61,911 nucleotides of DNA, from the NCBI GenBank assembly GCA_002398105.1, contig DHCD01000010.1, positions 55,683-117,593 on the forward strand. Reading direction: 5' to 3'. The DNA is from Syntrophomonas sp. UBA4911 (lineage in GTDB: Bacteria; Bacillota; Syntrophomonadia; Syntrophomonadales; Syntrophomonadaceae). The notes under the pieces were generated by a model, which made no database searches, was not told the origin of the DNA, and saw nothing but the letters and a program-made list of their open reading frames with translations. Both the position numbers and the translations under genes were made by a program. Below are positions 1 to 61,911 of the stretch, one piece after another (position 1 is the stretch's first letter; each line of letters opens with the position of its first letter).

Positions 1-90
1 TTTTATAATGGAAATTATGAGTCCCGGCAGGGAAAGATGGTATGGGAATAGAAAACTACTTTCTGAGGACTTGGCAAAGGGGGAGTGTAG

Positions 91-579
91 GTGCGGCTGG
101 CAGTCTATCCGGGTAGCTTTGACCCGGTTACCAATGGGCATATAGACATCTTGGAAAAAACCAGCAAAATTTTTGATAAAATAATAGTCGCTGTAGTACG
201 CAATGTAAGTAAAGAGGGGTTATTTACACTCGACGAACGAGTAGCATTTATTCGAGAAAGTAGCAGGCACCTGGGTAATATTGAAGTTGAATGCTTCAGC
301 GGGTTACTGGCGAATTATCTCAGTGGTAAAAATGCCTGTGCCATTATCAGGGGACTGAGGACGGTAGCTGATTTTGAGTATGAGATGCATATGGCGATGA
401 TAAATAAGAAGCTCGTATCGGAATTGGATACCATCTTTGTAATGTCGGACCCCAAATATATTTTCGTAAGTTCCAGCATTATCAAAGAAGCCGCCTTACT
501 GGGAGGGGATGTAAGCGGATTGGTTCCAGCGGTGGTGAAGAAGGGACTGGAAGAAAAACGCCAGCAGTTGAATTTGTAA
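91..579 (+). CDS. coaD: Phosphopantetheine adenylyltransferase
   Basis: GTG start after a GGGGGAG RBS. N-terminal YPGSFDPVTNGHIDI matches the nucleotidyltransferase HxGH motif. Length of 162 aa is typical for CoaD. Confidence 0.92.
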   Translation: MRLAVYPGSFDPVTNGHIDILEKTSKIFDKIIVAVVRNVSKEGLFTLDERVAFIRESSRHLGNIEVECFSGLLANYLSGKNACAIIRGLRTVADFEYEMHMAMINKKLVSELDTIFVMSDPKYIFVSSSIIKEAALLGGDVSGLVPAVVKKGLEEKRQQLNL

Positions 580-616
580 AAAAATGGGACTACCGTGCCG
601 GTAGTCCCATTTTTTA
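580..616. terminator. Bidirectional intrinsic terminator between convergent coaD and the 3D-domain gene
   Basis: Hairpin AAAATGGGACTACC / GGTAGTCCCATTTT with a 5-nt loop, flanked by an A-run upstream and a T-run downstream. Confidence 0.7.
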
Positions 617-1234
617 TTAATAGACAGTCACTCGTACTGTTCTGATTCCCCAGTTTAGTGCCTCTTGGTGGGTAGAGAAACAGAGGTCAATCCTGTTCCC
701 TTTAATAGCATTACCCTGATCGGCTGCTATAGCACTGCCATAGCCTTCAATATACAGTCTGCTGCCCATGGGTATTACTTGAGGGTCTACGGCGACTATG
801 CCTTTCTTCAGCGGATAACCGAGGTAAGAAGGTTGGCCGCCATAGGGGTAATTGCATTTTGCGCAGGGACAATATCCGGTTGCTACCAATGAAATGGTTC
901 TGGTTCCGCGGGATGGAACCGAGGCAGGGGAGCTGGAATGCAACCCTAAAGCCTTTTGGGTTTGGGGTCCCACAATACCATCTACGCCCAATCCGGCATC
1001 ACGCTGGAATGTTATTACTGCAGAATGGGTTTTGGAACCGAAAATACCGTCGGCATTTCCGCACCAGTACCCTTTGGCATTGAGGGCTTGCTGTACTTCC
1101 ACTACAGCATTCCCCCGGGAACCTATGGACAGATTAGGATCTGCAGCTACAGCTTGCTGGGCATTTAATAGTATTAGTCCGGTAAAAAACAACGATACCA
1201 TAAAAACGGGCAAAATAATCTTTTTGCTTAGCAT
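617..1234 (-). CDS. Secreted cell-wall protein with a peptidoglycan-binding domain and a C-terminal 3D domain
   Basis: N-terminal signal/TM segment. PG_binding_1-like repeat (GSRGNAVVEVQQALNAKGY...GIFGSKTHSAVITFQRDAGL). C-terminal 3D-type motif (VAVDPQVIPMGSRLYIEGYG...DQGNAIKGNRIDL). AAGGAG RBS. Confidence 0.75.
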   Translation of the reverse strand: MLSKKIILPVFMVSLFFTGLILLNAQQAVAADPNLSIGSRGNAVVEVQQALNAKGYWCGNADGIFGSKTHSAVITFQRDAGLGVDGIVGPQTQKALGLHSSSPASVPSRGTRTISLVATGYCPCAKCNYPYGGQPSYLGYPLKKGIVAVDPQVIPMGSRLYIEGYGSAIAADQGNAIKGNRIDLCFSTHQEALNWGIRTVRVTVY

Positions 1235-1417
1235 AAAGACTCCTTTCTAAACTGTTTTTGTTTCTGGCATAAACTGGTCAGGCATAAATAGCAGTTTAGC
1301 AAGGCAGCAAACCAAATATGGTCCAATTGTAAGCAAGAAGACTAAATGGGACAAACAGGTTATTTTTACTGTGGATGGGATAAGTTAAGCTGAGAACTTA
1401 TTGTCCCGGCAAATAGT

Positions 1418-1447
1418 TTATAAACCATAAAGATACTAAGAGTATCT
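1418..1447 (-). terminator. Possible terminator of the gamma-CA-like gene
   Basis: Palindromic hairpin AGATACT-aag-AGTATCT, followed on the minus strand by UUAUGGUUUAU. Confidence 0.35.
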
Positions 1448-1539
1448 GTCTGATGGTATTATGCGCCAATGAGGGGGCAAACCCGCATAATAAGCAATGA
1501 CAGTCTCCATCCTGCAAGTTAAGGATAATCAAGCTATGA

Positions 1540-2070
1540 TCATTCCGCGATTAATTTTAAATCGTGAATACAGCGCAGTGCTAAATCCTGGTATAATTTC
1601 ACGCCCATTTGGTTATAAATTCTATTTTGCTCATCCAGATCTTTGACTATCCGGGCAGGATTACCCATGGCTACTTTGGATTTAGGTACTGTGCGGCCGG
1701 GAGGAAGCACGCTGCCCGCGGCCAGAAGACTATCGCTTTCCAGTTCACAGCCGGAAGATATTATGGCGCCCATGCCGACCGTAACATTTTGCTGCACCAG
1801 GCAGGGACCGTGAACTATGGCGCTATGACCTATAAGGCTGTTTTCTTCAATTATGGCTATGGTTTCCGGTTCCGAGTGAATAATACAGTTTTCCTGGATA
1901 TTGGTGCCGTCGCCGATAACGATTTTCCCATAATCACCCCTTATTACTGCGCCGGCGCCAATGTAGCATCGCTCTCCCAGTTCCACTTCACCGATTATTA
2001 CCGCCTGCGGATGAATAAAACAGTCTTTTCCTATCACGGGACGCTTTCCCTCAAACTCATAAATGGGCAT
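1540..2070 (-). CDS. Gamma carbonic anhydrase family / hexapeptide-repeat protein
   Basis: Left-handed beta-helix hexapeptide repeats (IHPQAVIIGEVELGERCYIGAGAVIRGD...). About 176 aa, typical of the YrdA/PaaY family. Confidence 0.8.
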   Translation of the reverse strand: MPIYEFEGKRPVIGKDCFIHPQAVIIGEVELGERCYIGAGAVIRGDYGKIVIGDGTNIQENCIIHSEPETIAIIEENSLIGHSAIVHGPCLVQQNVTVGMGAIISSGCELESDSLLAAGSVLPPGRTVPKSKVAMGNPARIVKDLDEQNRIYNQMGVKLYQDLALRCIHDLKLIAE

Positions 2071-2311
2071 GCTTTAACTTCCTCCGATCATTATAGTCTT
2101 TAAACACAACAAGAGCCGTTTCCGGGATTAAGTGCGGAGTAAAGCGGCGGATTGCGGATTTAAACCGTTGCCGCATAACTTATTCCTTTTTTTATAATTA
2201 TAAGACATTTTGTCATCTCTGCCTCAATATTCATTAAAAGCAGGATTCTATTTTGAAACCGGCGGATTTCTGGGTATAATTACTAGAGAAACAGATAGAA
2301 AGGTATGCTGT

Positions 2312-3199
2312 ATGATTACGAAAGATTATTTGCTCAAAGCTATGGATAAAGATAAGATGGTGAGAATCAATATAGCCCATACTACTGCTCTGGTGGAGGA
2401 AGCTCATAGCCGTCATGACACCTCGGCAACCGCTTCGGCTGCTCTGGGACGAGTTTTAACCGCTGCACTCCTGATGGGCAGTGATCTGAAAAATGAACAG
2501 GATGCTCTTACTTTAAGGATTAACGGGGATGGACCGGGGGGGCCTATTGTGGCGACGGTTGACTCGCATGGCCATGGGCGCGGTTTCATCTCCAACCCGC
2601 ATGCCGATTTACCGTCCCGCCATCCGGGAAAATTGGCGGTGGGGGAACTGGTAGGACGCAATGGATATCTGGAAGTTATCAGAGACACGGGAATGAAGCA
2701 ACCCTTTATAGGCCGGGTAAACCTGGTAAGCGGGGAGATTGCGGAAGACCTGACCAGTTACTTTCTTCTGTCAGAGCAGATCCCTGCGCTGGTTGCACTG
2801 GGGGTGCTGGTCGACACCGATATAAGTGTCAAAGCGGCGGGGGGGCTGATAGTGCAGGCCCTGCCAGGGGCGCAGGATGCTGTTCTGGAAAGATTGGAAA
2901 ACAATATCCTGAGCCTGAACAGTATCAGTGACATTATGGCCCGAAGTCAAGATCTGGAGTCGGTTTTGAAAACTTTGACGGGTGATAGGGGCTACGATAT
3001 CATCGGACAAAGCCCCTTGGCTTTCCGCTGTACCTGTGACCGAGAACGGCTGGCGATTATACTGGCTAATCTTTCCCGGGAAGAATTGGAGAAAACAGCT
3101 GAACCGACAGGAAAACTGGAGGTAACATGCAATTTTTGCGGTGAAGTTTACCATTATGATTGGATGGAAATTGAAGATTGGAAAAAACAAAAGCCTTAG
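2312..3199 (+). CDS. hslO: Hsp33 family redox-regulated chaperone
   Basis: C-terminal zinc/redox switch CTCDRE...CNFCG. The internal ATG at 2312 gives about 295 aa, typical for Hsp33. The upstream part of the ORF has no family resemblance. Confidence 0.85.
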   Translation: MITKDYLLKAMDKDKMVRINIAHTTALVEEAHSRHDTSATASAALGRVLTAALLMGSDLKNEQDALTLRINGDGPGGPIVATVDSHGHGRGFISNPHADLPSRHPGKLAVGELVGRNGYLEVIRDTGMKQPFIGRVNLVSGEIAEDLTSYFLLSEQIPALVALGVLVDTDISVKAAGGLIVQALPGAQDAVLERLENNILSLNSISDIMARSQDLESVLKTLTGDRGYDIIGQSPLAFRCTCDRERLAIILANLSREELEKTAEPTGKLEVTCNFCGEVYHYDWMEIEDWKKQKP

Positions 3200-3213
3200 A
3201 TTTTTATCTAAGG
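3194..3213. terminator. Hairpin between convergent hslO and rpmB
   Basis: CCTTAGAT-tttt-ATCTAAGG, an 8-bp stem that overlaps the hslO stop codon. Confidence 0.45.
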
Positions 3214-3221
3214 CCCGGGAG

Positions 3222-3410
3222 CTATATTGCCCTTTGTACTTTACCTGACCGCAAACAGCGGCTGCAAACGTACATCTTTTTAACAGTTCCATCAGCTATT
3301 ACCTTAACCCGTTGTACATTTGGCTTCCACTGGCGGTTGGTTCTTATATGGGAGTGGCTATATTTTTTGCCGAAGGTTACGCTTTTCCCGCAGATTTCAC
3401 ATTTTGCCAT
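3222..3410 (-). CDS. rpmB: 50S ribosomal protein L28
   Basis: 62 aa. MAKCEICGK...RTNRQWKPNVQRVK is the canonical L28 sequence. Confidence 0.92.
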   Translation of the reverse strand: MAKCEICGKSVTFGKKYSHSHIRTNRQWKPNVQRVKVIADGTVKKMYVCSRCLRSGKVQRAI

Positions 3411-3534
3411 TAATTCTGCCCCCTCTCAATCAAGTGCACTTAAATATTCTACCAGAAGGACTGGCAAAGGGCAAGAAGCAGGAATAAATATTGGCTTGTA
3501 GAATAAACAATTTTATTAACAGGAGGGAAAGAGC

Positions 3535-3897
3535 ATGTACAGTATAAAAACAAATGAGCTGGGGAATATCACGGTAGAAAAAGAAGTGGTAGAAACCCTG
3601 GCTGGTCTGGCGGCTATGGACTGTTATGGGCTGGTAGGCATGGTGGCTCAGGATATCCAATCAGGCCTCAGCAGCATCCTGGGCCTTGAATCAATCCGTA
3701 AAGGGGTTTCCGTACGGAGCTCTGAGGATGGACTAATTATTGATGTATATGTTATAGTCGGATATGGTGTAAAGATCAAGGAAGTGGCCTACAATGTGAT
3801 GCAGAAGGTTACCTATTTCTTGAGCAATAATGCCGGCCTCAATGTTGCTAAAGTTAATGTCAATGTCAAAGGAGTAAGGGTCCTAGGAGAGAAATAG
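3535..3897 (+). CDS. Asp23/Gls24 family envelope stress protein
   Basis: 120 aa. LGNITVEKEVVETLAGLAAMDCYGLVGM is typical of Asp23. Sits in the conserved position upstream of the DAK2 gene. AGGAGGG RBS. Confidence 0.85.
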   Translation: MYSIKTNELGNITVEKEVVETLAGLAAMDCYGLVGMVAQDIQSGLSSILGLESIRKGVSVRSSEDGLIIDVYVIVGYGVKIKEVAYNVMQKVTYFLSNNAGLNVAKVNVNVKGVRVLGEK

Positions 3898-3913
3898 GGG
3901 AGGATAATGCATT

Positions 3914-5548
3914 TTGAGTTTGGTCTATATTGATGGGAATGATCTGGTCAGAAGCATTAAAGCAGGTTGTATCAAGCTGGAACATAATCGGGACAGTGTG
4001 GATCTGCTGAACGTGTTCCCGGTACCTGATGGCGATACCGGAACCAATATGTATCTGACCTTGTTGTCGGCCGTAAAGGAAGGCGAAAAAAATCTTAATC
4101 AACCTCTCAGTAAGGTGGCCAGAGCTGTTTCGATGGGGTCTTTGATGGGAGCCCGGGGTAATTCCGGGGTTATTCTCTCCCAGATTTTCCGAGGCTTCGC
4201 CCGTACCTTGGAAGGTAAGGAAAAAGCCGGGGCGATGGATCTGGCATTGGCTCTCAAATCAGGGTCGCAGACTGCCTATGAGGCAGTTATGAAGCCGGTA
4301 GAGGGCACTATACTTACGGTAATACGAGAGATAGCCCTGGCTTGTGAAAACGAGGCACGCAAGGACAGTGATATTGTTGCCACCCTGTTGGCAGGTATAG
4401 CTACCGGTTACAGTACTCTGGAAAAGACTCCGTCTTTATTGCCTATTTTAAAAGAGGCAGGAGTAGTGGATGCAGGGGGGCAGGGGCTGATCTATTTCCT
4501 GGAGGGCGTAGTAGAAGGACTGGCTCAGGAAAAGGAGATAGAATTAAGCGGTTATCGGGAAAAGATGGCTCCAGCGGCAGGAGAGAGAGTAAATAAGGAG
4601 GATATTAAGCTTGAGTTTCAGTATTGTACCGAGGTTCTGATCAAGGGCGGGGATATGACCGTGGACGATATCAAGGATCACCTCCGGCCATTGGGAGACT
4701 CTATGCTGGTAGTTGGAGACGAGGAACTGGTTAAGGTTCATATCCATTCCAACCACCCCGGTAAGGTGCTGGAAACCTGTCTGCAATGGGGGCAATTAAG
4801 CGATATCAAGGTGAATAATATGCTGGAAGAGGTTCATGAGCATATTAACAACTGGGATAACATTTCCCTGGCGGTAAACTCCAACCCGGCCAAAAAGTTG
4901 GGCCTGGTTGCGGTAGGTGTAGGCGAGGGGATTATAGAGGTACTGAAAAGCCTGGGTGTTGATGAGGTGGTTGAAGGCGGACAGACTATGAATCCCAGTA
5001 CTGAAGATCTGTTGAATGCCTGCAACGAGGTTAATGCCGAGTCAGTTATAATTTTTCCCAATAACAGCAATATAATCATGGCAGCGCAGCAGGTAGTGGA
5101 ACTCTGTGATAAACAGGTGATGGTGGTTCCCAGTAAATCTGTAATGCAGGCCATCACCGCGCTGATAGCCTATGATCCGGCAGGAGAGATAGCCGAAATT
5201 GCCGCCGCCATGATAGAAGAGATGGAAGAGGTTAAATATGCCGAAGTAACCTATGCCGTTAGGAATTCAACCATAAATGGACTCACTATAAACGAGGGCG
5301 ACATCATTGGTATCTTAGGTGATGAGATTACGGTCACCAGCAGCAGTCCGGAAGATGCTCTTCTGAAGCTGTTGGAGTTAATGGTGACCAAAGACAGCAG
5401 TCTGATTACCTTTTTCTATGGCGATGATACTGATGAGGCTGATGCTGTCAAGATCAGGGATGTCATAGCGGAACACTACTCTGATTGTGATGTGGAATAC
5501 CATTATGGCGGCCAACCCCATTATAGTTATCTGGTATCGGTAGAGTAA
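3914..5548 (+). CDS. DAK2 domain-containing protein (YloV family)
   Basis: TTG start after a GGGGAGG RBS. DAK2 motif VPDGDTGTNM plus a DegV-like C-terminal half. Synteny asp23-yloV-recG. Confidence 0.85.
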   Translation: MSLVYIDGNDLVRSIKAGCIKLEHNRDSVDLLNVFPVPDGDTGTNMYLTLLSAVKEGEKNLNQPLSKVARAVSMGSLMGARGNSGVILSQIFRGFARTLEGKEKAGAMDLALALKSGSQTAYEAVMKPVEGTILTVIREIALACENEARKDSDIVATLLAGIATGYSTLEKTPSLLPILKEAGVVDAGGQGLIYFLEGVVEGLAQEKEIELSGYREKMAPAAGERVNKEDIKLEFQYCTEVLIKGGDMTVDDIKDHLRPLGDSMLVVGDEELVKVHIHSNHPGKVLETCLQWGQLSDIKVNNMLEEVHEHINNWDNISLAVNSNPAKKLGLVAVGVGEGIIEVLKSLGVDEVVEGGQTMNPSTEDLLNACNEVNAESVIIFPNNSNIIMAAQQVVELCDKQVMVVPSKSVMQAITALIAYDPAGEIAEIAAAMIEEMEEVKYAEVTYAVRNSTINGLTINEGDIIGILGDEITVTSSSPEDALLKLLELMVTKDSSLITFFYGDDTDEADAVKIRDVIAEHYSDCDVEYHYGGQPHYSYLVSVE

Positions 5549-5576
5549 AAACCGGCTGCTGTTACTGGTTATTAAA

Positions 5577-5606
5577 GGCAGAAAATTGGGTGTTTTCTGC
5601 CTTTTT
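5577..5606 (+). terminator. Intrinsic terminator/attenuator after yloV
   Basis: GGCAGAAAA-ttgggtg-TTTTCTGCC followed by TTTTT. Confidence 0.6.
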
Positions 5607-5626
5607 CAAATATCCGGGAGGTTTTT

Positions 5627-7663
5627 ATGGACAGGCTCTTACGTGACCTGCAGTATATAAAAGGAGTGGGCCCCAAAAGAAGCAGGCAATTACAGCGCTT
5701 AGGGCTTAATTCTGTTTTTGACCTGCTGTGGAATATTCCCAGGGCTTATTTTAATCGGAGCAGTACCACCCGCATTGCCGGTTTGCAGAATGGTCAACCG
5801 GCAAATATCAGGGGAAAGGTCGGTCTTACTAAAACCAGCCGCAGCCGTGGCGGCATGGTTATTTTTAAGGCTCTGGTGCAGGATCAGTCAGGAGCGGCTA
5901 CAGCGGTTTGGTTTAATCAGCCCTTTATGACCGAAATCATAAAAACCGGTCAGGAGGTTTTCCTGAGCGGCAGAGCCAGATTATCGTATGAGGGCATCCA
6001 ACTGCAGGTAAGCGAATACGAGGTAATCACCGATGAAGATTCCCATTCTCCGATATTACCAATATATAGTCTTACCGAAGGCCTCAGCCAGAAATTAATA
6101 CGTAGTCTCACCCTCACCAGTTTGCGGGAATATATGGACTTTTATCCCGAAATTTTGAATGAAGAGTTAAAGCGGAAATATAAACTCTGCTCCATAGAAT
6201 ATGCTTTCAATAATATACACTTTCCCGACAGCCGGGAGGCATATCGGCAGGCCCGAAGACGGCTGGCATTGGAGGAATTGCTGCTGTTTCAGCTTCAGCT
6301 GGAAAAGGCCGAAAGGGGGGCGGCCGCCTCAGAGTATATAATACATAAGGAAAAAAGCAAACTGGTGGACAAGATCGCAGACGATCTTCCCTTCAAGCTT
6401 ACCCCGGCCCAACGGCGGGTGGTGGGAGAAATATTTGCGGATATGGAAGCGCCCCGGCCCATGAATCGCCTGCTTCAAGGCGATGTGGGGGCGGGCAAAA
6501 CTATAGTGGCGGCTCTGGCCATGGCTAAGGCTGTGGCCAGTGGTTTTCAAGCCGCCATTATGGCTCCTACGGAAATTCTGGCTGAGCAGCATTACCTGAC
6601 GATGGATAAAATTTTTACTGCTCAAAGGGTGATCGTTGCTCACCTGACTGGAGGCACTTCTGCCGGTGAGCGCCGTTTAATACTGGAAGCAATTAAAAAT
6701 GGGAAGATAGATATTCTGGTCGGTACTCATGCCTTGATTCAGGCTGATATAGAGTTTGCCTCCCTGGGGCTGGTGGTCATAGATGAACAGCACCGCTTTG
6801 GGGTGCGGCAAAGGGCGGCATTGAGCCGTAAGGGGGCGGCTCCCGACGTTTTAGTCATGACTGCCACCCCCATACCCAGAACTCTGGCTTTAACCGTATA
6901 TGGTGATCTGAGCCTGTCGGTAATAGACCAGTTGCCGCCGGGGCGCAAAACGGTTAAAACCCGGCTGGTGAAGCCGGAGTATCGCCTCCGGGTTTACCGG
7001 TATGTCCAGGAGCAGGTGACCGGAGGGGCTCAGGCCTATGTGGTCTGTCCCCTGGTAGAAGAATCGGAAAAGCAGGATCTGCAGGCAGCAGTATCGCTTT
7101 ATGAAGAATTGCAGGCCCGCCTGCTTCCGGATCTAAATGTGGGACTCATTCACGGCCGCCTGAAGCCGATGGAGAAAGAAATGGCCATGCGGATGTTCAA
7201 ACAGGGCCAGATCCAGGTTCTGGTTTCCACCAGTGTGATTGAAGTTGGAGTAGACGTTCCCAATGCTTCTGTAATGGTTATCGAACAGGCGGAGCGGTTT
7301 GGGCTTTCTCAGCTACATCAGCTGCGGGGGCGGGTAGGCCGGGGACGGCTGCAATCCTATTGCTTTTTGATCGCCGATCCCCAGAAGGAAGAAGCGGTTC
7401 AGAGGCTCCAGGCTATAGAAAGAACTGCGGACGGATTTCAACTGGCGGAAGAAGACTTGAAGATACGGGGCCCAGGTGAGTTTTGGGGGATAAAACAGCA
7501 CGGACTGGATGGGCTTAAAGCGGCTAATTTAATTAAAGACCAGAAGCTGGTGGAGATAAGCCGGCAGTTATCCCGGGAGTTTATACCCCATCATGATGAT
7601 AGGTTAATCGAAAAGTATATAAATTTAAAATTTAATAAATCCAATCAGGTGGCGCCTAATTAA
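5627..7663 (+). CDS. recG: ATP-dependent DNA helicase RecG
   Basis: 678 aa. Wedge/OB domain followed by Walker A GDVGAGKT, a DEQH box (VIDEQHRFG) and helicase motif VI (QLHQLRGRVGRG). Confidence 0.94.
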   Translation: MDRLLRDLQYIKGVGPKRSRQLQRLGLNSVFDLLWNIPRAYFNRSSTTRIAGLQNGQPANIRGKVGLTKTSRSRGGMVIFKALVQDQSGAATAVWFNQPFMTEIIKTGQEVFLSGRARLSYEGIQLQVSEYEVITDEDSHSPILPIYSLTEGLSQKLIRSLTLTSLREYMDFYPEILNEELKRKYKLCSIEYAFNNIHFPDSREAYRQARRRLALEELLLFQLQLEKAERGAAASEYIIHKEKSKLVDKIADDLPFKLTPAQRRVVGEIFADMEAPRPMNRLLQGDVGAGKTIVAALAMAKAVASGFQAAIMAPTEILAEQHYLTMDKIFTAQRVIVAHLTGGTSAGERRLILEAIKNGKIDILVGTHALIQADIEFASLGLVVIDEQHRFGVRQRAALSRKGAAPDVLVMTATPIPRTLALTVYGDLSLSVIDQLPPGRKTVKTRLVKPEYRLRVYRYVQEQVTGGAQAYVVCPLVEESEKQDLQAAVSLYEELQARLLPDLNVGLIHGRLKPMEKEMAMRMFKQGQIQVLVSTSVIEVGVDVPNASVMVIEQAERFGLSQLHQLRGRVGRGRLQSYCFLIADPQKEEAVQRLQAIERTADGFQLAEEDLKIRGPGEFWGIKQHGLDGLKAANLIKDQKLVEISRQLSREFIPHHDDRLIEKYINLKFNKSNQVAPN

Positions 7664-7711
7664 TTGCATAAATCTGTTTAAATAAATTAACTTAAAATTA
7701 TAAATGATAAT

Positions 7712-7738
7712 ACTGCGGAAAGATTTCGCAGTTTTTTT
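7712..7738 (+). terminator. Intrinsic terminator after recG
   Basis: ACTGCG-gaaagattt-CGCAGT followed by TTTTTTT. Confidence 0.6.
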
Positions 7739-7764
7739 ATTTATAGCTTAGGAGGTTACGAACT

Positions 7765-7887
7765 ATGAAGGATAAGAAGCAAAAGAATACCGAGGTTGAG
7801 CGGCTTAAGTTTGAAGTAGCACAGGAATGCGGCCTTGCTGCGTCCAATAAGTCCAAGGATGACAAGAAAAAAATTAAAAAGTCTTGA
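7765..7887 (+). CDS. 40-aa SASP-like mini-protein (candidate)
   Basis: Not in the ORF track because it is under 60 aa. GGAGG RBS lies 9 nt upstream of the ATG. Product: MKDKKQKNTEVERLKFEVAQECGLAASNKSKDDKKKIKKS. The LKFEVAQECG segment aligns with the conserved KFE-xAxE-G core of alpha/beta SASPs. Confidence 0.4.
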   Translation: MKDKKQKNTEVERLKFEVAQECGLAASNKSKDDKKKIKKS

Positions 7888-7959
7888 AAATACTTCTAGC
7901 ATATTAGAGCCGGAGCGGGAAAAAATAAGACTACACCAGGTGAAGGAGGTGAATTTTAA

Positions 7960-8223
7960 ATGGCAACTAACAGCAATCAGATTTTGGTTCCTCAGGCCAA
8001 AGCAGCTATGGATCAGTTTAAATTTGAATCTGCTCAGGAAGTAGGTGTAAACCTGAAACAGGGTTACAATGGCGACCTCACTTCCCGCCAGGCTGGAAGC
8101 ATAGGTGGACAGATGGTCAAGAAAATGATCTATGATTACCAGCAGAGGGTAGCCGGTGGACAGCAGGGCCTGGGCATGACTCAAGACCTGAACTCCATCA
8201 AGCAGCAGAATCAGCAGTACTAA
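7960..8223 (+). CDS. Alpha/beta-type small acid-soluble spore protein
   Basis: 87 aa. LVPQAKAAMDQFKFESAQEVGVNL...TSRQAGSIGGQMVKKM matches both conserved SASP blocks. GAAGGAGGTG RBS. Confidence 0.88.
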   Translation: MATNSNQILVPQAKAAMDQFKFESAQEVGVNLKQGYNGDLTSRQAGSIGGQMVKKMIYDYQQRVAGGQQGLGMTQDLNSIKQQNQQY

Positions 8224-8253
8224 TATTACCTGAACTCTAATCATACTATGGTT

Positions 8254-8285
8254 AACAAGCGGATTTTATATATCCGCTTGTTTTC
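8254..8285 (+). terminator. Intrinsic terminator after the SASP gene
   Basis: AACAAGCGGA-ttttatata-TCCGCTTGTT followed by TTT. Confidence 0.65.
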
Positions 8286-8288
8286 ATA

Positions 8289-8434
8289 TTAACCGCCCAT
8301 GACCGGAGCGCCGTGACCAAGAATGAAAATAGACCTACGGTTTCGCTAGTTTTTGACGCGGCATTCAGGGAATTTAGAAGGAAGAACGCGGAAGAGACTT
8401 AATAAATTCCGCGTCTTTTCCATAAATCTACGTC
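8289..8434 (+). repeat. Dispersed intergenic repeat, copy A
   Basis: The reverse complement of 41566-41738 aligns over the whole element. In the 59-nt core CCTACGGTTTCGCTAGTTTTTGACGCGGCATTCAGGGAATTTAGAAGGAAGAACGCGGA, the copies differ by 3 substitutions and 1 indel. Confidence 0.75.
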
Positions 8435-8547
8435 TATTCTTTATTTAGACGATATGCTTATGGGCTATTTCCCCAATTTATAGGTTTATCGGAATTCAAT
8501 AAAGGCTTATGATATAAACATAATTAAAATTAGGGAGACAATGGATA

Positions 8548-8949
8548 GTGGTTCAAATTGCTCAATTAGCAACCGGTTCTTATTGGCAGCACATGGGGAT
8601 GAAAATCGTCGAAGGCAATGATGGAAAGAGCAGGGTTGCTCTGGAAATAACGGATGATCTGCTGCAAATCTATGGAAATGTTCATGGGGGAGTTTTAGCC
8701 GGCCTTTTGGATTCCGCCATCGCCATTGCTGTCAATCAGAAACTGGAGGATAACAAAGGCGCCTCAACGGTGGAAATGAAGCTGAATTACCTGCGCCCCG
8801 CCAATAAGGGAACACTGTACGGGGAAGGAGAAGTTATCCAAAAAGGTAATAAAATTATTGTCGGCCGGGGCGAAATCAAAGACGCCGCCGGCCGACTGGT
8901 AGCCTTGGGTACGGCTACTTTCATGGTTACCGGGCTGATCGCAAAATAA
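8548..8949 (+). CDS. PaaI/hotdog-fold thioesterase
   Basis: 133 aa. HGGVLAGLLDSA and the rest of the PaaI-type hotdog pattern are present. GTG start after GGGAGA. Confidence 0.75.
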   Translation: MVQIAQLATGSYWQHMGMKIVEGNDGKSRVALEITDDLLQIYGNVHGGVLAGLLDSAIAIAVNQKLEDNKGASTVEMKLNYLRPANKGTLYGEGEVIQKGNKIIVGRGEIKDAAGRLVALGTATFMVTGLIAK

Positions 8950-8968
8950 ATTCCGTCCAGACAGAAGT

Positions 8969-9922
8969 TTAAGTTGCATACAATACCAGTTGTTCTTCAG
9001 AGATGCCGGGAAAAAGGGAACGAGCTACACCCATGGAGATGATGCGGGCGCTGTTTTCAATTATTTCATCTATTTCCTTGGGGGTAACTCCCATACTTCC
9101 GCCAAAGGGGCTTAGTATTTCCTTGATGGAGTTTAAAGAGGTATTTTCATTATATGAAGCGCCACTGTTCAGGCAGAATTTTTTTACCGCTTCATTGGCG
9201 ATAACGGCGGCACTTACTATAGTAGGGCAGCCAATGGCTATTACCGGCACTCCTAGATCCTCTTGCCTGATAGCGTGACGGGCATTGCCTACTCCTGAGC
9301 CTGGCTGAATACCGGTATTTGACATCTGCACACTGGTTCCTATGCGTTCAACATTTTGTGCGGCCAGGGCATCGACTACTACCAGTAAGGCTGGCTTGAC
9401 CTTTTCTACAATACCTTTGATCACTTCGAAAGTTTCCAGACCGGTAATCCCAAGTACCCCGGGCGCTATGCCGCAACTGGGTCTCATGCCCTGAACCAGA
9501 GCATCAGGGGCATAACTATGATAATGGCGGGTAATGGGGCTGTATTCAATGAATTTTGGCCCCAGGGCGTCAGCTACTGCTCTCCAGTTGCCCAGTCCAA
9601 CCAGAAGCACGGTATCCTGAGGCTTAAGATAATTCCCGATCATAGCCTGCAGGCTTTTTTCCATAGTTTGAATTATTTCATCTCTGACATAAGGATCATT
9701 TATTTTCAGCGGGGGTGATTCGATAGTCACATAGGTGCCTATAGGACGGCCTAACTGGTCGGCTCCGGTTTGATTGAGGATAGTAATAGTAGTGAATTTG
9801 ATATGTTCCAATTGTTCAACCTCTTCTTTGACTCCGGGTATTTCCTGATCAGCGGCACCTCGAACCAAATCGCGGGCTTCAATCGCCATATCTACATAAA
9901 TATTGAAATCTTTCAGCAGCAT
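8969..9922 (-). CDS. gpr: GPR endopeptidase (spore germination protease)
   Basis: LVGLGNW...TPDALGP-like block, GITGLET, VVDALAA, and NTGIQPGSGVGN...LGVPVIAIGCPT all align with B. subtilis GPR as I recall it. Confidence 0.9.
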   Translation of the reverse strand: MLLKDFNIYVDMAIEARDLVRGAADQEIPGVKEEVEQLEHIKFTTITILNQTGADQLGRPIGTYVTIESPPLKINDPYVRDEIIQTMEKSLQAMIGNYLKPQDTVLLVGLGNWRAVADALGPKFIEYSPITRHYHSYAPDALVQGMRPSCGIAPGVLGITGLETFEVIKGIVEKVKPALLVVVDALAAQNVERIGTSVQMSNTGIQPGSGVGNARHAIRQEDLGVPVIAIGCPTIVSAAVIANEAVKKFCLNSGASYNENTSLNSIKEILSPFGGSMGVTPKEIDEIIENSARIISMGVARSLFPGISEEQLVLYAT

Positions 9923-9942
9923 GATTTAAACCTCCTTGGGAT

Positions 9943-9972
9943 TATTATCTGTTGGTCCTGGCATATTTATGC
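9943..9972 (-). promoter_or_regulatory. Candidate forespore (sigma F/G-type) promoter of gpr
   Basis: On the minus strand: GCATA, an 18-nt spacer, GATAATA, then an AAGGAGG RBS and the ATG. This resembles the sigma-G consensus GnATA-N17/18-CATAnTA. Confidence 0.35.
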
Positions 9973-9979
9973 ATAAAAT

Positions 9980-10005
9980 AAATGGCGACGGTTAAGTCGC
10001 CATTT
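9980..10005 (-). terminator. Orphan intrinsic terminator (no minus-strand ORF upstream)
   Basis: Perfect 10-bp stem AAATGGCGAC-ggttaa-GTCGCCATTT, followed on the minus strand by UUAUUUUAU. Confidence 0.5.
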
Positions 10006-10191
10006 GGGGAGAGGAGAATTTTGTAAAGTTGTTGGGGAGGGTTTGTTACCAGATTCTCTCTGGTAGTTATATCATTACCCAACTGAAGAGATAATATACA
10101 CCATACTAAAAAAAATTTTCTATGATAAAATGATTTTAGCAAAAAAGGGGCCAGCCGAAAATCGGCGAATATATGACAGAGGAGCGGAATC

Positions 10192-10746
10192 GTGCGTGTA
10201 ATAGCAGGAACAGCCCGGGGAAAACGCTTGCAAGCCCCGCGGGGAATGGATACCCGACCTATCACCGATATGATCAAAGAAGCTCTTTTCAATGTGATAG
10301 GGAGCAATATAGGCGGCGCCAGCCTGTTGGACCTGTTTGCCGGCAGCGGCAGTGTAGGAATAGAAGCCTTAAGCCGGGGAGCCCGTCCGGTAGTATTTAT
10401 TGATAATAGCCATAACGCGGTTCGGGTTATTCGAGAAAACTTGCATAGCTGCGGTTTTGGTGAGGGATTTGAATTATATCGCAACGATGTTTTCAGGGCT
10501 ATGGAAATTTTAGCGAGGCGGAAAACGAAGTTTGATTATATATACGCTGACCCTCCATTTACTGTAGAGACTATCTTTAACCCTCTTGTGGAGGCGCTGG
10601 ACCGATCGTCCTTGCTGGTACCGGAGGGCAGCCTTATCGTACGCAGTCCCAAGAGGATGAGTCTAACTCTTGAATTAAGCTCGTTGAAAGAATATCGGGC
10701 AAATAATTATGGAGAATCGACCCTGCATTACTACCATTTAGTCTAA
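10192..10746 (+). CDS. rsmD: 16S rRNA (guanine966-N2)-methyltransferase
   Basis: MRVIAGTARGKRL, SAM-binding LDLFAGSGSVGIEALSRGA, and catalytic DPPF (IYADPPFT). Confidence 0.88.
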   Translation: MRVIAGTARGKRLQAPRGMDTRPITDMIKEALFNVIGSNIGGASLLDLFAGSGSVGIEALSRGARPVVFIDNSHNAVRVIRENLHSCGFGEGFELYRNDVFRAMEILARRKTKFDYIYADPPFTVETIFNPLVEALDRSSLLVPEGSLIVRSPKRMSLTLELSSLKEYRANNYGESTLHYYHLV

Positions 10747-10842
10747 AGTTGAGAAACTAGCCCTGAAGGAGCGGCGGCAGATGAGCTCCCAGGATGAAAT
10801 ATTTTGCATACTAAAAATCTTTTCTAAGGAGGTAGTCGGAAA

Positions 10843-11307
10843 ATGATGGAGATTTACCGGATACTGGATGAACTCGAGCTTATGATAAAAGACAGTAAAA
10901 AGGTGCCTCTTTCCAGTGGAAAGGTTATGATTGAAAGTTACCGGTTCCTGGATCGGGTAGACCGTATTAGGGCTATCCTGCCGGAAGAGCTGGAGACAGC
11001 TCGTCTGATCATAAGCGAAAAAGAACGCATCGTCAAAGAAGCTTGTGCCCAGGCCGATGATTATGTGGAACAGTCGCGCAATCAGGTAGCACAAATGGTG
11101 GATGATAACGAAATAACCCGTAACGCCATGCAGATGGGAGAGGAAATAGTAGCCAAGGCTGAAGAGATGGCGCGGGAGATCCGCCGCGATGCCAACGAAT
11201 ATGCCGACGGGGTCCTTACTCATATGGAAATTGTGTTAAAGAAAGGCCTGGAGGCTATCAGCCAGGGGAAAGATGAATTAAATGAATCTCCGAGGGAGGA
11301 TTATTGA
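10843..11307 (+). CDS. Hypothetical coiled-coil protein
   Basis: AAGGAGG RBS. 154 aa, charged and alpha-helical. No family recognised with certainty. Occupies the slot between rsmD and ylbJ where coaD usually lies. Confidence 0.6.
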   Translation: MMEIYRILDELELMIKDSKKVPLSSGKVMIESYRFLDRVDRIRAILPEELETARLIISEKERIVKEACAQADDYVEQSRNQVAQMVDDNEITRNAMQMGEEIVAKAEEMAREIRRDANEYADGVLTHMEIVLKKGLEAISQGKDELNESPREDY

Positions 11308-12554
11308 TCTTGCCAACGGAGGCTTACCAACATCATCAGCCCAATTAGAATCAAACCCAAAAGCAGACAGGAAAGGGAAACATGCCAGGCGTCAAAGGAA
11401 TACAGGACTTTATGATAAGGAAAAGTAAAAACCCCGATGGCCGAGCGGGGAGCGATAACGGCCTTGTAGGTGAAGACGGTTATGGTTAATGATAAGATCA
11501 TTTGAATAAGGCGGGAGAGAAGATAAAAAGATAAACGTACCGGTGTGCCTGCCATGACACTCATGACTTGGGCAATAACGGAGAAACCGCTGAAGGCCAG
11601 GACAGCACTGACTGCCAGCAGCTTATATATTGGGTCGGCCTGGGCGGCCAGGACTATGGTCCGGGCACCGAGGGTAATTTCGAACATGCCCATACCGAGA
11701 CCATAGGCCACTTGATAAGGAAGAGACAGGAATTCGAACATACAGGAAAACATGGCGGCTACCGTATCCATTATCCCCCAGACAGCCAGCATACGGGTTA
11801 AGACGGAAAAGATTATAACAAAGCCTGCAATAGCCAAAATGTTGTTCAGGCTATTTTTTATGGCGTCGCCCAGTAAGGTCCCCATACCCTGAGGTTTATG
11901 GTATTGCAGGAAAGCCTGCCAGGCCTCGGCCCATCGGGACTGCTGGGATCGGGTTATGCGGTTGCCGGAGGGAGACGCACGGAACCGCCACATAATACCC
12001 AGCAGGATGTTGGACAGGTAATGGGAAAAAGCCAGCAGGTATCCCATTATAGGGGAGGCAAACATGCCTACCCCTACAGCTCCAAGTATAAAAAGAGGGC
12101 TGCAATTATTAGTGAAAGAAACCAGCCTTTCAGTTTCGTCAGCAGTCAGCAGATTCTCGTCATATAGTTTACGGCTCAGGACAGCGCCGATAGGAAATCC
12201 GGAAGTAAACCCCATCACCACTACCAGAGAACTGCAGCCCGGCAGACGGAAAACAGGTCTCATTACCGGCTCCAGGATAATGCCTAGAAAATTTACAAAA
12301 CCCAGATTGACCATAAGTTCGGCTACAATAAAAAAAGGCAGTAAAGCCGGCAAGAGAACTGAAAACCAGAGTTTACAGCCCATCCCGGCAGCAGTAACCG
12401 TTTCCTGCGGGTTAAGAATCATGAAAGCGGTTAGAATTAATATTATAATGAGAAAAAAGATTCGGGAATAATTGCCCAATCCAAACAACTCCAATTCGAG
12501 AGACGTGAAAAGTAAAAGGGTGAGGGGCAGAGTAATTACGCCCTCACCTTTCAC
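11301..12554 (-). CDS. ylbJ: Sporulation integral membrane protein YlbJ
   Basis: 417 aa, polytopic membrane protein (nucleoside-recognition/Gate-like). Conserved ylb synteny next to the patatin gene. Confidence 0.78.
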   Translation of the reverse strand: MKGEGVITLPLTLLLFTSLELELFGLGNYSRIFFLIIILILTAFMILNPQETVTAAGMGCKLWFSVLLPALLPFFIVAELMVNLGFVNFLGIILEPVMRPVFRLPGCSSLVVVMGFTSGFPIGAVLSRKLYDENLLTADETERLVSFTNNCSPLFILGAVGVGMFASPIMGYLLAFSHYLSNILLGIMWRFRASPSGNRITRSQQSRWAEAWQAFLQYHKPQGMGTLLGDAIKNSLNNILAIAGFVIIFSVLTRMLAVWGIMDTVAAMFSCMFEFLSLPYQVAYGLGMGMFEITLGARTIVLAAQADPIYKLLAVSAVLAFSGFSVIAQVMSVMAGTPVRLSFYLLSRLIQMILSLTITVFTYKAVIAPRSAIGVFTFPYHKVLYSFDAWHVSLSCLLLGLILIGLMMLVSLRWQDQ

Positions 12555-12625
12555 CCCTTACCCCCACTATATGTTTTTAAGGTGGAAGTTTAGAAGAACA
12601 ATACCTATTACCGGAGGTGACAGTT

Positions 12626-13408
12626 ATGAGAGAACGGCCTAGGATTGCTCTGGTACTGGGTGCGGGAAGCGCCCGGGGACTGGCCCATATTGGAATATTA
12701 CAGGTGTTGCAGGAAAATAGTATCCCCTTTGACTTTATTGTGGGAAGCAGCATGGGAGCAATGGTAGGAGGGATATACGCTTGTGGAGCTGATATGAAAA
12801 TGCTGGGCCGTATGATAAATAATATGGACTCCAAGCTATTTTTTGACGTCCAGCTCCCGCGTCTGGGTTTTATCTCCGGCAAGAAAATAAAGGAATTGCT
12901 CAATCTGCTGACTAAGCGCAAGGAATTTAAAGATACCTGCATTCCGTTGCTGGTGGTGGCTACCGACCTGTTGTCCGGGCAGGAAGTAGTACTGGAGGAA
13001 GGTTCAATAACAGAAGCGGTTCGGGCCAGCATCTCCATCCCGGGAATTTTTCATCCGGTAAAACGGGATGGGATGATCCTGGTAGACGGCGCCGTGGTAG
13101 ATCGCCTGCCGGTGGAAGTAGCCCGTGACCGGGGGGCGGACATAATTATTGCGGTGGACGTTACCTTTGGTGACGGCCGGGTAGTTAGTGTAAACAATAC
13201 TATGGATGTAATTCTAACCGCTATAGATATCATGCAAAAGCAACAATTCGACTTGATATATCATAAGGCCGATATCCTTATTCAGCCGGCTGTTAGCGGA
13301 TTCGGCTCCCGCGATTATGAAAAGTCACAGGAATTAATCGCACTCGGCCGGCAGGCGGCGGAAGAAAAACTGGAAGAGATACGGGAGAAAATAAGCAGGT
13401 ATACATAA
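12626..13408 (+). CDS. Patatin-like phospholipase (YlbK family)
   Basis: Oxyanion GxGxxG (LGAGSARG), lipase GxSxG (GSSMGA) and catalytic DGA/DGG (LVDGAV). The ATG at 12626 lies 5-6 nt after GGAGGTGA. The ORF track starts at an upstream GTG (12617). Confidence 0.85.
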   Translation: MRERPRIALVLGAGSARGLAHIGILQVLQENSIPFDFIVGSSMGAMVGGIYACGADMKMLGRMINNMDSKLFFDVQLPRLGFISGKKIKELLNLLTKRKEFKDTCIPLLVVATDLLSGQEVVLEEGSITEAVRASISIPGIFHPVKRDGMILVDGAVVDRLPVEVARDRGADIIIAVDVTFGDGRVVSVNNTMDVILTAIDIMQKQQFDLIYHKADILIQPAVSGFGSRDYEKSQELIALGRQAAEEKLEEIREKISRYT

Positions 13409-13415
13409 GGAGAAA

Positions 13416-14663
13416 TTATACTATTATCGGCGATGTAGTAAAATCTTTTCCGGCCTGTCGCTGGGAAGGTTCCGGGTAGAGCAAAGTGTAAACATCAGTG
13501 GCCCGTACCTCCAGATCAATCATAGCGCGTAAAGTGCTTCCGGGATTCTCATCCCGGTTTTTTTTCATGTCTTTACCCCGGCTCAGGACTGGAAGTTCCG
13601 ATTTATTTTTAATTTCTTGAAGGATTTTCTGCCCTTTTGCCGAAAAACCTAAAATATGTAAGTACATGGGGCCATGCTGATCAAAACCTGATATTTGTTC
13701 ATTGGTAAGTTCAAAAAGTATGTACATTAAAGTACGCTTGATTCTTGTAAAGCTGTAACGTTTAGACTTTACGGATTGCAGAAGCTGATTCAGGGTACCC
13801 GAGCAGCCGGCGGCTTCTTTGAAACGGGATTCCAGGCCTTCACTGATTTCGTAGATGGTTCTGAGATCCGGTAGAGAAATAGTCCTGAGTTTAATCAGAA
13901 CAGCTCTTTCCAGAGTGTCTAATGAGACCGGGCAGCGTCCAAGAGAAATCTCTCTTTCCAGTATTTTGAGGCTAGCCTGCGGCATTGAGCCACCAAGATC
14001 ATTCAGGCCGTTATTGGTGAGCAGATGATTCCGGATGGCGGTAGCGCTGGCAAGAGGGGCCAAATTGGTATCGTGATAACCGGAGCCTTTGCGCTTTATC
14101 AGGATAGGAGCCAAGGTTAAGGATTCCTCTTTTATTACCCGGAGGTATTCTATAGCCAGGATGTTGTTGGGACCAGATAAAACAGCTTGTAGATCAGCAG
14201 AACGCTTCCCCATGTATTGCTGCAGAGCTTGTGACCGGGCGAGGGGAAAACTTTTGCCGCTGGCCAGGTTTTTTTTTACCAGATTGGAGTAGACTGCCGG
14301 TTCGGCAGCAAGTATTTCCGTTATGGAGTTTAATACCTGCAGGTCGTCACTTTCAGCTCCAAAGGCCAGGTGGGTGATCACGCCGCTACGCTGCAGCAGT
14401 CTAAGTGCACCTTGCGCAAAATAGTATGCGCTTCTGACCGAGAAGCAAAAAGGGAGTTCTATAACCACGTCTGCACCAGACTTTAAGGCCATTTCGGCCC
14501 GGGCCCATTTATTGCAGATAGCCGGTTCGCCTCGTTGCAGAAAATTACCACTCATCACACAGACGATGGGGCAGGAACTATTCTTCTGTTTGGCCTCGGT
14601 AATCAGATGCAGGTGACCGTTGTGGAAGGGATTGTATTCAGCCACGATGCCTATGATAGCCAT
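13416..14663 (-). CDS. tmcAL: tRNA(Met) cytidine acetate ligase (YlbM/UPF0348 nucleotidyltransferase)
   Basis: GIVAEYNPFHNGHLHLI...MSGNFLQRGEPA...KWARAEMAL aligns closely with B. subtilis YlbM. The ATG at 14663 has an AAGGAG RBS. Confidence 0.82.
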   Translation of the reverse strand: MAIIGIVAEYNPFHNGHLHLITEAKQKNSSCPIVCVMSGNFLQRGEPAICNKWARAEMALKSGADVVIELPFCFSVRSAYYFAQGALRLLQRSGVITHLAFGAESDDLQVLNSITEILAAEPAVYSNLVKKNLASGKSFPLARSQALQQYMGKRSADLQAVLSGPNNILAIEYLRVIKEESLTLAPILIKRKGSGYHDTNLAPLASATAIRNHLLTNNGLNDLGGSMPQASLKILEREISLGRCPVSLDTLERAVLIKLRTISLPDLRTIYEISEGLESRFKEAAGCSGTLNQLLQSVKSKRYSFTRIKRTLMYILFELTNEQISGFDQHGPMYLHILGFSAKGQKILQEIKNKSELPVLSRGKDMKKNRDENPGSTLRAMIDLEVRATDVYTLLYPEPSQRQAGKDFTTSPIIV

Positions 14664-14792
14664 GATAAACTCCTTAATGTAAAAATGTGATTTGATAAAT
14701 CTTACCACTAAATTGTCTATTTATGCTAGAATTAACTAGAGATTTGCGGCCTGAAAAAGAGAACCGTTATAAAGAATATGGGAGGTAGAAGT

Positions 14793-15785
14793 ATGAGTCT
14801 GTTAGCAGAAATTAGAGAGAAAGCTTCTAAAATGGGTAAAACCATAGTTTTGCCCGAAGGAACCGAGGAAAGAACCCTGCAGGCTATTAAAGGGATAATA
14901 GACCAGAAGATAGCCCACCCCATTCTCCTAGGTGATGAAAGTGAAATTAAAGGCCTAGCCAGTAAAATTGGCGCTGACCTGACCGGAGCAGAAATTATCA
15001 ATCCGGAGCAAGCCCCCTTCTTTGATGATTTTGTGCAGACATTTTATGAAATGCGCAAAAATAAGGGAGTTGATCTGGACAAGGCTAAAAAGACTATGTT
15101 GAATCCGCTGTTTTTTGCTTCCATGATGGTTAAAGCGGGTAAAGCCGACGGAGAAGTTGCCGGCGCCGAAAATACCACCGGTAATGTGCTTAGACCGGCA
15201 CTGCAGATTATCAAAACTGCTCCCGGAATAAGTTCAGTATCCGGCGCCTTTATTGTTATTGTACCCAACTGCGAATTTGGAGCTAACGGCACTTTTGTGT
15301 TTGCCGACTGTGCCGTAACTATTGACCCCACCGCCGAAGAACTGGCGGCATTTGCTAAAGCTTCCGTTGCCACCGCTACCGATTTGTGTGGAATAAAAGA
15401 ACCTCATATCGGAATGCTGTCCTTCTCCACTAAAGGCAGTGCCAGCCATGCTATGGTGGATAAAGTAACTCAGGCTACTGCTATCGCCAAAGAAAAATAT
15501 CCCGAATTAAAAATCGACGGAGAATTCCAGTTCGACGCCGCCATAGTTCCCAAGGTGGGAGCTTCCAAAGCCCCGGGCAGTGACGTTGCCGGGCAATGTA
15601 ATGTTTTGATATTCCCGGATATCAACTCGGGTAATATCGGGTACAAAATTGCTCAGAGGCTCGGTAAAGCTGAAGCTATCGGCCCGATTCTGCAAGGTAT
15701 TGCCAAGCCGGTCAATGACCTTTCCCGCGGCTGCAGTGTAGAAGATATAGTCAACGTAGTAGCCATGACTGCAGTAAGAGCCTAA
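14793..15785 (+). CDS. pta: Phosphate acetyltransferase
   Basis: KTIVLPEGTEERTL...NVLIFPDINSGNIGYKIAQRL, typical of Pta. The ATG at 14793 follows a GGAGG RBS. Adjacent to ackA. Confidence 0.9.
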   Translation: MSLLAEIREKASKMGKTIVLPEGTEERTLQAIKGIIDQKIAHPILLGDESEIKGLASKIGADLTGAEIINPEQAPFFDDFVQTFYEMRKNKGVDLDKAKKTMLNPLFFASMMVKAGKADGEVAGAENTTGNVLRPALQIIKTAPGISSVSGAFIVIVPNCEFGANGTFVFADCAVTIDPTAEELAAFAKASVATATDLCGIKEPHIGMLSFSTKGSASHAMVDKVTQATAIAKEKYPELKIDGEFQFDAAIVPKVGASKAPGSDVAGQCNVLIFPDINSGNIGYKIAQRLGKAEAIGPILQGIAKPVNDLSRGCSVEDIVNVVAMTAVRA

Positions 15786-15846
15786 GCCAGAAAATGGGGG
15801 GATCTGTACCTTAATATTTTAGGAGAATAAGGAGGTAATTGATTAA

Positions 15847-17040
15847 ATGAAGGTTCTGGTTGTAAATGCTGGTAGTTCATCTATCAAGTATCAGGTCGTC
15901 GATATGACCGATGAAAGCGTATTGGCTGTCGGTCTGGTTGACCGGGTGGGTATCCCCGGTACTACCCTGGAGCATAAACCCGTGGGTAAGGACAAAGTGT
16001 TGATTAAGAAGGATTTGCCTGACCATACTGCAGGAATGAAACTGGTGCTTGAGGTTCTGGTCAATGAAGAATACGGATGCATTAAGAGCATGGACGAAAT
16101 CGGGGCGGTAGGCCATCGGGTGGTTCATGGCGGAGAAGAATTTGCTCAATCCGTAGTGATTGATGACCGGGTGAAAAAGGTCATCAAGGATTGTTTCGAC
16201 ATTGCCCCCCTGCATAATCCCCCGAATATGATGGGAATTGAAGCCTGTCAGGAGCTGATGCCCAATGTAAAACATGTGGCTGTTTTTGACACCGCTTTCC
16301 ACCAGAGCATGGAGCCGGCCAATTTCCTATATGCTTTACCTTATGAAGTCTATGAAAAATTCCGGGTAAGAAGATATGGTTTCCACGGAACCTCCCATTT
16401 CTATGTATCCCACCGGGCTGCCGACATGCTGGGCAAGCCTTTTGACCAGTGTAAAATCATAACTCTGCACCTGGGTAACGGAGCCAGTATGGCCGCAATC
16501 AGGGACGGCAAGGTTATTGATACTACCATGGGCTTCACTCCCTTGGAAGGTCTGGTTATGGGAACCCGCTCCGGTGACATTGACCCGGCCATCGTATTCT
16601 TCCTGATGGAAAAACTAGGCTTAAACACCACCGAAGCCAACAACTATTTCAATAAGAAATCAGGTATGCTGGGTCTGTCCGGGGTGTCCAATGATCTGAG
16701 AGATATCCTTGAGGCTGCTGCTTCCGGCAATCAGAGAGCCCAGATAGCTTTGGATGTATACTACAACCGGGTGAAAGGGTATATTGGCAACTATATGGCC
16801 AAATTAAACGGTTGCGACTGTCTGGTATTTACCGCCGGCGTAGGTGAAAATGCTATTGATATCAGGGAAAACATCTGCAAGGACCTGGATTATCTGGGTG
16901 TCAAGATGGATGTCGAAAAGAACAAAGTACGGGGTAAAGAGGTTGATGTAGCTGCCGCTGACTCCAAAGTTAAGATATTTGTTATTCCTACCAATGAAGA
17001 ACTGGTTATTGCCCGCGATACTTATAATCTCGCCAAGTAA
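15847..17040 (+). CDS. ackA: Acetate kinase
   Basis: MKVLVVNAGSSSIKYQ, HRVVHGG, GFHGTSH and the TNEE C-terminal motif. Confidence 0.95.
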   Translation: MKVLVVNAGSSSIKYQVVDMTDESVLAVGLVDRVGIPGTTLEHKPVGKDKVLIKKDLPDHTAGMKLVLEVLVNEEYGCIKSMDEIGAVGHRVVHGGEEFAQSVVIDDRVKKVIKDCFDIAPLHNPPNMMGIEACQELMPNVKHVAVFDTAFHQSMEPANFLYALPYEVYEKFRVRRYGFHGTSHFYVSHRAADMLGKPFDQCKIITLHLGNGASMAAIRDGKVIDTTMGFTPLEGLVMGTRSGDIDPAIVFFLMEKLGLNTTEANNYFNKKSGMLGLSGVSNDLRDILEAAASGNQRAQIALDVYYNRVKGYIGNYMAKLNGCDCLVFTAGVGENAIDIRENICKDLDYLGVKMDVEKNKVRGKEVDVAAADSKVKIFVIPTNEELVIARDTYNLAK

Positions 17041-17056
17041 AAAGTACTTATTGATG

Positions 17057-17088
17057 GAGGCGGGAATTTCCCGCCTCTGTTTATTTTT
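17057..17088 (+). terminator. Intrinsic terminator after ackA
   Basis: GAGGCGGG-aattt-CCCGCCTC followed by TGTTTATTTTT. Confidence 0.7.
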
Positions 17089-17108
17089 AAAGATACCTAT
17101 AGTAATGA

Positions 17109-17137
17109 ATCCGGAGCACAGACTCTGGATTTTTTTA
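17109..17137 (+). terminator. Second intrinsic terminator, about 50 nt after the first
   Basis: ATCCGGAG-cacaga-CTCTGGAT followed by TTTTTTT. Confidence 0.55.
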
Positions 17138-17464
17138 TTGCTTTTTTGTATTGGCCTTAGCGGTGACAGTCGGAACGGTAAATCTTTATAAAGACCTCCG
17201 GATATCATCCATAGAGTAATGATGATGGCAGAAGACGGTTTTGATAAGTTTTCAGCCCCAAATATCAGCCTGGTTATAATAAATTTATATTTATAGCTTA
17301 ACACTAATACTAATATTGAAATAACCTTCATTTTGACAATATATTTTACTTTATTTTGCTGTAGCAAGTATACTGTTTCAATCAATATGCCCGTGCCTGT
17401 AGAAACAGGCTACGGTATACCGGCTGAACCAACTCAGGATTGGCTAGGGAAGGAAGTAATAGTC

Positions 17465-19345
17465 TTGTTAAGGCGTCTGATTCAATGGATATTCGGTAAA
17501 TCATTAAAAAATGACCGACTTAGTACGGAAAAATACAGTGTTTTATGGGGAATGCCGCTATTAGCCAGTGATGCCATATCATCAGTAGCCTATGCGGTAG
17601 AAGAGATGCTATGGGTACTTATACCGGTAGTAGGTGCAGCTTCATTTTTATGGATGCCGCGTATTGCGATTGCCATTTTAGGTCTGTTGCTTATTTTAAC
17701 CTTTTCCTATCGCCATGTGGTAGAAGCTTATCCCAATGGGGGCGGAGCCTATATAGTGGCCAGGGAAAACCTGGGGCCGCTATACAGTTTGATTGCCGGA
17801 GCTTCCCTGGCGGTGGGCTATATTCTTACGGTAGCCGTCAGTGTCTGTGCCGGGACCATAGCTTTTACTTCAGCGGTTCCTGTACTCAATCCTTACCGAG
17901 TCGGCATTGCGATGATTTTTGTAATTCTTCTGGTCATAGGTAATGTGCGTGGAGTCAGGGAATCTTCACGTTTATTCAGCCTTCCTACCTATGCTTTTAT
18001 ACTGGCAGTTGTGGCTCTCGTAATTGTTGGGGCGGTTAAATATTACACCGGATATAATACGGTCATATCAGCTCCGGCTGCAACCCAGATACCTATTGGA
18101 ACCCAGGCCGTTACTTTATTTATTTTGCTTGCCGCTTTTTCCTCGGGCTGCAGTGCTTTAACCGGAGTCGAAGCCATCAGCAATGCGGTACCCAATTTTG
18201 AAGATCCGGCTCCCCAAAAAGCTAAGCTTACTTATCTTCTGCTGGCAGCTGCTATTGTGGTCTGTTTTGGCGGAATTGCCTACCTGACCAAGCTATATCA
18301 GGTCATACCCAATCCTGAATTGACGGTTATGGCTCAAATTTCACGGGCTGTTTTCGGCCCTGGCATTATGTTTTATTTTATTCAGGCTACTACCACTATT
18401 ATCCTGGCTATGGCGGCTAATACTGCTTTTGCCGGTTTTCCCACCCTGCTGTCTATTATAGCTCAGGATGGATATGCCCCAAGGCAATTGGCTTTGCGCG
18501 GGCATCGGCTCAATTATACCAATGGTATCGGTTTTCTGGCCTTTTTAGCTATTCTTTTGATTATAATTTTCAGGGCTGACACCCATTTGTTGATTGCATT
18601 ATATGCAGTGGGAGTTTTCGCGGCTTTTACCCTTTCCCAAGCGGGTATGCTGGTACATTGGCTGCGGACCAAATCCGAGGGCTGGCGACATAAAGCCCTG
18701 ATAAACGGTCTGGGAGCAGTTACTACTTTAATTGCTACGATTGTTGTCGGGGTCACCAAATTTACTCAGGGGGCCTGGATAGTTTTTGTGGTGGTTCCGT
18801 TAATTATTATGATTATGTATGGCATCAAACGGCATTATCAATCCGTAGCCCAACAATTAGACGTACCCAATGATTTATTGAAAACCCTGGATTTAGATAA
18901 CCCGCGTCCTAATCATGTTATTATTCCCGTCGACAGCTTAAACAGCATGGTAATAAAGGCATTGCGTTATGCCAGCAGTATTACCACCCATGTTGAGGTT
19001 TTCCATGTGGAACCTTACGAGGGTGAAGCCGACAAATTAAGACGAAAATGGGGTATGCTGAACACTGAGGTCCCTTTGATTATTAAAGAGTCTCCTTACC
19101 GGGATGTAGTAGGCTCGCTTATCAAGTATATCGACTCTGAAGAACACGCCTCCAAGCCCGGTGATATAATAACCGTACTTTTGCCCCAATTTTTTGTCTA
19201 TAAGTGGTACCATGTATTGCTGCATAACAATACCAGTATCTTTATAGCCCGAGCTATGCTCAATAAGCATAATGTAGTTGTATCGGTACTTCCTTTTTAC
19301 CTTAAGGAATCCGTGAAGAAAAAGTCCCGGATAGGGGATAGGTAA
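17465..19345 (+). CDS. KimA-like APC-superfamily transporter with a C-terminal cytoplasmic domain (probable K+/H+ symporter)
   Basis: From the TTG at 17465 (GGAAGG RBS 8 nt upstream) the N-terminus LRRLIQWIFGKSLKNDRLSTEKYS...LASDAISSVAYAVEE parallels B. subtilis KimA (RFLIGKPLKS...LSSDALSSVAYGTEQ). Has about 12 TM segments plus a soluble tail of about 170 aa; 626 aa in total. The ORF track begins further upstream at 17333. Confidence 0.7.
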   Translation: MLRRLIQWIFGKSLKNDRLSTEKYSVLWGMPLLASDAISSVAYAVEEMLWVLIPVVGAASFLWMPRIAIAILGLLLILTFSYRHVVEAYPNGGGAYIVARENLGPLYSLIAGASLAVGYILTVAVSVCAGTIAFTSAVPVLNPYRVGIAMIFVILLVIGNVRGVRESSRLFSLPTYAFILAVVALVIVGAVKYYTGYNTVISAPAATQIPIGTQAVTLFILLAAFSSGCSALTGVEAISNAVPNFEDPAPQKAKLTYLLLAAAIVVCFGGIAYLTKLYQVIPNPELTVMAQISRAVFGPGIMFYFIQATTTIILAMAANTAFAGFPTLLSIIAQDGYAPRQLALRGHRLNYTNGIGFLAFLAILLIIIFRADTHLLIALYAVGVFAAFTLSQAGMLVHWLRTKSEGWRHKALINGLGAVTTLIATIVVGVTKFTQGAWIVFVVVPLIIMIMYGIKRHYQSVAQQLDVPNDLLKTLDLDNPRPNHVIIPVDSLNSMVIKALRYASSITTHVEVFHVEPYEGEADKLRRKWGMLNTEVPLIIKESPYRDVVGSLIKYIDSEEHASKPGDIITVLLPQFFVYKWYHVLLHNNTSIFIARAMLNKHNVVVSVLPFYLKESVKKKSRIGDR

Positions 19346-19551
19346 AACAGTAACAGGGCCTTTCCGTCCCTAGCCGGCGGCAAATAATCAGAGGATTTCT
19401 TTTGGGGCGACATAATTGTTATAAATAAGCTAAAACAATGGCTTTACAATATCCTAAATCAATCAGCAACATTTAGACTTGAAGGAGATAGGAAAGATTT
19501 TATTTTCCGGCCTCTCAAAGTAGCTTGACGGGATCTATTGCAGTCCCATGG

Positions 19552-19581
19552 TTGACAAGGCTAAGAAAGGCAGACTATAAT
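19552..19581 (+). promoter_or_regulatory. Sigma-A-type promoter of the yceD-rpmF-plsX operon
   Basis: TTGACA, an 18-nt spacer, then TATAAT, located 29 nt upstream of the yceD ATG. Confidence 0.45.
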
Positions 19582-19609
19582 TAATCTGGTGTTTTTATGG
19601 GGTGATAAT

Positions 19610-20131
19610 ATGAAAATCAACCTGGAGAGGCAAAGGGCAGGCTCTCGGGACAGCCAGGAGTTTTATTTTGATATACCGGGTAATGACGGATATCTGAAGG
19701 AACTGGGAGGCAAATACCGGGATAACCTTGAAGTGAAAGGGTTGGTGGAAAAGTCGGGCGAACACTACCTGCTTCGCGGTCAGGTAAAAACAGCCTTGGA
19801 ATTGCAATGCTCCCGTTGCCTGGAAAGGTTTTATTATCCGGTAGCTGTCCAGTTTCATCTTAACCTGGTGGAATCCAAATATCAGGCGGAATACTCCCGG
19901 GATGAGGATGTTGTGTTTTTCAGCTCCGATGAGGCTGAAATACAGCCGTACATAGAGGGGCTGGTATTTTCCGCAATCCCCTTGATACCCCTTTGCCGCC
20001 CTGACTGCAAAGGACTTTGCCAGCAGTGTGGTATTAACCGGAACCTGGTTCAGTGCCAGTGCCGAGATGAGAATACCGATCCCAGATGGGATAAATTAAA
20101 AAATCTCAAGGCAGGGAAGGAGGTTACTTAA
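19610..20131 (+). CDS. YceD/DUF177 family ribosome-maturation protein
   Basis: Two CxxC pairs (CSRCLE, CKGLCQQCG). Conserved position immediately upstream of rpmF, with an overlapping TAATG junction. Confidence 0.85.
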   Translation: MKINLERQRAGSRDSQEFYFDIPGNDGYLKELGGKYRDNLEVKGLVEKSGEHYLLRGQVKTALELQCSRCLERFYYPVAVQFHLNLVESKYQAEYSRDEDVVFFSSDEAEIQPYIEGLVFSAIPLIPLCRPDCKGLCQQCGINRNLVQCQCRDENTDPRWDKLKNLKAGKEVT

Positions 20132-20301
20132 TGGGAGTTCCTAAAAGAAGACAATCCCATGCCCGGAAAAACAAGCGCCGCTCCGAATGGGCCAAACTTG
20201 AAAAGCCGGGTCTGGTTGAATGCCCTCAGTGTCACGAGCTGAAGATGCCGCACCGGGCATGCTTAAATTGTGGGTTCTATAAAGGCAAAAACGTTATGTA
20301 A
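20131..20301 (+). CDS. rpmF: 50S ribosomal protein L32
   Basis: Not in the ORF track (56 aa). Product: MGVPKRRQSHARKNKRRSEWAKLEKPGLVECPQCHELKMPHRACLNCGFYKGKNVM. Canonical L32 with a zinc ribbon. Confidence 0.92.
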   Translation: MGVPKRRQSHARKNKRRSEWAKLEKPGLVECPQCHELKMPHRACLNCGFYKGKNVM

Positions 20302-20388
20302 TATAAAAACTCGTCAAAAAGTAAGGTATAAAGTCTTTTAAAATAGACTGGTAGCTTACTTTTTGTTTATTATGAGGAGGTTTCAGGC

Positions 20389-21348
20389 ATGAAAATAGCT
20401 TTAGACCTTATGGGAGGAGATAACGCACCCAAAGAATTGCTGGCGGGTGCGATTAAATGGCTTAACGAGTACGATACCGGCCAGATTATACTGGTGGGCC
20501 AACAGGAGGTGATGGCGGCGGAACTTTCCGGCTGCAGCTACGATAGTCAGAGGCTGGCTCTGGTAAATGCCAGCCAGGTCATAGAAATGGACGAATCACC
20601 GGCAACGGCGCTGCGCAAGAAAAAGGATGCTTCCATAGTAGTGGCCACCAAACTGGTCAAAGAGGGGCGGGCCGATGCCGTAGTCTCCTGTGGCAGTACC
20701 GGAGCTCAGATGGCTGCTGCCCTATTTATTTTGGGAAGGATGGAAGGGATTGAAAGACCGCCGATTGTTGTTGCCATTCCCAGCCGGGGGTCACAGCCGA
20801 CCTTATTGATAGACGCCGGCGCCAATGTGGATTGCCGGCCTCTGCAGTTGGTGCAATTTGCCCGGTTGGGGCGGGCTTATGCCAGGGGCGTGCTGAACAT
20901 AGAGAATCCCCGGGTTGCTTTGCTTAATAACGGCGAAGAAGAGGGCAAGGGGAATAATCTCACCACCCAGACCTATGAGATCTTGCGTCAGCAAAAGAAT
21001 ATTAATTTCATAGGCAATCTGGAAGGACGGGATCTGTTCAATGACCGCGGTGATATAATAGTATGCGATGGTTTTACCGGCAACGTATTGCTTAAGGCCA
21101 TGGAAGGCATGGCCATGTTCCTGGCTGCAGGTATAAAGCAGGAACTGGGCACCATACCCTCAGCCTTTGCCCGGCTTGATTACACTCAGATAGGCGGGGC
21201 TCCGCTGCTGGGGATTAACGGAATCAGTATCGTCTGCCATGGCAGTTCCAGAAGGGAAGCGGTTTGTGCGGGGCTGGCAATTGCCGCCGAATGTATCAAT
21301 AATAATATTATTGCCCAACAGCTGCAGGAGTTGGCGGAATTAAGCTGA
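20389..21348 (+). CDS. plsX: Phosphate acyltransferase
   Basis: MKIALDLMGGDNAP, SCGSTGA, DGFTGNVLLK. Confidence 0.93.
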   Translation: MKIALDLMGGDNAPKELLAGAIKWLNEYDTGQIILVGQQEVMAAELSGCSYDSQRLALVNASQVIEMDESPATALRKKKDASIVVATKLVKEGRADAVVSCGSTGAQMAAALFILGRMEGIERPPIVVAIPSRGSQPTLLIDAGANVDCRPLQLVQFARLGRAYARGVLNIENPRVALLNNGEEEGKGNNLTTQTYEILRQQKNINFIGNLEGRDLFNDRGDIIVCDGFTGNVLLKAMEGMAMFLAAGIKQELGTIPSAFARLDYTQIGGAPLLGINGISIVCHGSSRREAVCAGLAIAAECINNNIIAQQLQELAELS

Positions 21349-21425
21349 AAATATTAATCTAACCGGCATCTGCTCCCTTAACCAGGTGTATAATATAATC
21401 AATTAAAATACTGGAGGTACTGGTA

Positions 21426-21677
21426 ATGCAGGAATTTTATGCCCAGGCCAGAAAGATTCTGGCCGAGCAGCTGGAAATTGAGCTGGAGAATATTGATATG
21501 GATACTAAATTCGAGGACATAAATGCCGATTCCATTGACATTGTGGAAATGATAATGGCTTTGGAAGACATTTATGACATTGAGTTTCCCGAAGAGGATC
21601 TGGAAGAGTATCCTACCATGGGTTCATTGGTAAAAGCCCTGTACCAATATCTTAAGCAGGCGCAAAATGAGTCCTGA
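21426..21677 (+). CDS. acpP: Acyl carrier protein
   Basis: 83 aa. Phosphopantetheine attachment site DINADSIDIVEMIMALED. Follows plsX directly, with no fabD/fabG in between. Confidence 0.8.
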   Translation: MQEFYAQARKILAEQLEIELENIDMDTKFEDINADSIDIVEMIMALEDIYDIEFPEEDLEEYPTMGSLVKALYQYLKQAQNES

Positions 21678-22401
21678 GAAAAACGCGGCCCGTAACTTTA
21701 TAAATGATAACCAGCTCGAATTTAATAATCCCGACCAGTTAGCCATGGCATTAACCCATCCGTCTTATGCCCAGGAGAAAAATTTTATCCATAATAATCA
21801 GCGGTTGGAATTTCTGGGGGATGCGGTATTAAGCTTTGTGGTCGCCGAGTATCTGTATAATAATTACACGGACAAGGCTGAAGGCGAATTGACCAAGATC
21901 AGGGCCCGGGTGGTTTGCGAGAAATCACTGTTGAATGTAGCCCGGAAAATCAATCTGGGTAAATACGTGCTGCTGGGAAAAGGTGAAGAAATGTCGGGGG
22001 GGAGAAAGCGAAAATCCATACTGGCGGACACGGTGGAAGCGGTTATAGGCGCTATATATCTGGACCAGGGCTATAACCAGGCTCGAGACTTTATTCTGCA
22101 GCATCTGGAGGATTATATAGTTGAAGGGGCCGGGGGCGATTACTATGACTATAAATCCCGGCTGCAGGAACTGGTACAGGGGAAAAACAAGGAAAACGTG
22201 CACTATACTATCATTGAAGAAAGCGGCCCGGCCCACTGTAAAAACTTCATTGCCGGAGTATATTTCCAGGATCAGCTCCTGGCTACAGGTGAAGGCAAAA
22301 GCAAAAAGGAAGCGGAACAGAATGCTGCCGGTAAGGTGCTTAAAGACCGGGTCATGGTAGAAAACATCGGTAAGGGAAAATACAGTGCCTCAACATTATA
22401 A
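21667..22401 (+). CDS. rnc: Ribonuclease III
   Basis: RNase III signature NQRLEFLGDAVL, followed by a C-terminal dsRBD (GPAHCKNF...GEGKSKKEAEQNAA). Confidence 0.94.
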   Translation: MSPEKNAARNFINDNQLEFNNPDQLAMALTHPSYAQEKNFIHNNQRLEFLGDAVLSFVVAEYLYNNYTDKAEGELTKIRARVVCEKSLLNVARKINLGKYVLLGKGEEMSGGRKRKSILADTVEAVIGAIYLDQGYNQARDFILQHLEDYIVEGAGGDYYDYKSRLQELVQGKNKENVHYTIIEESGPAHCKNFIAGVYFQDQLLATGEGKSKKEAEQNAAGKVLKDRVMVENIGKGKYSASTL

Positions 22402-23476
22402 TATTCCCTTGTTTATACCCCATCTGGGCTGCCCCTTTCAATGTATATTCTGTAATCAGAACAAGATTGCTTCCTCCCGGGGAGTACCGGCTATCAGTGA
22501 CCTTACTGCCATTATTGATGAATACCTGTCCACCATGGCTGACGATAGCGAGAACATTGAGATAGCCTTTTTCGGTGGAAGCTTTACCGCCATTGACCAT
22601 GAATTGCAGGGAAAATACCTGGCAGCCGTACAGCCTTACCTAAAAAGCGGCAGGATCGGCAGCATCCGCATATCTACCCGTCCCGATTATATTGATGACC
22701 GGATCCTGAGTTTCCTGGCCGGCTATGGAGTGAAGACCATTGAACTGGGAGTACAGTCACTATGCGATGAGGTTTTAAAAGCATCCGGCCGCGGCTACAG
22801 CCGTGACGATGTTTTTAAAGCCAGTCATCATATAAAAGACCGGGGGTTTAAATTGGGTCTGCAATTGATGATAGGATTGCCGGGGGATAATTATGAGCGG
22901 GACCTGGACAGCACCCGCCAGGCGGCCGCCTTGAATCCGGACCTGGTACGGATATATCCCACTCTGGTTATAGCCGATACCCCATTAGAGAGCCTTTTTC
23001 ATGAACATAAATATGTGCCTTTAAGCCTTCCGGAAGCGGTTGCTGTCTGCAAAGACATGTTCCTTATTTTCCAGCAGCAGGATATTAATGTCATTCGCAT
23101 GGGTCTGCAGCCGGGAGAAGAATTACGCAGCCCCGGCGCCGTAGTGGCAGGGCCTTTTCATCCATCTTTCGGGGAATTGGTCGAGCAGGAAGTATTCAAG
23201 GAGCAGGCCGGTATGGCTCTGGGCAATTACAAAGAAAAAGCCGGGCTTAAACCCGACCTGGTATTGATGGTTCATGAAAAGGACATATCCAAAATGACGG
23301 GTCCGAGAAAAAGTAATCTGTTATTTCTGAAGAATGAGTGGCAGCTGGAGAGCCTCAAAGTGAAAGCCCATCCGGATCTGGTCCGCGATACCGTGGCGGT
23401 CGCCCCGGCGTCTGATTCAAGACCGGCTTTAATTTTGACCAGAAAACAATTTTTATTATCAAAGGGTCAATGCTGA
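22385..23476 (+). CDS. Radical SAM protein (ELP3/HemN-like fold, function unknown)
   Basis: CxxxCxxC cluster motif CPFQCIFCNQ near the N-terminus. 363 aa. GTG start overlapping the rnc end. Confidence 0.8.
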   Translation: MPQHYNIPLFIPHLGCPFQCIFCNQNKIASSRGVPAISDLTAIIDEYLSTMADDSENIEIAFFGGSFTAIDHELQGKYLAAVQPYLKSGRIGSIRISTRPDYIDDRILSFLAGYGVKTIELGVQSLCDEVLKASGRGYSRDDVFKASHHIKDRGFKLGLQLMIGLPGDNYERDLDSTRQAAALNPDLVRIYPTLVIADTPLESLFHEHKYVPLSLPEAVAVCKDMFLIFQQQDINVIRMGLQPGEELRSPGAVVAGPFHPSFGELVEQEVFKEQAGMALGNYKEKAGLKPDLVLMVHEKDISKMTGPRKSNLLFLKNEWQLESLKVKAHPDLVRDTVAVAPASDSRPALILTRKQFLLSKGQC

Positions 23477-23513
23477 TTTTATTTTCCGCCGAATCGACTT
23501 TAACCATATATTA

Positions 23514-23544
23514 GACCAGAGAATAGCCAACTCTGGCCTTTTTT
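23514..23544 (+). terminator. Intrinsic terminator after the radical SAM gene
   Basis: CCAGAG-aatagccaa-CTCTGG followed by CCTTTTTT. Confidence 0.65.
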
Positions 23545-23639
23545 GACGCAATTGCGGGTTTTATATGGTTTTTTGCCAAAAGGTTTTAAAAGCCCGGTGT
23601 ATAATAAATATATTATTGATTTTATGATAAGGACAGGCT

Positions 23640-24599
23640 ATGCGGCAAAAGATATTAAAGGAACTTATAGAAAACCATGACCACTATATCAGCGGCAGTG
23701 AACTGGCCGGACGGCTGGGAATCAGCCGGGTGGCGGTATGGAAACATATTGAGGCCCTGAAAGAAGAAGGATACGGGATAACCGGTGTCAGCGGCAAAGG
23801 CTACCGGTTTAGCGATATTGGAGTAATAATGCCGGAAATGGTTAAAACCAGCTTGGCCGGACAAGTGATTGGCCGCGAGATTATCTATTATCCCCGTTTG
23901 GATTCCAGCAACGAAGCCCTTAAGCGTAATCTGCAGAACCAGGCCATAGAAGAAGGTACGGTTTATGTGGCGGGAAAACAGGAGCAGGGGAAAGGACGCC
24001 GGGGGCGCCGCTGGGAATCGCCCACCGGGGGTTTATGGTTCTCTTTTTTGTTGTGCCCGAATCTGGCTATGTCCCAGACGGCCTTGCTGTCACTGACATT
24101 TGCGGTAGCCTTGGCCAGGAGCCTTGAAAATCTGGGGCCGGTATATATCAAATGGCCCAATGATATATATTATCGGGATAAAAAGATAGCCGGCATCCTT
24201 TTGGAAATGAGCGGCGAAATTGATCTGGCCGATTATCTGATTGTAGGCATTGGACTTAATCTCAATACCCAAAAAAGGGACTTCCCCGGAGCTGTTGCCT
24301 TGGATGCCACCTCTTTATTGGAAGAGGGTGGCGAGGTAATAGCGGCTAATGATATGCTAATAGCGGTATTAAAAAAACTTAACCAATATTACTGTGAGTT
24401 CTTGCATTCCGGTTTTGCCGGTATTCGGCTGGAGTTCAAATCTCTCTGTATGCATCTGGGTAAAGAAATAGAGGTTATACAGGGGGCGAGAAAGATTCGT
24501 GGCCTAAATAGTGACATTGGCGAAATGGGAAACTTAATAATAGAGAGCCCGGACGGTCAGTTAAGCATAAGCACCGGAGACGTCAGGGTGGTTAACTAA
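23640..24599 (+). CDS. birA: Bifunctional biotin-[acetyl-CoA-carboxylase] ligase / transcriptional repressor
   Basis: N-terminal wHTH (ISGSELAGRLGISRVAVWKHIEALKEEGY). BPL motif GKGRRGRRWESP, then KWPNDI. Confidence 0.9.
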   Translation: MRQKILKELIENHDHYISGSELAGRLGISRVAVWKHIEALKEEGYGITGVSGKGYRFSDIGVIMPEMVKTSLAGQVIGREIIYYPRLDSSNEALKRNLQNQAIEEGTVYVAGKQEQGKGRRGRRWESPTGGLWFSFLLCPNLAMSQTALLSLTFAVALARSLENLGPVYIKWPNDIYYRDKKIAGILLEMSGEIDLADYLIVGIGLNLNTQKRDFPGAVALDATSLLEEGGEVIAANDMLIAVLKKLNQYYCEFLHSGFAGIRLEFKSLCMHLGKEIEVIQGARKIRGLNSDIGEMGNLIIESPDGQLSISTGDVRVVN

Positions 24600-24616
24600 C
24601 AGGGGGAGGCAAACGG

Positions 24617-27600
24617 GTGTATCTCAAACGACTGGAGATCAAAGGTTTCAAGTCTTTTGCCGACAGCACGGAAATAAATTTGCGGCCGGGAATAAATATA
24701 ATAGTCGGCCCCAACGGCTGCGGCAAAAGCAATGTTGTGGATGCTATCCGCTGGGTGCTGGGGGAAGCCAATATTCGTCATCTGCGGGGACACAAAAGCG
24801 AAGATGTAATATTTAACGGAACTGATGTGAAAAAAGCCCTGGGAATGGCTCAGGTGGAAATAGAACTGGATAATCGCGATCAGCTTTTGCCTCTTGATTA
24901 TAGTGAGATAACCCTTAACCGTAAGGTCTTCCGCAGTGGAGAAAGTGAATTCTATATCAATAAGTCCCGGGTACGCATGAAAGATGTCAGCGATCTCTTT
25001 ATCGGTACCGGTTTGGGAAAAAAAGGCTATTCCATAATCAGCCAGGGTGAGTTGGAGCAGGTATTAAATGGTCAGGCTCTGGATAGACGCTTAATATTGG
25101 AAGAAGCCTCCGGCATAATAAAATACCGTCAGCAAAGGGATGAAGTTAAACGGCGTCTGGAGAATACCGGCAACGATCTGCTGCGTCTGGGTGATATAAT
25201 AACCGAGGTGCGGGAGCGCAGGGAAGAACTGAGCCATAAAGCAGATAAAGCCAGGCTTTATCTGCAGCTGCAGCAGGAATGTCAGCAGCTGGAAAAGAGG
25301 ACCCTGACGGCTGAAATCTTAAAGACAAGTCAGGAACTGCAGCGTAAAAGGGAGGGACTGCTGCAGTATCAGAATGAAAGTTCATTATTGCAGCAGAACC
25401 TGTCCGGGCAGGAACAACAACTGGAACAGGAAGAGCAGAGGCTGCAAGTTCTGCAGCAACAGCTCAACAGCAAGCAGAACCAGGTCTACCAGACCCAAAA
25501 CGAGCTGAGTTCCCTGCAGGGGGAACTGAAACTCTGTGCCGAGAGGATGAAAAACCGGCAAGATCGTTTAGAGCAGTGCCGGGCTGACGAAATAAAATAT
25601 AATGATATGCTGACCCGGCTCAACCAGGATCTGACCCTGAAACACCAGGATTATCACCTCCAGGAAGCGGACTACCGGCAGCGGGTGGGGGATTGTGAAC
25701 GCCTGGAACAGGAAATAGCCGAGTTGGAACAGCAATTACATAAAGACCGGGATCTGTTTGCCCAGGGCAAGACCCAGGTCTTTGAGCAGATGCAGGAAGA
25801 AAGCCGCTTGAAAAATCAAATAAGCGAGCGGGAAGAACAGCTTAAAAAGCTGGGGGAAAGAAAAGAGCGGCTGCTGATTCGATTAGATGAGTATAAGAAT
25901 AAAATCCAGCAGTATAATCGTGACTATGAAGCCTTGCAAAGCCAGATCAGCAGTTTTAAAACCTCGCTGGCAGATAATGACCGGCAGCTGGCGGAAATGG
26001 AACAGCATAGAGTTGAGCTGGAGGCAGGATATCGAAAAGTCGAGGCGGACTATGCCCAACTAAATCAGGAAGGGATAAAAATTAATAACAGCCTGCAAGC
26101 GCTAAAGGAAATGACCCGCAATCTGAGCGGGTATTCCAGCGCGGTTAAATCACTTATGAAGGCGGGCAGGGCAGGAACGCTGCAGGGAATAATGGGGATA
26201 CCGGGAGAATTCATAGACGTTCCCCCGGGAATGGAAATGGCCTTAGAGATAGGTGTGGGCCGGGGACTGGAGAATATCGTAACCGATACGGTAGAACACG
26301 CCCGCCAGGCGATTGAGTTTTTAAAGACCCATAAGCTGGGCCGGGTCACATTTCTTCCTTTGGATGTTTTGAAAACCCAGCCGGTACCGGAGAAGATTCT
26401 GCAACAGCTGGAAGGGCGGCAGAGGGTAGTAGGGCTGGCTTCCCGGGTGGTAGGTTTTGATTCCCGCTACCGGGTGGCAATAGAATACTTGCTGGGGCGG
26501 GTGTTGATAGTTGAAGACATGAATACCGCTATCCATATATTTAAAAATATAAACTATCCGTTGCGTCTGGTCAGTCTGGAAGGTGATCTGGTCAATGTGA
26601 GCGGTGCGGTAAGCGGGGGAGCCAAGCCTTCGTCCCATGGCAACAGTCCGCTTATACGCCGGGGAGAAGAGAAACGTTGGCTCAAACAGCAGGAGGAAAA
26701 TACCCGGGCTCAAGGCGACAAACAAAAAGAGCTGATAGCTTTACAGGGTGAATTGGAGCAATCGGTTGCGGCCATAAACGCGGTGAAGCAAAAACGGCTG
26801 GAGTGCAGTATGGCGGTGGACATAAGGGAAAAGCAAATTAAAGAGATCGCCTCCAGTATCAGTGAGGGTTCCGAACTGATAGAAGGCTTCCAGCAGGAAA
26901 CCAAGGAGCTGGAACAGCAAATAGCTGAGCTGCAGAACGATATGGCCGCGATGCAGGATCAGTTAGGAGGAATGCATGGGGAGAGTGAAAAAGCCACCGC
27001 TCATTTGGAAGAAATGAGGGGACAACTGGATCTCCAGCAAAGAAACCTGGAAGTTTGCCGGGAGAGGCTTTCTTCCCAGCAAGAGCAACTGGCAATGAAA
27101 AGGAGAGAATTGGACAATATAAAGAATAACGCAGTTCAGTTTGAAAAGGTGCAGCAATCCTACCTGCAATCGGTCGAGGAAGCCAAACAATTGGGTGAGC
27201 AGATGGCAGCCCAAAACCGCCAGGAAGAACTGCGGGGGAAGGAATTGCAAAAAAAGATTGAAGAAGAGAAGGTTAAAGTTGCAGATTTAACCGGGGAAAT
27301 AGCTCAGCTTAAAAAGTCTGACGACCAGGGTAGCATAAATATCCGCAAGCTGCGCCGCGATTTGTTGCCGGGAAGGGAAAAGTTAAGCGAACTGGAAAGA
27401 CAGAGCCGTAACCTTGAGCTGGCCATAGCTAGATTGGAAACGGAATTATCAGCCCTTAATATAAAATGGAAGGAAAAATTCCGCGATGACATTGAATTAG
27501 GGGCAGAGATACCAGATCACGCTGAAATAAAAGCAGGCAAGCTGCGAATTGAGCAATTACAGGCTGAACTGGAGCAGATGGGGCCGGTTGACCCTGAATC

Positions 27601-28192
27601 CATTCACGAATATGATGAGATTCAGGAGAGATTCGCATTTCTGGATAAGCAATACCGGGACCTGCTTCAGGCCCGGGAATCTCTGCATCGCTTGCTGGGT
27701 GAGACGGAAAAACTGATGCTTAAGAAATTCTCTCATTTTTTGCAGATGGCCAATGACAGCTTTAATCGCACCTTTAAGGAAATATTTGCGGGCGGCGATG
27801 CCTGTTTACGGGTGGAAAATGGAAAAGAACACCTGGAGGCAGGGGTGGAAATAGAGGTTAAACTGCCGGGTAAACGACCCCAGCTGTTAGGCCTTTTGTC
27901 AGGCGGGGAACGGGCTTTAACCTGTATTGCCTTTATATTCTCATTGCTGCGCCTGAAACCGGCGCCTTTCTGTTTGCTGGATGAGATTGATGCTTCCCTG
28001 GATGAGATTAATTTGACCAGATTCGCTCATTTCCTACAGGGAATGGCAGCCTCAATGCAGTTTATAATTATAACTCACCGCCAGGCCACTATAGAAATCG
28101 GGGAAAATATCTATGGGGTAACCATGCCGGAGAAAGGCGTATCCTCTATATTGACGCTCAACCTGGGAGAGACGGAAAGTCTGGCTGGGTAA
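24617..28192 (+). CDS. smc: Chromosome partition protein Smc
   Basis: 1191 aa. Walker A GPNGCGKSN, long Q/E/L-rich coiled coils, a hinge, the signature LSGGERAL, and Walker B LLDEIDASLD. Confidence 0.96.
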   Translation: MYLKRLEIKGFKSFADSTEINLRPGINIIVGPNGCGKSNVVDAIRWVLGEANIRHLRGHKSEDVIFNGTDVKKALGMAQVEIELDNRDQLLPLDYSEITLNRKVFRSGESEFYINKSRVRMKDVSDLFIGTGLGKKGYSIISQGELEQVLNGQALDRRLILEEASGIIKYRQQRDEVKRRLENTGNDLLRLGDIITEVRERREELSHKADKARLYLQLQQECQQLEKRTLTAEILKTSQELQRKREGLLQYQNESSLLQQNLSGQEQQLEQEEQRLQVLQQQLNSKQNQVYQTQNELSSLQGELKLCAERMKNRQDRLEQCRADEIKYNDMLTRLNQDLTLKHQDYHLQEADYRQRVGDCERLEQEIAELEQQLHKDRDLFAQGKTQVFEQMQEESRLKNQISEREEQLKKLGERKERLLIRLDEYKNKIQQYNRDYEALQSQISSFKTSLADNDRQLAEMEQHRVELEAGYRKVEADYAQLNQEGIKINNSLQALKEMTRNLSGYSSAVKSLMKAGRAGTLQGIMGIPGEFIDVPPGMEMALEIGVGRGLENIVTDTVEHARQAIEFLKTHKLGRVTFLPLDVLKTQPVPEKILQQLEGRQRVVGLASRVVGFDSRYRVAIEYLLGRVLIVEDMNTAIHIFKNINYPLRLVSLEGDLVNVSGAVSGGAKPSSHGNSPLIRRGEEKRWLKQQEENTRAQGDKQKELIALQGELEQSVAAINAVKQKRLECSMAVDIREKQIKEIASSISEGSELIEGFQQETKELEQQIAELQNDMAAMQDQLGGMHGESEKATAHLEEMRGQLDLQQRNLEVCRERLSSQQEQLAMKRRELDNIKNNAVQFEKVQQSYLQSVEEAKQLGEQMAAQNRQEELRGKELQKKIEEEKVKVADLTGEIAQLKKSDDQGSINIRKLRRDLLPGREKLSELERQSRNLELAIARLETELSALNIKWKEKFRDDIELGAEIPDHAEIKAGKLRIEQLQAELEQMGPVDPESIHEYDEIQERFAFLDKQYRDLLQARESLHRLLGETEKLMLKKFSHFLQMANDSFNRTFKEIFAGGDACLRVENGKEHLEAGVEIEVKLPGKRPQLLGLLSGGERALTCIAFIFSLLRLKPAPFCLLDEIDASLDEINLTRFAHFLQGMAASMQFIIITHRQATIEIGENIYGVTMPEKGVSSILTLNLGETESLAG

Positions 28193-28222
28193 GTTAAAAA
28201 ATAGGGAAAGTAGGATGATGCT

Positions 28223-29344
28223 GTGGCTTTATTTGATAGACTCAAAAGCAAAAAACAGGTTAATAGAGGGATAACGGAAGAAGAGATCATACCCCGGGAT
28301 ACGTCGTCTGGTGACGAAGACCCGGCCCTGCATAAAGACTTGCTTTCACCGCTTGAGCAGGAGCCAGGGGAACCATCAGGTGCCGGGACGGCTCCGGAAA
28401 ATGATACGGCGCTTAAGAAGAAAGAGCAGTCCGGCCTTTTGGCCAAATTTAAACATAGCTTGAGCAAGACCCGGGATAACATAAGTGATAAGATAACCAC
28501 TTTGGTCAAAAGCAACAAGAAGCTGGATGAAGAATTCTGGGAGGAATTGGAGGAAGTCCTGATAGAAGCCGATGTGGGGGTTGCTACCTCATTGGAATTG
28601 GTATCAAGGGTACGGGAGAGTGCCCGTAAAAAAAAGATAGGCGATAGTTCCGAGATAATGGGATTGATTCAGGAAGAAGTCGCAACTCTGCTGAAAGCCC
28701 ACAACAGTTCCCTGGTTATAAATAGGGGAGGGCTGACGGTTATCCTGGTGGTAGGGGTCAATGGGGCCGGCAAGACCACTTCGATTGCCAAGATGGCTTA
28801 TCGTTTCAAGAACGAAAATAAGAAAGTTATTCTGGCGGCCGGGGATACTTTCCGGGCGGCAGCTATTGACCAGCTGCAAATATGGGCTGACCGGATAGGG
28901 GTAGAAATAATAAAACACCAGGAAGGCTCTGATCCGGGGGCGGTAGTTTTCGACGCTTTAAGTGCGGCCCGGGCTCGTAAGGCCGATGTGCTGATTATTG
29001 ATACTGCCGGTCGTCTGCATAATAAGGCTAACCTGATGAAGGAAATAGTCAAGGTCAGGAAGATAATTGAACGGGAAATACCTGAGGCTCCCCATGAAGT
29101 ATTGCTGGTACTGGATGCAACCACCGGACAAAATGCCATAAGCCAGGCGCGTATCTTTGAAGAAGCCACCGGAGTCAGCGGCATCATATTGACCAAGCTG
29201 GACGGAACGGCTAAAGGGGGTATAGTCCTGGCTATCGCTCAGGAATTGAAGCTGCCGGTAAAACTGGTAGGACTGGGAGAATCAATGGAAGATCTGCGTG
29301 ATTTTTCGGCAGCGGTTTTTACCGCCGCCCTTTTCGAAGAATAA
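28223..29344 (+). CDS. ftsY: Signal recognition particle receptor FtsY
   Basis: Acidic N-terminal region followed by an NG domain with [18 protein letters not shown] and [10 protein letters not shown]. Confidence 0.94.
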
Positions 29345-29364
29345 AGCTGCAAGGAGGTAATTAT

Positions 29365-30165
29365 ATGTTAACTACAGCTATAATTGGGGGTACCGGGGTA
29401 TACGACCCGGGGCTCCTGGATAACACCCAAGAGATCGTGCAAAAAACTCCTTATGGTACGGCAACCGTAATAACCGGAACCTATGAAGGCCGGGAGGTCG
29501 CTTTTATTCCCCGCCATGGGGGCAGACACAGCATTCCTCCCCACCTGATAAATTACCGGGCTAATATAATGGCATTACATATGCTGGGGGTCCAAAACAT
29601 CATGGCTACGGCTGCTGTAGGTTCCCTGCATTTTGATTTTAAACCGGGCGGCTATGTGCTGGCCGACCAGTTTTTAGACTTTACCCGTACCCGCCAGGGC
29701 ACTTTTTATGAGGGCGGAGAGAAGGGAGTGGTCCATTGCGATATGACCGTACCTTACTGCCCGCGTTTACGCCAGGCCCTGGTTCGGAGCGGTTGTGACC
29801 AGGGAATCAAAATGCAGAATGGCGGAGTCTATGTCTGTACGGAAGGGCCTCGCTTCGAGACGGCGGCCGAGATTGCTATGTTCAAACAGCTTGGGGGGCA
29901 CTTGATAGGAATGACCAGTGTCCCTGAAGTATGCCTGGCCCGGGAGCTGGGTATGTGTTATGCCAACATCTCCATCGTGACTAATTTTGCCGCCGGTATT
30001 GCCCCCGGTGTTTTAACCCACAGTGAAGTACTGGATATGATGCAACAGAACATAAAAGGAGTCAAGGATATACTTATGGGCAGTATAAAATATATTCCTG
30101 ATTATGAAGGGGAAAATTCGTGCGATTGCCGCAAGATTTTAAATGAGCCTGGGGTAATGAAATGA
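29365..30165 (+). CDS. mtnP: S-methyl-5'-thioadenosine phosphorylase
   Basis: IIGGTGVYDP...FIPRHGGRHSIPPHLINYRANI...EGPRFET...GMT, the PNP/MTAP family pattern. Confidence 0.88.
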   Translation: MLTTAIIGGTGVYDPGLLDNTQEIVQKTPYGTATVITGTYEGREVAFIPRHGGRHSIPPHLINYRANIMALHMLGVQNIMATAAVGSLHFDFKPGGYVLADQFLDFTRTRQGTFYEGGEKGVVHCDMTVPYCPRLRQALVRSGCDQGIKMQNGGVYVCTEGPRFETAAEIAMFKQLGGHLIGMTSVPEVCLARELGMCYANISIVTNFAAGIAPGVLTHSEVLDMMQQNIKGVKDILMGSIKYIPDYEGENSCDCRKILNEPGVMK

Positions 30166-31199
30166 TAAAAACACTTGATTTTACTGATGACGGAGTAACG
30201 ATATTAGATCAGAGCTTATTGCCGGAGAAAGTGGAATATATAAAATGCCGTATGGTTGAAGATGTAGCCGGGGCCATTAAAGCCTTGAAGGTCAGAGGAG
30301 CGCCTCTTATCGGGGTTACGGCTGCTTTTGGCCTGGCTCTGGCCATGGCGGCTTATGAAAATGACAGTGATACCATGCCCCAGTATTTTGCTCAAGCCAA
30401 AGCTCAATTGGCTTCCACCCGGCCTACGGCAGTTAATCTCTTCTGGGCTCTGGAACGGATGGAGCAGGTTTTTAAAGCGGCATATAATAATGGCAGCCGG
30501 AAGCAAATCGGGGCACTGCTCAAGGATGAAGCCATTAAGATGCTGAATGAAGACATTGCGGTAAATCAGGCTATAGGGGCAAAGGGGCAGGAACTTCTGG
30601 CAGCCGGTTCGCGCCTGATGACCATATGCAATGCCGGAGCCCTGGCTACCTGCGGTTACGGTACGGCTCTGGGAGTTATCCGGGCCGCAGCCCGGCAGGG
30701 TAAAATCGACCGGGTGTGGGCCTGCGAAACCCGACCCGTGCTGCAGGGGGCCCGCCTTACGGTCTGGGAGCTGATGGAGGACAAGATCCCGGTGACATTG
30801 ATAAGCGATAACATGGCCGCCTATGTTATGCAACTGGGTCAGGTCGATGCAGTCATAGTCGGCGCCGACCGTATTGCTGCCAATGGCGACACCGCCAATA
30901 AAATAGGCACTTATGGCTTGGCGGTTCTGGCCGCTTATCATCACCTGCCCTTCTATGTGGCGGCGCCGCTCTCCACCCTGGATCTGCAGACCGGGGAGGG
31001 AGTCGATATACCGATTGAGGAGCGGCCGGGAGATGAGATCCGTCAGTATCGGGGGGTTCAGCTTACTGTCCCCCAGGCTGATGTCTTTAACCCTGCTTTT
31101 GATATAACCCCCCAGCATCTGATCAGCGGGATAATCACAGAAAAAGGGGTGTTAAAGCCGCCTTATATTGAGACTTTAAAACAAATGTCGGGGAAGTGA
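30162..31199 (+). CDS. mtnA: S-methyl-5-thioribose-1-phosphate isomerase
   Basis: eIF-2B-like fold. RGAPLIGV, TRPTAVNL, CNAG, and GADRIAANGDTANKIGTY. Confidence 0.9.
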   Translation: MIKTLDFTDDGVTILDQSLLPEKVEYIKCRMVEDVAGAIKALKVRGAPLIGVTAAFGLALAMAAYENDSDTMPQYFAQAKAQLASTRPTAVNLFWALERMEQVFKAAYNNGSRKQIGALLKDEAIKMLNEDIAVNQAIGAKGQELLAAGSRLMTICNAGALATCGYGTALGVIRAAARQGKIDRVWACETRPVLQGARLTVWELMEDKIPVTLISDNMAAYVMQLGQVDAVIVGADRIAANGDTANKIGTYGLAVLAAYHHLPFYVAAPLSTLDLQTGEGVDIPIEERPGDEIRQYRGVQLTVPQADVFNPAFDITPQHLISGIITEKGVLKPPYIETLKQMSGK

Positions 31200-31855
31200 A
31201 TACTATGCAGTACCTGTCAGAGAGAGAATCAGTTCTAAACTGTGCCCGGGAAATATATGAATCCGGTATGGTTACCGGTACCTGGGGCAATGTAAGTGTC
31301 AGGACCGAAACCCGGGCGCTTATGATTATAACCCCCAGCGGGATGGATTACAGCCTGCTGGAACCGCAGGACCTGATATTACTTGACGCTACCGGGAAAG
31401 TGGTGGAAGGATCTTACCGCCCTTCGGTTGAGACTCCGATGCACCTGAGAATCTACCGGCAGCGGTCCGATGTCAACGCCGTGGTGCATGTGCACAGCCC
31501 CTATGCCGTAGCTTATGCCGTAGCCCGCCGCAGCATCCCGGTCATCCTGGAAGAGACGGCCCAGGTAGTAGGCCATGAAATTGCAGTAGCAGCCTATGCC
31601 CATTGCGGTACGCAGGCATTGGCGGACAACGTGATGCAAGCTCTGGGCAGCGACAAGAAGGCGGTTCTGCTGGCCAATCATGGGCTGGTGGCTGTGGGAA
31701 AAGACATGGCCGAAGCTTTGAAAGTATGCTACATCGTCGAAAAAACTGCCATGATTGCCCTGCACGCCAGTACTCTGGGAACCGTACAGGCCCTGTCAGA
31801 TAAAGATATAGCAATCCTGAACCAGAGCTTTAAAAATTACGGGCAGAAGAAATAA
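31196..31855 (+). CDS. Class II aldolase/adducin family protein (candidate 5-methylthioribulose-1-phosphate aldolase or dehydratase)
   Basis: GTWGNVS, metal-binding His cluster (VVHVHSPYAV), LLANHGLVAVG. Translationally coupled to mtnA. Confidence 0.75.
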   Translation: MNTMQYLSERESVLNCAREIYESGMVTGTWGNVSVRTETRALMIITPSGMDYSLLEPQDLILLDATGKVVEGSYRPSVETPMHLRIYRQRSDVNAVVHVHSPYAVAYAVARRSIPVILEETAQVVGHEIAVAAYAHCGTQALADNVMQALGSDKKAVLLANHGLVAVGKDMAEALKVCYIVEKTAMIALHASTLGTVQALSDKDIAILNQSFKNYGQKK

Positions 31856-31894
31856 TTATCTGCCGAAAAAATTAAAAAAGGGGGCTTGAATCAG

Positions 31895-33187
31895 GTGAGG
31901 ATTCTATTGGACAACATCGGTTTGATACCAATGGGCGAAGAGAAGGATTATATTGAGAACGGTTACCTCATAATAGAAGGACAATTCATAAAGGCAATGG
32001 GTCCAGGCTCCGCTCCGGCCGGTGTATATGACCGGACCATTGACGGTCATGACCGGGTGGTTTTGCCCGGCCTGGTCAACAGCCATACTCATACTGCCAT
32101 GACCTTGCTGCGGGGCTATGCCGACGACATGCCCCTGATGGAATGGCTGGAAAACAAGATATGGCCCCTGGAGGCGAAACTTACTGGTGATGATGTCTAT
32201 TGGGGAACCATGCTGGCCATAAGTGAGATGTTGAAATCAGGTACCGTATGTTTTGCGGATATGTATTTCTTTATGGATGCTGCCGCCCGGGCGGTGGAAA
32301 ACAGCGGTATCAGAGCCGTACTATCCCGGGGTATGGTGGGAGTGGGACCGGAGAAGGAAATAGCCTTCAGTGAAAGCCGGGATATGGTGAAAAAATGGCA
32401 GGGCGCCTGCAATGGACGTATTACTTGCCGGCTGGGTCCCCACGCTCCTTACACCTGTCCCCCCGACTACCTGGAACGGGTTATGCAGTTAAGTGATGAA
32501 CTGGGGGTAGGACTGCATATACATATAGCTGAAACCAGGGTTGAGCTGGAGGATATTAAAAGGATTTACGGTTCTACCCCGGTAGTTCATCTGGACAAAT
32601 TGGGACTGTTCGAACGCCCGGTGCTGGCGGCTCACTGCGTGCACGTGGATGCCGCCGATATAGAAATACTGGCGGCCAAGCAGGTGGGAGTAGCGCACAA
32701 TCCCGAAAGCAATATGAAACTGGCCAGCGGCATCGCCCCGATACAGCAGATGCTTAAGGCCGGGATAAAAGTGGCGCTAGGGACTGACGGAGCATCCAGC
32801 AACAACAATCTGGACATGCTGCAGGAAATGCGCAGCGCTTCTTTTCTGCAAAAAGTATATCTGCAAGATTCCACGGTCATTCCCGCCTGGCAGGCTCTGC
32901 AGATGGCTACTGCCAATGGCGCCCGGGCGCTGGGATTGGGCCATGAGATGGGACAGCTGAAGCCGGGCTATAAGGCGGACATGATAATTATAGGCTTGAA
33001 ACAGCCTAATATGCTGCCGGCCTATGACCCGATCTCCAATATCGTTTATTCAGCCCAGGCGGCCGATGTGGAAACGGTAATAGTAGACGGCAATATTCTA
33101 ATGGAAGACCGGGTAATAAAGACTTTCGACGAAGAAGAAGTCCTGGCCCAAGTGAAGGAATGCGCCCTGCGCTTGGTGGGGAAATAA
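31895..33187 (+). CDS. mtaD: 5-methylthioadenosine/S-adenosylhomocysteine deaminase
   Basis: Amidohydrolase motifs LPGLVNSHTHTAMTLLRG, HIHIAET, GTDGASSNN. The GTG at 31895 lies 9 nt after an AAGGGGG RBS. The ORF track starts at 31886. Confidence 0.85.
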   Translation: MRILLDNIGLIPMGEEKDYIENGYLIIEGQFIKAMGPGSAPAGVYDRTIDGHDRVVLPGLVNSHTHTAMTLLRGYADDMPLMEWLENKIWPLEAKLTGDDVYWGTMLAISEMLKSGTVCFADMYFFMDAAARAVENSGIRAVLSRGMVGVGPEKEIAFSESRDMVKKWQGACNGRITCRLGPHAPYTCPPDYLERVMQLSDELGVGLHIHIAETRVELEDIKRIYGSTPVVHLDKLGLFERPVLAAHCVHVDAADIEILAAKQVGVAHNPESNMKLASGIAPIQQMLKAGIKVALGTDGASSNNNLDMLQEMRSASFLQKVYLQDSTVIPAWQALQMATANGARALGLGHEMGQLKPGYKADMIIIGLKQPNMLPAYDPISNIVYSAQAADVETVIVDGNILMEDRVIKTFDEEEVLAQVKECALRLVGK

Positions 33188-33218
33188 AGAAAGAATAACG
33201 ACAAAGGTGAGTGGTTAG

Positions 33219-33701
33219 ATGGCGCCGGTTATCTCATTTGTGGGCAGGCATAACTCGGGTAAGACTACCCTGCTGGCGGGTATAGTCACTATATTGGAAC
33301 AGCAGGGAATCAGAACGGCTGTGGTTAAACATGCCAGCAGCGGACTGGATTTAATGGGGAAAAGGGATTCGGATCAATTGTTTCAAGCGGGGGCCAGCAT
33401 GGTTTATGCTGTCTCAACCGGATTATCATTGATTTACCGCCGGGAAAATGATATTAATCTGGAGGCCATATGCCATAAAATCGGCAGTGACTTTGACCTG
33501 ATAATAAGCGAAGGTTTTAAAAAAGAGGCGTTTCCCAAGATAGAGGTGCTGAGAAAGGATATCAGCACTTCTACTCTGGATATAGATAACGTAGTAGCAC
33601 GGGTTACGGATTTCCCGCTTGAGTCCTCAGTGCCTGGTTTTAGTTTCGATCAACGGCAGGATATTGCCGACTATATCCGCAAATATTTTGGCTTAAAATA
33701 A
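33219..33701 (+). CDS. mobB: Molybdopterin-guanine dinucleotide biosynthesis adapter protein
   Basis: 160 aa. P-loop GRHNSGKTTL, plus VKH and EGFK motifs typical of MobB. Confidence 0.85.
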   Translation: MAPVISFVGRHNSGKTTLLAGIVTILEQQGIRTAVVKHASSGLDLMGKRDSDQLFQAGASMVYAVSTGLSLIYRRENDINLEAICHKIGSDFDLIISEGFKKEAFPKIEVLRKDISTSTLDIDNVVARVTDFPLESSVPGFSFDQRQDIADYIRKYFGLK

Positions 33702-33715
33702 CGGCGTTAATATGC

Positions 33716-33759
33716 ACATAAAAGCACGGAACAAACAGCTAAACCGTTTATTCCGTGCT
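33716..33759 (-). terminator. Intrinsic terminator of the fdn operon
   Basis: AGCACGGAA...TTCCGTGCT, a 9-bp stem, followed on the minus strand by UUUUAUGUG. Located just downstream of fdhE. Confidence 0.6.
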
Positions 33760-33790
33760 CCACAACAGTCCTTAACTTAAAGGTATTTCT

Positions 33791-34564
33791 TTAGTGCATT
33801 TGATTATTCTTTTTCGCCTGTTCTGCCAGCCAGCGTTCGGCAGCGAAATTTAACGGGAGGGTTCGCATTTCCTCCCAGAGATAATCCTGCACCGATACCA
33901 TCCGTGAGTCAATCTCTTTGAGGTAATGCCCGCAGACTTGGCAGACTGCCATTTCAATACCTGGAAATTCTTCGCTCTTAAGATACATTTGCTGCTTGGC
34001 ATCTTCACTTCCGCAATGCAGACATCCGACCCGTTTTACCGTCCATTCGAAGCTGCACGATGTACAGTACATCGTTCTGTGACCATGGGGTTGACTCAGA
34101 ACCGCCAGGGTAGCGGCTTCACCGCAAACCGGACAGATGGAACTGGCGGTGGGATCATCTGAAGCTATATATCCTCGGTCAAGAGCCGGAACACCCTGCA
34201 TCTTGGCCTTCTTACCGGCCAGTTGGGCCACCCCGCTTATGGACATCTGCAGACGGGATATCATTTCCGGATTCATTACGATCTGACCGTCGCGAAATTG
34301 CTTCCATAGTTTCCTAAGCTCAGCATCGGGTATTTGAACTTCGGCAATGAGGTTTAATCGTTGCCAAACTTCAATAATTGCAGCTTCCGGCAGATCCATG
34401 AGAGGCAAATACGGAGGCTTTTTACCCCAAGGAAGCGCCTCCAGCCAATAAGAACCGCGTTCTTGCTGCCATTGTTCAACTTCCTTTTGCAGAAGTTTAT
34501 ACATCTTATAGAATTGATTTTCTGCTTCACCTGCAATGGCTGTTTTACTTTTGCTGAGTTCCAT
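33791..34564 (-). CDS. fdhE: Formate dehydrogenase accessory protein FdhE
   Basis: Four CxxC pairs (CPVCG, CTSCS, CLHCG, CQVCG) in FdhE spacing. Operon position after the FDH subunits. Confidence 0.85.
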   Translation of the reverse strand: MELSKSKTAIAGEAENQFYKMYKLLQKEVEQWQQERGSYWLEALPWGKKPPYLPLMDLPEAAIIEVWQRLNLIAEVQIPDAELRKLWKQFRDGQIVMNPEMISRLQMSISGVAQLAGKKAKMQGVPALDRGYIASDDPTASSICPVCGEAATLAVLSQPHGHRTMYCTSCSFEWTVKRVGCLHCGSEDAKQQMYLKSEEFPGIEMAVCQVCGHYLKEIDSRMVSVQDYLWEEMRTLPLNFAAERWLAEQAKKNNQMH

Positions 34565-34619
34565 TTAGATTCTCCCCTTAGTTTTTTTGCTTTTGGGCTA
34601 AACTAACATGGTTCAGAGA

Positions 34620-35279
34620 TTACGTATTCTTGTTTTCTACTTTGACCTGATTGTACCACTTTTCATAATGCTCATAGGCAAATTTTTCCGGGACATAGCC
34701 GTTAAACATTCCCCCCAGGGCCTGATTGGAGTCGGGATGTAAAACGCCCAGATAAAAATGGGCCAGGAAAACCGCCATTATCAATAAGGCAAATCCGGAA
34801 TGGGCGACATAAGCCCATTGCACCAACCACTGGGGCATGGAAGAGGCAAACCACATGATATATCCGCTTATAGCAATACAGAGCAAACCGGTGATCATAA
34901 GCATTGAGTTTAACTTCTCCCCGCCGTTGAACTTGCCTTGGGGAGGGAAGGGCTTGTGTCCGCCAAAGAATTCTATCGGGAAATTTTTGGCGTGGGCAAA
35001 ATCGTCTTTGGTAAATTTAAAGCTGGACTTAGCCCAGGACCGCAGCTCGCGTCCGCTTGCTCCCAAGAGGAAGAAGACGAATATGGATATGGTAAATATG
35101 GCTGCCGCCCACCGATGAATATCGCGGGAGATTTGGATGCCGCCAAAGATGTTGGCAATAGGTTGCAACCAAGAATAAACTAGCGCCGCGCCGGTTAATC
35201 CCAACAATATGAAACAAACGGCGTGGATCCAGTGAAAAATACGGGTACCTGCAGTAAAACGAAATAACTTGCCCTTCAT
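34620..35279 (-). CDS. fdnI: Formate dehydrogenase cytochrome b (gamma) subunit
   Basis: Four TM helices with conserved His residues (RIFHWIHA..., HRWAA, HSGFAL...H), as in the FdnI/cytochrome b561 family. Confidence 0.8.
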   Translation of the reverse strand: MKGKLFRFTAGTRIFHWIHAVCFILLGLTGAALVYSWLQPIANIFGGIQISRDIHRWAAAIFTISIFVFFLLGASGRELRSWAKSSFKFTKDDFAHAKNFPIEFFGGHKPFPPQGKFNGGEKLNSMLMITGLLCIAISGYIMWFASSMPQWLVQWAYVAHSGFALLIMAVFLAHFYLGVLHPDSNQALGGMFNGYVPEKFAYEHYEKWYNQVKVENKNT

Positions 35280-35281
35280 AG

Positions 35282-36097
35282 CTATTGACCTCCTTTCTTA
35301 TCCTGGGATTCCGCTACTTCTTTGCCGCGATTACGGTAATTACCCAGGGCGAAGTTGGCAAAAACCCCGCCGACAACGGCTATAGCCGCACCGCCAATCG
35401 CAATCCCGCCCAGCGGATGGACCAGGTCTTTCCAAAGGGTCAGGGACAACGGAATGGAAGCATTAGAAGGAACTCCATAAATTTCCGGCCGATCCAGGAG
35501 AAGATAGAGATAGGTGGTGCCGCCCATAATGGCATCACCATAAAGCTGAGCTTTAGGATACTCTTTTTTCACCTCATAAAGGCGGTTCTGGGCCAGTTGT
35601 TCCATCTCGTCACGATCGCCAAAATGAAGGGCGCCAGGCTGGCAGGTGCTGACGCAGGCCGGCTTGAGCCCGTTTTCAATGCGGTCGATGCAGCCCGTAC
35701 ATTTGAAGGATTTATTCACGGTTTCGTCCACCTTGGGAACGCTCCAGGGGCAGTTAGCCGTGCAGTAACCGCAGCCGATGCACTTATCGTGGTCAATCAG
35801 CGTATATCCCGATTCGGTCTTATAAATCGCCTTGGAGGGACAGGCTTTCATACAAGCGGCATCAGCGCAATGATAGCACTGGTGCTTGAACATCAGCCAT
35901 TGCATTTTGCCGTTCTCATATTTTTCATGCATGCTGATATAGGTCCAGGTATGGGGCGTAGTCGCTGCCTGAGACTGATAGCTGGTGATGAGCTGAGTCT
36001 TCTCGGCCTCAAGGTCGTTCCAGGCTTTGCAGGCCACTGAACAGGCTCTGCAACCGGTGCATAATGAAGTATCAACAAAAACCATTTTTTCTGTCAT
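35282..36097 (-). CDS. fdnH: Formate dehydrogenase iron-sulfur (beta) subunit
   Basis: Multiple 4Fe-4S motifs (CTGCRACSVACK, CYHCADAACMKACP, CIGCGYCTANCP, CTGCIDR...C) and a C-terminal TM anchor. The ATG at 36097 follows GGAGGG. The ORF track extends to 36130. Confidence 0.88.
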   Translation of the reverse strand: MTEKMVFVDTSLCTGCRACSVACKAWNDLEAEKTQLITSYQSQAATTPHTWTYISMHEKYENGKMQWLMFKHQCYHCADAACMKACPSKAIYKTESGYTLIDHDKCIGCGYCTANCPWSVPKVDETVNKSFKCTGCIDRIENGLKPACVSTCQPGALHFGDRDEMEQLAQNRLYEVKKEYPKAQLYGDAIMGGTTYLYLLLDRPEIYGVPSNASIPLSLTLWKDLVHPLGGIAIGGAAIAVVGGVFANFALGNYRNRGKEVAESQDKKGGQ

Positions 36098-36099
36098 TG

Positions 36100-39000
36100 T
36101 TAAGCCCTCCTTGCATTGACAAGGCAGCATTTATACTCAGGAGTCCCTGCTCCTGGATCACATGCGTTCATTGTCACATTATTTGTACTGGGGCCGGGAT
36201 TCAAGCTGGCAAAACCCCAGCTCCATGGCATCCCGATGGTCTCCGTATCTACTCCATTGATTTTCAGGGTCTGGATACGATCGGTAACCAGGGCGCGTAC
36301 CGTCAGCTTGCCTCGAATAGAGGATATCTCGACTTTATCCCCTTCTTTGATTCCAAGCTTGTCACCCAGGTTTTTGCTCATCTCTGCAAAGGGTTCGGGC
36401 ATAATCTCGTTCAGCCAGGGAATGTTGCGGGTAATGGCGCCTGCGCAGAAGTGCTCGCAGACCCCGTAGGTAGTGAGAACATAGGGATAATCCTTGGGAT
36501 CGCCAAATTCGGTGGAGACGATTTTCGCACAGGGATTATTCTGCACCTGGGGATGCAGCAGATTGGCGGTTGGGCTTTCAATAGGCTCATAGAATTCAGG
36601 CATCGGCCCATCCACGGTCATACCAGCTCCGCGGGTTGGAACAGCCGCTATGCTGTCAGCCGGAACCGGTGAGGCAGATACCCCGCTGGTGTAGCTGGCG
36701 GTAAATAGCCGGCCCAAGCCCTCCGGATTCATACGGAACGCCTGTTTCCCTTCGGGAGTCTCAGGACCCTTGGTCTTATCTACCACATCAGGGCCGTCAT
36801 TTCCGGTCCATACTCCGGCAACAGGATCCCACCAGATCAGTTTGCGTTGGGGGTCAACCGGCTGACCATTGGCATCGCAAGAAGCACGATTATACAGAAC
36901 GCGGATATTGCCCGGCCAGGCAAAAGCATATTCCTTATTCAGGCCCAGACCGGTGGGATCGGCATTATCCCGGCGATCGGCCAGATTTTTGCCCGGCGGG
37001 GTTACGCCGGCATATATCCAGCAACCGGTGGAAACCGTACCAATCGGTGCATTCAGGTATTCAGCCAGGCTGGCGGTAAGCTGGCCGGTGTTGTCATTAT
37101 AGCCATTGAGTTCCTGCAGCACCTTCAAGGGGCTGGCATGGTGGCCATAGTCCCAGTTGGCATTCAAAATTGGAGCATCCTTGGGATCGGTGCTCCCGGT
37201 ATAAAGTTCGCGCATCTTCTTGAAGATACGATCAATAATATCCAGATCGGGCAGGCAGTCATTGAGCGGTTTCAGCGCAACCTCTTTCCATTGGATCAGG
37301 CGGGAGGAATTGGTCATGGTCCCGGCTTTTTCATAAACAAAGGCCGCCGGCAGGAAGATGACCTCGGTTTGGATTGCCTTGGTATTCAATCCCTCTTCAC
37401 GCCAGAACTGGGCGGTTTCGGTATTGAATATATCAGCCACCACCAGCATCTCCAGCTTGGAAAGACCGCGGGCTACCATCTTACGGTCGGGAATAGAAAC
37501 GGTTGAGTTGGAGCCAAAGTTAAAGAGCAGCTTGAATTGTCCCTTTTCCATCCAGTTGAAGAACTGGGACTGGACCGGCATGTTATTCGGATCGTTCTTG
37601 GGCAGCCAGCCGTAGCCGTAGTCGTTCTCGGCGGTGGCATTTTTGCCGAACCAGGCTTTGAGTAGCGCAACCATCGGTTTATACTGAACGGCGCCGTTTT
37701 TTACCGCAAAATCATGCAAGGTTACCTGGGCATTGGTAGGATAGGGAAGATATCCCGGCAGGTTGGCGTTGAGGTTTGCCATATCGGTCGAACCCTGAAC
37801 ATTGGGCTCGCCGCGTAGGGCCTGGATGCCGCCGCCGGCCTTGCCGACATTGCCTAGCAGCAACTGGATAATGGCATAGCAGCGGATGCCCTGTACACCG
37901 GTGGTATGCTGAGTCATGCCCAGAGCATAGAAAATGTTGCCCGGTTTGGCTGCGGCAAATGTATCAGCTATATCCTTGATCTTCGCTTGGGGTATGCCGG
38001 TGATCTTTTCGGCTACTTCGAAGCTATATCTGGAATAGTGGGCTTTGAGTTTCTGGAATACGCAGTCCGGATCATCCAGACTGTCTGCCTTGATGGGCTT
38101 CTTTTCTTCATCAAGCTGGTAGGCCCAGGTAGCATAATCATATTTCTTTTTGCTGGCATCGAAACCTGAGAACAAGCCGTCTTCAAATTTGAAATCTTTG
38201 CTGATCTTCAGCAGCGCATTGGTAAAGTTCAGAACATAGGGCTCATCATAGAGCTTCTGCTCAATATAGTAATTAATCATGGCCCCTAAATAGGCAATAT
38301 CGGTTCCCGGACGAATCTGGGCAAAGATATCCGCTTTGGCTGCAGTACGGGTGAAGCGGGGATCGACCACAATTATCCTGGCGCCTTTAGCCTTGGCGCG
38401 ATTGACCCATTTCATGGCAATGGGATGATTCTCCGCACAGTTGCTGCCGGCAATCAGGAAGCATTGGGAATTCATCATATCCTGCCAGGAATTAGTCATA
38501 GCGCCGCGTCCGAATGAAGGTGACAAACTAGCCACCGTGGGAGCATGTCAGATACGGGCCTGATGTTCGTGGAACGGTGTGCCGATCAGGCGAGCAAATT
38601 TTGTCAACAGGTAAGATTCTTCATTGTCAACCTCAGCCGAGCCAATCATGGCAAGTCCCTCGGCCCGGTTGGCCGGAACAGTTTTCTTTTCTCCGGTTTT
38701 GGCGTCGGTTATCTCGTCAGTTTTCTTCCAGGTTTTTTCCCGGATTTCTACGGTCTTCTTGGCTATACGCTCAATAGCCTCATCCCAGGAAAGTTCTTTC
38801 CACTCAGTAGCTCCTGGGGCGCGATACAGCGGTGTTTTCGGACGGTCCGGAGAATAGGCCACCTGCTCAAGGCTGGCTGCTTTGGGGCAAAGACCCCCTT
38901 CATTGATGGGATTGTCCGGGTTGCCTTCCAAGTGGACCAGTTTTCCGTCTTTAACATGCAGTAGCAAACCGCATCCACCTGAACAGAAGTGACAGATACT

Positions 39001-39138
39001 GGGTATCTTCGTACAGCCCGAAAGCTTCAAAGCATACCCTTTGGCTTCCGCTGCTTCAAGGTCAAATCCCAAGCCGGATGCAAGTGCGGCAATTGAAAGA
39101 CCCGAAAGCTTCAGAAAACCACGACGAGTTAGATTCAT
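36100..39138 (-). CDS. fdnG: Formate dehydrogenase catalytic (alpha) subunit, selenocysteine-containing, Tat-exported
   Basis: Track ORFs 38548-39168 and 36100-38535 are one gene. They join through an in-frame TGA at 38548-38550, reading ...HEHQARI-U-HAPTVASLSPSFGRGAMTNSW, which matches the E. coli FdnG Sec site (..ARVUHGPTVASLAPTFGRGAMTNHW). Twin-arginine signal MNLTRRGFLKLSG. N-terminal 4Fe-4S Cys motif (ICHFCSGGCG). Confidence 0.9.
38490..38547 (-). promoter_or_regulatory. Expected SECIS window downstream of the UGA (candidate hairpin 38519-38536)
   Basis: In the mRNA, 11 nt after the UGA: GGUGGC-uaguuu-GUCACC, 6 bp including one G-U pair. This is short for a SECIS, so it is only a candidate. 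Confidence 0.3.
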
Positions 39139-39180
39139 CCTCTCTTCCTCCCCTCGAGTGCATAACACCCTCTCTATAAT

Positions 39181-39237
39181 AATTATTTATGACGAGATAC
39201 CATAAAACAATTATTTATAATTAAGATATCATAAACC
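39181..39237. repeat. Imperfect tandem direct repeat (28 + 29 bp) upstream of fdnG
   Basis: AATTATTTATGACGAGATACCATAAAAC / AATTATTTATAATTAAGATATCATAAACC. About 22 of 29 positions are identical. Lies 43-100 bp upstream of the fdnG ATG. Confidence 0.5.
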
Positions 39238-39448
39238 CCTATCCCTGTCATTAAAATAAATAATTACTATTGAGCGATTTTGGCCTCACAGCAGTTTTGA
39301 TATAGACTGTGGAGCAGACATTGGACCTCTTGAATCATCAAAACCTCAATCTGCAGAATACTGATATGAAAAAGTATTAGCGGCTGTTCCCATATATCTG
39401 TTTGATTTAATTTCCACCCTGTGTTAGACTAAAAATAATTAAATCAAA

Positions 39449-39542
39449 TTCTCCGAGCTTTTAAGCCTAAAGTCAAAGGCCATGGTTTAGGAGCCTGGGT
39501 TCGAGGGGAAACACTCGAGCCTCCCCTATTGTGGAAAGGAGC
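39449..39542 (+). promoter_or_regulatory. Moco (molybdenum cofactor) riboswitch aptamer, copy 1
   Basis: 5' CUCCGAGC, a variable hairpin, CUGGGU, hairpin UCGAG-gggaaaca-CUCGA, GCCUCCCC, then 3' GGAAAGGAG with GGAG pairing back to the 5' CUCC. Matches the Moco RNA motif as I recall it. Sits in a Moco gene neighbourhood. Confidence 0.7.
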
Positions 39543-39559
39543 AGCATCAGATTTGTCGT

Positions 39560-39605
39560 AGACAGATGCTATATGTCTTTGCACATAAGGATCTGTCTTT
39601 TTTTT
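39560..39605 (+). terminator. Intrinsic terminator (expression platform of Moco riboswitch 1)
   Basis: AGACAGAT...ATCTGTCT stem with the T-run completing 8 T. Confidence 0.7.
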
Positions 39606-39617
39606 AACTTAATACTG

Positions 39618-39710
39618 TTCTCCAAGCCTCTGGACCTGAAGAGTTATGGTCCCCAGGCCTATGGGTATAGCTGGAAACGGTTATGCCTCCCCGTATTTTT
39701 GGAAAGGAGA
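39618..39710 (+). promoter_or_regulatory. Moco riboswitch aptamer, copy 2
   Basis: 5' UCUCCAAGC, hairpin CUGGACC..GGUCC(CC)AG, CUAUGGGU, a hairpin with a GGAAAC loop, GCCUCCCC, then 3' GGAAAGGAGA (P1 is UCUCC/GGAGA). Same architecture as copy 1, with different helix sequences. Confidence 0.7.
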
Positions 39711-39753
39711 CCTAATGTGGCTTATAACTGTTACTTATAAGCCAGGGAGTGGG

Positions 39754-39784
39754 TTGTGTCCTTTTCAGGAACACAATTTTTTTT
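39754..39784 (+). terminator. Intrinsic terminator (expression platform of Moco riboswitch 2)
   Basis: TTGTGTCC-ttttca-GGAACACAA followed by 8 T. Confidence 0.7.
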
Positions 39785-39831
39785 GGTAATTAGCTTTTAA
39801 GCTTTTACATCTAAATCTTTTCTTCCCATTT

Positions 39832-39860
39832 CCCGCTTACTAACAAGCGGGTTCTTTTTT
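39832..39860 (+). terminator. Third plus-strand intrinsic terminator facing the 3' end of moeA
   Basis: CCCGCTT-actaac-AAGCGGG followed by TTCTTTTTT. There is no U-run in the minus-strand reading, so it is plus-oriented. Confidence 0.65.
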
Positions 39861-39949
39861 AGCTCTTTTAGCTTCCCCGTTCTGTTTTCCGGCCTTACTT
39901 TTAAATATCACCTTCACTCCCCGTAAGGATAACCTTCCGCTTAATAAAT

Positions 39950-41149
39950 TCAGCATAGTTGGGCTCTTACCATATCTCCCGCTGCCCCCTGCCCGGCCTG
40001 GAGGTCCAGTAGCAAAGAAATATTTCTGATGGTGGTATTTCCTTTGCTTATAGGTTGGGCGTAAGCGCATCCCTGTTTAATGATCATTTCCCCCCGGTAT
40101 AGGCTGCGACCCGGCCTAATATGCTTTATCGGACCACCTAGTTGTATTTCGAACCATTCCCGGGTAGAGAACAGGTCTCCTTTCAGTTTCAGCAGGGCCG
40201 GCTTAATTAAGGCTTCAAATAACAAACCGGCAGCATAACAATTGCCAGGCAGGTTATACAAAAGTTTGCCGTTAAAAAGCGCGGCAGATGTTTCTTTACC
40301 CGGAATAATATTTATTCCTCTGAAGAGAGGTCTGGCGTTTAAGCATTCAAATGCGTTGTAAACCAGGTCGTAAACTCCTTTACCGGTTCCTCCGCTGATG
40401 ATTATCATATCGGAGACCAGCGCCGCCCGCTCTATTTCATCCCCAATTGCCTGCAGGTCATCTTCAATAATAGAATCTGACAATAATGGTATGGCGCCGG
40501 TACGGGCTATTTTACAAGATAGCAGACTTCGATTGCTGTTATATATACGCCCCGTTTTGACCGGGGCCCCGGGCAAAAGCAATTCGCTCCCGGTGTTGAT
40601 AACATATATACGGGGAACCTTATGAACTAAGATCTTTTCCATCCCGCAGGCAGCTATTCTTTCCAAAATTTCTGCGTTCAGAACCTGTCCTTGGGCTGCC
40701 ACTTTATCTCCCGCTTTTAATTCTTGGCCTGCCCTTTGAATATTCTCGCCCTGCTCATAGCCGCCGTTGACAATAATAAATGTTCCGTGGATTTGGACAT
40801 CTTCCTGCTTAATAACTGCGGCGCCGCCTTCAGGAAGTAAAGCGCCCGTCATTATTCGGTATGTTTCCCCAATTTTGATCGGCCTGCTCTCTATTGAACC
40901 TGCTTTGATAGTGGCAGTTACCTTTAAAGTCAGCGGGGCGCCTGTTTTCAGTTTTTGCATATCCGCCCGGCCAATTACGTAACCATCCATTGAAGAACGA
41001 TCAAAATTGGGTACATCAATTAAACTGGTTATATTTTCCGCATTCACTCTCATGAAGGCATCATCAATATGCAGGTACTCGCTGTCAAGTGCCTGCATAT
41101 TTTCGCAGCTGATAGCAACAGCTTCTTCTAAACTCTTATATACCGACAA
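39950..41149 (-). CDS. moeA: Molybdopterin molybdotransferase (MoeA paralogue 1)
   Basis: MoeA_N motif FDRSSMDGYV, MoCF_biosynth core (NTGSEL...IIISGGTGKGVYD) and the MoeA_C domain. TTG start after a GAGGCGAGGG RBS. Confidence 0.88.
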   Translation of the reverse strand: MSVYKSLEEAVAISCENMQALDSEYLHIDDAFMRVNAENITSLIDVPNFDRSSMDGYVIGRADMQKLKTGAPLTLKVTATIKAGSIESRPIKIGETYRIMTGALLPEGGAAVIKQEDVQIHGTFIIVNGGYEQGENIQRAGQELKAGDKVAAQGQVLNAEILERIAACGMEKILVHKVPRIYVINTGSELLLPGAPVKTGRIYNSNRSLLSCKIARTGAIPLLSDSIIEDDLQAIGDEIERAALVSDMIIISGGTGKGVYDLVYNAFECLNARPLFRGINIIPGKETSAALFNGKLLYNLPGNCYAAGLLFEALIKPALLKLKGDLFSTREWFEIQLGGPIKHIRPGRSLYRGEMIIKQGCAYAQPISKGNTTIRNISLLLDLQAGQGAAGDMVRAQLC

Positions 41150-41231
41150 TTTCCCTCGCCTCTTTACATATTGGGATAGGTAGTATCCGCCGATTATTTA
41201 GCCTGGAGAATAGTAATCATATGCTCTTTAT

Positions 41232-41278
41232 TTCACATAAAATAAAACCAGCCTGGCGGGAGAGGCGCCAGGCTGGTT
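41232..41278 (-). terminator. Strong intrinsic terminator inside the moeA (minus) leader
   Basis: ACCAGCCTGGCG / CGCCAGGCTGGT, a 12-bp perfect stem, followed on the minus strand by UUUUAUUUUAUG. Lies about 85 nt upstream of the moeA start. Confidence 0.7.
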
Positions 41279-41299
41279 AAACAAGCACATAAAAGCTGC

Positions 41300-41405
41300 A
41301 AATACAGTTAATTTCATCCTTTCTACCTTAAGAACCCGGCAGTTTCCCGCCGCATCCATAGCTTAAAGGTCTGCGGGTAATACTGGCAAGTCCTTGAGAC
41401 CAGAA
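41300..41405 (-). promoter_or_regulatory. Structured leader upstream of moeA with partial Moco-aptamer resemblance (candidate riboswitch variant)
   Basis: The minus-strand RNA contains UCUCAAGG..., then CUAUGGAU, hairpin GCGGC-gggaaac-UGCCG, CUUAAGG and GAAAGGA. This parallels CUAUGGGU, the GGAAAC hairpin and GGAAAGGA of copies 1 and 2, but it lacks GCCUCCCC. Confidence 0.3.
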
Positions 41406-41565
41406 AATCAAACCATATATTTGCTATTATTCTATACAAATCTATAAATTCCTTCTAAATGACATATTTACTCTTACTGCTCCGGTTAATAAGTGAATAG
41501 ACGCCCTTTTGAGGACAACTGATGCTCGTTATACTCGCAATTAAAGGTGCAGATCACGCAGATTA

Positions 41566-41738
41566 ACGCAGATTTATTAGACGCGGAAACCGCGGAATCT
41601 TTCAAGGAAGAACGCGGGTTTTACTAAAGTTTTCCTCCGCGTTCTTCCCTATAAATTCCCTGAATTCCGCGTCAAAAAACTAGCGAAACCGTAGGATTAT
41701 CTTCATTCTTGTTTGCAGCCTCCGGCCATTGGGGTTAA
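41566..41738 (-). repeat. Dispersed intergenic repeat, copy B (inverted relative to copy A)
   Basis: Its reverse complement aligns with 8289-8434. It carries a longer internal segment containing a perfect 12-bp hairpin, GGAAGAACGCGG...CCGCGTTCTTCC. Confidence 0.75.
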
Positions 41739-41846
41739 ATCAATATTATAGCCGCCGGTCCGCAATAGAGAGCAAACGAATACCATAGTTCCTCTGCAGT
41801 ATATCGGCCCAAAAGTCAATAGGCAAGATGAAAAAGCCTTGTCTAT

Positions 41847-41875
41847 TTGGCCTTCTCCGGTACCTGCAGTATAAT
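41847..41875 (+). promoter_or_regulatory. Sigma-A-type promoter upstream of the moeA relic and moeA paralogue 2
   Basis: TTGGCC, a 17-nt spacer, then TATAAT. Confidence 0.45.
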
Positions 41876-41884
41876 GAACAATAG

Positions 41885-42039
41885 CAAACGGTTTATGAAA
41901 ATGACCGCCGCATGGCGGTACCGCTGCTGGGAAAATCAGCCCTGATGAGTATTCTGTCGCTGGCTGATGCCCATATTCATATCGCCTATGAAAAACAAGG
42001 CATAAACAAGATGAAAAAGTTACCGCCTACATTTTTTAA
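41885..42039 (+). pseudogene. 3'-terminal relic of a MoeA-type gene, with a frameshift
   Basis: One frame reads ..YENDRRMAVPLLGKSALMSILSLADAHIHIAYEKQGINK. After a 1-nt shift it continues DEKVTAYIF-stop. Together these resemble the MoeA_C terminus (..aVPllGKSg.i.sl..AdG.i.ip....Gi.kGe.V.v.lf). No N-terminal part lies upstream. Confidence 0.4.
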
Positions 42040-42045
42040 TACGGA

Positions 42046-43284
42046 GTGAAAAATTTGTCTTGTCAAATCGAAGTAAGCCTGGAAAGAGCAGTTGAACTTT
42101 GCTGTGCGCAGGCGCATCCACTAAATACAGAATCTATAGTACTGGAAGCGGCGTTAAACCGGGTGGCAGCCCTGGAAGTGCCGTCTCCCATCCAGGTGCC
42201 AACTTTCAGCCGTTCCCAGATGGACGGTTTTACCTTGACCGGGTCTGATTTACTGCGTCTCGGGGCCGGGGCCTGCCTGGAACTGCAAGTAGCCGCCACA
42301 GTGCCCGCCGGATGGCAGGAAACGGTGCGGTTTTTTCCGGGGCAGACCGTAAGCATCATGACCGGTGCTATGATTCCGGGTAATACCGCTGCCATCGTAA
42401 AGCAGGAGGATGTAGAGAATAAAGGGGATTATATAAAGTTGAGCGGTTCACCGGTTCAGGGTCAATACATTGATCCTCCCGGATGTGAGATTGAAGCGGG
42501 AGAAACCATAATCGGTACCGGACAGGAGATAAACCCGGGAAGCATTGAAAGACTGGCTGCGGCCGGCCTTACCCGGGTAACTGTCTATACCATACCCCGG
42601 GTTTACATAATCGGTTGCGGCAGTGAACTCTGTTTACCCGGAAAGGTTCTGCCGGAAGGGAAGATTTATCATAGCCACCGTCATTATATGCTGGCTAAAG
42701 TCCAGACGGAAAACTGTAAAGGTATTCTGGGCGAAGGAGAAGTAGTAGACGATTTGGGATTGATTACCGAGGAAATAAGGAAAGGGCTTGGGGAGGGAGA
42801 CCTCTTGATAATCAGCGGGGGCACGGCTCAGGGCAAATATGATTTGGTGGCGGATGCTCTCCGGCAATTGGGGGCGGACTTCCTGTTTCGCAGCATTGCA
42901 TCCAAACCCGGCCGCAATGTCAGTTGTTCATCATTAGAAGGCTGCCTGGTATTTAACCTGCCCGGCCGTCCTTCAGCGGGTGGAATCATGTTTGACTTAT
43001 TACTGGCCCCGGTCCTGCGGAAGATAAGGGGATCAACTGATTGTGGCCAGCGCTGGCTAAAACTGAGATTATCTGAAAATATCGTCGGCAAGGGCGAATT
43101 AAGAAGCTTTCGCCGAGGTGAACTGGTAGCAGATGAACCGGCCCTGCTGGCTCGCCCCTTAGCTAAGCATGAAAGCGGCAGGGGGAAAATCCCCCTGCTG
43201 TTGGATATTGAACCGGGCCGGAGTAAAAAAGGCGATATCGTAAGAGCGCTGTTGCTTAATAGGGAGACATGGGACTGGATATAA
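42046..43284 (+). CDS. moeA: Molybdopterin molybdotransferase (MoeA paralogue 2)
   Basis: FSRSQMDGFTL, GSEL...LIISGGTAQGKYD and the MoeA_C domain. The start is uncertain: GTG at 42046, or TTG at 42055 which lies 8 nt after GGAG. Confidence 0.85.
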   Translation: MKNLSCQIEVSLERAVELCCAQAHPLNTESIVLEAALNRVAALEVPSPIQVPTFSRSQMDGFTLTGSDLLRLGAGACLELQVAATVPAGWQETVRFFPGQTVSIMTGAMIPGNTAAIVKQEDVENKGDYIKLSGSPVQGQYIDPPGCEIEAGETIIGTGQEINPGSIERLAAAGLTRVTVYTIPRVYIIGCGSELCLPGKVLPEGKIYHSHRHYMLAKVQTENCKGILGEGEVVDDLGLITEEIRKGLGEGDLLIISGGTAQGKYDLVADALRQLGADFLFRSIASKPGRNVSCSSLEGCLVFNLPGRPSAGGIMFDLLLAPVLRKIRGSTDCGQRWLKLRLSENIVGKGELRSFRRGELVADEPALLARPLAKHESGRGKIPLLLDIEPGRSKKGDIVRALLLNRETWDWI

Positions 43285-43364
43285 ACCGATTAGTCGGCCA
43301 AAAATCCGGGTTACAGCTTCTTTAACAGCAACCGGAAGGAGTACCATTCTCTTTATAGAGGGAA

Positions 43365-44474
43365 TTAACCGTTTGGCCGTCCCATAATCTGCGTAAATTG
43401 TTGGCAGAGTTCCTGGCGCATTGCTTCCATAGCGTCAAAATCCATAGCCGGAACATAATACGATTCCAATTCATCATGGTATTCCTTGGCCTGGCGGATA
43501 AAGCCGATTGCATCCTGGATACCGCTGTGGAAGCGCTCCCGGGCGGAGATAATGCGCTGTTCAGGAGTATCAACTGCAGATTTACGCACCAGTTGATCGA
43601 AATCCAGGAAGCGGCGATGCTTGCTCCCGGGGAGCGAAGCGGCGTAATCAAAAAGGTGGCCGGAGACATCCAGCAAAGCCGACCTGGATGAAGGAAGTAC
43701 GATAATATCAATATTGTCCGGGTCAAACGGATTATGATATATTTCGGCTTCAGCCGCGCTCAGATTTAAGGTTTGCCAGGTATAGCTAAACAGCTCCTTA
43801 ATTCCGCTGCCCGGATTTCCTTTCACGGCGAACAGGGAATAGCCGCTATCAATAAGACTGTCAATCTTGCTGACCACACCCCCGGGGGTTATAGCAGCGG
43901 CAAAAAGGTGCCTGATCTTCTGCCCGCCGTCATCCAGGCCGGAAACGAAGTCCCGGGCCAGAGCCAGGGTATTGCGGTTAGCGGCTTCATTATCGCGGGC
44001 TTCCTGATAATAGGACTCCCACTCTTCCCAGGCCATCTTACTTTCCGCCAGGCGCTTATAGGCACGCTGGAAGCAGCGGCTGATAGTCTGAGTCAGCTCA
44101 ATTACAGCCGGACGGTTTTTCCGTATGCTTTTCTGGCGCCAGTAATCGCCCAGATTTATGATTTCGTCTACTGCTCCCGGAAAACGAGGATCTACCACAT
44201 GGGGAGCGGTTCCATCCAGAATGCAGATCTGGTGCCGGCCTAGGACTACTCCATCCAAGGATTCATTATCGGATGAACACCAGTGATACTCAACCTCATG
44301 ACCTTGGGTCAAGAAGTCTTCCCCTATTTTTTTCATAAACGAAGATTTCCCCACCCCGGGGCCGCCTTTAAGGATTATCTTGCGTTCCACCGCAGGCGAT
44401 ACCATATAATCATAAAACGAATAAAAACCATAGCAGGTATTGCCGCCCGGGAAGAAATTTCTGATTTTCGACAT
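43365..44474 (-). CDS. Uncharacterised P-loop ATPase with an internal duplication
   Basis: Walker A LKGGPGVGKSSF in the first half and a degenerate copy VKGNPGSGIKEL in the second half. The ATG at 44474 follows GGAAGGTGA. No function is known to me. Confidence 0.7.
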   Translation of the reverse strand: MSKIRNFFPGGNTCYGFYSFYDYMVSPAVERKIILKGGPGVGKSSFMKKIGEDFLTQGHEVEYHWCSSDNESLDGVVLGRHQICILDGTAPHVVDPRFPGAVDEIINLGDYWRQKSIRKNRPAVIELTQTISRCFQRAYKRLAESKMAWEEWESYYQEARDNEAANRNTLALARDFVSGLDDGGQKIRHLFAAAITPGGVVSKIDSLIDSGYSLFAVKGNPGSGIKELFSYTWQTLNLSAAEAEIYHNPFDPDNIDIIVLPSSRSALLDVSGHLFDYAASLPGSKHRRFLDFDQLVRKSAVDTPEQRIISARERFHSGIQDAIGFIRQAKEYHDELESYYVPAMDFDAMEAMRQELCQQFTQIMGRPNG

Positions 44475-44641
44475 CTGCTTCACCTTCCATCAACTGTTTC
44501 TACTTTATATATGATAGCTATGCCGCATTCCTCCCAGGATTATTATGGCAAATAAGTTTGCTGAGCAGAAAACCCGGATTTATCGTACAATATAAAGCGG
44601 AAATATTAAGGAAAGAATTCTGGTTGAGAGAGCGGGGAAAT

Positions 44642-47452
44642 ATGGATAATGCAAAGATATGGGAAATAAAAACCTGCGATTACCAGCTGGCCCGGGACCT
44701 GAGTCAAAAGTTGGGACTAAGTCCCCTGATGGCGGAGTTGTTGCTGCAACGAGGAATTTATACCTGCGAAGAGGCGCATTATTTTCTTAATGCGGGCCTG
44801 GATGATTTACAGAGCCCCTTCAGTCTAACCGATATGGAGCCGGCCGTGACCCGAATCAGGCAGGCCGCCTTGCAGGGGGAAAAGATAGCCATATATGGCG
44901 ATTATGATGTTGATGGCATATGCAGCATGACCATGCTTAAGCAATGTCTGGATAGGCTGGGGGCTATTGCGGAATATTATGTCCCCGACCGGTTTAGTGA
45001 AGGCTATGGGCTTAACCGGCAGGCGGTGGAAACGATTGCCGGTCAGGGCTTTAAACTTTTAATCACTGTGGATTGCGGTATAACCGCGGTATCAGAGACC
45101 CAAACTGCTCAAAGCCTGGGGATGGATGTTATAATCAGCGATCATCATACTCCTGCAGCTCAGTTGCCTTCCGCTTTGGCAGTAATAAACCCTAAACTGG
45201 ACAGCACGGAAGAACTTAAGGATTTATGCGGGGCGGGTGTGGCTTTTAAGCTCTGTCAGGCGTTGTTTCCCGACTGGGCCCTGGATAAGGATTCCGGGTG
45301 GCTGGAGCTGGCTGCTCTGGCCACCGTAGCCGATGTGGTGCCATTAAAGGGTGAAAATCGGATCCTGGTCAAGTATGGCCTGCTGAGATTGCCGGCTACT
45401 GTTAACTGCGGGTTGCAGGCCTTACTCAAGGAAAGCGGGCTTACGGGGAAAAAACTTTCTTCCTGGCATATCGGGTTTGTCCTGGCTCCGCGTCTGAATT
45501 CAGCCGGACGGCTGCAAAGTGCCCGCAGCAGTGTGGAATTGCTGCTGAACCAAAATGCGGAACAGGCAACGGAGTTGGCCGCCCAATTATGCCGCCTCAA
45601 TAATGAACGCAAAATGATTGAGGAAACCGTGCATAAGGAAGCTCTGCTGCAGGTGGAAAGAGAGATTGATCTGGAGAAGAGTCAAGTGCTGGTACTGGGA
45701 GGGGAAGGCTGGCACCAGGGAGTTACCGGCATAGTAGCTTCCCGTCTATGCGAAAAATACCGGCGTCCGGTTATAATGATCAGCTGGGAAGGAGAGCAGG
45801 GGCGGGGATCATGCCGCAGCCTGCCGGGGCTGGATATCTACCAGGCCTTGTCCGCCTGCAGTTCTCATTTGCTCCAATTCGGAGGGCATCGGGCGGCTGC
45901 CGGATTAAGCATACATAGAGATAGCCTGGACAGTTTTCGCCAGGCTTTGGAACAGTGGGCAAAAGATAACGGCCAGGGAGAGGAACCCAGGGCCCGGACC
46001 GTGGCGGATGCGGAATTGGAGCCGGACGATATCAACGAGCGTCTGCTGCAGGAACTTGAAAAACTGGAACCCTTCGGAGAGGGCAACCCCTCCCCCAGTT
46101 TTGCCGTCAGGGGAGTGGAGGTGGATGCCGCCGCCCTGCTGGGCAGGAAAAACGAGCATTTCCGCGCTCGTTTGGAGCCGGGGGGAGTTGATATTATCGC
46201 CTTCAACCATTCTGATTTAATAAAGCATCCTTTGGATACCTGTTTGCAGGATATAATGTTTGAACCTGGGATCAACGAATTCCGGGGCATAAGAAGGGTG
46301 CAGCTAAAAATAAACGATATGAAAAGCAGTTGCCGGCCTGATGATAAAGGGTTAGTGAATGAGTCTGGGCAAAAGCTGCTGCAGGCTATCCAGAAAAGCA
46401 TTGCCGAGGTCTATGGGGGCCGGCCGGTACTTTTTATCTTCCCCACCTACCGGAGCCTGGTCAAGTATAAACTGATGCTTTTGAGCTTTTTGCGCCGGTC
46501 ACTTTTAAAGGAAATCCACGGTCATATAAATCGCCGGGAGAGGCGCGATCTTATGAATGAACTGGTCCAGGGCCAAAATCGGTTATTCCTGGTGACGACA
46601 GCTTTTGATCATTATTATCGCAGAAACTGCCGCCCACCGGAAAAATTAAGCTATGTTTTTACCTTTTATCCGGATCAGCCTGACCGGGAAATGCAGGAAT
46701 ATTATAAAAACTGCAGCTTGATCAGCCTGCAGGCGGACAGCCAACCCAGAATTAAAACCGGAAAAGCGGATTTTGACCCTGAACGCCGCGTGCTCCTGTA
46801 TGCCAATCGTAATACCACTTTGCAGGCTTTTGCCGGCCGGGACAGCTTAAAAGTGGAAGCAGGGATAGGGGATATCCGGCAAAGAAAGGTTATACGCCGG
46901 CATTTTATGCAATCCGGAGGGATATTGCTATCTGATGGAGCCAGTACTGGTGTAACCGGGCTGGGTGATACCGACGTTTTTTTTGCGGATGCCCCCTATA
47001 GCCTTTACGAAGCCCAGATGGTGATGAATCAGCTGGCCGCAGGGGAGGATAGGGAAGCCACTATCCTTTTTAAGCGCGATGATCTGGAGTTTAACCGCCA
47101 ATACCTGGAGCGCTGTTATCCCGGAACCGAACTCCTTAAAGGGGTATTGAGCTATTTTAAAACCAGGCGATATCATCCGCTGACGGCGGGGATTGACCGG
47201 TTAAGCTCTGCGATCGGGGCTTATCTGCAAAGAGATTTCAAACCGGCTGACCTCGTGGGAGTTCTTGACAGCATAGCAGATCTGGACTTGTGCGACTTCA
47301 CAAAAAAAGGTAGTATTATGGCAATAAAGTTTATCAGGCCCGGCAATTCCAGGGTTGACCTGAGAAACTCGCTCTATTATCTGGAAGGTCAGGTGGAGAA
47401 GAAAGAATTCAGCCGCTGGGAAAGGAATTTGAATAATATATTATCATGGTGA
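44642..47452 (+). CDS. recJ: Single-stranded-DNA-specific exonuclease RecJ with a long C-terminal extension
   Basis: DHH motifs (IYGDYDVDG, VDCG, SDHH), DHHA1 (GGHRAAAG) and an OB-fold region, followed by an extra tail of about 375 aa. The ATG at 44642 is preferred over the track start at 44558. Confidence 0.88.
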   Translation: MDNAKIWEIKTCDYQLARDLSQKLGLSPLMAELLLQRGIYTCEEAHYFLNAGLDDLQSPFSLTDMEPAVTRIRQAALQGEKIAIYGDYDVDGICSMTMLKQCLDRLGAIAEYYVPDRFSEGYGLNRQAVETIAGQGFKLLITVDCGITAVSETQTAQSLGMDVIISDHHTPAAQLPSALAVINPKLDSTEELKDLCGAGVAFKLCQALFPDWALDKDSGWLELAALATVADVVPLKGENRILVKYGLLRLPATVNCGLQALLKESGLTGKKLSSWHIGFVLAPRLNSAGRLQSARSSVELLLNQNAEQATELAAQLCRLNNERKMIEETVHKEALLQVEREIDLEKSQVLVLGGEGWHQGVTGIVASRLCEKYRRPVIMISWEGEQGRGSCRSLPGLDIYQALSACSSHLLQFGGHRAAAGLSIHRDSLDSFRQALEQWAKDNGQGEEPRARTVADAELEPDDINERLLQELEKLEPFGEGNPSPSFAVRGVEVDAAALLGRKNEHFRARLEPGGVDIIAFNHSDLIKHPLDTCLQDIMFEPGINEFRGIRRVQLKINDMKSSCRPDDKGLVNESGQKLLQAIQKSIAEVYGGRPVLFIFPTYRSLVKYKLMLLSFLRRSLLKEIHGHINRRERRDLMNELVQGQNRLFLVTTAFDHYYRRNCRPPEKLSYVFTFYPDQPDREMQEYYKNCSLISLQADSQPRIKTGKADFDPERRVLLYANRNTTLQAFAGRDSLKVEAGIGDIRQRKVIRRHFMQSGGILLSDGASTGVTGLGDTDVFFADAPYSLYEAQMVMNQLAAGEDREATILFKRDDLEFNRQYLERCYPGTELLKGVLSYFKTRRYHPLTAGIDRLSSAIGAYLQRDFKPADLVGVLDSIADLDLCDFTKKGSIMAIKFIRPGNSRVDLRNSLYYLEGQVEKKEFSRWERNLNNILSW

Positions 47453-49647
47453 GTACAATGGTTCCTGCAGTACAATTGATAATTGAAAAGGTAAAACGGT
47501 ACGATGCGGATGCAGATTTCGGGCTTATCGAACGGGCTTACAACTATGCGCGAACGGCGCATACCGGGCAAAAAAGGATATCGGGCGAGCCGTATATAAT
47601 CCATCCGGTGGAAGTCGCCCTGATACTGACCGAAATCGAATTGGACACTCCGTCGCTTTGTGCCGCCCTGCTCCATGATGTAGTGGAGGATACCAGTTTT
47701 ACTTATGTAAATATATTAAATGATTTCGGGGAGGAAATTGCCCTCCTGGTGGATGGGGTGACCAAACTGAATCGTTTGGACTTCGCTTCCCGCGAAGATG
47801 CGCAGGCTGAAAACCTGCGTAAAATGTTTATTGCCATGGCCCGGGATATCAGGGTCATACTTATTAAACTGGCTGACCGCTTGCATAATATGAGAACCCT
47901 CAACTACCAGAACGAACGCAAGCAAAAAGAAATCGCCAAAGAGACCCTGGAGATTTTTGCCCCCCTGGCTCACCGGCTGGGAGTTTTCAAGTTCAAATGG
48001 GAACTGGAAGATTTGGCTTTTTCTTATCTGGATTCGGAAATGTATTATGAGGTTGCCAAAAGACTTAAGCGTAAACGCAGAGAAAGAGAAGACTACGTCC
48101 ATGATATTATAGAGCAAATCAAAAAAGGTCTGGAACAGATAGGCATAAGAGCAGATATAGCGGGCCGGCCCAAAAATATCTACAGCATATATAAAAAAAT
48201 GGTGAAACAGCAGAAGGATATAGATGAAATCTATGATAAAATAGCCATCCGGGTTATTGTGAACGAAATCAGGGAATGTTATGGAGTGCTGGGCATAATC
48301 CACACCATGTGGAAACCGTTGCCCGGACGTTTCAAAGACTATGTGGCCACCCCCAAGCCCAATATGTATCAGTCACTGCATACTACCCTGCTGGGAAAAG
48401 GGGGGGAACCCTTTGAAGTGCAAATCCGCACCTGGGATATGCATCGCACGGCTGAATATGGGATAGCTGCTCACTGGCGCTATAAGGAAGGCAGCAGCCC
48501 CAAGGAAAAGAAATTTGATGAAAAACTTTCCTGGTTGCGACGGATACTGGAATGGCAGCAGGATGTCAAAGACACCAGCGAATTTATGGAATCATTAAAG
48601 ATTGACCTCTTTGATGATACCGTTTTTGTATTCACCCCCAAAGGGGCGGTAGTAGAATTGCCCAAAGGCGCCGGCCCGGTGGACTTTGCCTATCGGGTGC
48701 ATACCGAGGTAGGGCATAAATGTTCCGGGGCCCGGGTTAACGGCCGCATAGTTCCCCTGGATTACCCCTTGGGTAATGGGGATATTGTCGAGATTATCAC
48801 CTCCAAGAGTTCCTCCGGGCCTTCGCGGGACTGGTTGAACTTTGTCAAAACTTCTTCCGCCAAAAGCAGAATTAAACAATGGTTCAAGAAAGAAAAACGG
48901 GAAGAAAATATAATAAAAGGTCGTGACCTGCTGGAGAAAGAGCTGAAGAAGAAGCACCTGAATATAAAGGAGTTTCTTAAGGAGGACCGTTTGCAGGAAG
49001 TAGCCAAACGGGTCGGCTTTTTATCGGTTGACGACCTCTATGCCGCACTGGGGGATAATGGCGTCAGTGCTCAGCAGGTAATAACCCGGCTTAAAGAGAT
49101 GTTCTTCCAGGATGCCCAGGTGGAAGACATTCTCAATATTCCGGTCAATACCAAACCGGATGCAGCCCTGGATAAGGAGACCAGTGCCCTCAAGGTCAAG
49201 GGCGTGGATGGAGTGGCTATTCGTCTGGCCCATTGCTGCAATCCTTTGCCCGGGGATAAGGTGCTGGGTTACATTACCAGAGGGCGGGGGGTTTCGGTGC
49301 ATCGTCATGATTGCCCCAATCTGCAGAATTATTTGCGTCAGGAAAAGGACCGTATAATAGAAGTAGAATGGGCTGATAACCGGGGAACCTACATCGTGGA
49401 ACTGGAAGTCAGGGCTTTTGACCGGCCCCGGCTGACTACCGATGTTATGAATATTATTGCCGATACCAGAATCCAAATTAATTCGGTATTCTCACGGGTA
49501 ACCAGAAACCATCTGGCGGTTATGAATTTTAAATTAGAGATTAAGGATATCACCCAGCTTCAGGCTGTAATTCAGCGTATTCAACAAATTCAGGATATCC
49601 TGGAGGTTAGAAGGACTATGCCAGGCGAAATTAGGAGTGAACAGTAA
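47446..49647 (+). CDS. relA: Bifunctional (p)ppGpp synthetase/hydrolase
   Basis: HD domain (HPVEVALIL...LHDVVEDT), RelA_SpoT synthetase (YQSLHTT, EVQIRT), TGS and C-terminal ACT domains. Confidence 0.94.
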   Translation: MVSTMVPAVQLIIEKVKRYDADADFGLIERAYNYARTAHTGQKRISGEPYIIHPVEVALILTEIELDTPSLCAALLHDVVEDTSFTYVNILNDFGEEIALLVDGVTKLNRLDFASREDAQAENLRKMFIAMARDIRVILIKLADRLHNMRTLNYQNERKQKEIAKETLEIFAPLAHRLGVFKFKWELEDLAFSYLDSEMYYEVAKRLKRKRREREDYVHDIIEQIKKGLEQIGIRADIAGRPKNIYSIYKKMVKQQKDIDEIYDKIAIRVIVNEIRECYGVLGIIHTMWKPLPGRFKDYVATPKPNMYQSLHTTLLGKGGEPFEVQIRTWDMHRTAEYGIAAHWRYKEGSSPKEKKFDEKLSWLRRILEWQQDVKDTSEFMESLKIDLFDDTVFVFTPKGAVVELPKGAGPVDFAYRVHTEVGHKCSGARVNGRIVPLDYPLGNGDIVEIITSKSSSGPSRDWLNFVKTSSAKSRIKQWFKKEKREENIIKGRDLLEKELKKKHLNIKEFLKEDRLQEVAKRVGFLSVDDLYAALGDNGVSAQQVITRLKEMFFQDAQVEDILNIPVNTKPDAALDKETSALKVKGVDGVAIRLAHCCNPLPGDKVLGYITRGRGVSVHRHDCPNLQNYLRQEKDRIIEVEWADNRGTYIVELEVRAFDRPRLTTDVMNIIADTRIQINSVFSRVTRNHLAVMNFKLEIKDITQLQAVIQRIQQIQDILEVRRTMPGEIRSEQ

Positions 49648-50097
49648 ATGCGGGCAGTTGTGCAAAGAACTACCGGCAGCCGGGTAATGGTGGAAGAAAA
49701 AGAAATAGCCCGGATCGGCAAAGGTTTGATGGTCCTGTTGGGTATAAAAAAAGGTGACAGTGCCGAGGATGCCGACTATATGATGAATAAAATAATAAAC
49801 TTAAGGATTTTCCCGGATGAAGATGATAAAATGAATCTATCCCTTTTGGATATTGCCGGAGAGGTATTGCTGGTCAGTCAGTTCACCCTTTACGGAGATT
49901 CCCGTAAAGGAAGACGCCCCGGTTTTTCCGATGCGGAGTTGCCCGAGCTGGCCTTACCTTTGTTCGCATACTCGGTCCGGTGGTTAGCCCAGGCCGGAAT
50001 AAAAGTTGCAACCGGTGAATTTGGCGCCGATATGATGGTGGAAATAGATAATGACGGACCCTGTACCATCTTATTGGATAGTGAGAAGCTGTTTTGA
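49648..50097 (+). CDS. dtd: D-aminoacyl-tRNA deacylase
   Basis: MRAVVQR...SQFTLYGD...GRRP..., 149 aa. Start abuts the relA stop. Confidence 0.93.
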   Translation: MRAVVQRTTGSRVMVEEKEIARIGKGLMVLLGIKKGDSAEDADYMMNKIINLRIFPDEDDKMNLSLLDIAGEVLLVSQFTLYGDSRKGRRPGFSDAELPELALPLFAYSVRWLAQAGIKVATGEFGADMMVEIDNDGPCTILLDSEKLF

Positions 50098-50116
50098 TTA
50101 AGGAGGTTATTGGGAG

Positions 50117-50737
50117 ATGATTTTAAGAGGGCTGGAAATAAGCAATATGGGGGTAAATTGTTATATTGTCGGCTGCGAAGAGACTAAAGATGCAGCCGTG
50201 ATTGATCCCGGCGGCAATCCCCGGGGAATAAAAAAATTGCTGGACGAGGAAGGCCTTAAAGCCGTTTATATTATTAATACCCACGGTCACATTGACCATA
50301 TCGGCGGCAATCAGGGCTTGCAGGAGCTGACCGGAGCTAAGATCATGATTCACCAGAAGGATGCCAAGATGCTCACCAATGCGGTGTCCAACTTTTCATT
50401 TTTGATGGGCGGCAAGGTCACCAGTCCTCCGGCTGACCAGTTTATAAAGGAAGGGGATATCATCAAAGTCGGTAATACGGTGGAACTGGAAGTCATTGAA
50501 GTGCCCGGGCACAGTCCCGGAAGCGTAGCGCTCAAGACGGGGGATATAATTTTTTCCGGAGACGCTCTTTTTTACGGTTCTATCGGGCGTACTGATTTCC
50601 CGGGAGGCTCATATAAAGAGCTCATAACCAATATCAAGGAAAAATTGCTCTGTTATGATGACGAGGTAGTGGTGTATCCTGGGCATGGTCCCGCCACCAG
50701 CATCGGCTTTGAAAGAAAAAACAATCCTTTTCTATAA
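50117..50737 (+). CDS. MBL-fold metallo-hydrolase
   Basis: HxHxDH motif (THGHIDHIGG), PGHSPGS, and GDALF...GRTDFPGG. Confidence 0.85.
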   Translation: MILRGLEISNMGVNCYIVGCEETKDAAVIDPGGNPRGIKKLLDEEGLKAVYIINTHGHIDHIGGNQGLQELTGAKIMIHQKDAKMLTNAVSNFSFLMGGKVTSPPADQFIKEGDIIKVGNTVELEVIEVPGHSPGSVALKTGDIIFSGDALFYGSIGRTDFPGGSYKELITNIKEKLLCYDDEVVVYPGHGPATSIGFERKNNPFL

Positions 50738-50744
50738 AATCGCC

Positions 50745-50773
50745 TTTACATTGACTGAGGCTTATGCTAATAT
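50745..50773 (+). promoter_or_regulatory. Candidate promoter of the T-box leader
   Basis: TTTACA, a 17-nt spacer, then TAATAT. Confidence 0.35.
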
Positions 50774-50810
50774 TTAAACAATATTTCAAATGCCATGAAA
50801 AAGTAAAGTA

Positions 50811-51062
50811 GTTGCGTGGAGTTATACAGAGAAGAGATGTCACCGGCTGTAAGCATCTCTATAACAAAGCCCGATGAAGTTCACTTTGGAGCACCCGGCT
50901 GAAACGAATGCAAGTAGGTCGTGGCGGAACTCCCGCCGTTAAAAGGGAGGGGATATCGGATAAACCTGTATCTTTTACTAAGCGGGCCTGATTAAGGCAA
51001 TTTGGGTGGTACCGCGGGTAAGCGACAAGCTTCTCGTCCCATAGGGATGTGAAGCTTTTTTT
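50811..51062 (+). promoter_or_regulatory. T-box riboswitch, probable Phe (UUC) specifier
   Basis: K-turn-like base (UGCGUGGAG..UGGAGCA), AGAGA box, specifier-loop pattern GAAG-UUC-A-C, T-box sequence AAUUUGGGUGGUACCGCGG (50999-51017), CUCGUCCC, and a 14-bp terminator (51027-51057) followed by a T-run. Confidence 0.8.
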
Positions 51063-51082
51063 ATGGATGAGTGGGGTTTTAG

Positions 51083-51180
51083 CCTGTATCCTTATTGAGT
51101 GACTGCAAGGTAAACTGGGTGGTACCGCGGGAAGTGTTTATAAACCTCTCGTCCCATAGGGACGAGAGGTTTATATTTTA
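51083..51180 (+). promoter_or_regulatory. Second T-box 3' module (stem III-like, T-box sequence, terminator) lacking its own Stem I
   Basis: CCUGUAUC...AAGG.AA..UGGGUGGUACCGCGGG...CUCGUCCCAUAGGGA repeats the first module with a 118-nt period. Its own 12-bp perfect terminator is AACCTCTCGTCC/GGACGAGAGGTT, followed by UAUAUUUUA. Confidence 0.6.
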
Positions 51181-51194
51181 TCAGGAGGTGTAAC

Positions 51195-52037
51195 ATGATT
51201 AAATTAGCCAGTCGCGAAGGCGGCGAAATGCTGGTGGCAAGAAAGAACCGGGAAGAAGTCAGCCTGACAAAGGTCAAGGGATGCATTATCGGGGGAGAAC
51301 AATTGGCTGTAATAGCCGGGCCCTGTGCGGTTGAAAGTGAGGAAATATTAAAAGAAACCGCTTTCAAAGTCAGAGGATGCGGAGCGGCCTTTTTAAGGGG
51401 AGGAGCTTATAAACCGCGCACTTCGCCTTACAGCTTTCAGGGACTGGGTGAAGAGGGACTGAAGATTCTGGCCCGGGTGGGTGAGGACATGAATATGCCG
51501 GTAATTACGGAATTGATGGATAGCGAAGATATGGAATTAGTGGTTGAGTATACGGATATAATCCAGGTTGGAGCCAGGAATATGCATAATTTTGCCCTGC
51601 TCCGTAAATTGGGAAAAATAGATAAACCCGTAGTATTGAAGCGGGGACTGGCGGCCACCATTGAAGAATGGCTGCTGGCAGCCGAGTATATTCTGGCCGG
51701 GGGGAATAATCAGGTAATATTGTGTGAGCGGGGAATTCGCTCCGCCGAGCCCTGGACCCGTAATACCCTGGATCTGTCTGCAGTGGCTCTGGTTAAAGAA
51801 CTGTCCCACCTGCCGGTACTGGTCGACCCCAGTCATGCCACCGGGGTACGCAGCCTGGTTACTCCGATGGCCAAGGCTGCTATCGCCGCCGGGGCTGACG
51901 GTATTATGGTGGAAGTCCATCCCCACCCGGAAAAAGCCCTGTCCGATGGTGAACAGTCCCTAACTCCTAAAGGATTCAGCCAATTGATGCGGACGATCGA
52001 ACCGGTGGCCCGGGCGGTGGGAAGGAGAATACGCTAA
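51195..52037 (+). CDS. aroF: 3-deoxy-7-phosphoheptulonate (DAHP) synthase, type I-beta
   Basis: [10 protein letters not shown]...[16 protein letters not shown]...ERG...DPSH, the KDO8P/DAHP-synthase I-beta pattern. AGGAGG RBS. Confidence 0.88.
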
Positions 52038-52888
52038 TGGCTTGCGCTGTACTGGGTCCCCGAGGAACCTTCAGTGAGGAAGCCGCTTGCAGCTATTGGG
52101 GGAAGCGGGATGATATAGTGGCGGCCGCTACCATCAGTCAGGTTTTTACGCTGGTAAGCATGGGTGCGGTAGAAGAAGCCCTGGTGCCGGTAGAAAATTC
52201 TCTGGCCGGTTCAATAAAAGAAACCATCCGGTGTCTGCAGGAGAACCGGGTCAGAATACGAGGGGAAATGAACCTTCCTATAAGGCAAGACCTGATGGCC
52301 TGTAAAAAATACCGCCTGGAGGAAATTGAATGGCTGATTACCCAGCCCGTCGCTCTTCACCAGTGCCAGGCTTTTATTGCCCGGCATCTGTCCGCGGTGC
52401 GAACTGAAATCTGTGCCAGTACCGGCAGAGCGGCTGCCATGCTGCGCCGGGAGGTCAGAAAGGCAGCCGCCATCGGCAATAGCCAGGCAGCTATGATTTA
52501 CGGGCTGAAGATAATATATCCGGATATAGCCGGTGAAAATAATGTTACCCGTTTTATTCACATCGTCCAGGAAAAGAGAGAAACTAAAGGGGATAAAAGC
52601 AGCATCATTTTTTCTCTGGCGGATAGAGCAGGCGCTTTATATGAAGTTTTAGGCATCTTTGCCGGCAGGAACCTGAATCTTAGCAAGATTGAATCCTATC
52701 CCGGCCCGAATGCGCGAGCCGGTTATAACTTTTACATTGAAGTGGATACTCCGGCCGGTGAAGACCTGCAGCCGGCGCTTGAGGAAATGGAGCGATTATG
52801 CCCCCGGATAAAATACCTGGGCTCATATCCCAAAGCTCTTCCGCTAGCAGATGATAAATTGGAGGTTAAAAATGATCATACATTTTGA
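52037..52888 (+). CDS. pheA: Prephenate dehydratase
   Basis: PDT domain (VPVENSLAGS, TRF motif NVTRF) plus a C-terminal ACT domain (ALYEVLGIFA...NLSKIESYP). Overlapping TAATG junction with aroF. Confidence 0.88.
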   Translation: MACAVLGPRGTFSEEAACSYWGKRDDIVAAATISQVFTLVSMGAVEEALVPVENSLAGSIKETIRCLQENRVRIRGEMNLPIRQDLMACKKYRLEEIEWLITQPVALHQCQAFIARHLSAVRTEICASTGRAAAMLRREVRKAAAIGNSQAAMIYGLKIIYPDIAGENNVTRFIHIVQEKRETKGDKSSIIFSLADRAGALYEVLGIFAGRNLNLSKIESYPGPNARAGYNFYIEVDTPAGEDLQPALEEMERLCPRIKYLGSYPKALPLADDKLEVKNDHTF

Positions 52889-54356
52889 TTACCGGCCGGA
52901 ATACCTGTACGATGCCTTACATGAACTTATACGCATGGCTTATCCTGATGCCGTCCTGGTACGGGAAAAAAACGGGCAAGCGAATATGGAAATAGCGATT
53001 GCCCTGAATGAAAATACCCATATTATATCAATCCGGGGAAGCATAAAAGATGGCGCCCGGGTGACTGCCGAAGAGCGGAGCTTTGAGCTGAACGCGGCGG
53101 AAGAGGGGCGCAGAACTGAAATCAAAAAACGGGCGCGTATTTTCACTTTCCGCTTGCTGGAAGAACACCTGGGGCAGCCGGTCAATAGCTATGGTATTCT
53201 GACCGGAATGCGGCCGGTCAAACTGATTCATCGTTTTTGGGATCAGGGCATGTCTGCAGCGGATATAGGAGAGCGGCTACAGCATGAATACCAGCTGCAA
53301 AAGGAGAAAGCTGATTTGCTGGTGGAAGTGGCCGGCAATGAAAGACCCTATCTGCCGGACCCTGAGACTGCCGGCAGGCTGATAAGCGTATATATCGGCA
53401 TTCCCTTTTGTCCCGGGCGCTGCAACTACTGTTCCTTCAGCGGGGCGGTGCTGCACAGCTACGATAACGAGTTAAGGCCATTTCTGGCGGCCCTGCGGAA
53501 AGAGATGGAGGTAATCGGCGTTCTGATTAACGATCTGGGATTGGCGGTGCAATCCATATATCTGGGAGGAGGCACCCCTACCGTGCTCTCTACCGAGGAT
53601 ATGAGCAGGTTGTTCGAACTGCTCCACGAAAGCTATATATCCTCGGCGACGGTAGAGATTACGGTAGAGGCGGGCAGACCTGACACCCTGAACCCGGCTA
53701 AGCTGCGCCAACTTGAAAGACTGGGAGTGGATCGGGTCTGTATCAATCCTCAAAGCATGAATGATTTCACCCTGCTGCAGATAGGGAGAAAGCATAATCA
53801 GGAAGGAGTGGTGCGATCGGTAGAATGGGCTCGAGAAGCAGGAATTAAAAATATTAATATGGATCTTATCGTGGGATTTCCCGGAGAAACCCTTCGGGAA
53901 AACATGTACACAGCAGAAAAAATTTTACTTTTGCATCCTGAAAATATTACCGTCCATACTCTAGCTATAAAACGCGGCTCCAAGATGGCCGAGATGGGCA
54001 AAGCTGGGGCCGGCGCCTCAAGGGTGGAAGAAGTCCGGCAGGGAGTGGACTACTTTGCCGCCGCTTTCCGGCAGGCCGGATATTTGCCTTATTATCTGTA
54101 CCGGCAGAAGTATATGCGGGCCAATATGGAGAATACCGGCTACTCCCTTAAAGGGCACTTCTGTTTATACAATATCCAGATGATGGAGGAAAGGCAGACC
54201 ATAATCGGGCTGGGAGGAGGTGGCGCCAGTAAATTTGTTAATCCCGGGGACTGGTCGTTAAGTTCTCTGTACAATCCGAGGAATCCCGACAGCTATGTAG
54301 AAAGCGTGGAAACCCTCATCCAGCGTAAAGTTGACAAGCTCAAGGCCTTACCTTAG
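52872..54356 (+). CDS. hemZ: HemZ-like radical SAM coproporphyrinogen dehydrogenase family protein
   Basis: Radical SAM motif CPGRCNYCSF. About 494 aa. HemN/HemZ-like C-terminal region. The ATG at 52872 lies 6 nt after GGAGG. Confidence 0.78.
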   Translation: MIIHFDYRPEYLYDALHELIRMAYPDAVLVREKNGQANMEIAIALNENTHIISIRGSIKDGARVTAEERSFELNAAEEGRRTEIKKRARIFTFRLLEEHLGQPVNSYGILTGMRPVKLIHRFWDQGMSAADIGERLQHEYQLQKEKADLLVEVAGNERPYLPDPETAGRLISVYIGIPFCPGRCNYCSFSGAVLHSYDNELRPFLAALRKEMEVIGVLINDLGLAVQSIYLGGGTPTVLSTEDMSRLFELLHESYISSATVEITVEAGRPDTLNPAKLRQLERLGVDRVCINPQSMNDFTLLQIGRKHNQEGVVRSVEWAREAGIKNINMDLIVGFPGETLRENMYTAEKILLLHPENITVHTLAIKRGSKMAEMGKAGAGASRVEEVRQGVDYFAAAFRQAGYLPYYLYRQKYMRANMENTGYSLKGHFCLYNIQMMEERQTIIGLGGGGASKFVNPGDWSLSSLYNPRNPDSYVESVETLIQRKVDKLKALP

Positions 54357-54420
54357 AATTATTCAAGTACTAAATTCCGGAAGCCCGGTACCGGCTTCCG
54401 GTGGAATAAGAGGAGAAACC

Positions 54421-55689
54421 ATGCAGATTAAAGCGCCTCGGGGTACATACGACATTCTGCCGCCCGACACCGGGAGATGGCACTATGTGGAAAAGATACT
54501 GAGGGAAACCGCTGAGATTTTCGGCTATCAGGAAGTACGCACCCCTATTTTTGAGCATACCGAATTATTTGAACGCGGGGTCGGAACCAGTACCGACATA
54601 GTGACCAAAGAGATGTATACCTTCAAGGATAAATCTTCCCGCAGTCTCACTCTGAGACCGGAGAATACTGCCTCCTGTGCCCGGGCTTTGATTGAGCACA
54701 GCATTTACAGCGGAATACTGCCGGCTAAATGGTATTATATAGGACCGATGTTTCGCTATGATCGTCCTCAAACCGGACGTTACCGGCAGTTCCATCAGTT
54801 CGGGGTGGAAGCCTTTGGCAGCAATAACCCTTATCTGGACGCGGAAGTCATTATCCTTTTGGTGGAGGTATTAAAACGTCTGGGTTTAAATGACTACGAA
54901 CTGCATATCAATTCCGTGGGCTGTCCCCAGTGCCGGGAACTGTATCGGCAAAAACTCATCGCCTATATAACTCCGGTAAAAGATAAGCTGTGCTCTGACT
55001 GTCAGACCAGATATGAGCAAAACCCTTTACGGGTGCTGGATTGCAAGGAGGATACCTGTCACCGGGCCATAGCCGGTTATCCCACCCTGCTGGAGCACCT
55101 CTGCCATGATTGCGCCCGGCATTATGCGGCGGTAAAAGAAGCTTTAAAAGCCAGCCATATTGACTTCCAGCATGACGACAACCTGGTGCGGGGATTGGAT
55201 TACTACACCAATACCGCCTTCGAGATTCACATTCCGGGTATCGGCGCTCAAAGTGCCGTCGGTGGAGGAGGAAGGTATAACGGTCTGGTAGCGGAATGCG
55301 GGGGGCCCGATTTGCCGGGGATAGGTTTTGCCATGGGTATAGAGCGTTTACTGCTGGCTGTGGATACTGTGGCCGGCAGAGAGATTAATGCAGGCAATAC
55401 CGATGTCTTTATTTCTATAATGAATGATGCTTATGAGCCTCAAGCTCTGGAACTACTGACCCGCTTACGCCTGGCCGGCATCAGGGCGGAAAAGGATTAT
55501 ATGGGACGCAGCGGGCGGGCGCAGATGAAATATGCGGATAAACTGGGAGCACGATTGGCTATAATTATTGGTGAAGAGGAAATCGCTCAGGGATTTTATA
55601 CCCTTAGAGATATGCAAAGCAAAGAGCAGGTTCAGATTAGCGATCAGGACATCATTAATTCTGTAAAGCATAGACTGGCCATAGCTTAG
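54421..55689 (+). CDS. hisS: Histidine--tRNA ligase
   Basis: The ATG at 54421 (GAGGAG RBS) gives [14 protein letters not shown]. Class II motifs ([24 protein letters not shown]) and an anticodon-binding domain are present. The upstream part of the track ORF overlaps hemZ. Confidence 0.94.
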
Positions 55690-55705
55690 AGGAGGACAGG
55701 GGCAG

Positions 55706-57466
55706 ATGAAGAGAACTCATAGGACAACAGAACTTGACCTACAGAACGTAGGGGAAAAGGTTATACTCAACGGCTGGATTAACGGCAGGAGGGATCACGG
55801 CGGACTGATATTTATTGACCTGCGGGACCGGTTCGGCTTAATCCAGATAGTATTCAGTCCCGAGGTTGACCAGGAAGCTTTCCACCTGGCGGAACAGGTG
55901 CGCAATGAATATGTGATTGCGGTAAAGGGGAAAGTATGCCGCCGGCCGCAGGAGACCGAAAACCCCAGCCTGAAAACCGGTAAAATTGAAGTCTATGTGG
56001 AGAAAATGGAGGTCCTCAGTGCCGCCCGCACTCCTCCCTTTTATATTGAAAATGATATTGAGGTGGATGAGAACTTAAGGCTTAAGTACCGCTACCTGGA
56101 TTTGCGCCGCCCCGAAATGCGGGATAATCTTATCCTGCGTCACCGGGTTATTAAAATAATGCGTGATTTTTTGGATAAAAACGGTTTCCTGGAGATAGAG
56201 ACTCCGATGCTGACTAAAAGCTCGCCCGAAGGGGCCAGAGATTACCTGGTCCCCAGCCGGGTACATCCGGGGCAGTTCTATGCCCTGCCGCAGTCGCCCC
56301 AGATATTCAAGCAATTGCTGATGGTGGCAGGTATGGAGCAATACTTCCAGATTGCCCGCTGTTTCCGGGATGAAGATTTAAGAGCCGACCGCCAGCCGGA
56401 ATTTACCCAACTGGATATGGAAATGTCATTTATAGACGAAGAAGATATCTTTACTTTGGTGGAACAACTGGTACAGGATATATTTGGCCAGGGGATCGGC
56501 CGCCGGGTTGATATCCCTTTCCCCCGTATAGCCTATGACGAAGCTATGAAGAAATACGGCAGTGACAAACCGGATCTGCGCTTTGGGCTGGAAATTCAGG
56601 ATATTACCGCCATAGTCAAAGACGTGGACTTCAAGGTCTTCTCAGCCGCCGTTCAGGCGGGTGGAGTGGTACGGGCCATCAATGCCAAAACCTGCGCTTC
56701 CTTCACCCGGCGGGAGATTGACGATTTGGGCAAAATGGCGGTGCAGAACGGAGCCCGGGGTATGGCCTGGATAGTAGTGACTGAAAATGAACTGAAATCA
56801 CCCATTGCCAAGTTTTTCAGCCCGGAAAAAATGCAGGAACTGCTGGCTGCTTTGAAGGCCCAGCCCGGGGATCTCCTGCTCTTTGCCGCTGACCAGCCCG
56901 AGGTGGTAGCCCGGGTTCTGGGTAACTTACGCTTGGAGTTGGGCAAGCGGCTTAAACTGGTTGATGAAAACATTTTGAACTTTATCTGGGTGGTAGACTT
57001 TCCTCTGCTCGAATATGACCAGGAAGAGAAACGCTACGTGGCCGTACATCATCCCTTTACCTCTCCCCAGGTAACAGATTATGCTTTGCTTGACACCAAC
57101 CCTGGAGCAGTCAAGGCCCGGGCCTATGACCTGATCCTCAATGGAACCGAAATCGGCGGAGGAAGCATCAGAATACACCGCCGGGATTGGCAGGAAAAAA
57201 TGTTCTCTCTGCTTAATATCAGCCCCGAAGAAGCGGAAGATAAATTTGGGTATTTATTGGAAGCTTTCCAATATGGGACTCCTCCCCATGGGGGAATAGC
57301 CTTCGGTATCGACCGGTTGTTGATGATAATGGCCGGCCGCCAGAGCATTCGTGATGTTATGGCCTTTCCCAAGACCCAGAGCGCATCCTGTCCCATGACC
57401 GAAGCTCCTTCTCCGGTGAGTCCCAAACAGTTGCGGGAATTAGCTCTGAAGATCAGAGAAAAATAG
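55706..57466 (+). CDS. aspS: Aspartate--tRNA ligase
   Basis: OB anticodon-binding domain ([19 protein letters not shown]), class II motifs ([32 protein letters not shown]) and the GAD insertion domain. Confidence 0.95.
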
Positions 57467-57508
57467 CGCAGGTGCCAGAAATGGTGGATAGTGGTGTACA
57501 GCACTTTC

Positions 57509-57537
57509 TTGAAGAAGTGTTGGATCTGTGCTATATT
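57509..57537 (+). promoter_or_regulatory. Candidate promoter of the 6S RNA gene
   Basis: TTGAAG, a 17-nt spacer, then TATATT, with an extended -10 TGc. Confidence 0.4.
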
Positions 57538-57543
57538 CAAGTT

Positions 57544-57754
57544 AGCAAAAGTAAAAACCTTTAAAAGTTAATCCCTGCTGTGTACGTGTGAATTGCCGTT
57601 AAGTTTTTGCCAACACCAAAAACTAGGGAGCCTTGTCTCTGCGTGAGGCTGTAGACCCACATCTTTTAGTGGGAAACATTAATCACGAAGGAGGGCACCC
57701 ACCTGCGATGCAGGTTTAAACTACGGCGCCACGGCTCGGTGGGGTTTTTGTTTG
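57544..57754 (+). ncRNA. ssrS: Probable 6S RNA
   Basis: A non-coding interval of about 200 nt with its own promoter and a terminal stem followed by a U-run (GGUGGGGUUUUUGUUUG). The 5' AAACCU can pair with the 3' AGGUUU. The position between aspS and tcdA (yrvM) matches the B. subtilis 6S-1 (bsrA) locus as I recall it. Confidence 0.55.
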
Positions 57755-57784
57755 TAAAAATAACCATAGCGAAGGGTATGTCAG

Positions 57785-58480
57785 ATGAAAGAAGCTTTTA
57801 GAAGGACGGAAGTATTACTGGGCAGTGCCAAAATGAAAAAATTGCAGGAAAGCTCCATTGCGATTATCGGTCTGGGCGGAGTGGGTTCCTATGCGGCTGA
57901 GGCTATGGCCCGGTGTGGAACCGGGAGCATACTCCTGGTGGATCATGACCGGATTGAAGCCAGTAATATCAACCGCCAGCTGCCTGCTCTCCATTCCACC
58001 CTGGGCGGGTATAAAACTGATGTGGTAGCCGCCCGTTTATTGGATATCAATCCAGCCCTGACAGTGGCTAAACATACCGTAACCTTTAACCGCCGCAGCA
58101 GTGAAGAGATTCTTTCCCCTCAGCTTGATTATGTAATCGACGCTATCGACTCCCTGCCGGATAAGGTCCATCTTATTAAATCCTGCCTGGAAAAAAACAT
58201 CCCGGTAATAAGTTCAATGGGTGCAGCGCGCAGACTTAACCCCTTGCTCTTGAAGGTTGCCGATATTAAAGATACCAGTGTCTGTCCCCTGGCCCGCCGG
58301 TTAAGAAGGGAACTGCATAAAGAGGAGATTTACACCGGATTCAAGGTGGTATTCTCCCTGGAGCCGCCGCTTAAACCAGCTCCAGGCGAATCCGGAGAAC
58401 TGGGCAGTATAGCTACCGTACCTGCCAGCGCCGGCCTGCTTTTGGCATCAGTAGTCATTAACGATTTGCTGGCGCAATAA
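57785..58480 (+). CDS. tcdA: tRNA threonylcarbamoyladenosine dehydratase (ThiF/E1-like)
   Basis: Rossmann motif IIGLGGVGSYAAEAMARCG, then DHDRIEASNINRQ. About 231 aa, YrvM/TcdA-like. Confidence 0.85.
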   Translation: MKEAFRRTEVLLGSAKMKKLQESSIAIIGLGGVGSYAAEAMARCGTGSILLVDHDRIEASNINRQLPALHSTLGGYKTDVVAARLLDINPALTVAKHTVTFNRRSSEEILSPQLDYVIDAIDSLPDKVHLIKSCLEKNIPVISSMGAARRLNPLLLKVADIKDTSVCPLARRLRRELHKEEIYTGFKVVFSLEPPLKPAPGESGELGSIATVPASAGLLLASVVINDLLAQ

Positions 58481-58496
58481 ATAAGGAGGGTGTTGC

Positions 58497-59177
58497 ATGC
58501 AGCCAAGCCCGGATATGCTCCGGCAAATATATGAAGCCCTGCTGGGACACTTTGGCCCGCGGGGATGGTGGCCGGGAGAATCCCGCTTAGAGATTATAAT
58601 CGGGGCTGTCCTCACCCAGGCAGTAGCCTGGAGAAACGTAAAAAGAGCCATTGATAATTTAAAATCGGCCCGGCTCATAGATATCAACGCCCTTTTGGAT
58701 GTGGACCAGGAAATCCTGGCCGAACAGATCAGACCTGCTCTATACCATCGGCAGAAGTCTAAAAAGCTGAAAGCCCTTATGGCTTATATAGCTGATAAGT
58801 ATGATGGTGATCTTGACCTCATGTTTCAGGAACCGCTGCCTAAACTACGGGAAGAACTTTTGGCGGTATGGGGCATAGGACCGGAAACGGCAGATTCCAT
58901 TCTGCTCTATGCCGGAGATAAGTTGATTTTTGTGGTTGATGCCTATACCAAAAGGATCTTGCATCGTCTGGGATTGACCGACGAGGATATTTCTTACCGG
59001 GATATGCAGGATTTTATGGAACATCACGTTCCTCCCGACTTATATATCTACAATGAGTATCATGCCCTCCTGGTTGGAGTGGGAGCCGGGTATTGCAAAA
59101 AAAGCAAACCTCGCTGTCCGGAATGCCCGATTTTAAAATTTTGTAAATATTTAACTTACTTGCAGGAAAAATATTGA
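58497..59177 (+). CDS. Endonuclease III-related HhH-GPD domain protein
   Basis: HhH motif ([18 protein letters not shown]), a catalytic Asp region, and a C-terminal 4Fe-4S cluster loop C-x6-C-x2-C-x5-C ([17 protein letters not shown]). Confidence 0.8.
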
Positions 59178-59191
59178 AGGAGGTAGAACTA

Positions 59192-60493
59192 ATGTCTTAC
59201 TGGGATAAAGAAAAAGAATGCATGCCTCGGGAACAACTGAGGGAATTGCAGCTGAGAAGGCTGAAGGAAACAGTGTACCGGGTATATGCTTTTGTCCCGG
59301 CCTACAAGGCGAAAATGGATCAGGCGGGAATCCGGCCTGAAGATATCAAATGCCTGGAGGATCTGGAAAAGCTGCCCTTTACCACCAAGCAGGATCTGCG
59401 TGACAATTATCCTTTCGGGTTGTTCACCCTTCCCATGAGTGAAGTAGTTAGAATTCATTCCTCATCAGGTACTACCGGAAAACCGACCGTAGTAGGTTAT
59501 TCACGCAAGGACCTTGATACCTGGTCCGAGTTAATGGCCCGGGCTTTGACCAGTGCGGGAGCCACCCGCTATTCGGTAATTCAAAATGCTTATGGCTACG
59601 GCCTCTTCACCGGGGGATTGGGGGTTCATTACGGAGCCGAAAAAATTGGAGCTTCAGTCATACCGAGCTCCGGCGGCAACACCAAAAGGCAGATAATGTT
59701 GATGCAGGATTTTGGAACCACCGAGTTGACCTGTACTCCTTCTTATGTCCTGTTTATGTATGAAATAATGCAGGAAATGGGGATTGAACCTGCCGATCTC
59801 AAACTTAGAGCCGGAATATTTGGAGCCGAACCCTGGTCGGAAAACATGCGCCGGGACATTGAGAACAAACTTAAGATCAAGGCTTTTGACATTTATGGCT
59901 TAACTGAGATAATAGGGCCCGGAGTGGCTATAGAATGCGGATGCAGACAGGGGCTGCACATAGCTGAAGACCACTTTATCGCCGAGATAATCGACCCCCA
60001 GAGTGGAAAAGTGCTGGACGACGGCAGCACGGGGGAGATGGTTATAACTACTATCAGCAAGGAAGCTCTGCCCTTGATACGTTACCGCACCCGTGATCTG
60101 ACCGCGATTGACCGCAATATTTGTGATTGCGGCAGGACTCATGCCAGAATGAAAAAAGTTCTGGGACGCTCCGATGACATGGTTATTATTCGGGGAGTGA
60201 ATGTTTTCCCGTCCATGGTAGAAAGCGTCCTGTTGAACATACCGGGAGTAGAACCTCATTACCTGCTCATTGTGGAGCGTAGGGGCACCCTGGATCAACT
60301 GGAAATACAGGTCGAGGTATCGGAAAAACTTTTCAGTGATGAAGTCAGAAAATTAGAGGAATTAGGTGCGTTGATCGGGAAAGAAATGGAAAGCGCATTG
60401 GGTATCAACGCGAAAATCCGTTTGGTTGAGCCTAAGTCTATACAAAGAAGCGAAGGCAAGGCCAAGAGAGTTATTGATCGAAGAAACATTTAA
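59192..60493 (+). CDS. paaK: Phenylacetate--CoA ligase family protein
   Basis: AMP-binding motif [14 protein letters not shown], and the PaaK-type C-terminal domain. The ATG at 59192 follows AAGGAGG. Confidence 0.88.
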
Positions 60494-60506
60494 AGGAGGT
60501 AGACAA

Positions 60507-60935
60507 ATGGCCAAGCAGATATCAGTTTTTTTGGAAAACAAGGCAGGCCGTCTCTCCCATGTCACCCGGGTGCTTGGGGATGCCGGAATAAACATCAGAG
60601 CCCTCTCCATTGCCGATACATCCGATTTTGGGATTCTGCGTCTCATTGTTAATGACCCGGGCAAGGCTTATCGCATATTGAAGGAAGCTGATTTTACCGT
60701 TAGTGAGACCGAGGTGGTTGCGGTACAGGTTCCTGATTCTCCCGGGGGCTTGGCGACAGTATTGGAACAAATGGCGGAGTCTGGCCTTAATATTGAGTAT
60801 TTATATGCTTTCCTGGGTACCTCCGAAAAAGATGCCCTGGTAGTATTTAAAGTTGAGGATCTGGCAAAAGCCTGTAATACTTTTGAAGCCAAAGGGATAA
60901 AATTTATTGATGAAAAACATCTCTATGAGCTGTAA
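60507..60935 (+). CDS. ACT domain-containing protein
   Basis: The ATG at 60507 follows AAGGAGG. Two ACT-like repeats (ISVFLENKAGRLSHVTRVLGDAGINI; VAVQVPDSPGGLATVLEQMAESGLNI). This is a common partner of paaK-like genes. Confidence 0.85.
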   Translation: MAKQISVFLENKAGRLSHVTRVLGDAGINIRALSIADTSDFGILRLIVNDPGKAYRILKEADFTVSETEVVAVQVPDSPGGLATVLEQMAESGLNIEYLYAFLGTSEKDALVVFKVEDLAKACNTFEAKGIKFIDEKHLYEL

Positions 60936-61003
60936 AGGGACTGGAGCCTCTATGTAAGGCACCAGATACGCTTTCCAACGCTTTGGTTTAATACTTAACC
61001 TTT

Positions 61004-61036
61004 GACCCGAGGTAAAACCTCGGGTCTATTAATTTC
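61004..61036 (+). terminator. Intrinsic terminator after the paaK-ACT pair
   Basis: GACCCGAGG-taaaa-CCTCGGGTC followed by TATTAATTT. Confidence 0.65.
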
Positions 61037-61110
61037 TGGAAGTATAATATAGATAGTGCTCTGATAAGCTAGAATATACGAATCGGCAAGCGACTGAGGG
61101 AGAAAGCAAA

Positions 61111-61911
61111 GTGTTTGAATACAGGGGTAATATTCATATACACTCCCGCTATTCGGACGGGGGAGGAAGCATTGAAGAAATCGCAGCGCATGCTTCCCGG
61201 GCCGGGCTGGATTTTATTATAATCACCGATCATTTTACCCTGGAGGGGCTGGACAACGGGGAAGAGGGATATTACGACCAGGCGCTGGTTTTAATAGGAA
61301 TGGAGATAAATGAGAAATGCAATCACTACCTGGCCTTGGGAGTGGAAGAGCCGGTTGCCAACAACGATAATGATCCGCAGCAGGTTATCAATGCCGTCAA
61401 CCGGCAAAAGGGCATCGGCATTATTGCTCATCCCTTTGAAAAAGGCTCGCCTTATTATCAGGAGGGACGTACTTTCCCCTGGAAAGACTGGAATGTTGAT
61501 GGTTTTCAGGGAATTGAGATATGGAACTATCTTTCCCAATATCGAGATGCTTTTATCGGTATCGGGAAAGGCCTCTACCTGCTCCTGAATCCGGTGGCAG
61601 GATTAGCCCCGCCTTATTTCCAGGCCTTAAAAAAATTTGACCAGCTGCAGTTGGAGGGGAAAAAGGTATCTGCTTATGGCGGCTCAGATGCCCACGGAAT
61701 AAAAGCCGGGGTGGGAAGATGGGGCATTACGGTTTCAGCGTATGAGCTGTGCTTTAAGCTGATCAATATGCATATTCTGTGCAATGAAAAGCTTTCCGGC
61801 GAAGTGACCGCGGATAAACCTGTGATCTACCAGGCCCTGGGCCATGGACACTCCTGGATTGCCTGTGATTACTATCGAAAAAGTGATGGCTTCAGATTTG
61901 AACTGCACCAC
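61111..61911 (+). CDS. PHP-domain metal-dependent phosphoesterase (partial; runs off the window end)
   Basis: Not in the ORF track because there is no stop codon within the window. GTG start after GAGGGAG. Product begins VFEYRGNIHIHSRYSDGGGSIEEIAAHA...IIITDH...IAHPF...GGSDAHG, which matches the PHP His/Asp motifs. The frame stays open to 61911. Confidence 0.7.
   Translation, partial: MFEYRGNIHIHSRYSDGGGSIEEIAAHASRAGLDFIIITDHFTLEGLDNGEEGYYDQALVLIGMEINEKCNHYLALGVEEPVANNDNDPQQVINAVNRQKGIGIIAHPFEKGSPYYQEGRTFPWKDWNVDGFQGIEIWNYLSQYRDAFIGIGKGLYLLLNPVAGLAPPYFQALKKFDQLQLEGKKVSAYGGSDAHGIKAGVGRWGITVSAYELCFKLINMHILCNEKLSGEVTADKPVIYQALGHGHSWIACDYYRKSDGFRFELHH

Follow-up and report, generated by a model that had tools for sequence, protein, structure and literature searches.

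Why should two riboswitches of the same class, each with its own terminator, stand in tandem on a strand where they have no gene to regulate? The locus lies in a 61,911-nt stretch of the Syntrophomonas sp. UBA4911 genome (contig DHCD01000010.1; the whole stretch is called the window here). The original prediction, made from the letters of this DNA, described two Moco-type riboswitches and three terminators facing the 3' end of a moeA gene, and offered three explanations: orphaning by a rearrangement, gating of antisense transcription into moeA, or production of stand-alone cofactor-binding small RNAs.

The tandem aptamers and their expression platforms

An Rfam covariance-model scan (cmscan) of the whole window gave four matches above gathering thresholds, and two of them belonged to RF01055, the Moco RNA motif. 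Both were on the plus strand: RS1 at 39439-39558 (71.8 bits, E 2e-15) and RS2 at 39608-39725 (69.0 bits, E 1e-14). They were full-length (model positions 1-135 of 135) and scored about twice the gathering score of 36 bits, which bears out the predicted pair of tandem aptamers of about 93 nt. The coordinates given for them at first are the P1-to-P1 spans: the core of RS1 is 39449-39542, and that of RS2 is about 39618-39710 (39620-39709 in our feature table). When both strands of 38900-42200 were searched again at a permissive cutoff (E<=5), no further Moco-like element appeared; the minus strand gave only weak terminator-like or hairpin-like matches (41247-41281 and 41573-41678), both in the gap to the right of moeA1.

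Non-canonical pairs were few in the model alignments of RS1 and RS2. When the two were aligned with 15 aptamers from relatives, both partners had changed without loss of pairing in 12 of 25 predicted pairs, so that the helices stay complementary despite sequence change, as had been proposed. Twenty-nine columns of this 17-sequence alignment were invariant, and the invariant core in RS1 and RS2 included CUCC, the GGAAAC loop, GCCUCC and GGAAAGGAG. Identity between RS1 and each of the other aptamers examined was 59-69%, so RS1 is a paralog of long standing and no recent copy of RS2.

Stem P3 is absent in both aptamers (model positions ~58-72 were deleted in both cmscan alignments), a trait which the original prediction missed although its description of the aptamers was otherwise right. 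P3 was also absent in 58 of 176 original Moco representatives, and its absence was linked to tungsten-cofactor metabolism (PMC2408646). RS1 and RS2 are thus P3-less Moco RNAs, for which tungsten-cofactor sensing has been proposed, and from this correlation we infer their ligand specificity. The P3-less 'Tuco/Wco' subclass shares with the window cassette the conserved core, the helices, the terminator-type platform and the host genus, but it normally leads cofactor genes, whereas the window cassette leads none.

The two same-class aptamers follow one another on the strand, and each is served by a terminator and an antiterminator of its own; the two platforms were delimited by folding and constrained folding. 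In the RS1 expression platform (39530-39605, plus strand), the antiterminator, in which UGUGGAAAGG and AGCAUC pair with GAUGCU...GUCUUUGCACA, competes with terminator T1. RNAfold drew T1 as a long interrupted hairpin with U8, whose stem (39560-39598) joins AGACAGAU (39560-39567) to AUCUGUCU (39591-39598) and whose U-run extends to 39605. In the RS2 expression platform (39697-39784, plus strand), UUUUUGGAAAGGAGACC pairs with GGGUUGUGUCCUUUUCAGGA around a hairpin at 39718-39744 and competes with T2, a bulged hairpin (stem 39754-39776) followed by U8 at 39777-39784. The terminators predicted for the two aptamers (39560-39605 and 39754-39784) were thus both present in the RNAfold structures.

In constrained folding, T1 formed with a probability of 0.88-1.00 when P1 was enforced and 0.22-0.29 when P1 was blocked; the values for T2 were 0.83-0.85 and 0.00. 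Blocking P1 left its 3' strand (GGAAAGG...) to pair with the terminator's 5' half. The bound and free states were near-isoenergetic in both switches (-50.7 vs -50.4 kcal/mol for RS1, -61.2 vs -62.1 kcal/mol for RS2). Because the folding of both platforms is two-state and depends on P1, RS1 and RS2 are both predicted to be OFF switches acting on transcription, in which cofactor binding would lead to termination, a ligand response that we infer from the folding models. The switches and terminators of the original prediction were confirmed here, and this OFF logic had escaped it.

A third plus-strand terminator, T3 (39832-39860), was found where it had been predicted, and the terminator scan and the folding agreed on it. 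It is an unconditional intrinsic terminator, a plain hairpin of CCCGCUU-ACUAAC-AAGCGGG (39832-39851) followed by UUCUUUUUU to 39860, without alternative pairing in folding, and it lies 90 nt before the moeA1 stop codon. As no U-run follows the hairpin on the minus strand, T3 would serve the plus strand only. Across 105 loci, the hairpin was confined to this species. The 47-nt spacer between T2 and T3 (39785-39831, plus strand) is pyrimidine-rich, unstructured in folding and free of ORFs, and a transcript includes it only after read-through at both switches. A decayed third aptamer between T2 and T3 was considered and rejected: Rfam at E<=5 found none there, and the best local alignment was equalled or beaten by 8-9 of 300 shuffles.

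A consensus match suggests a cassette promoter just upstream of RS1, within 39402-39439 on the plus strand. One candidate has the -35 box TTGATT (39402-39407), 17 nt, and a TGn-extended -10 box TAGACT (39425-39430); another, TTTCCA-17-AATAAT (39411-39439), came from the scan, and promoter consensus matches were not enriched over shuffles. The predicted start at about 39437-39447 corresponds to the 5' end of the RS1 match.

Gene neighbourhood and the leader switch of relatives

The genes named in the original prediction (mobB, a Mo/W formate dehydrogenase (FDH) and two moeA genes) were all present, the FDH as a selenocysteine-containing operon. The fdnG-fdnH-fdnI-fdhE operon (33791..39168, minus strand), recognised by domain annotation and by the layout in relatives, lies on one side of the cassette, with mobB (33219-33701) beyond it. 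Its first gene, fdnG, has a likely start at 39138 and a selenocysteine TGA at 38548-38550, in frame within the motif QARI-U-HAPTVA, and FdnG carries a TAT signal. On the other side, moeA1 (41149..39950, minus strand; Pfam MoeA_N and MoCF_biosynth) has an intact CDS with a ribosome-binding site. It is the next gene, as had been stated, with its stop codon at 39950 facing the cassette, and its homology to relatives covers only the CDS and about 20 nt. A 900-bp gap separates moeA1 from moeA2 (42046-43284, plus strand).

The cassette is therefore not in the 5' leader of any sense gene, fdnG being divergent and moeA1 convergent. No plus-strand ORF of at least 20 aa starts after 39646 before moeA1, in agreement with the claim that no gene follows the switches. 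A plus-strand gene that had simply been missed was not found either, since no gene was called between moeA and fdnG on five same-species contigs, including NCBI assembly GCA_002397225.1. On the minus strand, a consensus scan found no intrinsic terminator between the moeA1 stop codon and fdnG, so moeA1 transcripts probably run across the cassette. The 780-nt spacer of a moeA1-to-fdnG mRNA would be fully complementary to the cassette RNA.

Many metagenome contigs, as well as assembly GCA_002397225.1, encode the MoeA1 protein. Over 18 kb, five independent assemblies matched the window at 99.86-99.99% identity and had the cassette in the same orientation, which means that the arrangement is not an assembly artefact. 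The variants among assemblies in the 780-nt intergenic region were the T1 U-run (T8/T7) and three SNPs, and one population SNP, at 39431, lies by the candidate promoter; these 3-4 variants in 780 nt are too few for a selection test.

Loci around MoeA1 homologs were fetched and scanned with Rfam, and the window proteins were mapped onto them. The closest named relatives were Syntrophomonas curvata (76%) and other Syntrophomonadaceae. The databases searched contained no sister species, and the next MoeA was 77% identical. A common layout was found in ten GTDB species representatives (L015-L024), in L098, whose MoeA is 74% identical to that of the window, and in six metagenome contigs (L092-L097). 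In all of these, fdhE-fdnI-fdnH-fdnG lie on one strand and moeA is divergent, and a single P3-less Moco switch precedes fdnG on its own strand, at a distance of 173-414 nt. A sense fdnG-leader switch is thus present in 11 related Syntrophomonadaceae species, and the gene that follows the orthologous switch in these species is fdnG. An arrangement with the relatives' switch upstream of moeA on the moeA strand was rejected, the switch being on the fdnG strand.

RS2 (core 39620-39715) was 84-87% identical over 99 nt to the leader switches of L017, L018, L020 and L092-L097, and 81-84% identical to them over the aligned P1-to-P1 core. The alignments show RS2 to be, in its sequence, the ortholog of the fdnGHI-fdhE leader switch of relatives. 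The relatives' sense leader has an RS2-like aptamer core and the same neighbours, fdnG and moeA, but RS2 is reversed relative to fdnG when compared with it, and moeA is likewise reversed. In addition, the relatives have one switch at the orthologous site and the window has two, the latter with a simple and non-homologous OFF platform. The original prediction had centred on moeA; the genes that were probably controlled before are those of fdn, on the opposite side of the cassette.

The homology between RS2 and the leaders ends at the aptamer edges, the platform and flanks being not alignable, and RS1 has no counterpart in the single-switch leaders of relatives. Since RS1 is unmatched and the RS2 platform is non-homologous, the cassette is more than a flipped known leader. 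The leader platform of relatives is longer, with multiple hairpins, and its constrained folding was inconsistent, ON-like in L015, L016, L020, L023 and L093 and OFF-like in L017, L018, L098 and L024.

Other related loci lacked the leader switch. Divergent fdnG and moeA without a switch between them were found in Syntrophaceticus (L008, L009, L013) and in L010, L014 and L100, while in S. curvata (L006, L007) and L099 mobB-moeA is convergent with fdhE, also without a switch. L101 has a different gene context, where the sole Moco switch leads a moaA operon, and L105 (P0005, MoeA 75% identical) has a different context with no Moco switch. None of more than 20 related loci showed a Moco switch convergent on the moeA 3' end, and the convergent layout was confined to the near-identical assemblies of one species.

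Rearrangement scars and explanations for the cassette

Directly upstream of moeA2 is a rearrangement or deletion scar (41767-42045). It contains part of a moeA-PBP fusion gene on the minus strand (41767-41838), a stretch of promoter left from a deleted full-length moeA (41845-41885; 88% identical to L102) and a C-terminal relic of that gene on the plus strand (41891-42036; last ~50 residues, 75-82% identity, one frameshift). The moeA relic noticed earlier at 41885-42039 is thus real: 41891-42036 encodes the end of the MoeA that precedes moeA2 in relatives, where the order is FDH2(-), moeA-PBP fusion(-), full-length moeA(+), moeA2(+), orf364(-) and recJ(+). The distance from the cassette to these remains of two deleted genes is 1.9 kb. 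Against L102, the nucleotide identity was 81% for the relic and 78% for the intact moeA2; because the relic is no more diverged than moeA2, the deletions look recent. A former control of moeA2, with moeA1 inserted later, was rejected, since the orthologs in L102-L104 lie behind the full-length moeA, and no Moco switch was found anywhere in the moeA2 locus of L102-L104.

The remaining 600 bp of the moeA1-moeA2 gap are unique to the species, and the gap holds a dispersed repeat of ~130-150 nt with an inverted second copy at ~8270-8420. The fdn operon is a mosaic, in which FdnG is 91% identical to that of L020 and FdnI is 82% identical to that of L022 but only 37-60% to others. By these sequence signs, the fdn-cassette-moeA region is a recombination-prone locus.

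The best explanation in our view, to which we give about an even chance, is that a local rearrangement stranded the cassette, so that it now yields only short terminated RNAs and fdnGHI-fdhE is left without riboswitch control. A functional cassette descended from the fdn leader switch would have been turned around, or would have lost its downstream gene. Transcription would start just upstream of RS1; with cofactor bound it would end at T1 or T2, and otherwise at the unconditional T3, so the locus would produce only short non-coding RNAs of ~165, 345 or 420 nt. The fdnGHI-fdhE operon would have escaped riboswitch control and would resemble that of S. curvata and other relatives without a switch, and the intact state of the cassette would reflect recent stranding and not a new function. 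Selection on the cassette, however, would also be expected to keep the two aptamers, the two balanced platforms, the plausible promoter and the strong T3 intact.

The route could be an inversion of the leader module and moeA, or the loss of a plus-strand gene between T2 and T3. No single inversion turns the layout of relatives (fdn-, RS-, moeA+) into that of the window (fdn-, RS+, moeA-), and no convincing inverted repeats were found around moeA1. As the riboswitch and moeA were each inverted with their order kept, at least two events would be needed. T3 would be lethal to a sense leader and so requires its own explanation, either as the terminator of the deleted gene or as later insulation. 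Among the three explanations first offered, orphaning by rearrangement is favoured by the inverted ortholog of the fdn leader and by the deletion relics.

A stranded cassette might instead have been co-opted as a cofactor-gated regulatory RNA acting on the minus-strand genes, either as cis-antisense RNA or through a tail that reaches the fdnG ribosome-binding site; we hold such co-option to be unlikely. The cis-antisense form, in which read-through at low cofactor would interfere with the minus-strand transcript, is likewise doubtful as an explanation of the locus. Its target would be the moeA1 3' end or the moeA1-to-fdnG read-through mRNA. The switches do point at the moeA1 3' end, 240 nt from T2, moeA1 transcripts probably cross the cassette for lack of a minus-strand terminator, and the cassette is intact. 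Moco switches were also significantly over-represented among the antisense-oriented riboswitches of a 2023 survey (24 of 858), whose tables list one S. wolfei case (PMC9943018). Known antisense riboswitches, such as Listeria B12/AspocR and C. acetobutylicum S-box/ubiG, likewise lie beyond the 3' end of the opposite-strand gene, but the window has a strong constitutive terminator before the gene, and its layout is not conserved. Read-through into the moeA1 CDS would require three terminator failures, and the layout was missing from all of the related loci. The logic would also be awkward, since low cofactor would reduce a cofactor-insertion enzyme, and the difference between a 165-nt and a 420-nt antisense RNA is small. 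With T3 in between and the layout found in no relative examined, antisense control of moeA, the second of the original explanations, becomes less likely.

The other form of co-option is a riboswitch-gated small RNA, in which the tail of the read-through RNA (39807-39828) would block the ribosome-binding site and start codon of fdnG. Synthesis of apo-enzyme would then be blocked at low cofactor, and control in trans would replace the lost control in cis. The logic is sensible, FDH being made only when cofactor is present, and it would give T3 a purpose. The tail is unstructured, lies just 5' of the terminator hairpin and can form a 12-bp duplex (2 G-U) with GGAAGAGAGGAU at the fdnG start; the total of -23.3 kcal/mol ranked second among 51 translation-initiation regions in the window. 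However, 104 of 2000 composition-matched shuffles reached the same energy (p ~0.05, post hoc), and any purine-rich ribosome-binding site would pair with a pyrimidine-rich tail, so we regard this form as very improbable.

We give hardly any weight to a phase-variable leader, in which 39377-39895 (promoter, RS1, T1, RS2, T2 and T3) would flip. Its appeal is that the inverted repeats TGATATGAAAAAGTA (39362-39376) and TACTTTTAAATATCA (39896-39910) bracket the whole cassette exactly and that the flipped state would be a sense fdnG leader as in relatives. Yet the repeat is 15 nt long with 2 mismatches in AT-rich DNA, and thirteen comparable pairs occur in 950 nt, which is chance level. No recombinase gene or domain was found among the neighbours, and the orientation was the same in all five assemblies, a sample of small population depth; moreover, T3 would block the sense leader, and the flipped moeA would be left unexplained. 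The third original explanation, that the short terminated RNAs are stand-alone RNAs which buffer or sequester free cofactor, is equally remote: two intact aptamers behind a possible promoter and without a coding target would fit it, but nothing specific in the sequence points to it, the layout is not conserved in relatives, and we know of no precedent in the Moco riboswitch class.

Known systems and significance

Regulski et al. 2008 (PMC2408646) reported at least 15 Moco motifs in S. wolfei, with tandem Moco arrangements that included doublets and a P3-less triplet with terminators after its first two members. The original find is therefore real, but tandem P3-less Moco RNAs in Syntrophomonas had already been described in 2008 (PMC2408646). 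In a later list, 13 doublets and 2 triplets of Moco RNAs stand beside tandem Wco RNAs, with multiple expression platforms (Sherlock et al. 2022, PMC9481103). These published tandem Moco/Wco arrays have the same serial aptamers with their own terminators, for which a steeper 'digital' response was proposed, and in the S. wolfei triplet all aptamers lack P3, as in the window. The published arrays precede operons, whereas the window array is followed by an unconditional terminator and no ORF. Our literature search for this Syntrophomonas locus found nothing specific. The riboswitch class, the tandem architecture and the antisense orientation of Moco switches were all known from publications; the novelty would be a documented case of a tandem Moco cassette stranded beside the operon that it used to lead.

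A stranded cassette of this kind offers a natural example of a riboswitch just after gene loss, with its parts intact, its ancestral target identifiable and the scars adjacent. It is also a caution for surveys which score convergent riboswitches as 'antisense regulators', because some of them may be by-products of rearrangement. If the cassette is functional, a cis leader would have turned into a ligand-gated non-coding RNA, and if it was co-opted as considered above, FDH synthesis would still depend on cofactor by a route other than the ancestral cis leader. For the syntrophic butyrate oxidisers, the locus shows that riboswitch control of the periplasmic selenocysteine FDH operon is gained and lost between close species.

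MoeA paralogs and gene relics

The two MoeA paralogs, MoeA1 (39950-41149) and MoeA2 (42046-43284), share only 38% identity, and this low identity may reflect a specialisation of one for molybdenum and the other for tungsten. No Pfam MoeA_C match was found in either protein, nor across the whole Syntrophomonadaceae subfamily of both paralogs (P0001-P0064), unlike more distant MoeA homologues, in which the domain is present. The proteins that gave no match are of normal length (about 400 aa).

Directly before moeA2, the region 41767-42045 holds the remnants of two lost genes: a moeA-PBP fusion, left as a fragment on the minus strand, and a full-length moeA, of which the promoter and the final ~50 codons with one frameshift are left. 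The promoter fragment kept from this deleted moeA (41845-41885), which includes a TTGGCC-17-TATAAT match, now precedes moeA2.

Region between moeA1 and moeA2

A dispersed intergenic repeat, ~130-150 nt in length, also has one copy in the gap between the two genes (41590-41745, plus strand). The second copy lies 33 kb away as the reverse complement (8270-8420), and the two oppositely oriented copies have 91-92% identity across 83 nt. There is an internal palindrome (41574-41679) in the copy of the gap. A MITE- or REP-like nature is possible for the repeat, which could also serve as a substrate for inversions.

A strong intrinsic terminator with a 13-bp stem including nine G-C pairs (41278..41246, minus strand) is located ~100 nt 5' of the moeA1 start, and it is enclosed by a small hydrophobic ORF of 29-43 aa (region 41228-41359, minus strand). 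The terminator could be a moeA1 leader or attenuator, or alternatively it could mark where an upstream transcript, since lost, once ended.

fdnG and its promoter-proximal region

The in-frame TGA that interrupts the formate dehydrogenase gene fdnG (38548-38550, minus strand) lies within the motif QARI-U-HAPTVA and is a selenocysteine codon. FdnG has a twin-arginine signal (RRGFLK) at its N-terminus, and its true start is probably 39138 rather than the longer ORF start at 39168. Near the fdnG promoter (39172-39274) there are three to four copies of the AT-rich motif AATAATTATTTAT, in direct and inverted orientation, and these repeats may form an operator to which a regulator binds. A perfect 12-bp inverted repeat (39401-39412 and 39437-39448) flanks on both sides the candidate promoter of the tandem Moco riboswitch cassette.

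Other RNA elements and the leader switch of relatives

Two further RNA elements were detected on the plus strand of the window, a 6S RNA (57569-57749; RF00013, 94.5 bits) and a T-box leader (50786-51177; RF00230, 108 bits). The 3' T-box sequence and terminator module of the latter recurs ~113 nt downstream (50994-51062 and 51107-51177), pointing either to a duplication of the antiterminator/terminator or to a tandem T-box that has degenerated.

Among the loci of relatives, extra sense Moco switches were found on the minus strand of L008 (1699-1819 and 12070-12201), L018 (12289-12409) and L101 (4248-4379), confirming a dense riboswitch family in the group. They precede moaA operons, a second FDH-like gene and a CCG/Fer4 gene pair, the last being heterodisulfide-reductase-like.

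The sense switch in the fdn leader of relatives (L015-L024, L093, L098) has a long platform with multiple hairpins, and a conserved GGGCAUAAA...UUUAUGCCC hairpin of this platform overlaps the GGAGGCAUUUUU terminator. Constrained folding predicted a ligand-ON switch in five species and an OFF-like one in four. If the switch is ON, the FDH operon of these relatives would be activated by the cofactor.

Follow-up and report, generated by a model that had tools for sequence, protein, structure and literature searches.

A partially tandem Phe T-box upstream of aroF-pheA in Syntrophomonas, with a covarying alternative pairing that may re-use its single decoding domain

The window analysed here is the whole 61,911-nt stretch of DNA from Syntrophomonas sp. 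UBA4911 (contig DHCD01000010.1). Its intergenic region at 50738-51194 lies between a gene for a metallo-beta-lactamase-fold protein and aroF. In the gene context of the window, relA/spoT and dtd are located upstream of the metallo-beta-lactamase-fold gene, and aroF is followed in order by pheA, a radical-SAM gene, hisS, aspS and 6S RNA. The intergenic region carries a candidate promoter and a T-box leader with two consecutive modules. The features of the leader and of the two genes regulated by it are compiled in Table 1.

Table 1. Features of the aroF-pheA leader and of the genes behind it, in window positions.
Feature	Position	Strand	Description and basis
Candidate sigma-70 promoter of the leader	50745..50773	+	TTTACA, 17-nt spacer, TAATAT; TG upstream of -10; consensus scan, pattern match only
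Module 1, complete T-box	50786..51044	+	Stem I, Stem II, Stem IIA/B, linker hairpin, Stem III-1, antiterminator 1
AGAGA	50828-50832	+	read from sequence
Specifier codon UUC (Phe)	50880..50882	+	inside GAAGUUCA at 50876-50883; GAAG-UUC-A directly 5' of the 3' strand of the Stem I base helix; RF00230 alignment
F-box and Stem IIB strand	50936..50950	+	F-box CCGUUA (50936-50941) and strand GGGAG, 3' end of the Stem IIA/B pseudoknot; RF00230 alignment, sequence reading
X5	50949..50961	+	GGGGAUAUCGGAU (short form GGGGAUAUCGG), 5' strand of the linker hairpin; common partner of X3-1 and X3-2, covaries with both
X3-1	50965..50975	+	CCUGUAUCUUU (short form CCUGUAUC), 3' strand of the linker hairpin, module 1; loop AUAAA 50960-50964
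Stem III-1	50982..50998	+	RF00230 alignment
T-box sequence 1	51003..51018	+	UGGGUGGUACCGCGGG, bulge UGGU; sequence reading, RF00230 alignment
Terminator 1	51027..51064	+	AAGCUUCUCGUCCC-AUA-GGGAUGUGAAGCUU then U7; helix 51027-51057, 13 pairs, one U.U mismatch; forms in every fold
W2	51065..51094	+	complementary to the linker hairpin, ends in X3-2 CCUGUAUCC (51083-51091); RNAduplex, covariation
Stem III-2	51099..51113	+	weak in this genome; permissive scan, module alignment
T-box sequence 2	51116..51131	+	identical to T-box sequence 1, bulge UGGU; sequence reading, permissive scan
Terminator 2	51139..51181	+	14 perfect pairs over 51142-51172; 17 pairs over 51139-51175 in the terminator scan; U-rich tail AUAUUUUAU
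Regulated genes aroF and pheA	51183..52888	+	ORF list; Pfam PF00793, PF00800, PF01842
SD AGGAGG	51183-51188	+	read from sequence
aroF (DAHP synthase)	51195-52037	+	ATG at 51195
pheA (prephenate dehydratase with ACT domain)	52037-52888	+

Module 1 is a complete T-box. It was matched in full by the covariance model RF00230 (model positions 1-219) with 108 bits, the gathering score being 93 (cmscan, gathering threshold). All the standard elements are present: the K-turn region, the AGAGA and distal loops, the specifier loop, Stem II with its S-turn, Stem IIA/B with the F-box, Stem III, the T-box bulge and the terminator. These elements are common to canonical single transcriptional T-boxes of the B. 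subtilis tyrS or glyQS type (RF00230). Terminator 1 was missed by a simple terminator scan because of the one U.U mismatch in its helix. Unlike the canonical single T-box, this leader has an extra hairpin between Stem IIA/B and Stem III-1, the linker hairpin, and a second discriminator. The linker hairpin has an MFE of -6.5 kcal/mol and a conserved C.Y mismatch.

The specifier was assigned as UUC (Phe). In Tyr and Trp relatives, GAA-UAC-A and GAA-UGG-A are found at the same place, directly 5' of the same helix. The assignment follows from the alignment of these codons with UUC, from agreement with the third-position-C rule and from the DAHP synthase and prephenate dehydratase genes downstream. 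GUU is the only alternative frame; it was rejected, as a C follows it, the third-position-C rule is broken and the gene context is that of Phe. The tRNA-Phe encoded in the same genome carries A73, which pairs with the U of the UGGU bulge.

The second unit (51083-51181) consists of Stem III, T-box sequence, antiterminator and terminator only. In a permissive scan of 51030-51260, a 5'-truncated RF00230 match was obtained at 51030-51159 with 28.1 bits (E 9e-5), of which only the Stem III and antiterminator parts are convincing. The sequence CCUGUAUC at 50965-50972 is repeated 118 nt away at 51083-51090, the two copies of UGGGUGGUACCGCGGG are 113 nt apart, and alignment of the two modules gives a mean column identity of 78%. 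Both contain the 7-nt bulge that starts UGGN, with U as N, which is the part of a T-box that pairs with the NCCA end of uncharged tRNA-Phe, and in each module the terminator is an alternative to the antiterminator, whose 3' strand it shares. Stem III-2 is clearer in the relatives, where a stem of the GGCC-GUAA-GGC type is seen, and in the leader of the window the U-tract of terminator 2 is interrupted. The gap from the U-tract of terminator 1 to module 2 is 18 nt, and therefore a second Stem I cannot fit. Each of the 12 related partial tandems that score at the gathering threshold, including those with spacers of 60-150 nt, likewise gave one full RF00230 match. At that threshold no match was returned for one further partial tandem (L136), and two full matches were returned for L083 of genome G031, an ordinary tandem Phe leader in which W2 (see below) is absent.

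Thus, the aroF leader is a partially tandem, putatively transcription-attenuating Phe T-box, built of one full unit and one discriminator-only unit. With its single full RF00230 match, it is not a fully tandem T-box. An earlier note on this DNA had proposed the same arrangement of one Stem I and specifier with two antiterminator/terminator modules, had expected one full and one partial 3' match to RF00230, and had considered the room too small for a second Stem I; the scans and the gap agree with it on each of these points. The repeat spacing it had given stands, and its start of the T-box sequence is to be moved from 50999 to 51003. The helix of terminator 2, described there as 12 bp, is longer, with 14 or more pairs counted.

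Partially double T-box cases were reportedly described in the comparative survey of Vitreschak et al. in 2008. Fully tandem T-boxes, known from trp, ilv-leu and thrS leaders of Bacillota, likewise place two terminators in series under the same tRNA. In contrast to the present leader with its single decoding domain, they consist of two units with a Stem I and specifier each and require two tRNAs. In tandem T-boxes, serial terminators are expected to sharpen the response (PMC12452182, PMC9413887). The name "partially tandem T-box" appears in the Zhang 2020 review (PMC7583486), where a passage calls the mode of action of the class unknown and lists among the open T-box questions how a discriminator without Stem I obtains its tRNA. 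In that class, as here, a complete T-box is followed by a unit that lacks Stem I and has its own Stem III, antiterminator and terminator. The layout is therefore not new, and going by those passages the mechanism is the open point. The present analysis adds that the linker hairpin has an alternative partner in the strand before Stem III-2, and that this pairing is conserved and covaries. No alternative pairing of this type was found in the searchable literature.

The aroF leaders of relatives were compared, as the earlier note had suggested. The whole 409-nt leader, module 2 included, was found in 38 of 41 relatives. It is present in all eight sampled relatives of the same genus (in one of them fragmented across contigs), most genera of the family have it, and it extends to three other families of the order; the named relatives that carry it are Syntrophomonadaceae and Syntrophomonas MAGs. 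The stretch from Stem IIA/B to terminator 2 was found in 81 of 125 genomes of the order. Retention at this level indicates that module 2 is not a product of chance. A strict search pattern, in which two T-box sequences are separated by 85-115 nt and thus by too little for a second Stem I, matched 60 of 125 genomes of the class and 23 of 387 sampled genomes of the phylum outside the class; the reversed control gave one match. The leaders outside the class have Phe, Trp or Tyr specifiers and stand before genes for DAHP synthase, trpD, a PaaK-like ligase, 2-oxoacid:ferredoxin oxidoreductase, an ABC substrate-binding protein and a symporter. Within the window's own genome, no partial tandem other than the aroF leader was found, and no leader with three discriminators was seen in the analysed set.

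The T-box bulge of module 2 is nearly invariant across the relatives. Four Trp leaders have C at the variable position of UGGN in both modules, and about 95 Phe/Tyr leaders have U there in both, with one exception. The helix of terminator 2 covaries, and both terminators appear to be maintained, as had been supposed earlier. The weak Stem III-2 and the interrupted U-tract of the window's own copy would suit a decaying duplicate, or a constitutive attenuator that lowers basal expression. Such an origin or role is very improbable, since module 2 is kept across the order and in many other families, with an invariant bulge, a UGGN matched to tRNA identity and a covarying terminator, and since a plain terminator needs no 16-nt T-box sequence. 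The constitutive attenuator, one of three options in the earlier note, is disfavoured by the bulge and by UGGN in particular. Judged from this comparison, module 2 has been retained under selection, unlike a one-off duplication, and there is little doubt that it serves as a functional second checkpoint.

The linker hairpin provides a possible connection between the two modules. Its 5' strand, X5, is nearly invariant in about 70 leaders of the order and is paired within the hairpin to X3-1. A strand of 20-25 nt or so directly 5' of Stem III-2, which ends in X3-2, complements X5 and in most lineages the hairpin loop too. X3-2 is a second copy of the 3' hairpin strand, with which module 2 opens. 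The spacer before X3-2 is unconserved in sequence and between 9 and about 150 nt long. The genome also has this hairpin in a single Leu T-box (contig C66), where no second module follows, and so the hairpin predates the duplication.

Covariation of X5 with both X3 strands was determined on 52 distinct haplotypes, about 95 related leaders being compared. X5 and X3 were located by short regular expressions that fix three core pairs by construction; the covariation signal is therefore that of the seven flanking pairs. For X5:X3-2, 95.0% of the cells are paired and 7 of the 10 pairs change on both sides (38 cells), with most sequences belonging to one haplotype and perhaps four to eight independent compensatory events. 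This level of pairing was reached by none of 500 shuffles, and slid registers gave 22-51%. For X5:X3-1, 92.3% are paired and six pairs change on both sides. The alternative pairing is thus as good as that of the hairpin itself.

The compensatory changes follow the lineages. In the family of the window, X5 GGAUAU is matched by X3-2 GUAUCC; in another family and many other lineages, GGGUAU is matched by GUACCC. A distant family has X5 CCAGUAUCGG with X3-2 CCGGUACUGG or GGGUACUGG, CCAGUAUC/GGGUACUGG forming a compensatory set, and one genus has AUCAAAA with UUUUCGUAU. The triplets UAU and UAC in GUAUC/GUACC had been considered as a hidden Tyr codon, and this was dropped when the change turned out to be compensatory with X5. 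X3-2 of the distant family complements X5 better than X3-1 does. X3-1 is degenerate, with X3-2 intact or the better complement, in leaders L068, L135, L136, L125-128 and L148; in the first three of these, X3-1 has decayed and X3-2 is intact.

The complementarity extends beyond X3-2. When the linker was paired with the 33 nt before Stem III-2, the best duplex fell on X5 in nearly all leaders and beat the shuffles. In six of seven relatives of the same genus, the W2:linker duplex has p <= 0.005; in the window, its RNAduplex energy is -20.1 kcal/mol, compared with -15.2 for shuffled sequences (p 0.06). Upstream of X3-2, a further 10-15 nt are complementary to the hairpin loop and often also to the first bases of X3-1. 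Over 43 distinct loop sequences, loop complementarity was -9.3 kcal/mol for cognate and -6.1 kcal/mol for non-cognate combinations, and none of 20000 permutations was as good. The fraction of apical-loop bases paired was 0.72 for cognate versus 0.54 for non-cognate combinations, again with 0 of 20000 permutations. In L019, L134, L151 and L154, long or unusual loops are mirrored base for base in W2, with G.U pairs. The reading of the upstream strand of module 2 as a same-sense copy of the hairpin scored far worse than the complement model, with only -6.1 for cognate vs -5.2 for non-cognate combinations, and was rejected; the G.U pairs also point to pairing at the RNA level. In both modules, the GUA core of X3 lies a median of 34 nt from the T-box sequence.

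Covariation thus supports two mutually exclusive partners for X5, namely X3-1 and X3-2. The X5:W2 pairing is probably a selected structure.

Other pairings of the same strand were also considered. A local mini-hairpin GGAU...AUCC in module 2 was rejected as a general explanation, for it keeps no consistent register, several leaders lack it and a 9-nt spacer leaves no room for it; L132 and L139 do have a local hairpin of their own in module 2. Pairing of CCCG of X3-2 with CGGG of its own T-box sequence, proposed by RNAalifold, was not adopted; it shows no covariation and is broken in the clade in which X3-2 is GGGUACUGG. A by-eye comparison of X3 and X5 with the genome's tRNA-Phe gave no convincing complementarity.

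The same comparison bears on the possibility that module 2 holds a minimal specifier of its own in the spacer and is a cryptic full tandem. No evidence for it was found in the spacers of the related leaders or in the Rfam matches, and we give it next to no credence. The space between the U-tract of terminator 1 and X3-2, already short in the window, goes down to 9 nt in relatives; the spacer outside W2 is unconserved, with neither a conserved UUC nor a conserved loop, and even the long-spacer relatives have no second full Rfam match. Among the three options listed in the earlier note, the minimal specifier is thus unsupported and the constitutive attenuator disfavoured. The remaining one, rebinding of the same tRNA, is favoured, as a conserved strand of module 2 can pair with the linker beside the decoding domain.

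Folding energies were calculated for 76 leaders. P(X5:X3-2) exceeded 0.5 in 75 of them when folded from X5 and ending just past X3-2, and in 70 when folded from X5 through Stem III-2. It did so in about 30 of the 76 folded from X5 with T-box 2 or terminator 2 included, and in 18 when the whole leader was folded from Stem I. The late drop is due in part to a predicted pairing between the palindromic T-box sequences (GGUACC). In the window, the swap wins in the first snapshot only; from the inclusion of Stem III-2 onward it is less favourable by about 2 kcal/mol, and the full-length MFE fold keeps hairpin 1. X5:X3-2 has 8+2 pairs in this leader and the loop complementarity is weak. The window's copy, with its W2 p-value and poor Stem III-2, is among the weaker examples. 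The folds are equilibrium nearest-neighbour predictions and their outcome is context dependent; they support the helix swap only in part.

Weak tRNA binding and sensing of aminoacylation are reported for the isolated T-box discriminator domain. Module 2 could accordingly be a free-standing discriminator that captures the 3' end of uncharged A73 tRNA from solution without Stem I, X5:W2 being irrelevant or secondary. This agrees with the full-length folds, which do not consistently favour the swap, and with the existence of partial tandems that have the linker hairpin and no X3-2 (L123, L124, L140, L141, L152) or no linker hairpin at all (L121, L122). These leaders imply that the swap is not required for every second discriminator and is common rather than universal. 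A free-standing discriminator appears unlikely. X3-2 and the anti-loop strand are both conserved, and they covary with X5 and the loop, in a spacer that otherwise varies freely in sequence and in length (9 to 150 nt); the spacing of module 1 is kept in module 2, and a discriminator alone would be expected to have almost no amino-acid specificity.

The long-range helix may also be real and serve another purpose. It could insulate the near-identical modules from misfolding, or form a processing site, for example for RNase III, at which the read-through leader is trimmed or destabilised. The pairing of T-box 1 with T-box 2 through GGUACC, predicted in the thermodynamic folds of full leaders, makes misfolding a real risk, and a helix of about 20 bp matches RNase III substrates in size. 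For one T-box leader, that of S. aureus met, cleavage by RNase III is reported in a passage of PMC7913692. Neither purpose needs X3-2 at the distance that X3-1 keeps from its T-box sequence, nor a helix that starts directly at the Stem IIA/B junction, and we consider this explanation improbable, somewhat more so than free-standing capture.

For the exchange of X5 from X3-1 to W2, the following sequence of events is proposed as the most probable mechanism. One decoding platform (Stem I with UUC, Stem II and Stem IIA/B) would serve two discriminators in series, aroF-pheA being transcribed only when RNA polymerase passes terminator 1 and terminator 2. At the stage of the module 1 decision, X5 would be paired with X3-1 and discriminator 1 would lie beside the decoding platform. 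Uncharged tRNA-Phe would stabilise antiterminator 1, the polymerase would read past terminator 1, and W2 would emerge. W2 may then nucleate on the hairpin loop and open the linker hairpin, so that W2 and the hairpin strand would form the helix of about 20 bp with all of module 1 as its apical domain. Discriminator 1 would thereby be moved off the junction, and Stem III-2 and antiterminator 2 would take the same place beside Stem IIA/B at the same spacing. The acceptor end of the tRNA held by the platform, either the same molecule or a new one, would be checked a second time.

The steps of this scheme differ in strength. That the partially tandem leader works by the X5/W2 exchange, with discriminator 2 docked on the single platform, is given even chances on the comparative data. 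That the exchange hands the decoding platform to the second discriminator is held more tentatively, at a little below even. We infer both the succession of steps and the transfer of the tRNA; the existence of the helix does not by itself imply such a transfer. The proposed step resembles the co-transcriptional strand exchange of riboswitches, in which a later strand displaces an earlier helix (e.g. PMC9756952). In contrast to those systems, the exchange here would not decide termination; it would re-wire which platform joins the sensor.

For the aromatic-amino-acid partially tandem T-boxes as a group, the suggestion is a programmed helix exchange by which a single decoding domain would be consulted twice in a row, possibly through one and the same bound tRNA; this may be so, with the balance lying slightly against it. 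If true, this would be the first riboswitch sensor to be re-wired to successive expression platforms, and it would answer the question left open in the 2020 review. Two serial checks should then give a sharper response for about 115 nt of extra sequence instead of a whole second T-box, and a compact two-checkpoint response with one sensor may find use in synthetic RNA regulators. If false, the locus is an ordinary member of a known, unexplained class. In either case the comparative evidence leads to a concrete model that names specific nucleotides, in which the anti-loop part of W2 and the hairpin loop can be changed in compensation without touching hairpin 1. In the syntrophic Syntrophomonadaceae, the leader would gate DAHP synthase, the first committed step of aromatic synthesis, and prephenate dehydratase on the charging of tRNA-Phe. 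Under the control of sister elements would be genes of the phenylacetate-CoA-ligase-like and 2-oxoacid:ferredoxin oxidoreductase types, Trp synthesis and transporters for aromatic compounds.

A natural contrast to the partially tandem Phe T-box upstream of aroF-pheA, in which one Stem I serves two discriminator/terminator modules, is provided by the full tandem Phe leader L083, where two complete T-boxes follow each other and give two full RF00230 matches. A strand complementary to the linker hairpin, which in the aroF leader lies between Stem IIA/B and Stem III-1, is absent 3' of terminator 1 in L083. The same linker hairpin (GGGGAUAUCGGAUC-UUAA-GAUCCCGCAUCC) is present in a T-box of the own genome (contig C66), with only one discriminator. 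The specifier of this single T-box is probably CUC (Leu), and the gene 3' of it codes for a 2-oxoacid:ferredoxin oxidoreductase gamma subunit, as judged from the N-terminal sequence.

At L125, a leader of another genome in the comparison set, the full-length Rfam T-box alignment covers 387 nt: it runs from the module 1 Stem I into the module 2 discriminator, with the module 1 discriminator treated as an insertion. L139, also from another genome, is the only leader of the set in which the base N of the UGGN motif at the start of the T-box bulge differs between modules, module 1 having U and module 2 having C; its specifier is UUC despite the unlike bases.

In the leuS leader of the own genome (specifier CUC, Leu), the Stem III loop of the T-box encloses a complete tRNA-Ala(GGC) gene, located about 20 nt upstream of the T-box sequence, with CCA encoded and G3:U70 present. 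All same-genus relatives keep this entire arrangement with its tRNA, as do most of the family's genera and further families within the order. To our knowledge, a tRNA nested inside a T-box leader has not been described. Among the other RNA elements in the window, the two Moco/Tuco aptamers form a tandem pair.

Positions of the T-box leaders and other RNA elements
Feature	Location	Remarks
Full tandem Phe leader, L083	G031:C12:498810-499620	relative from another family of the order
Single T-box with linker hairpin	C66:7110-7400	own genome, outside window
leuS T-box leader, L235	C15:6137-6478	own genome, outside window
Moco/Tuco riboswitch aptamer	window 39439-39558	RF01055, 71.8 bits
Moco/Tuco riboswitch aptamer	window 39608-39725	RF01055, 69 bits
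6S RNA gene, downstream of aspS	window 57569-57749	RF00013, 94.5 bits

Downstream of partially tandem Phe T-boxes in other genomes (L090, L095, L135, L137 and L118), genes for PaaK-like AMP-binding ligases and for a 2-oxoacid:ferredoxin oxidoreductase alpha subunit were found. The presence of these genes behind such leaders suggests that, in anaerobes, the reductive route from phenylacetate to Phe is under tRNA-Phe control.
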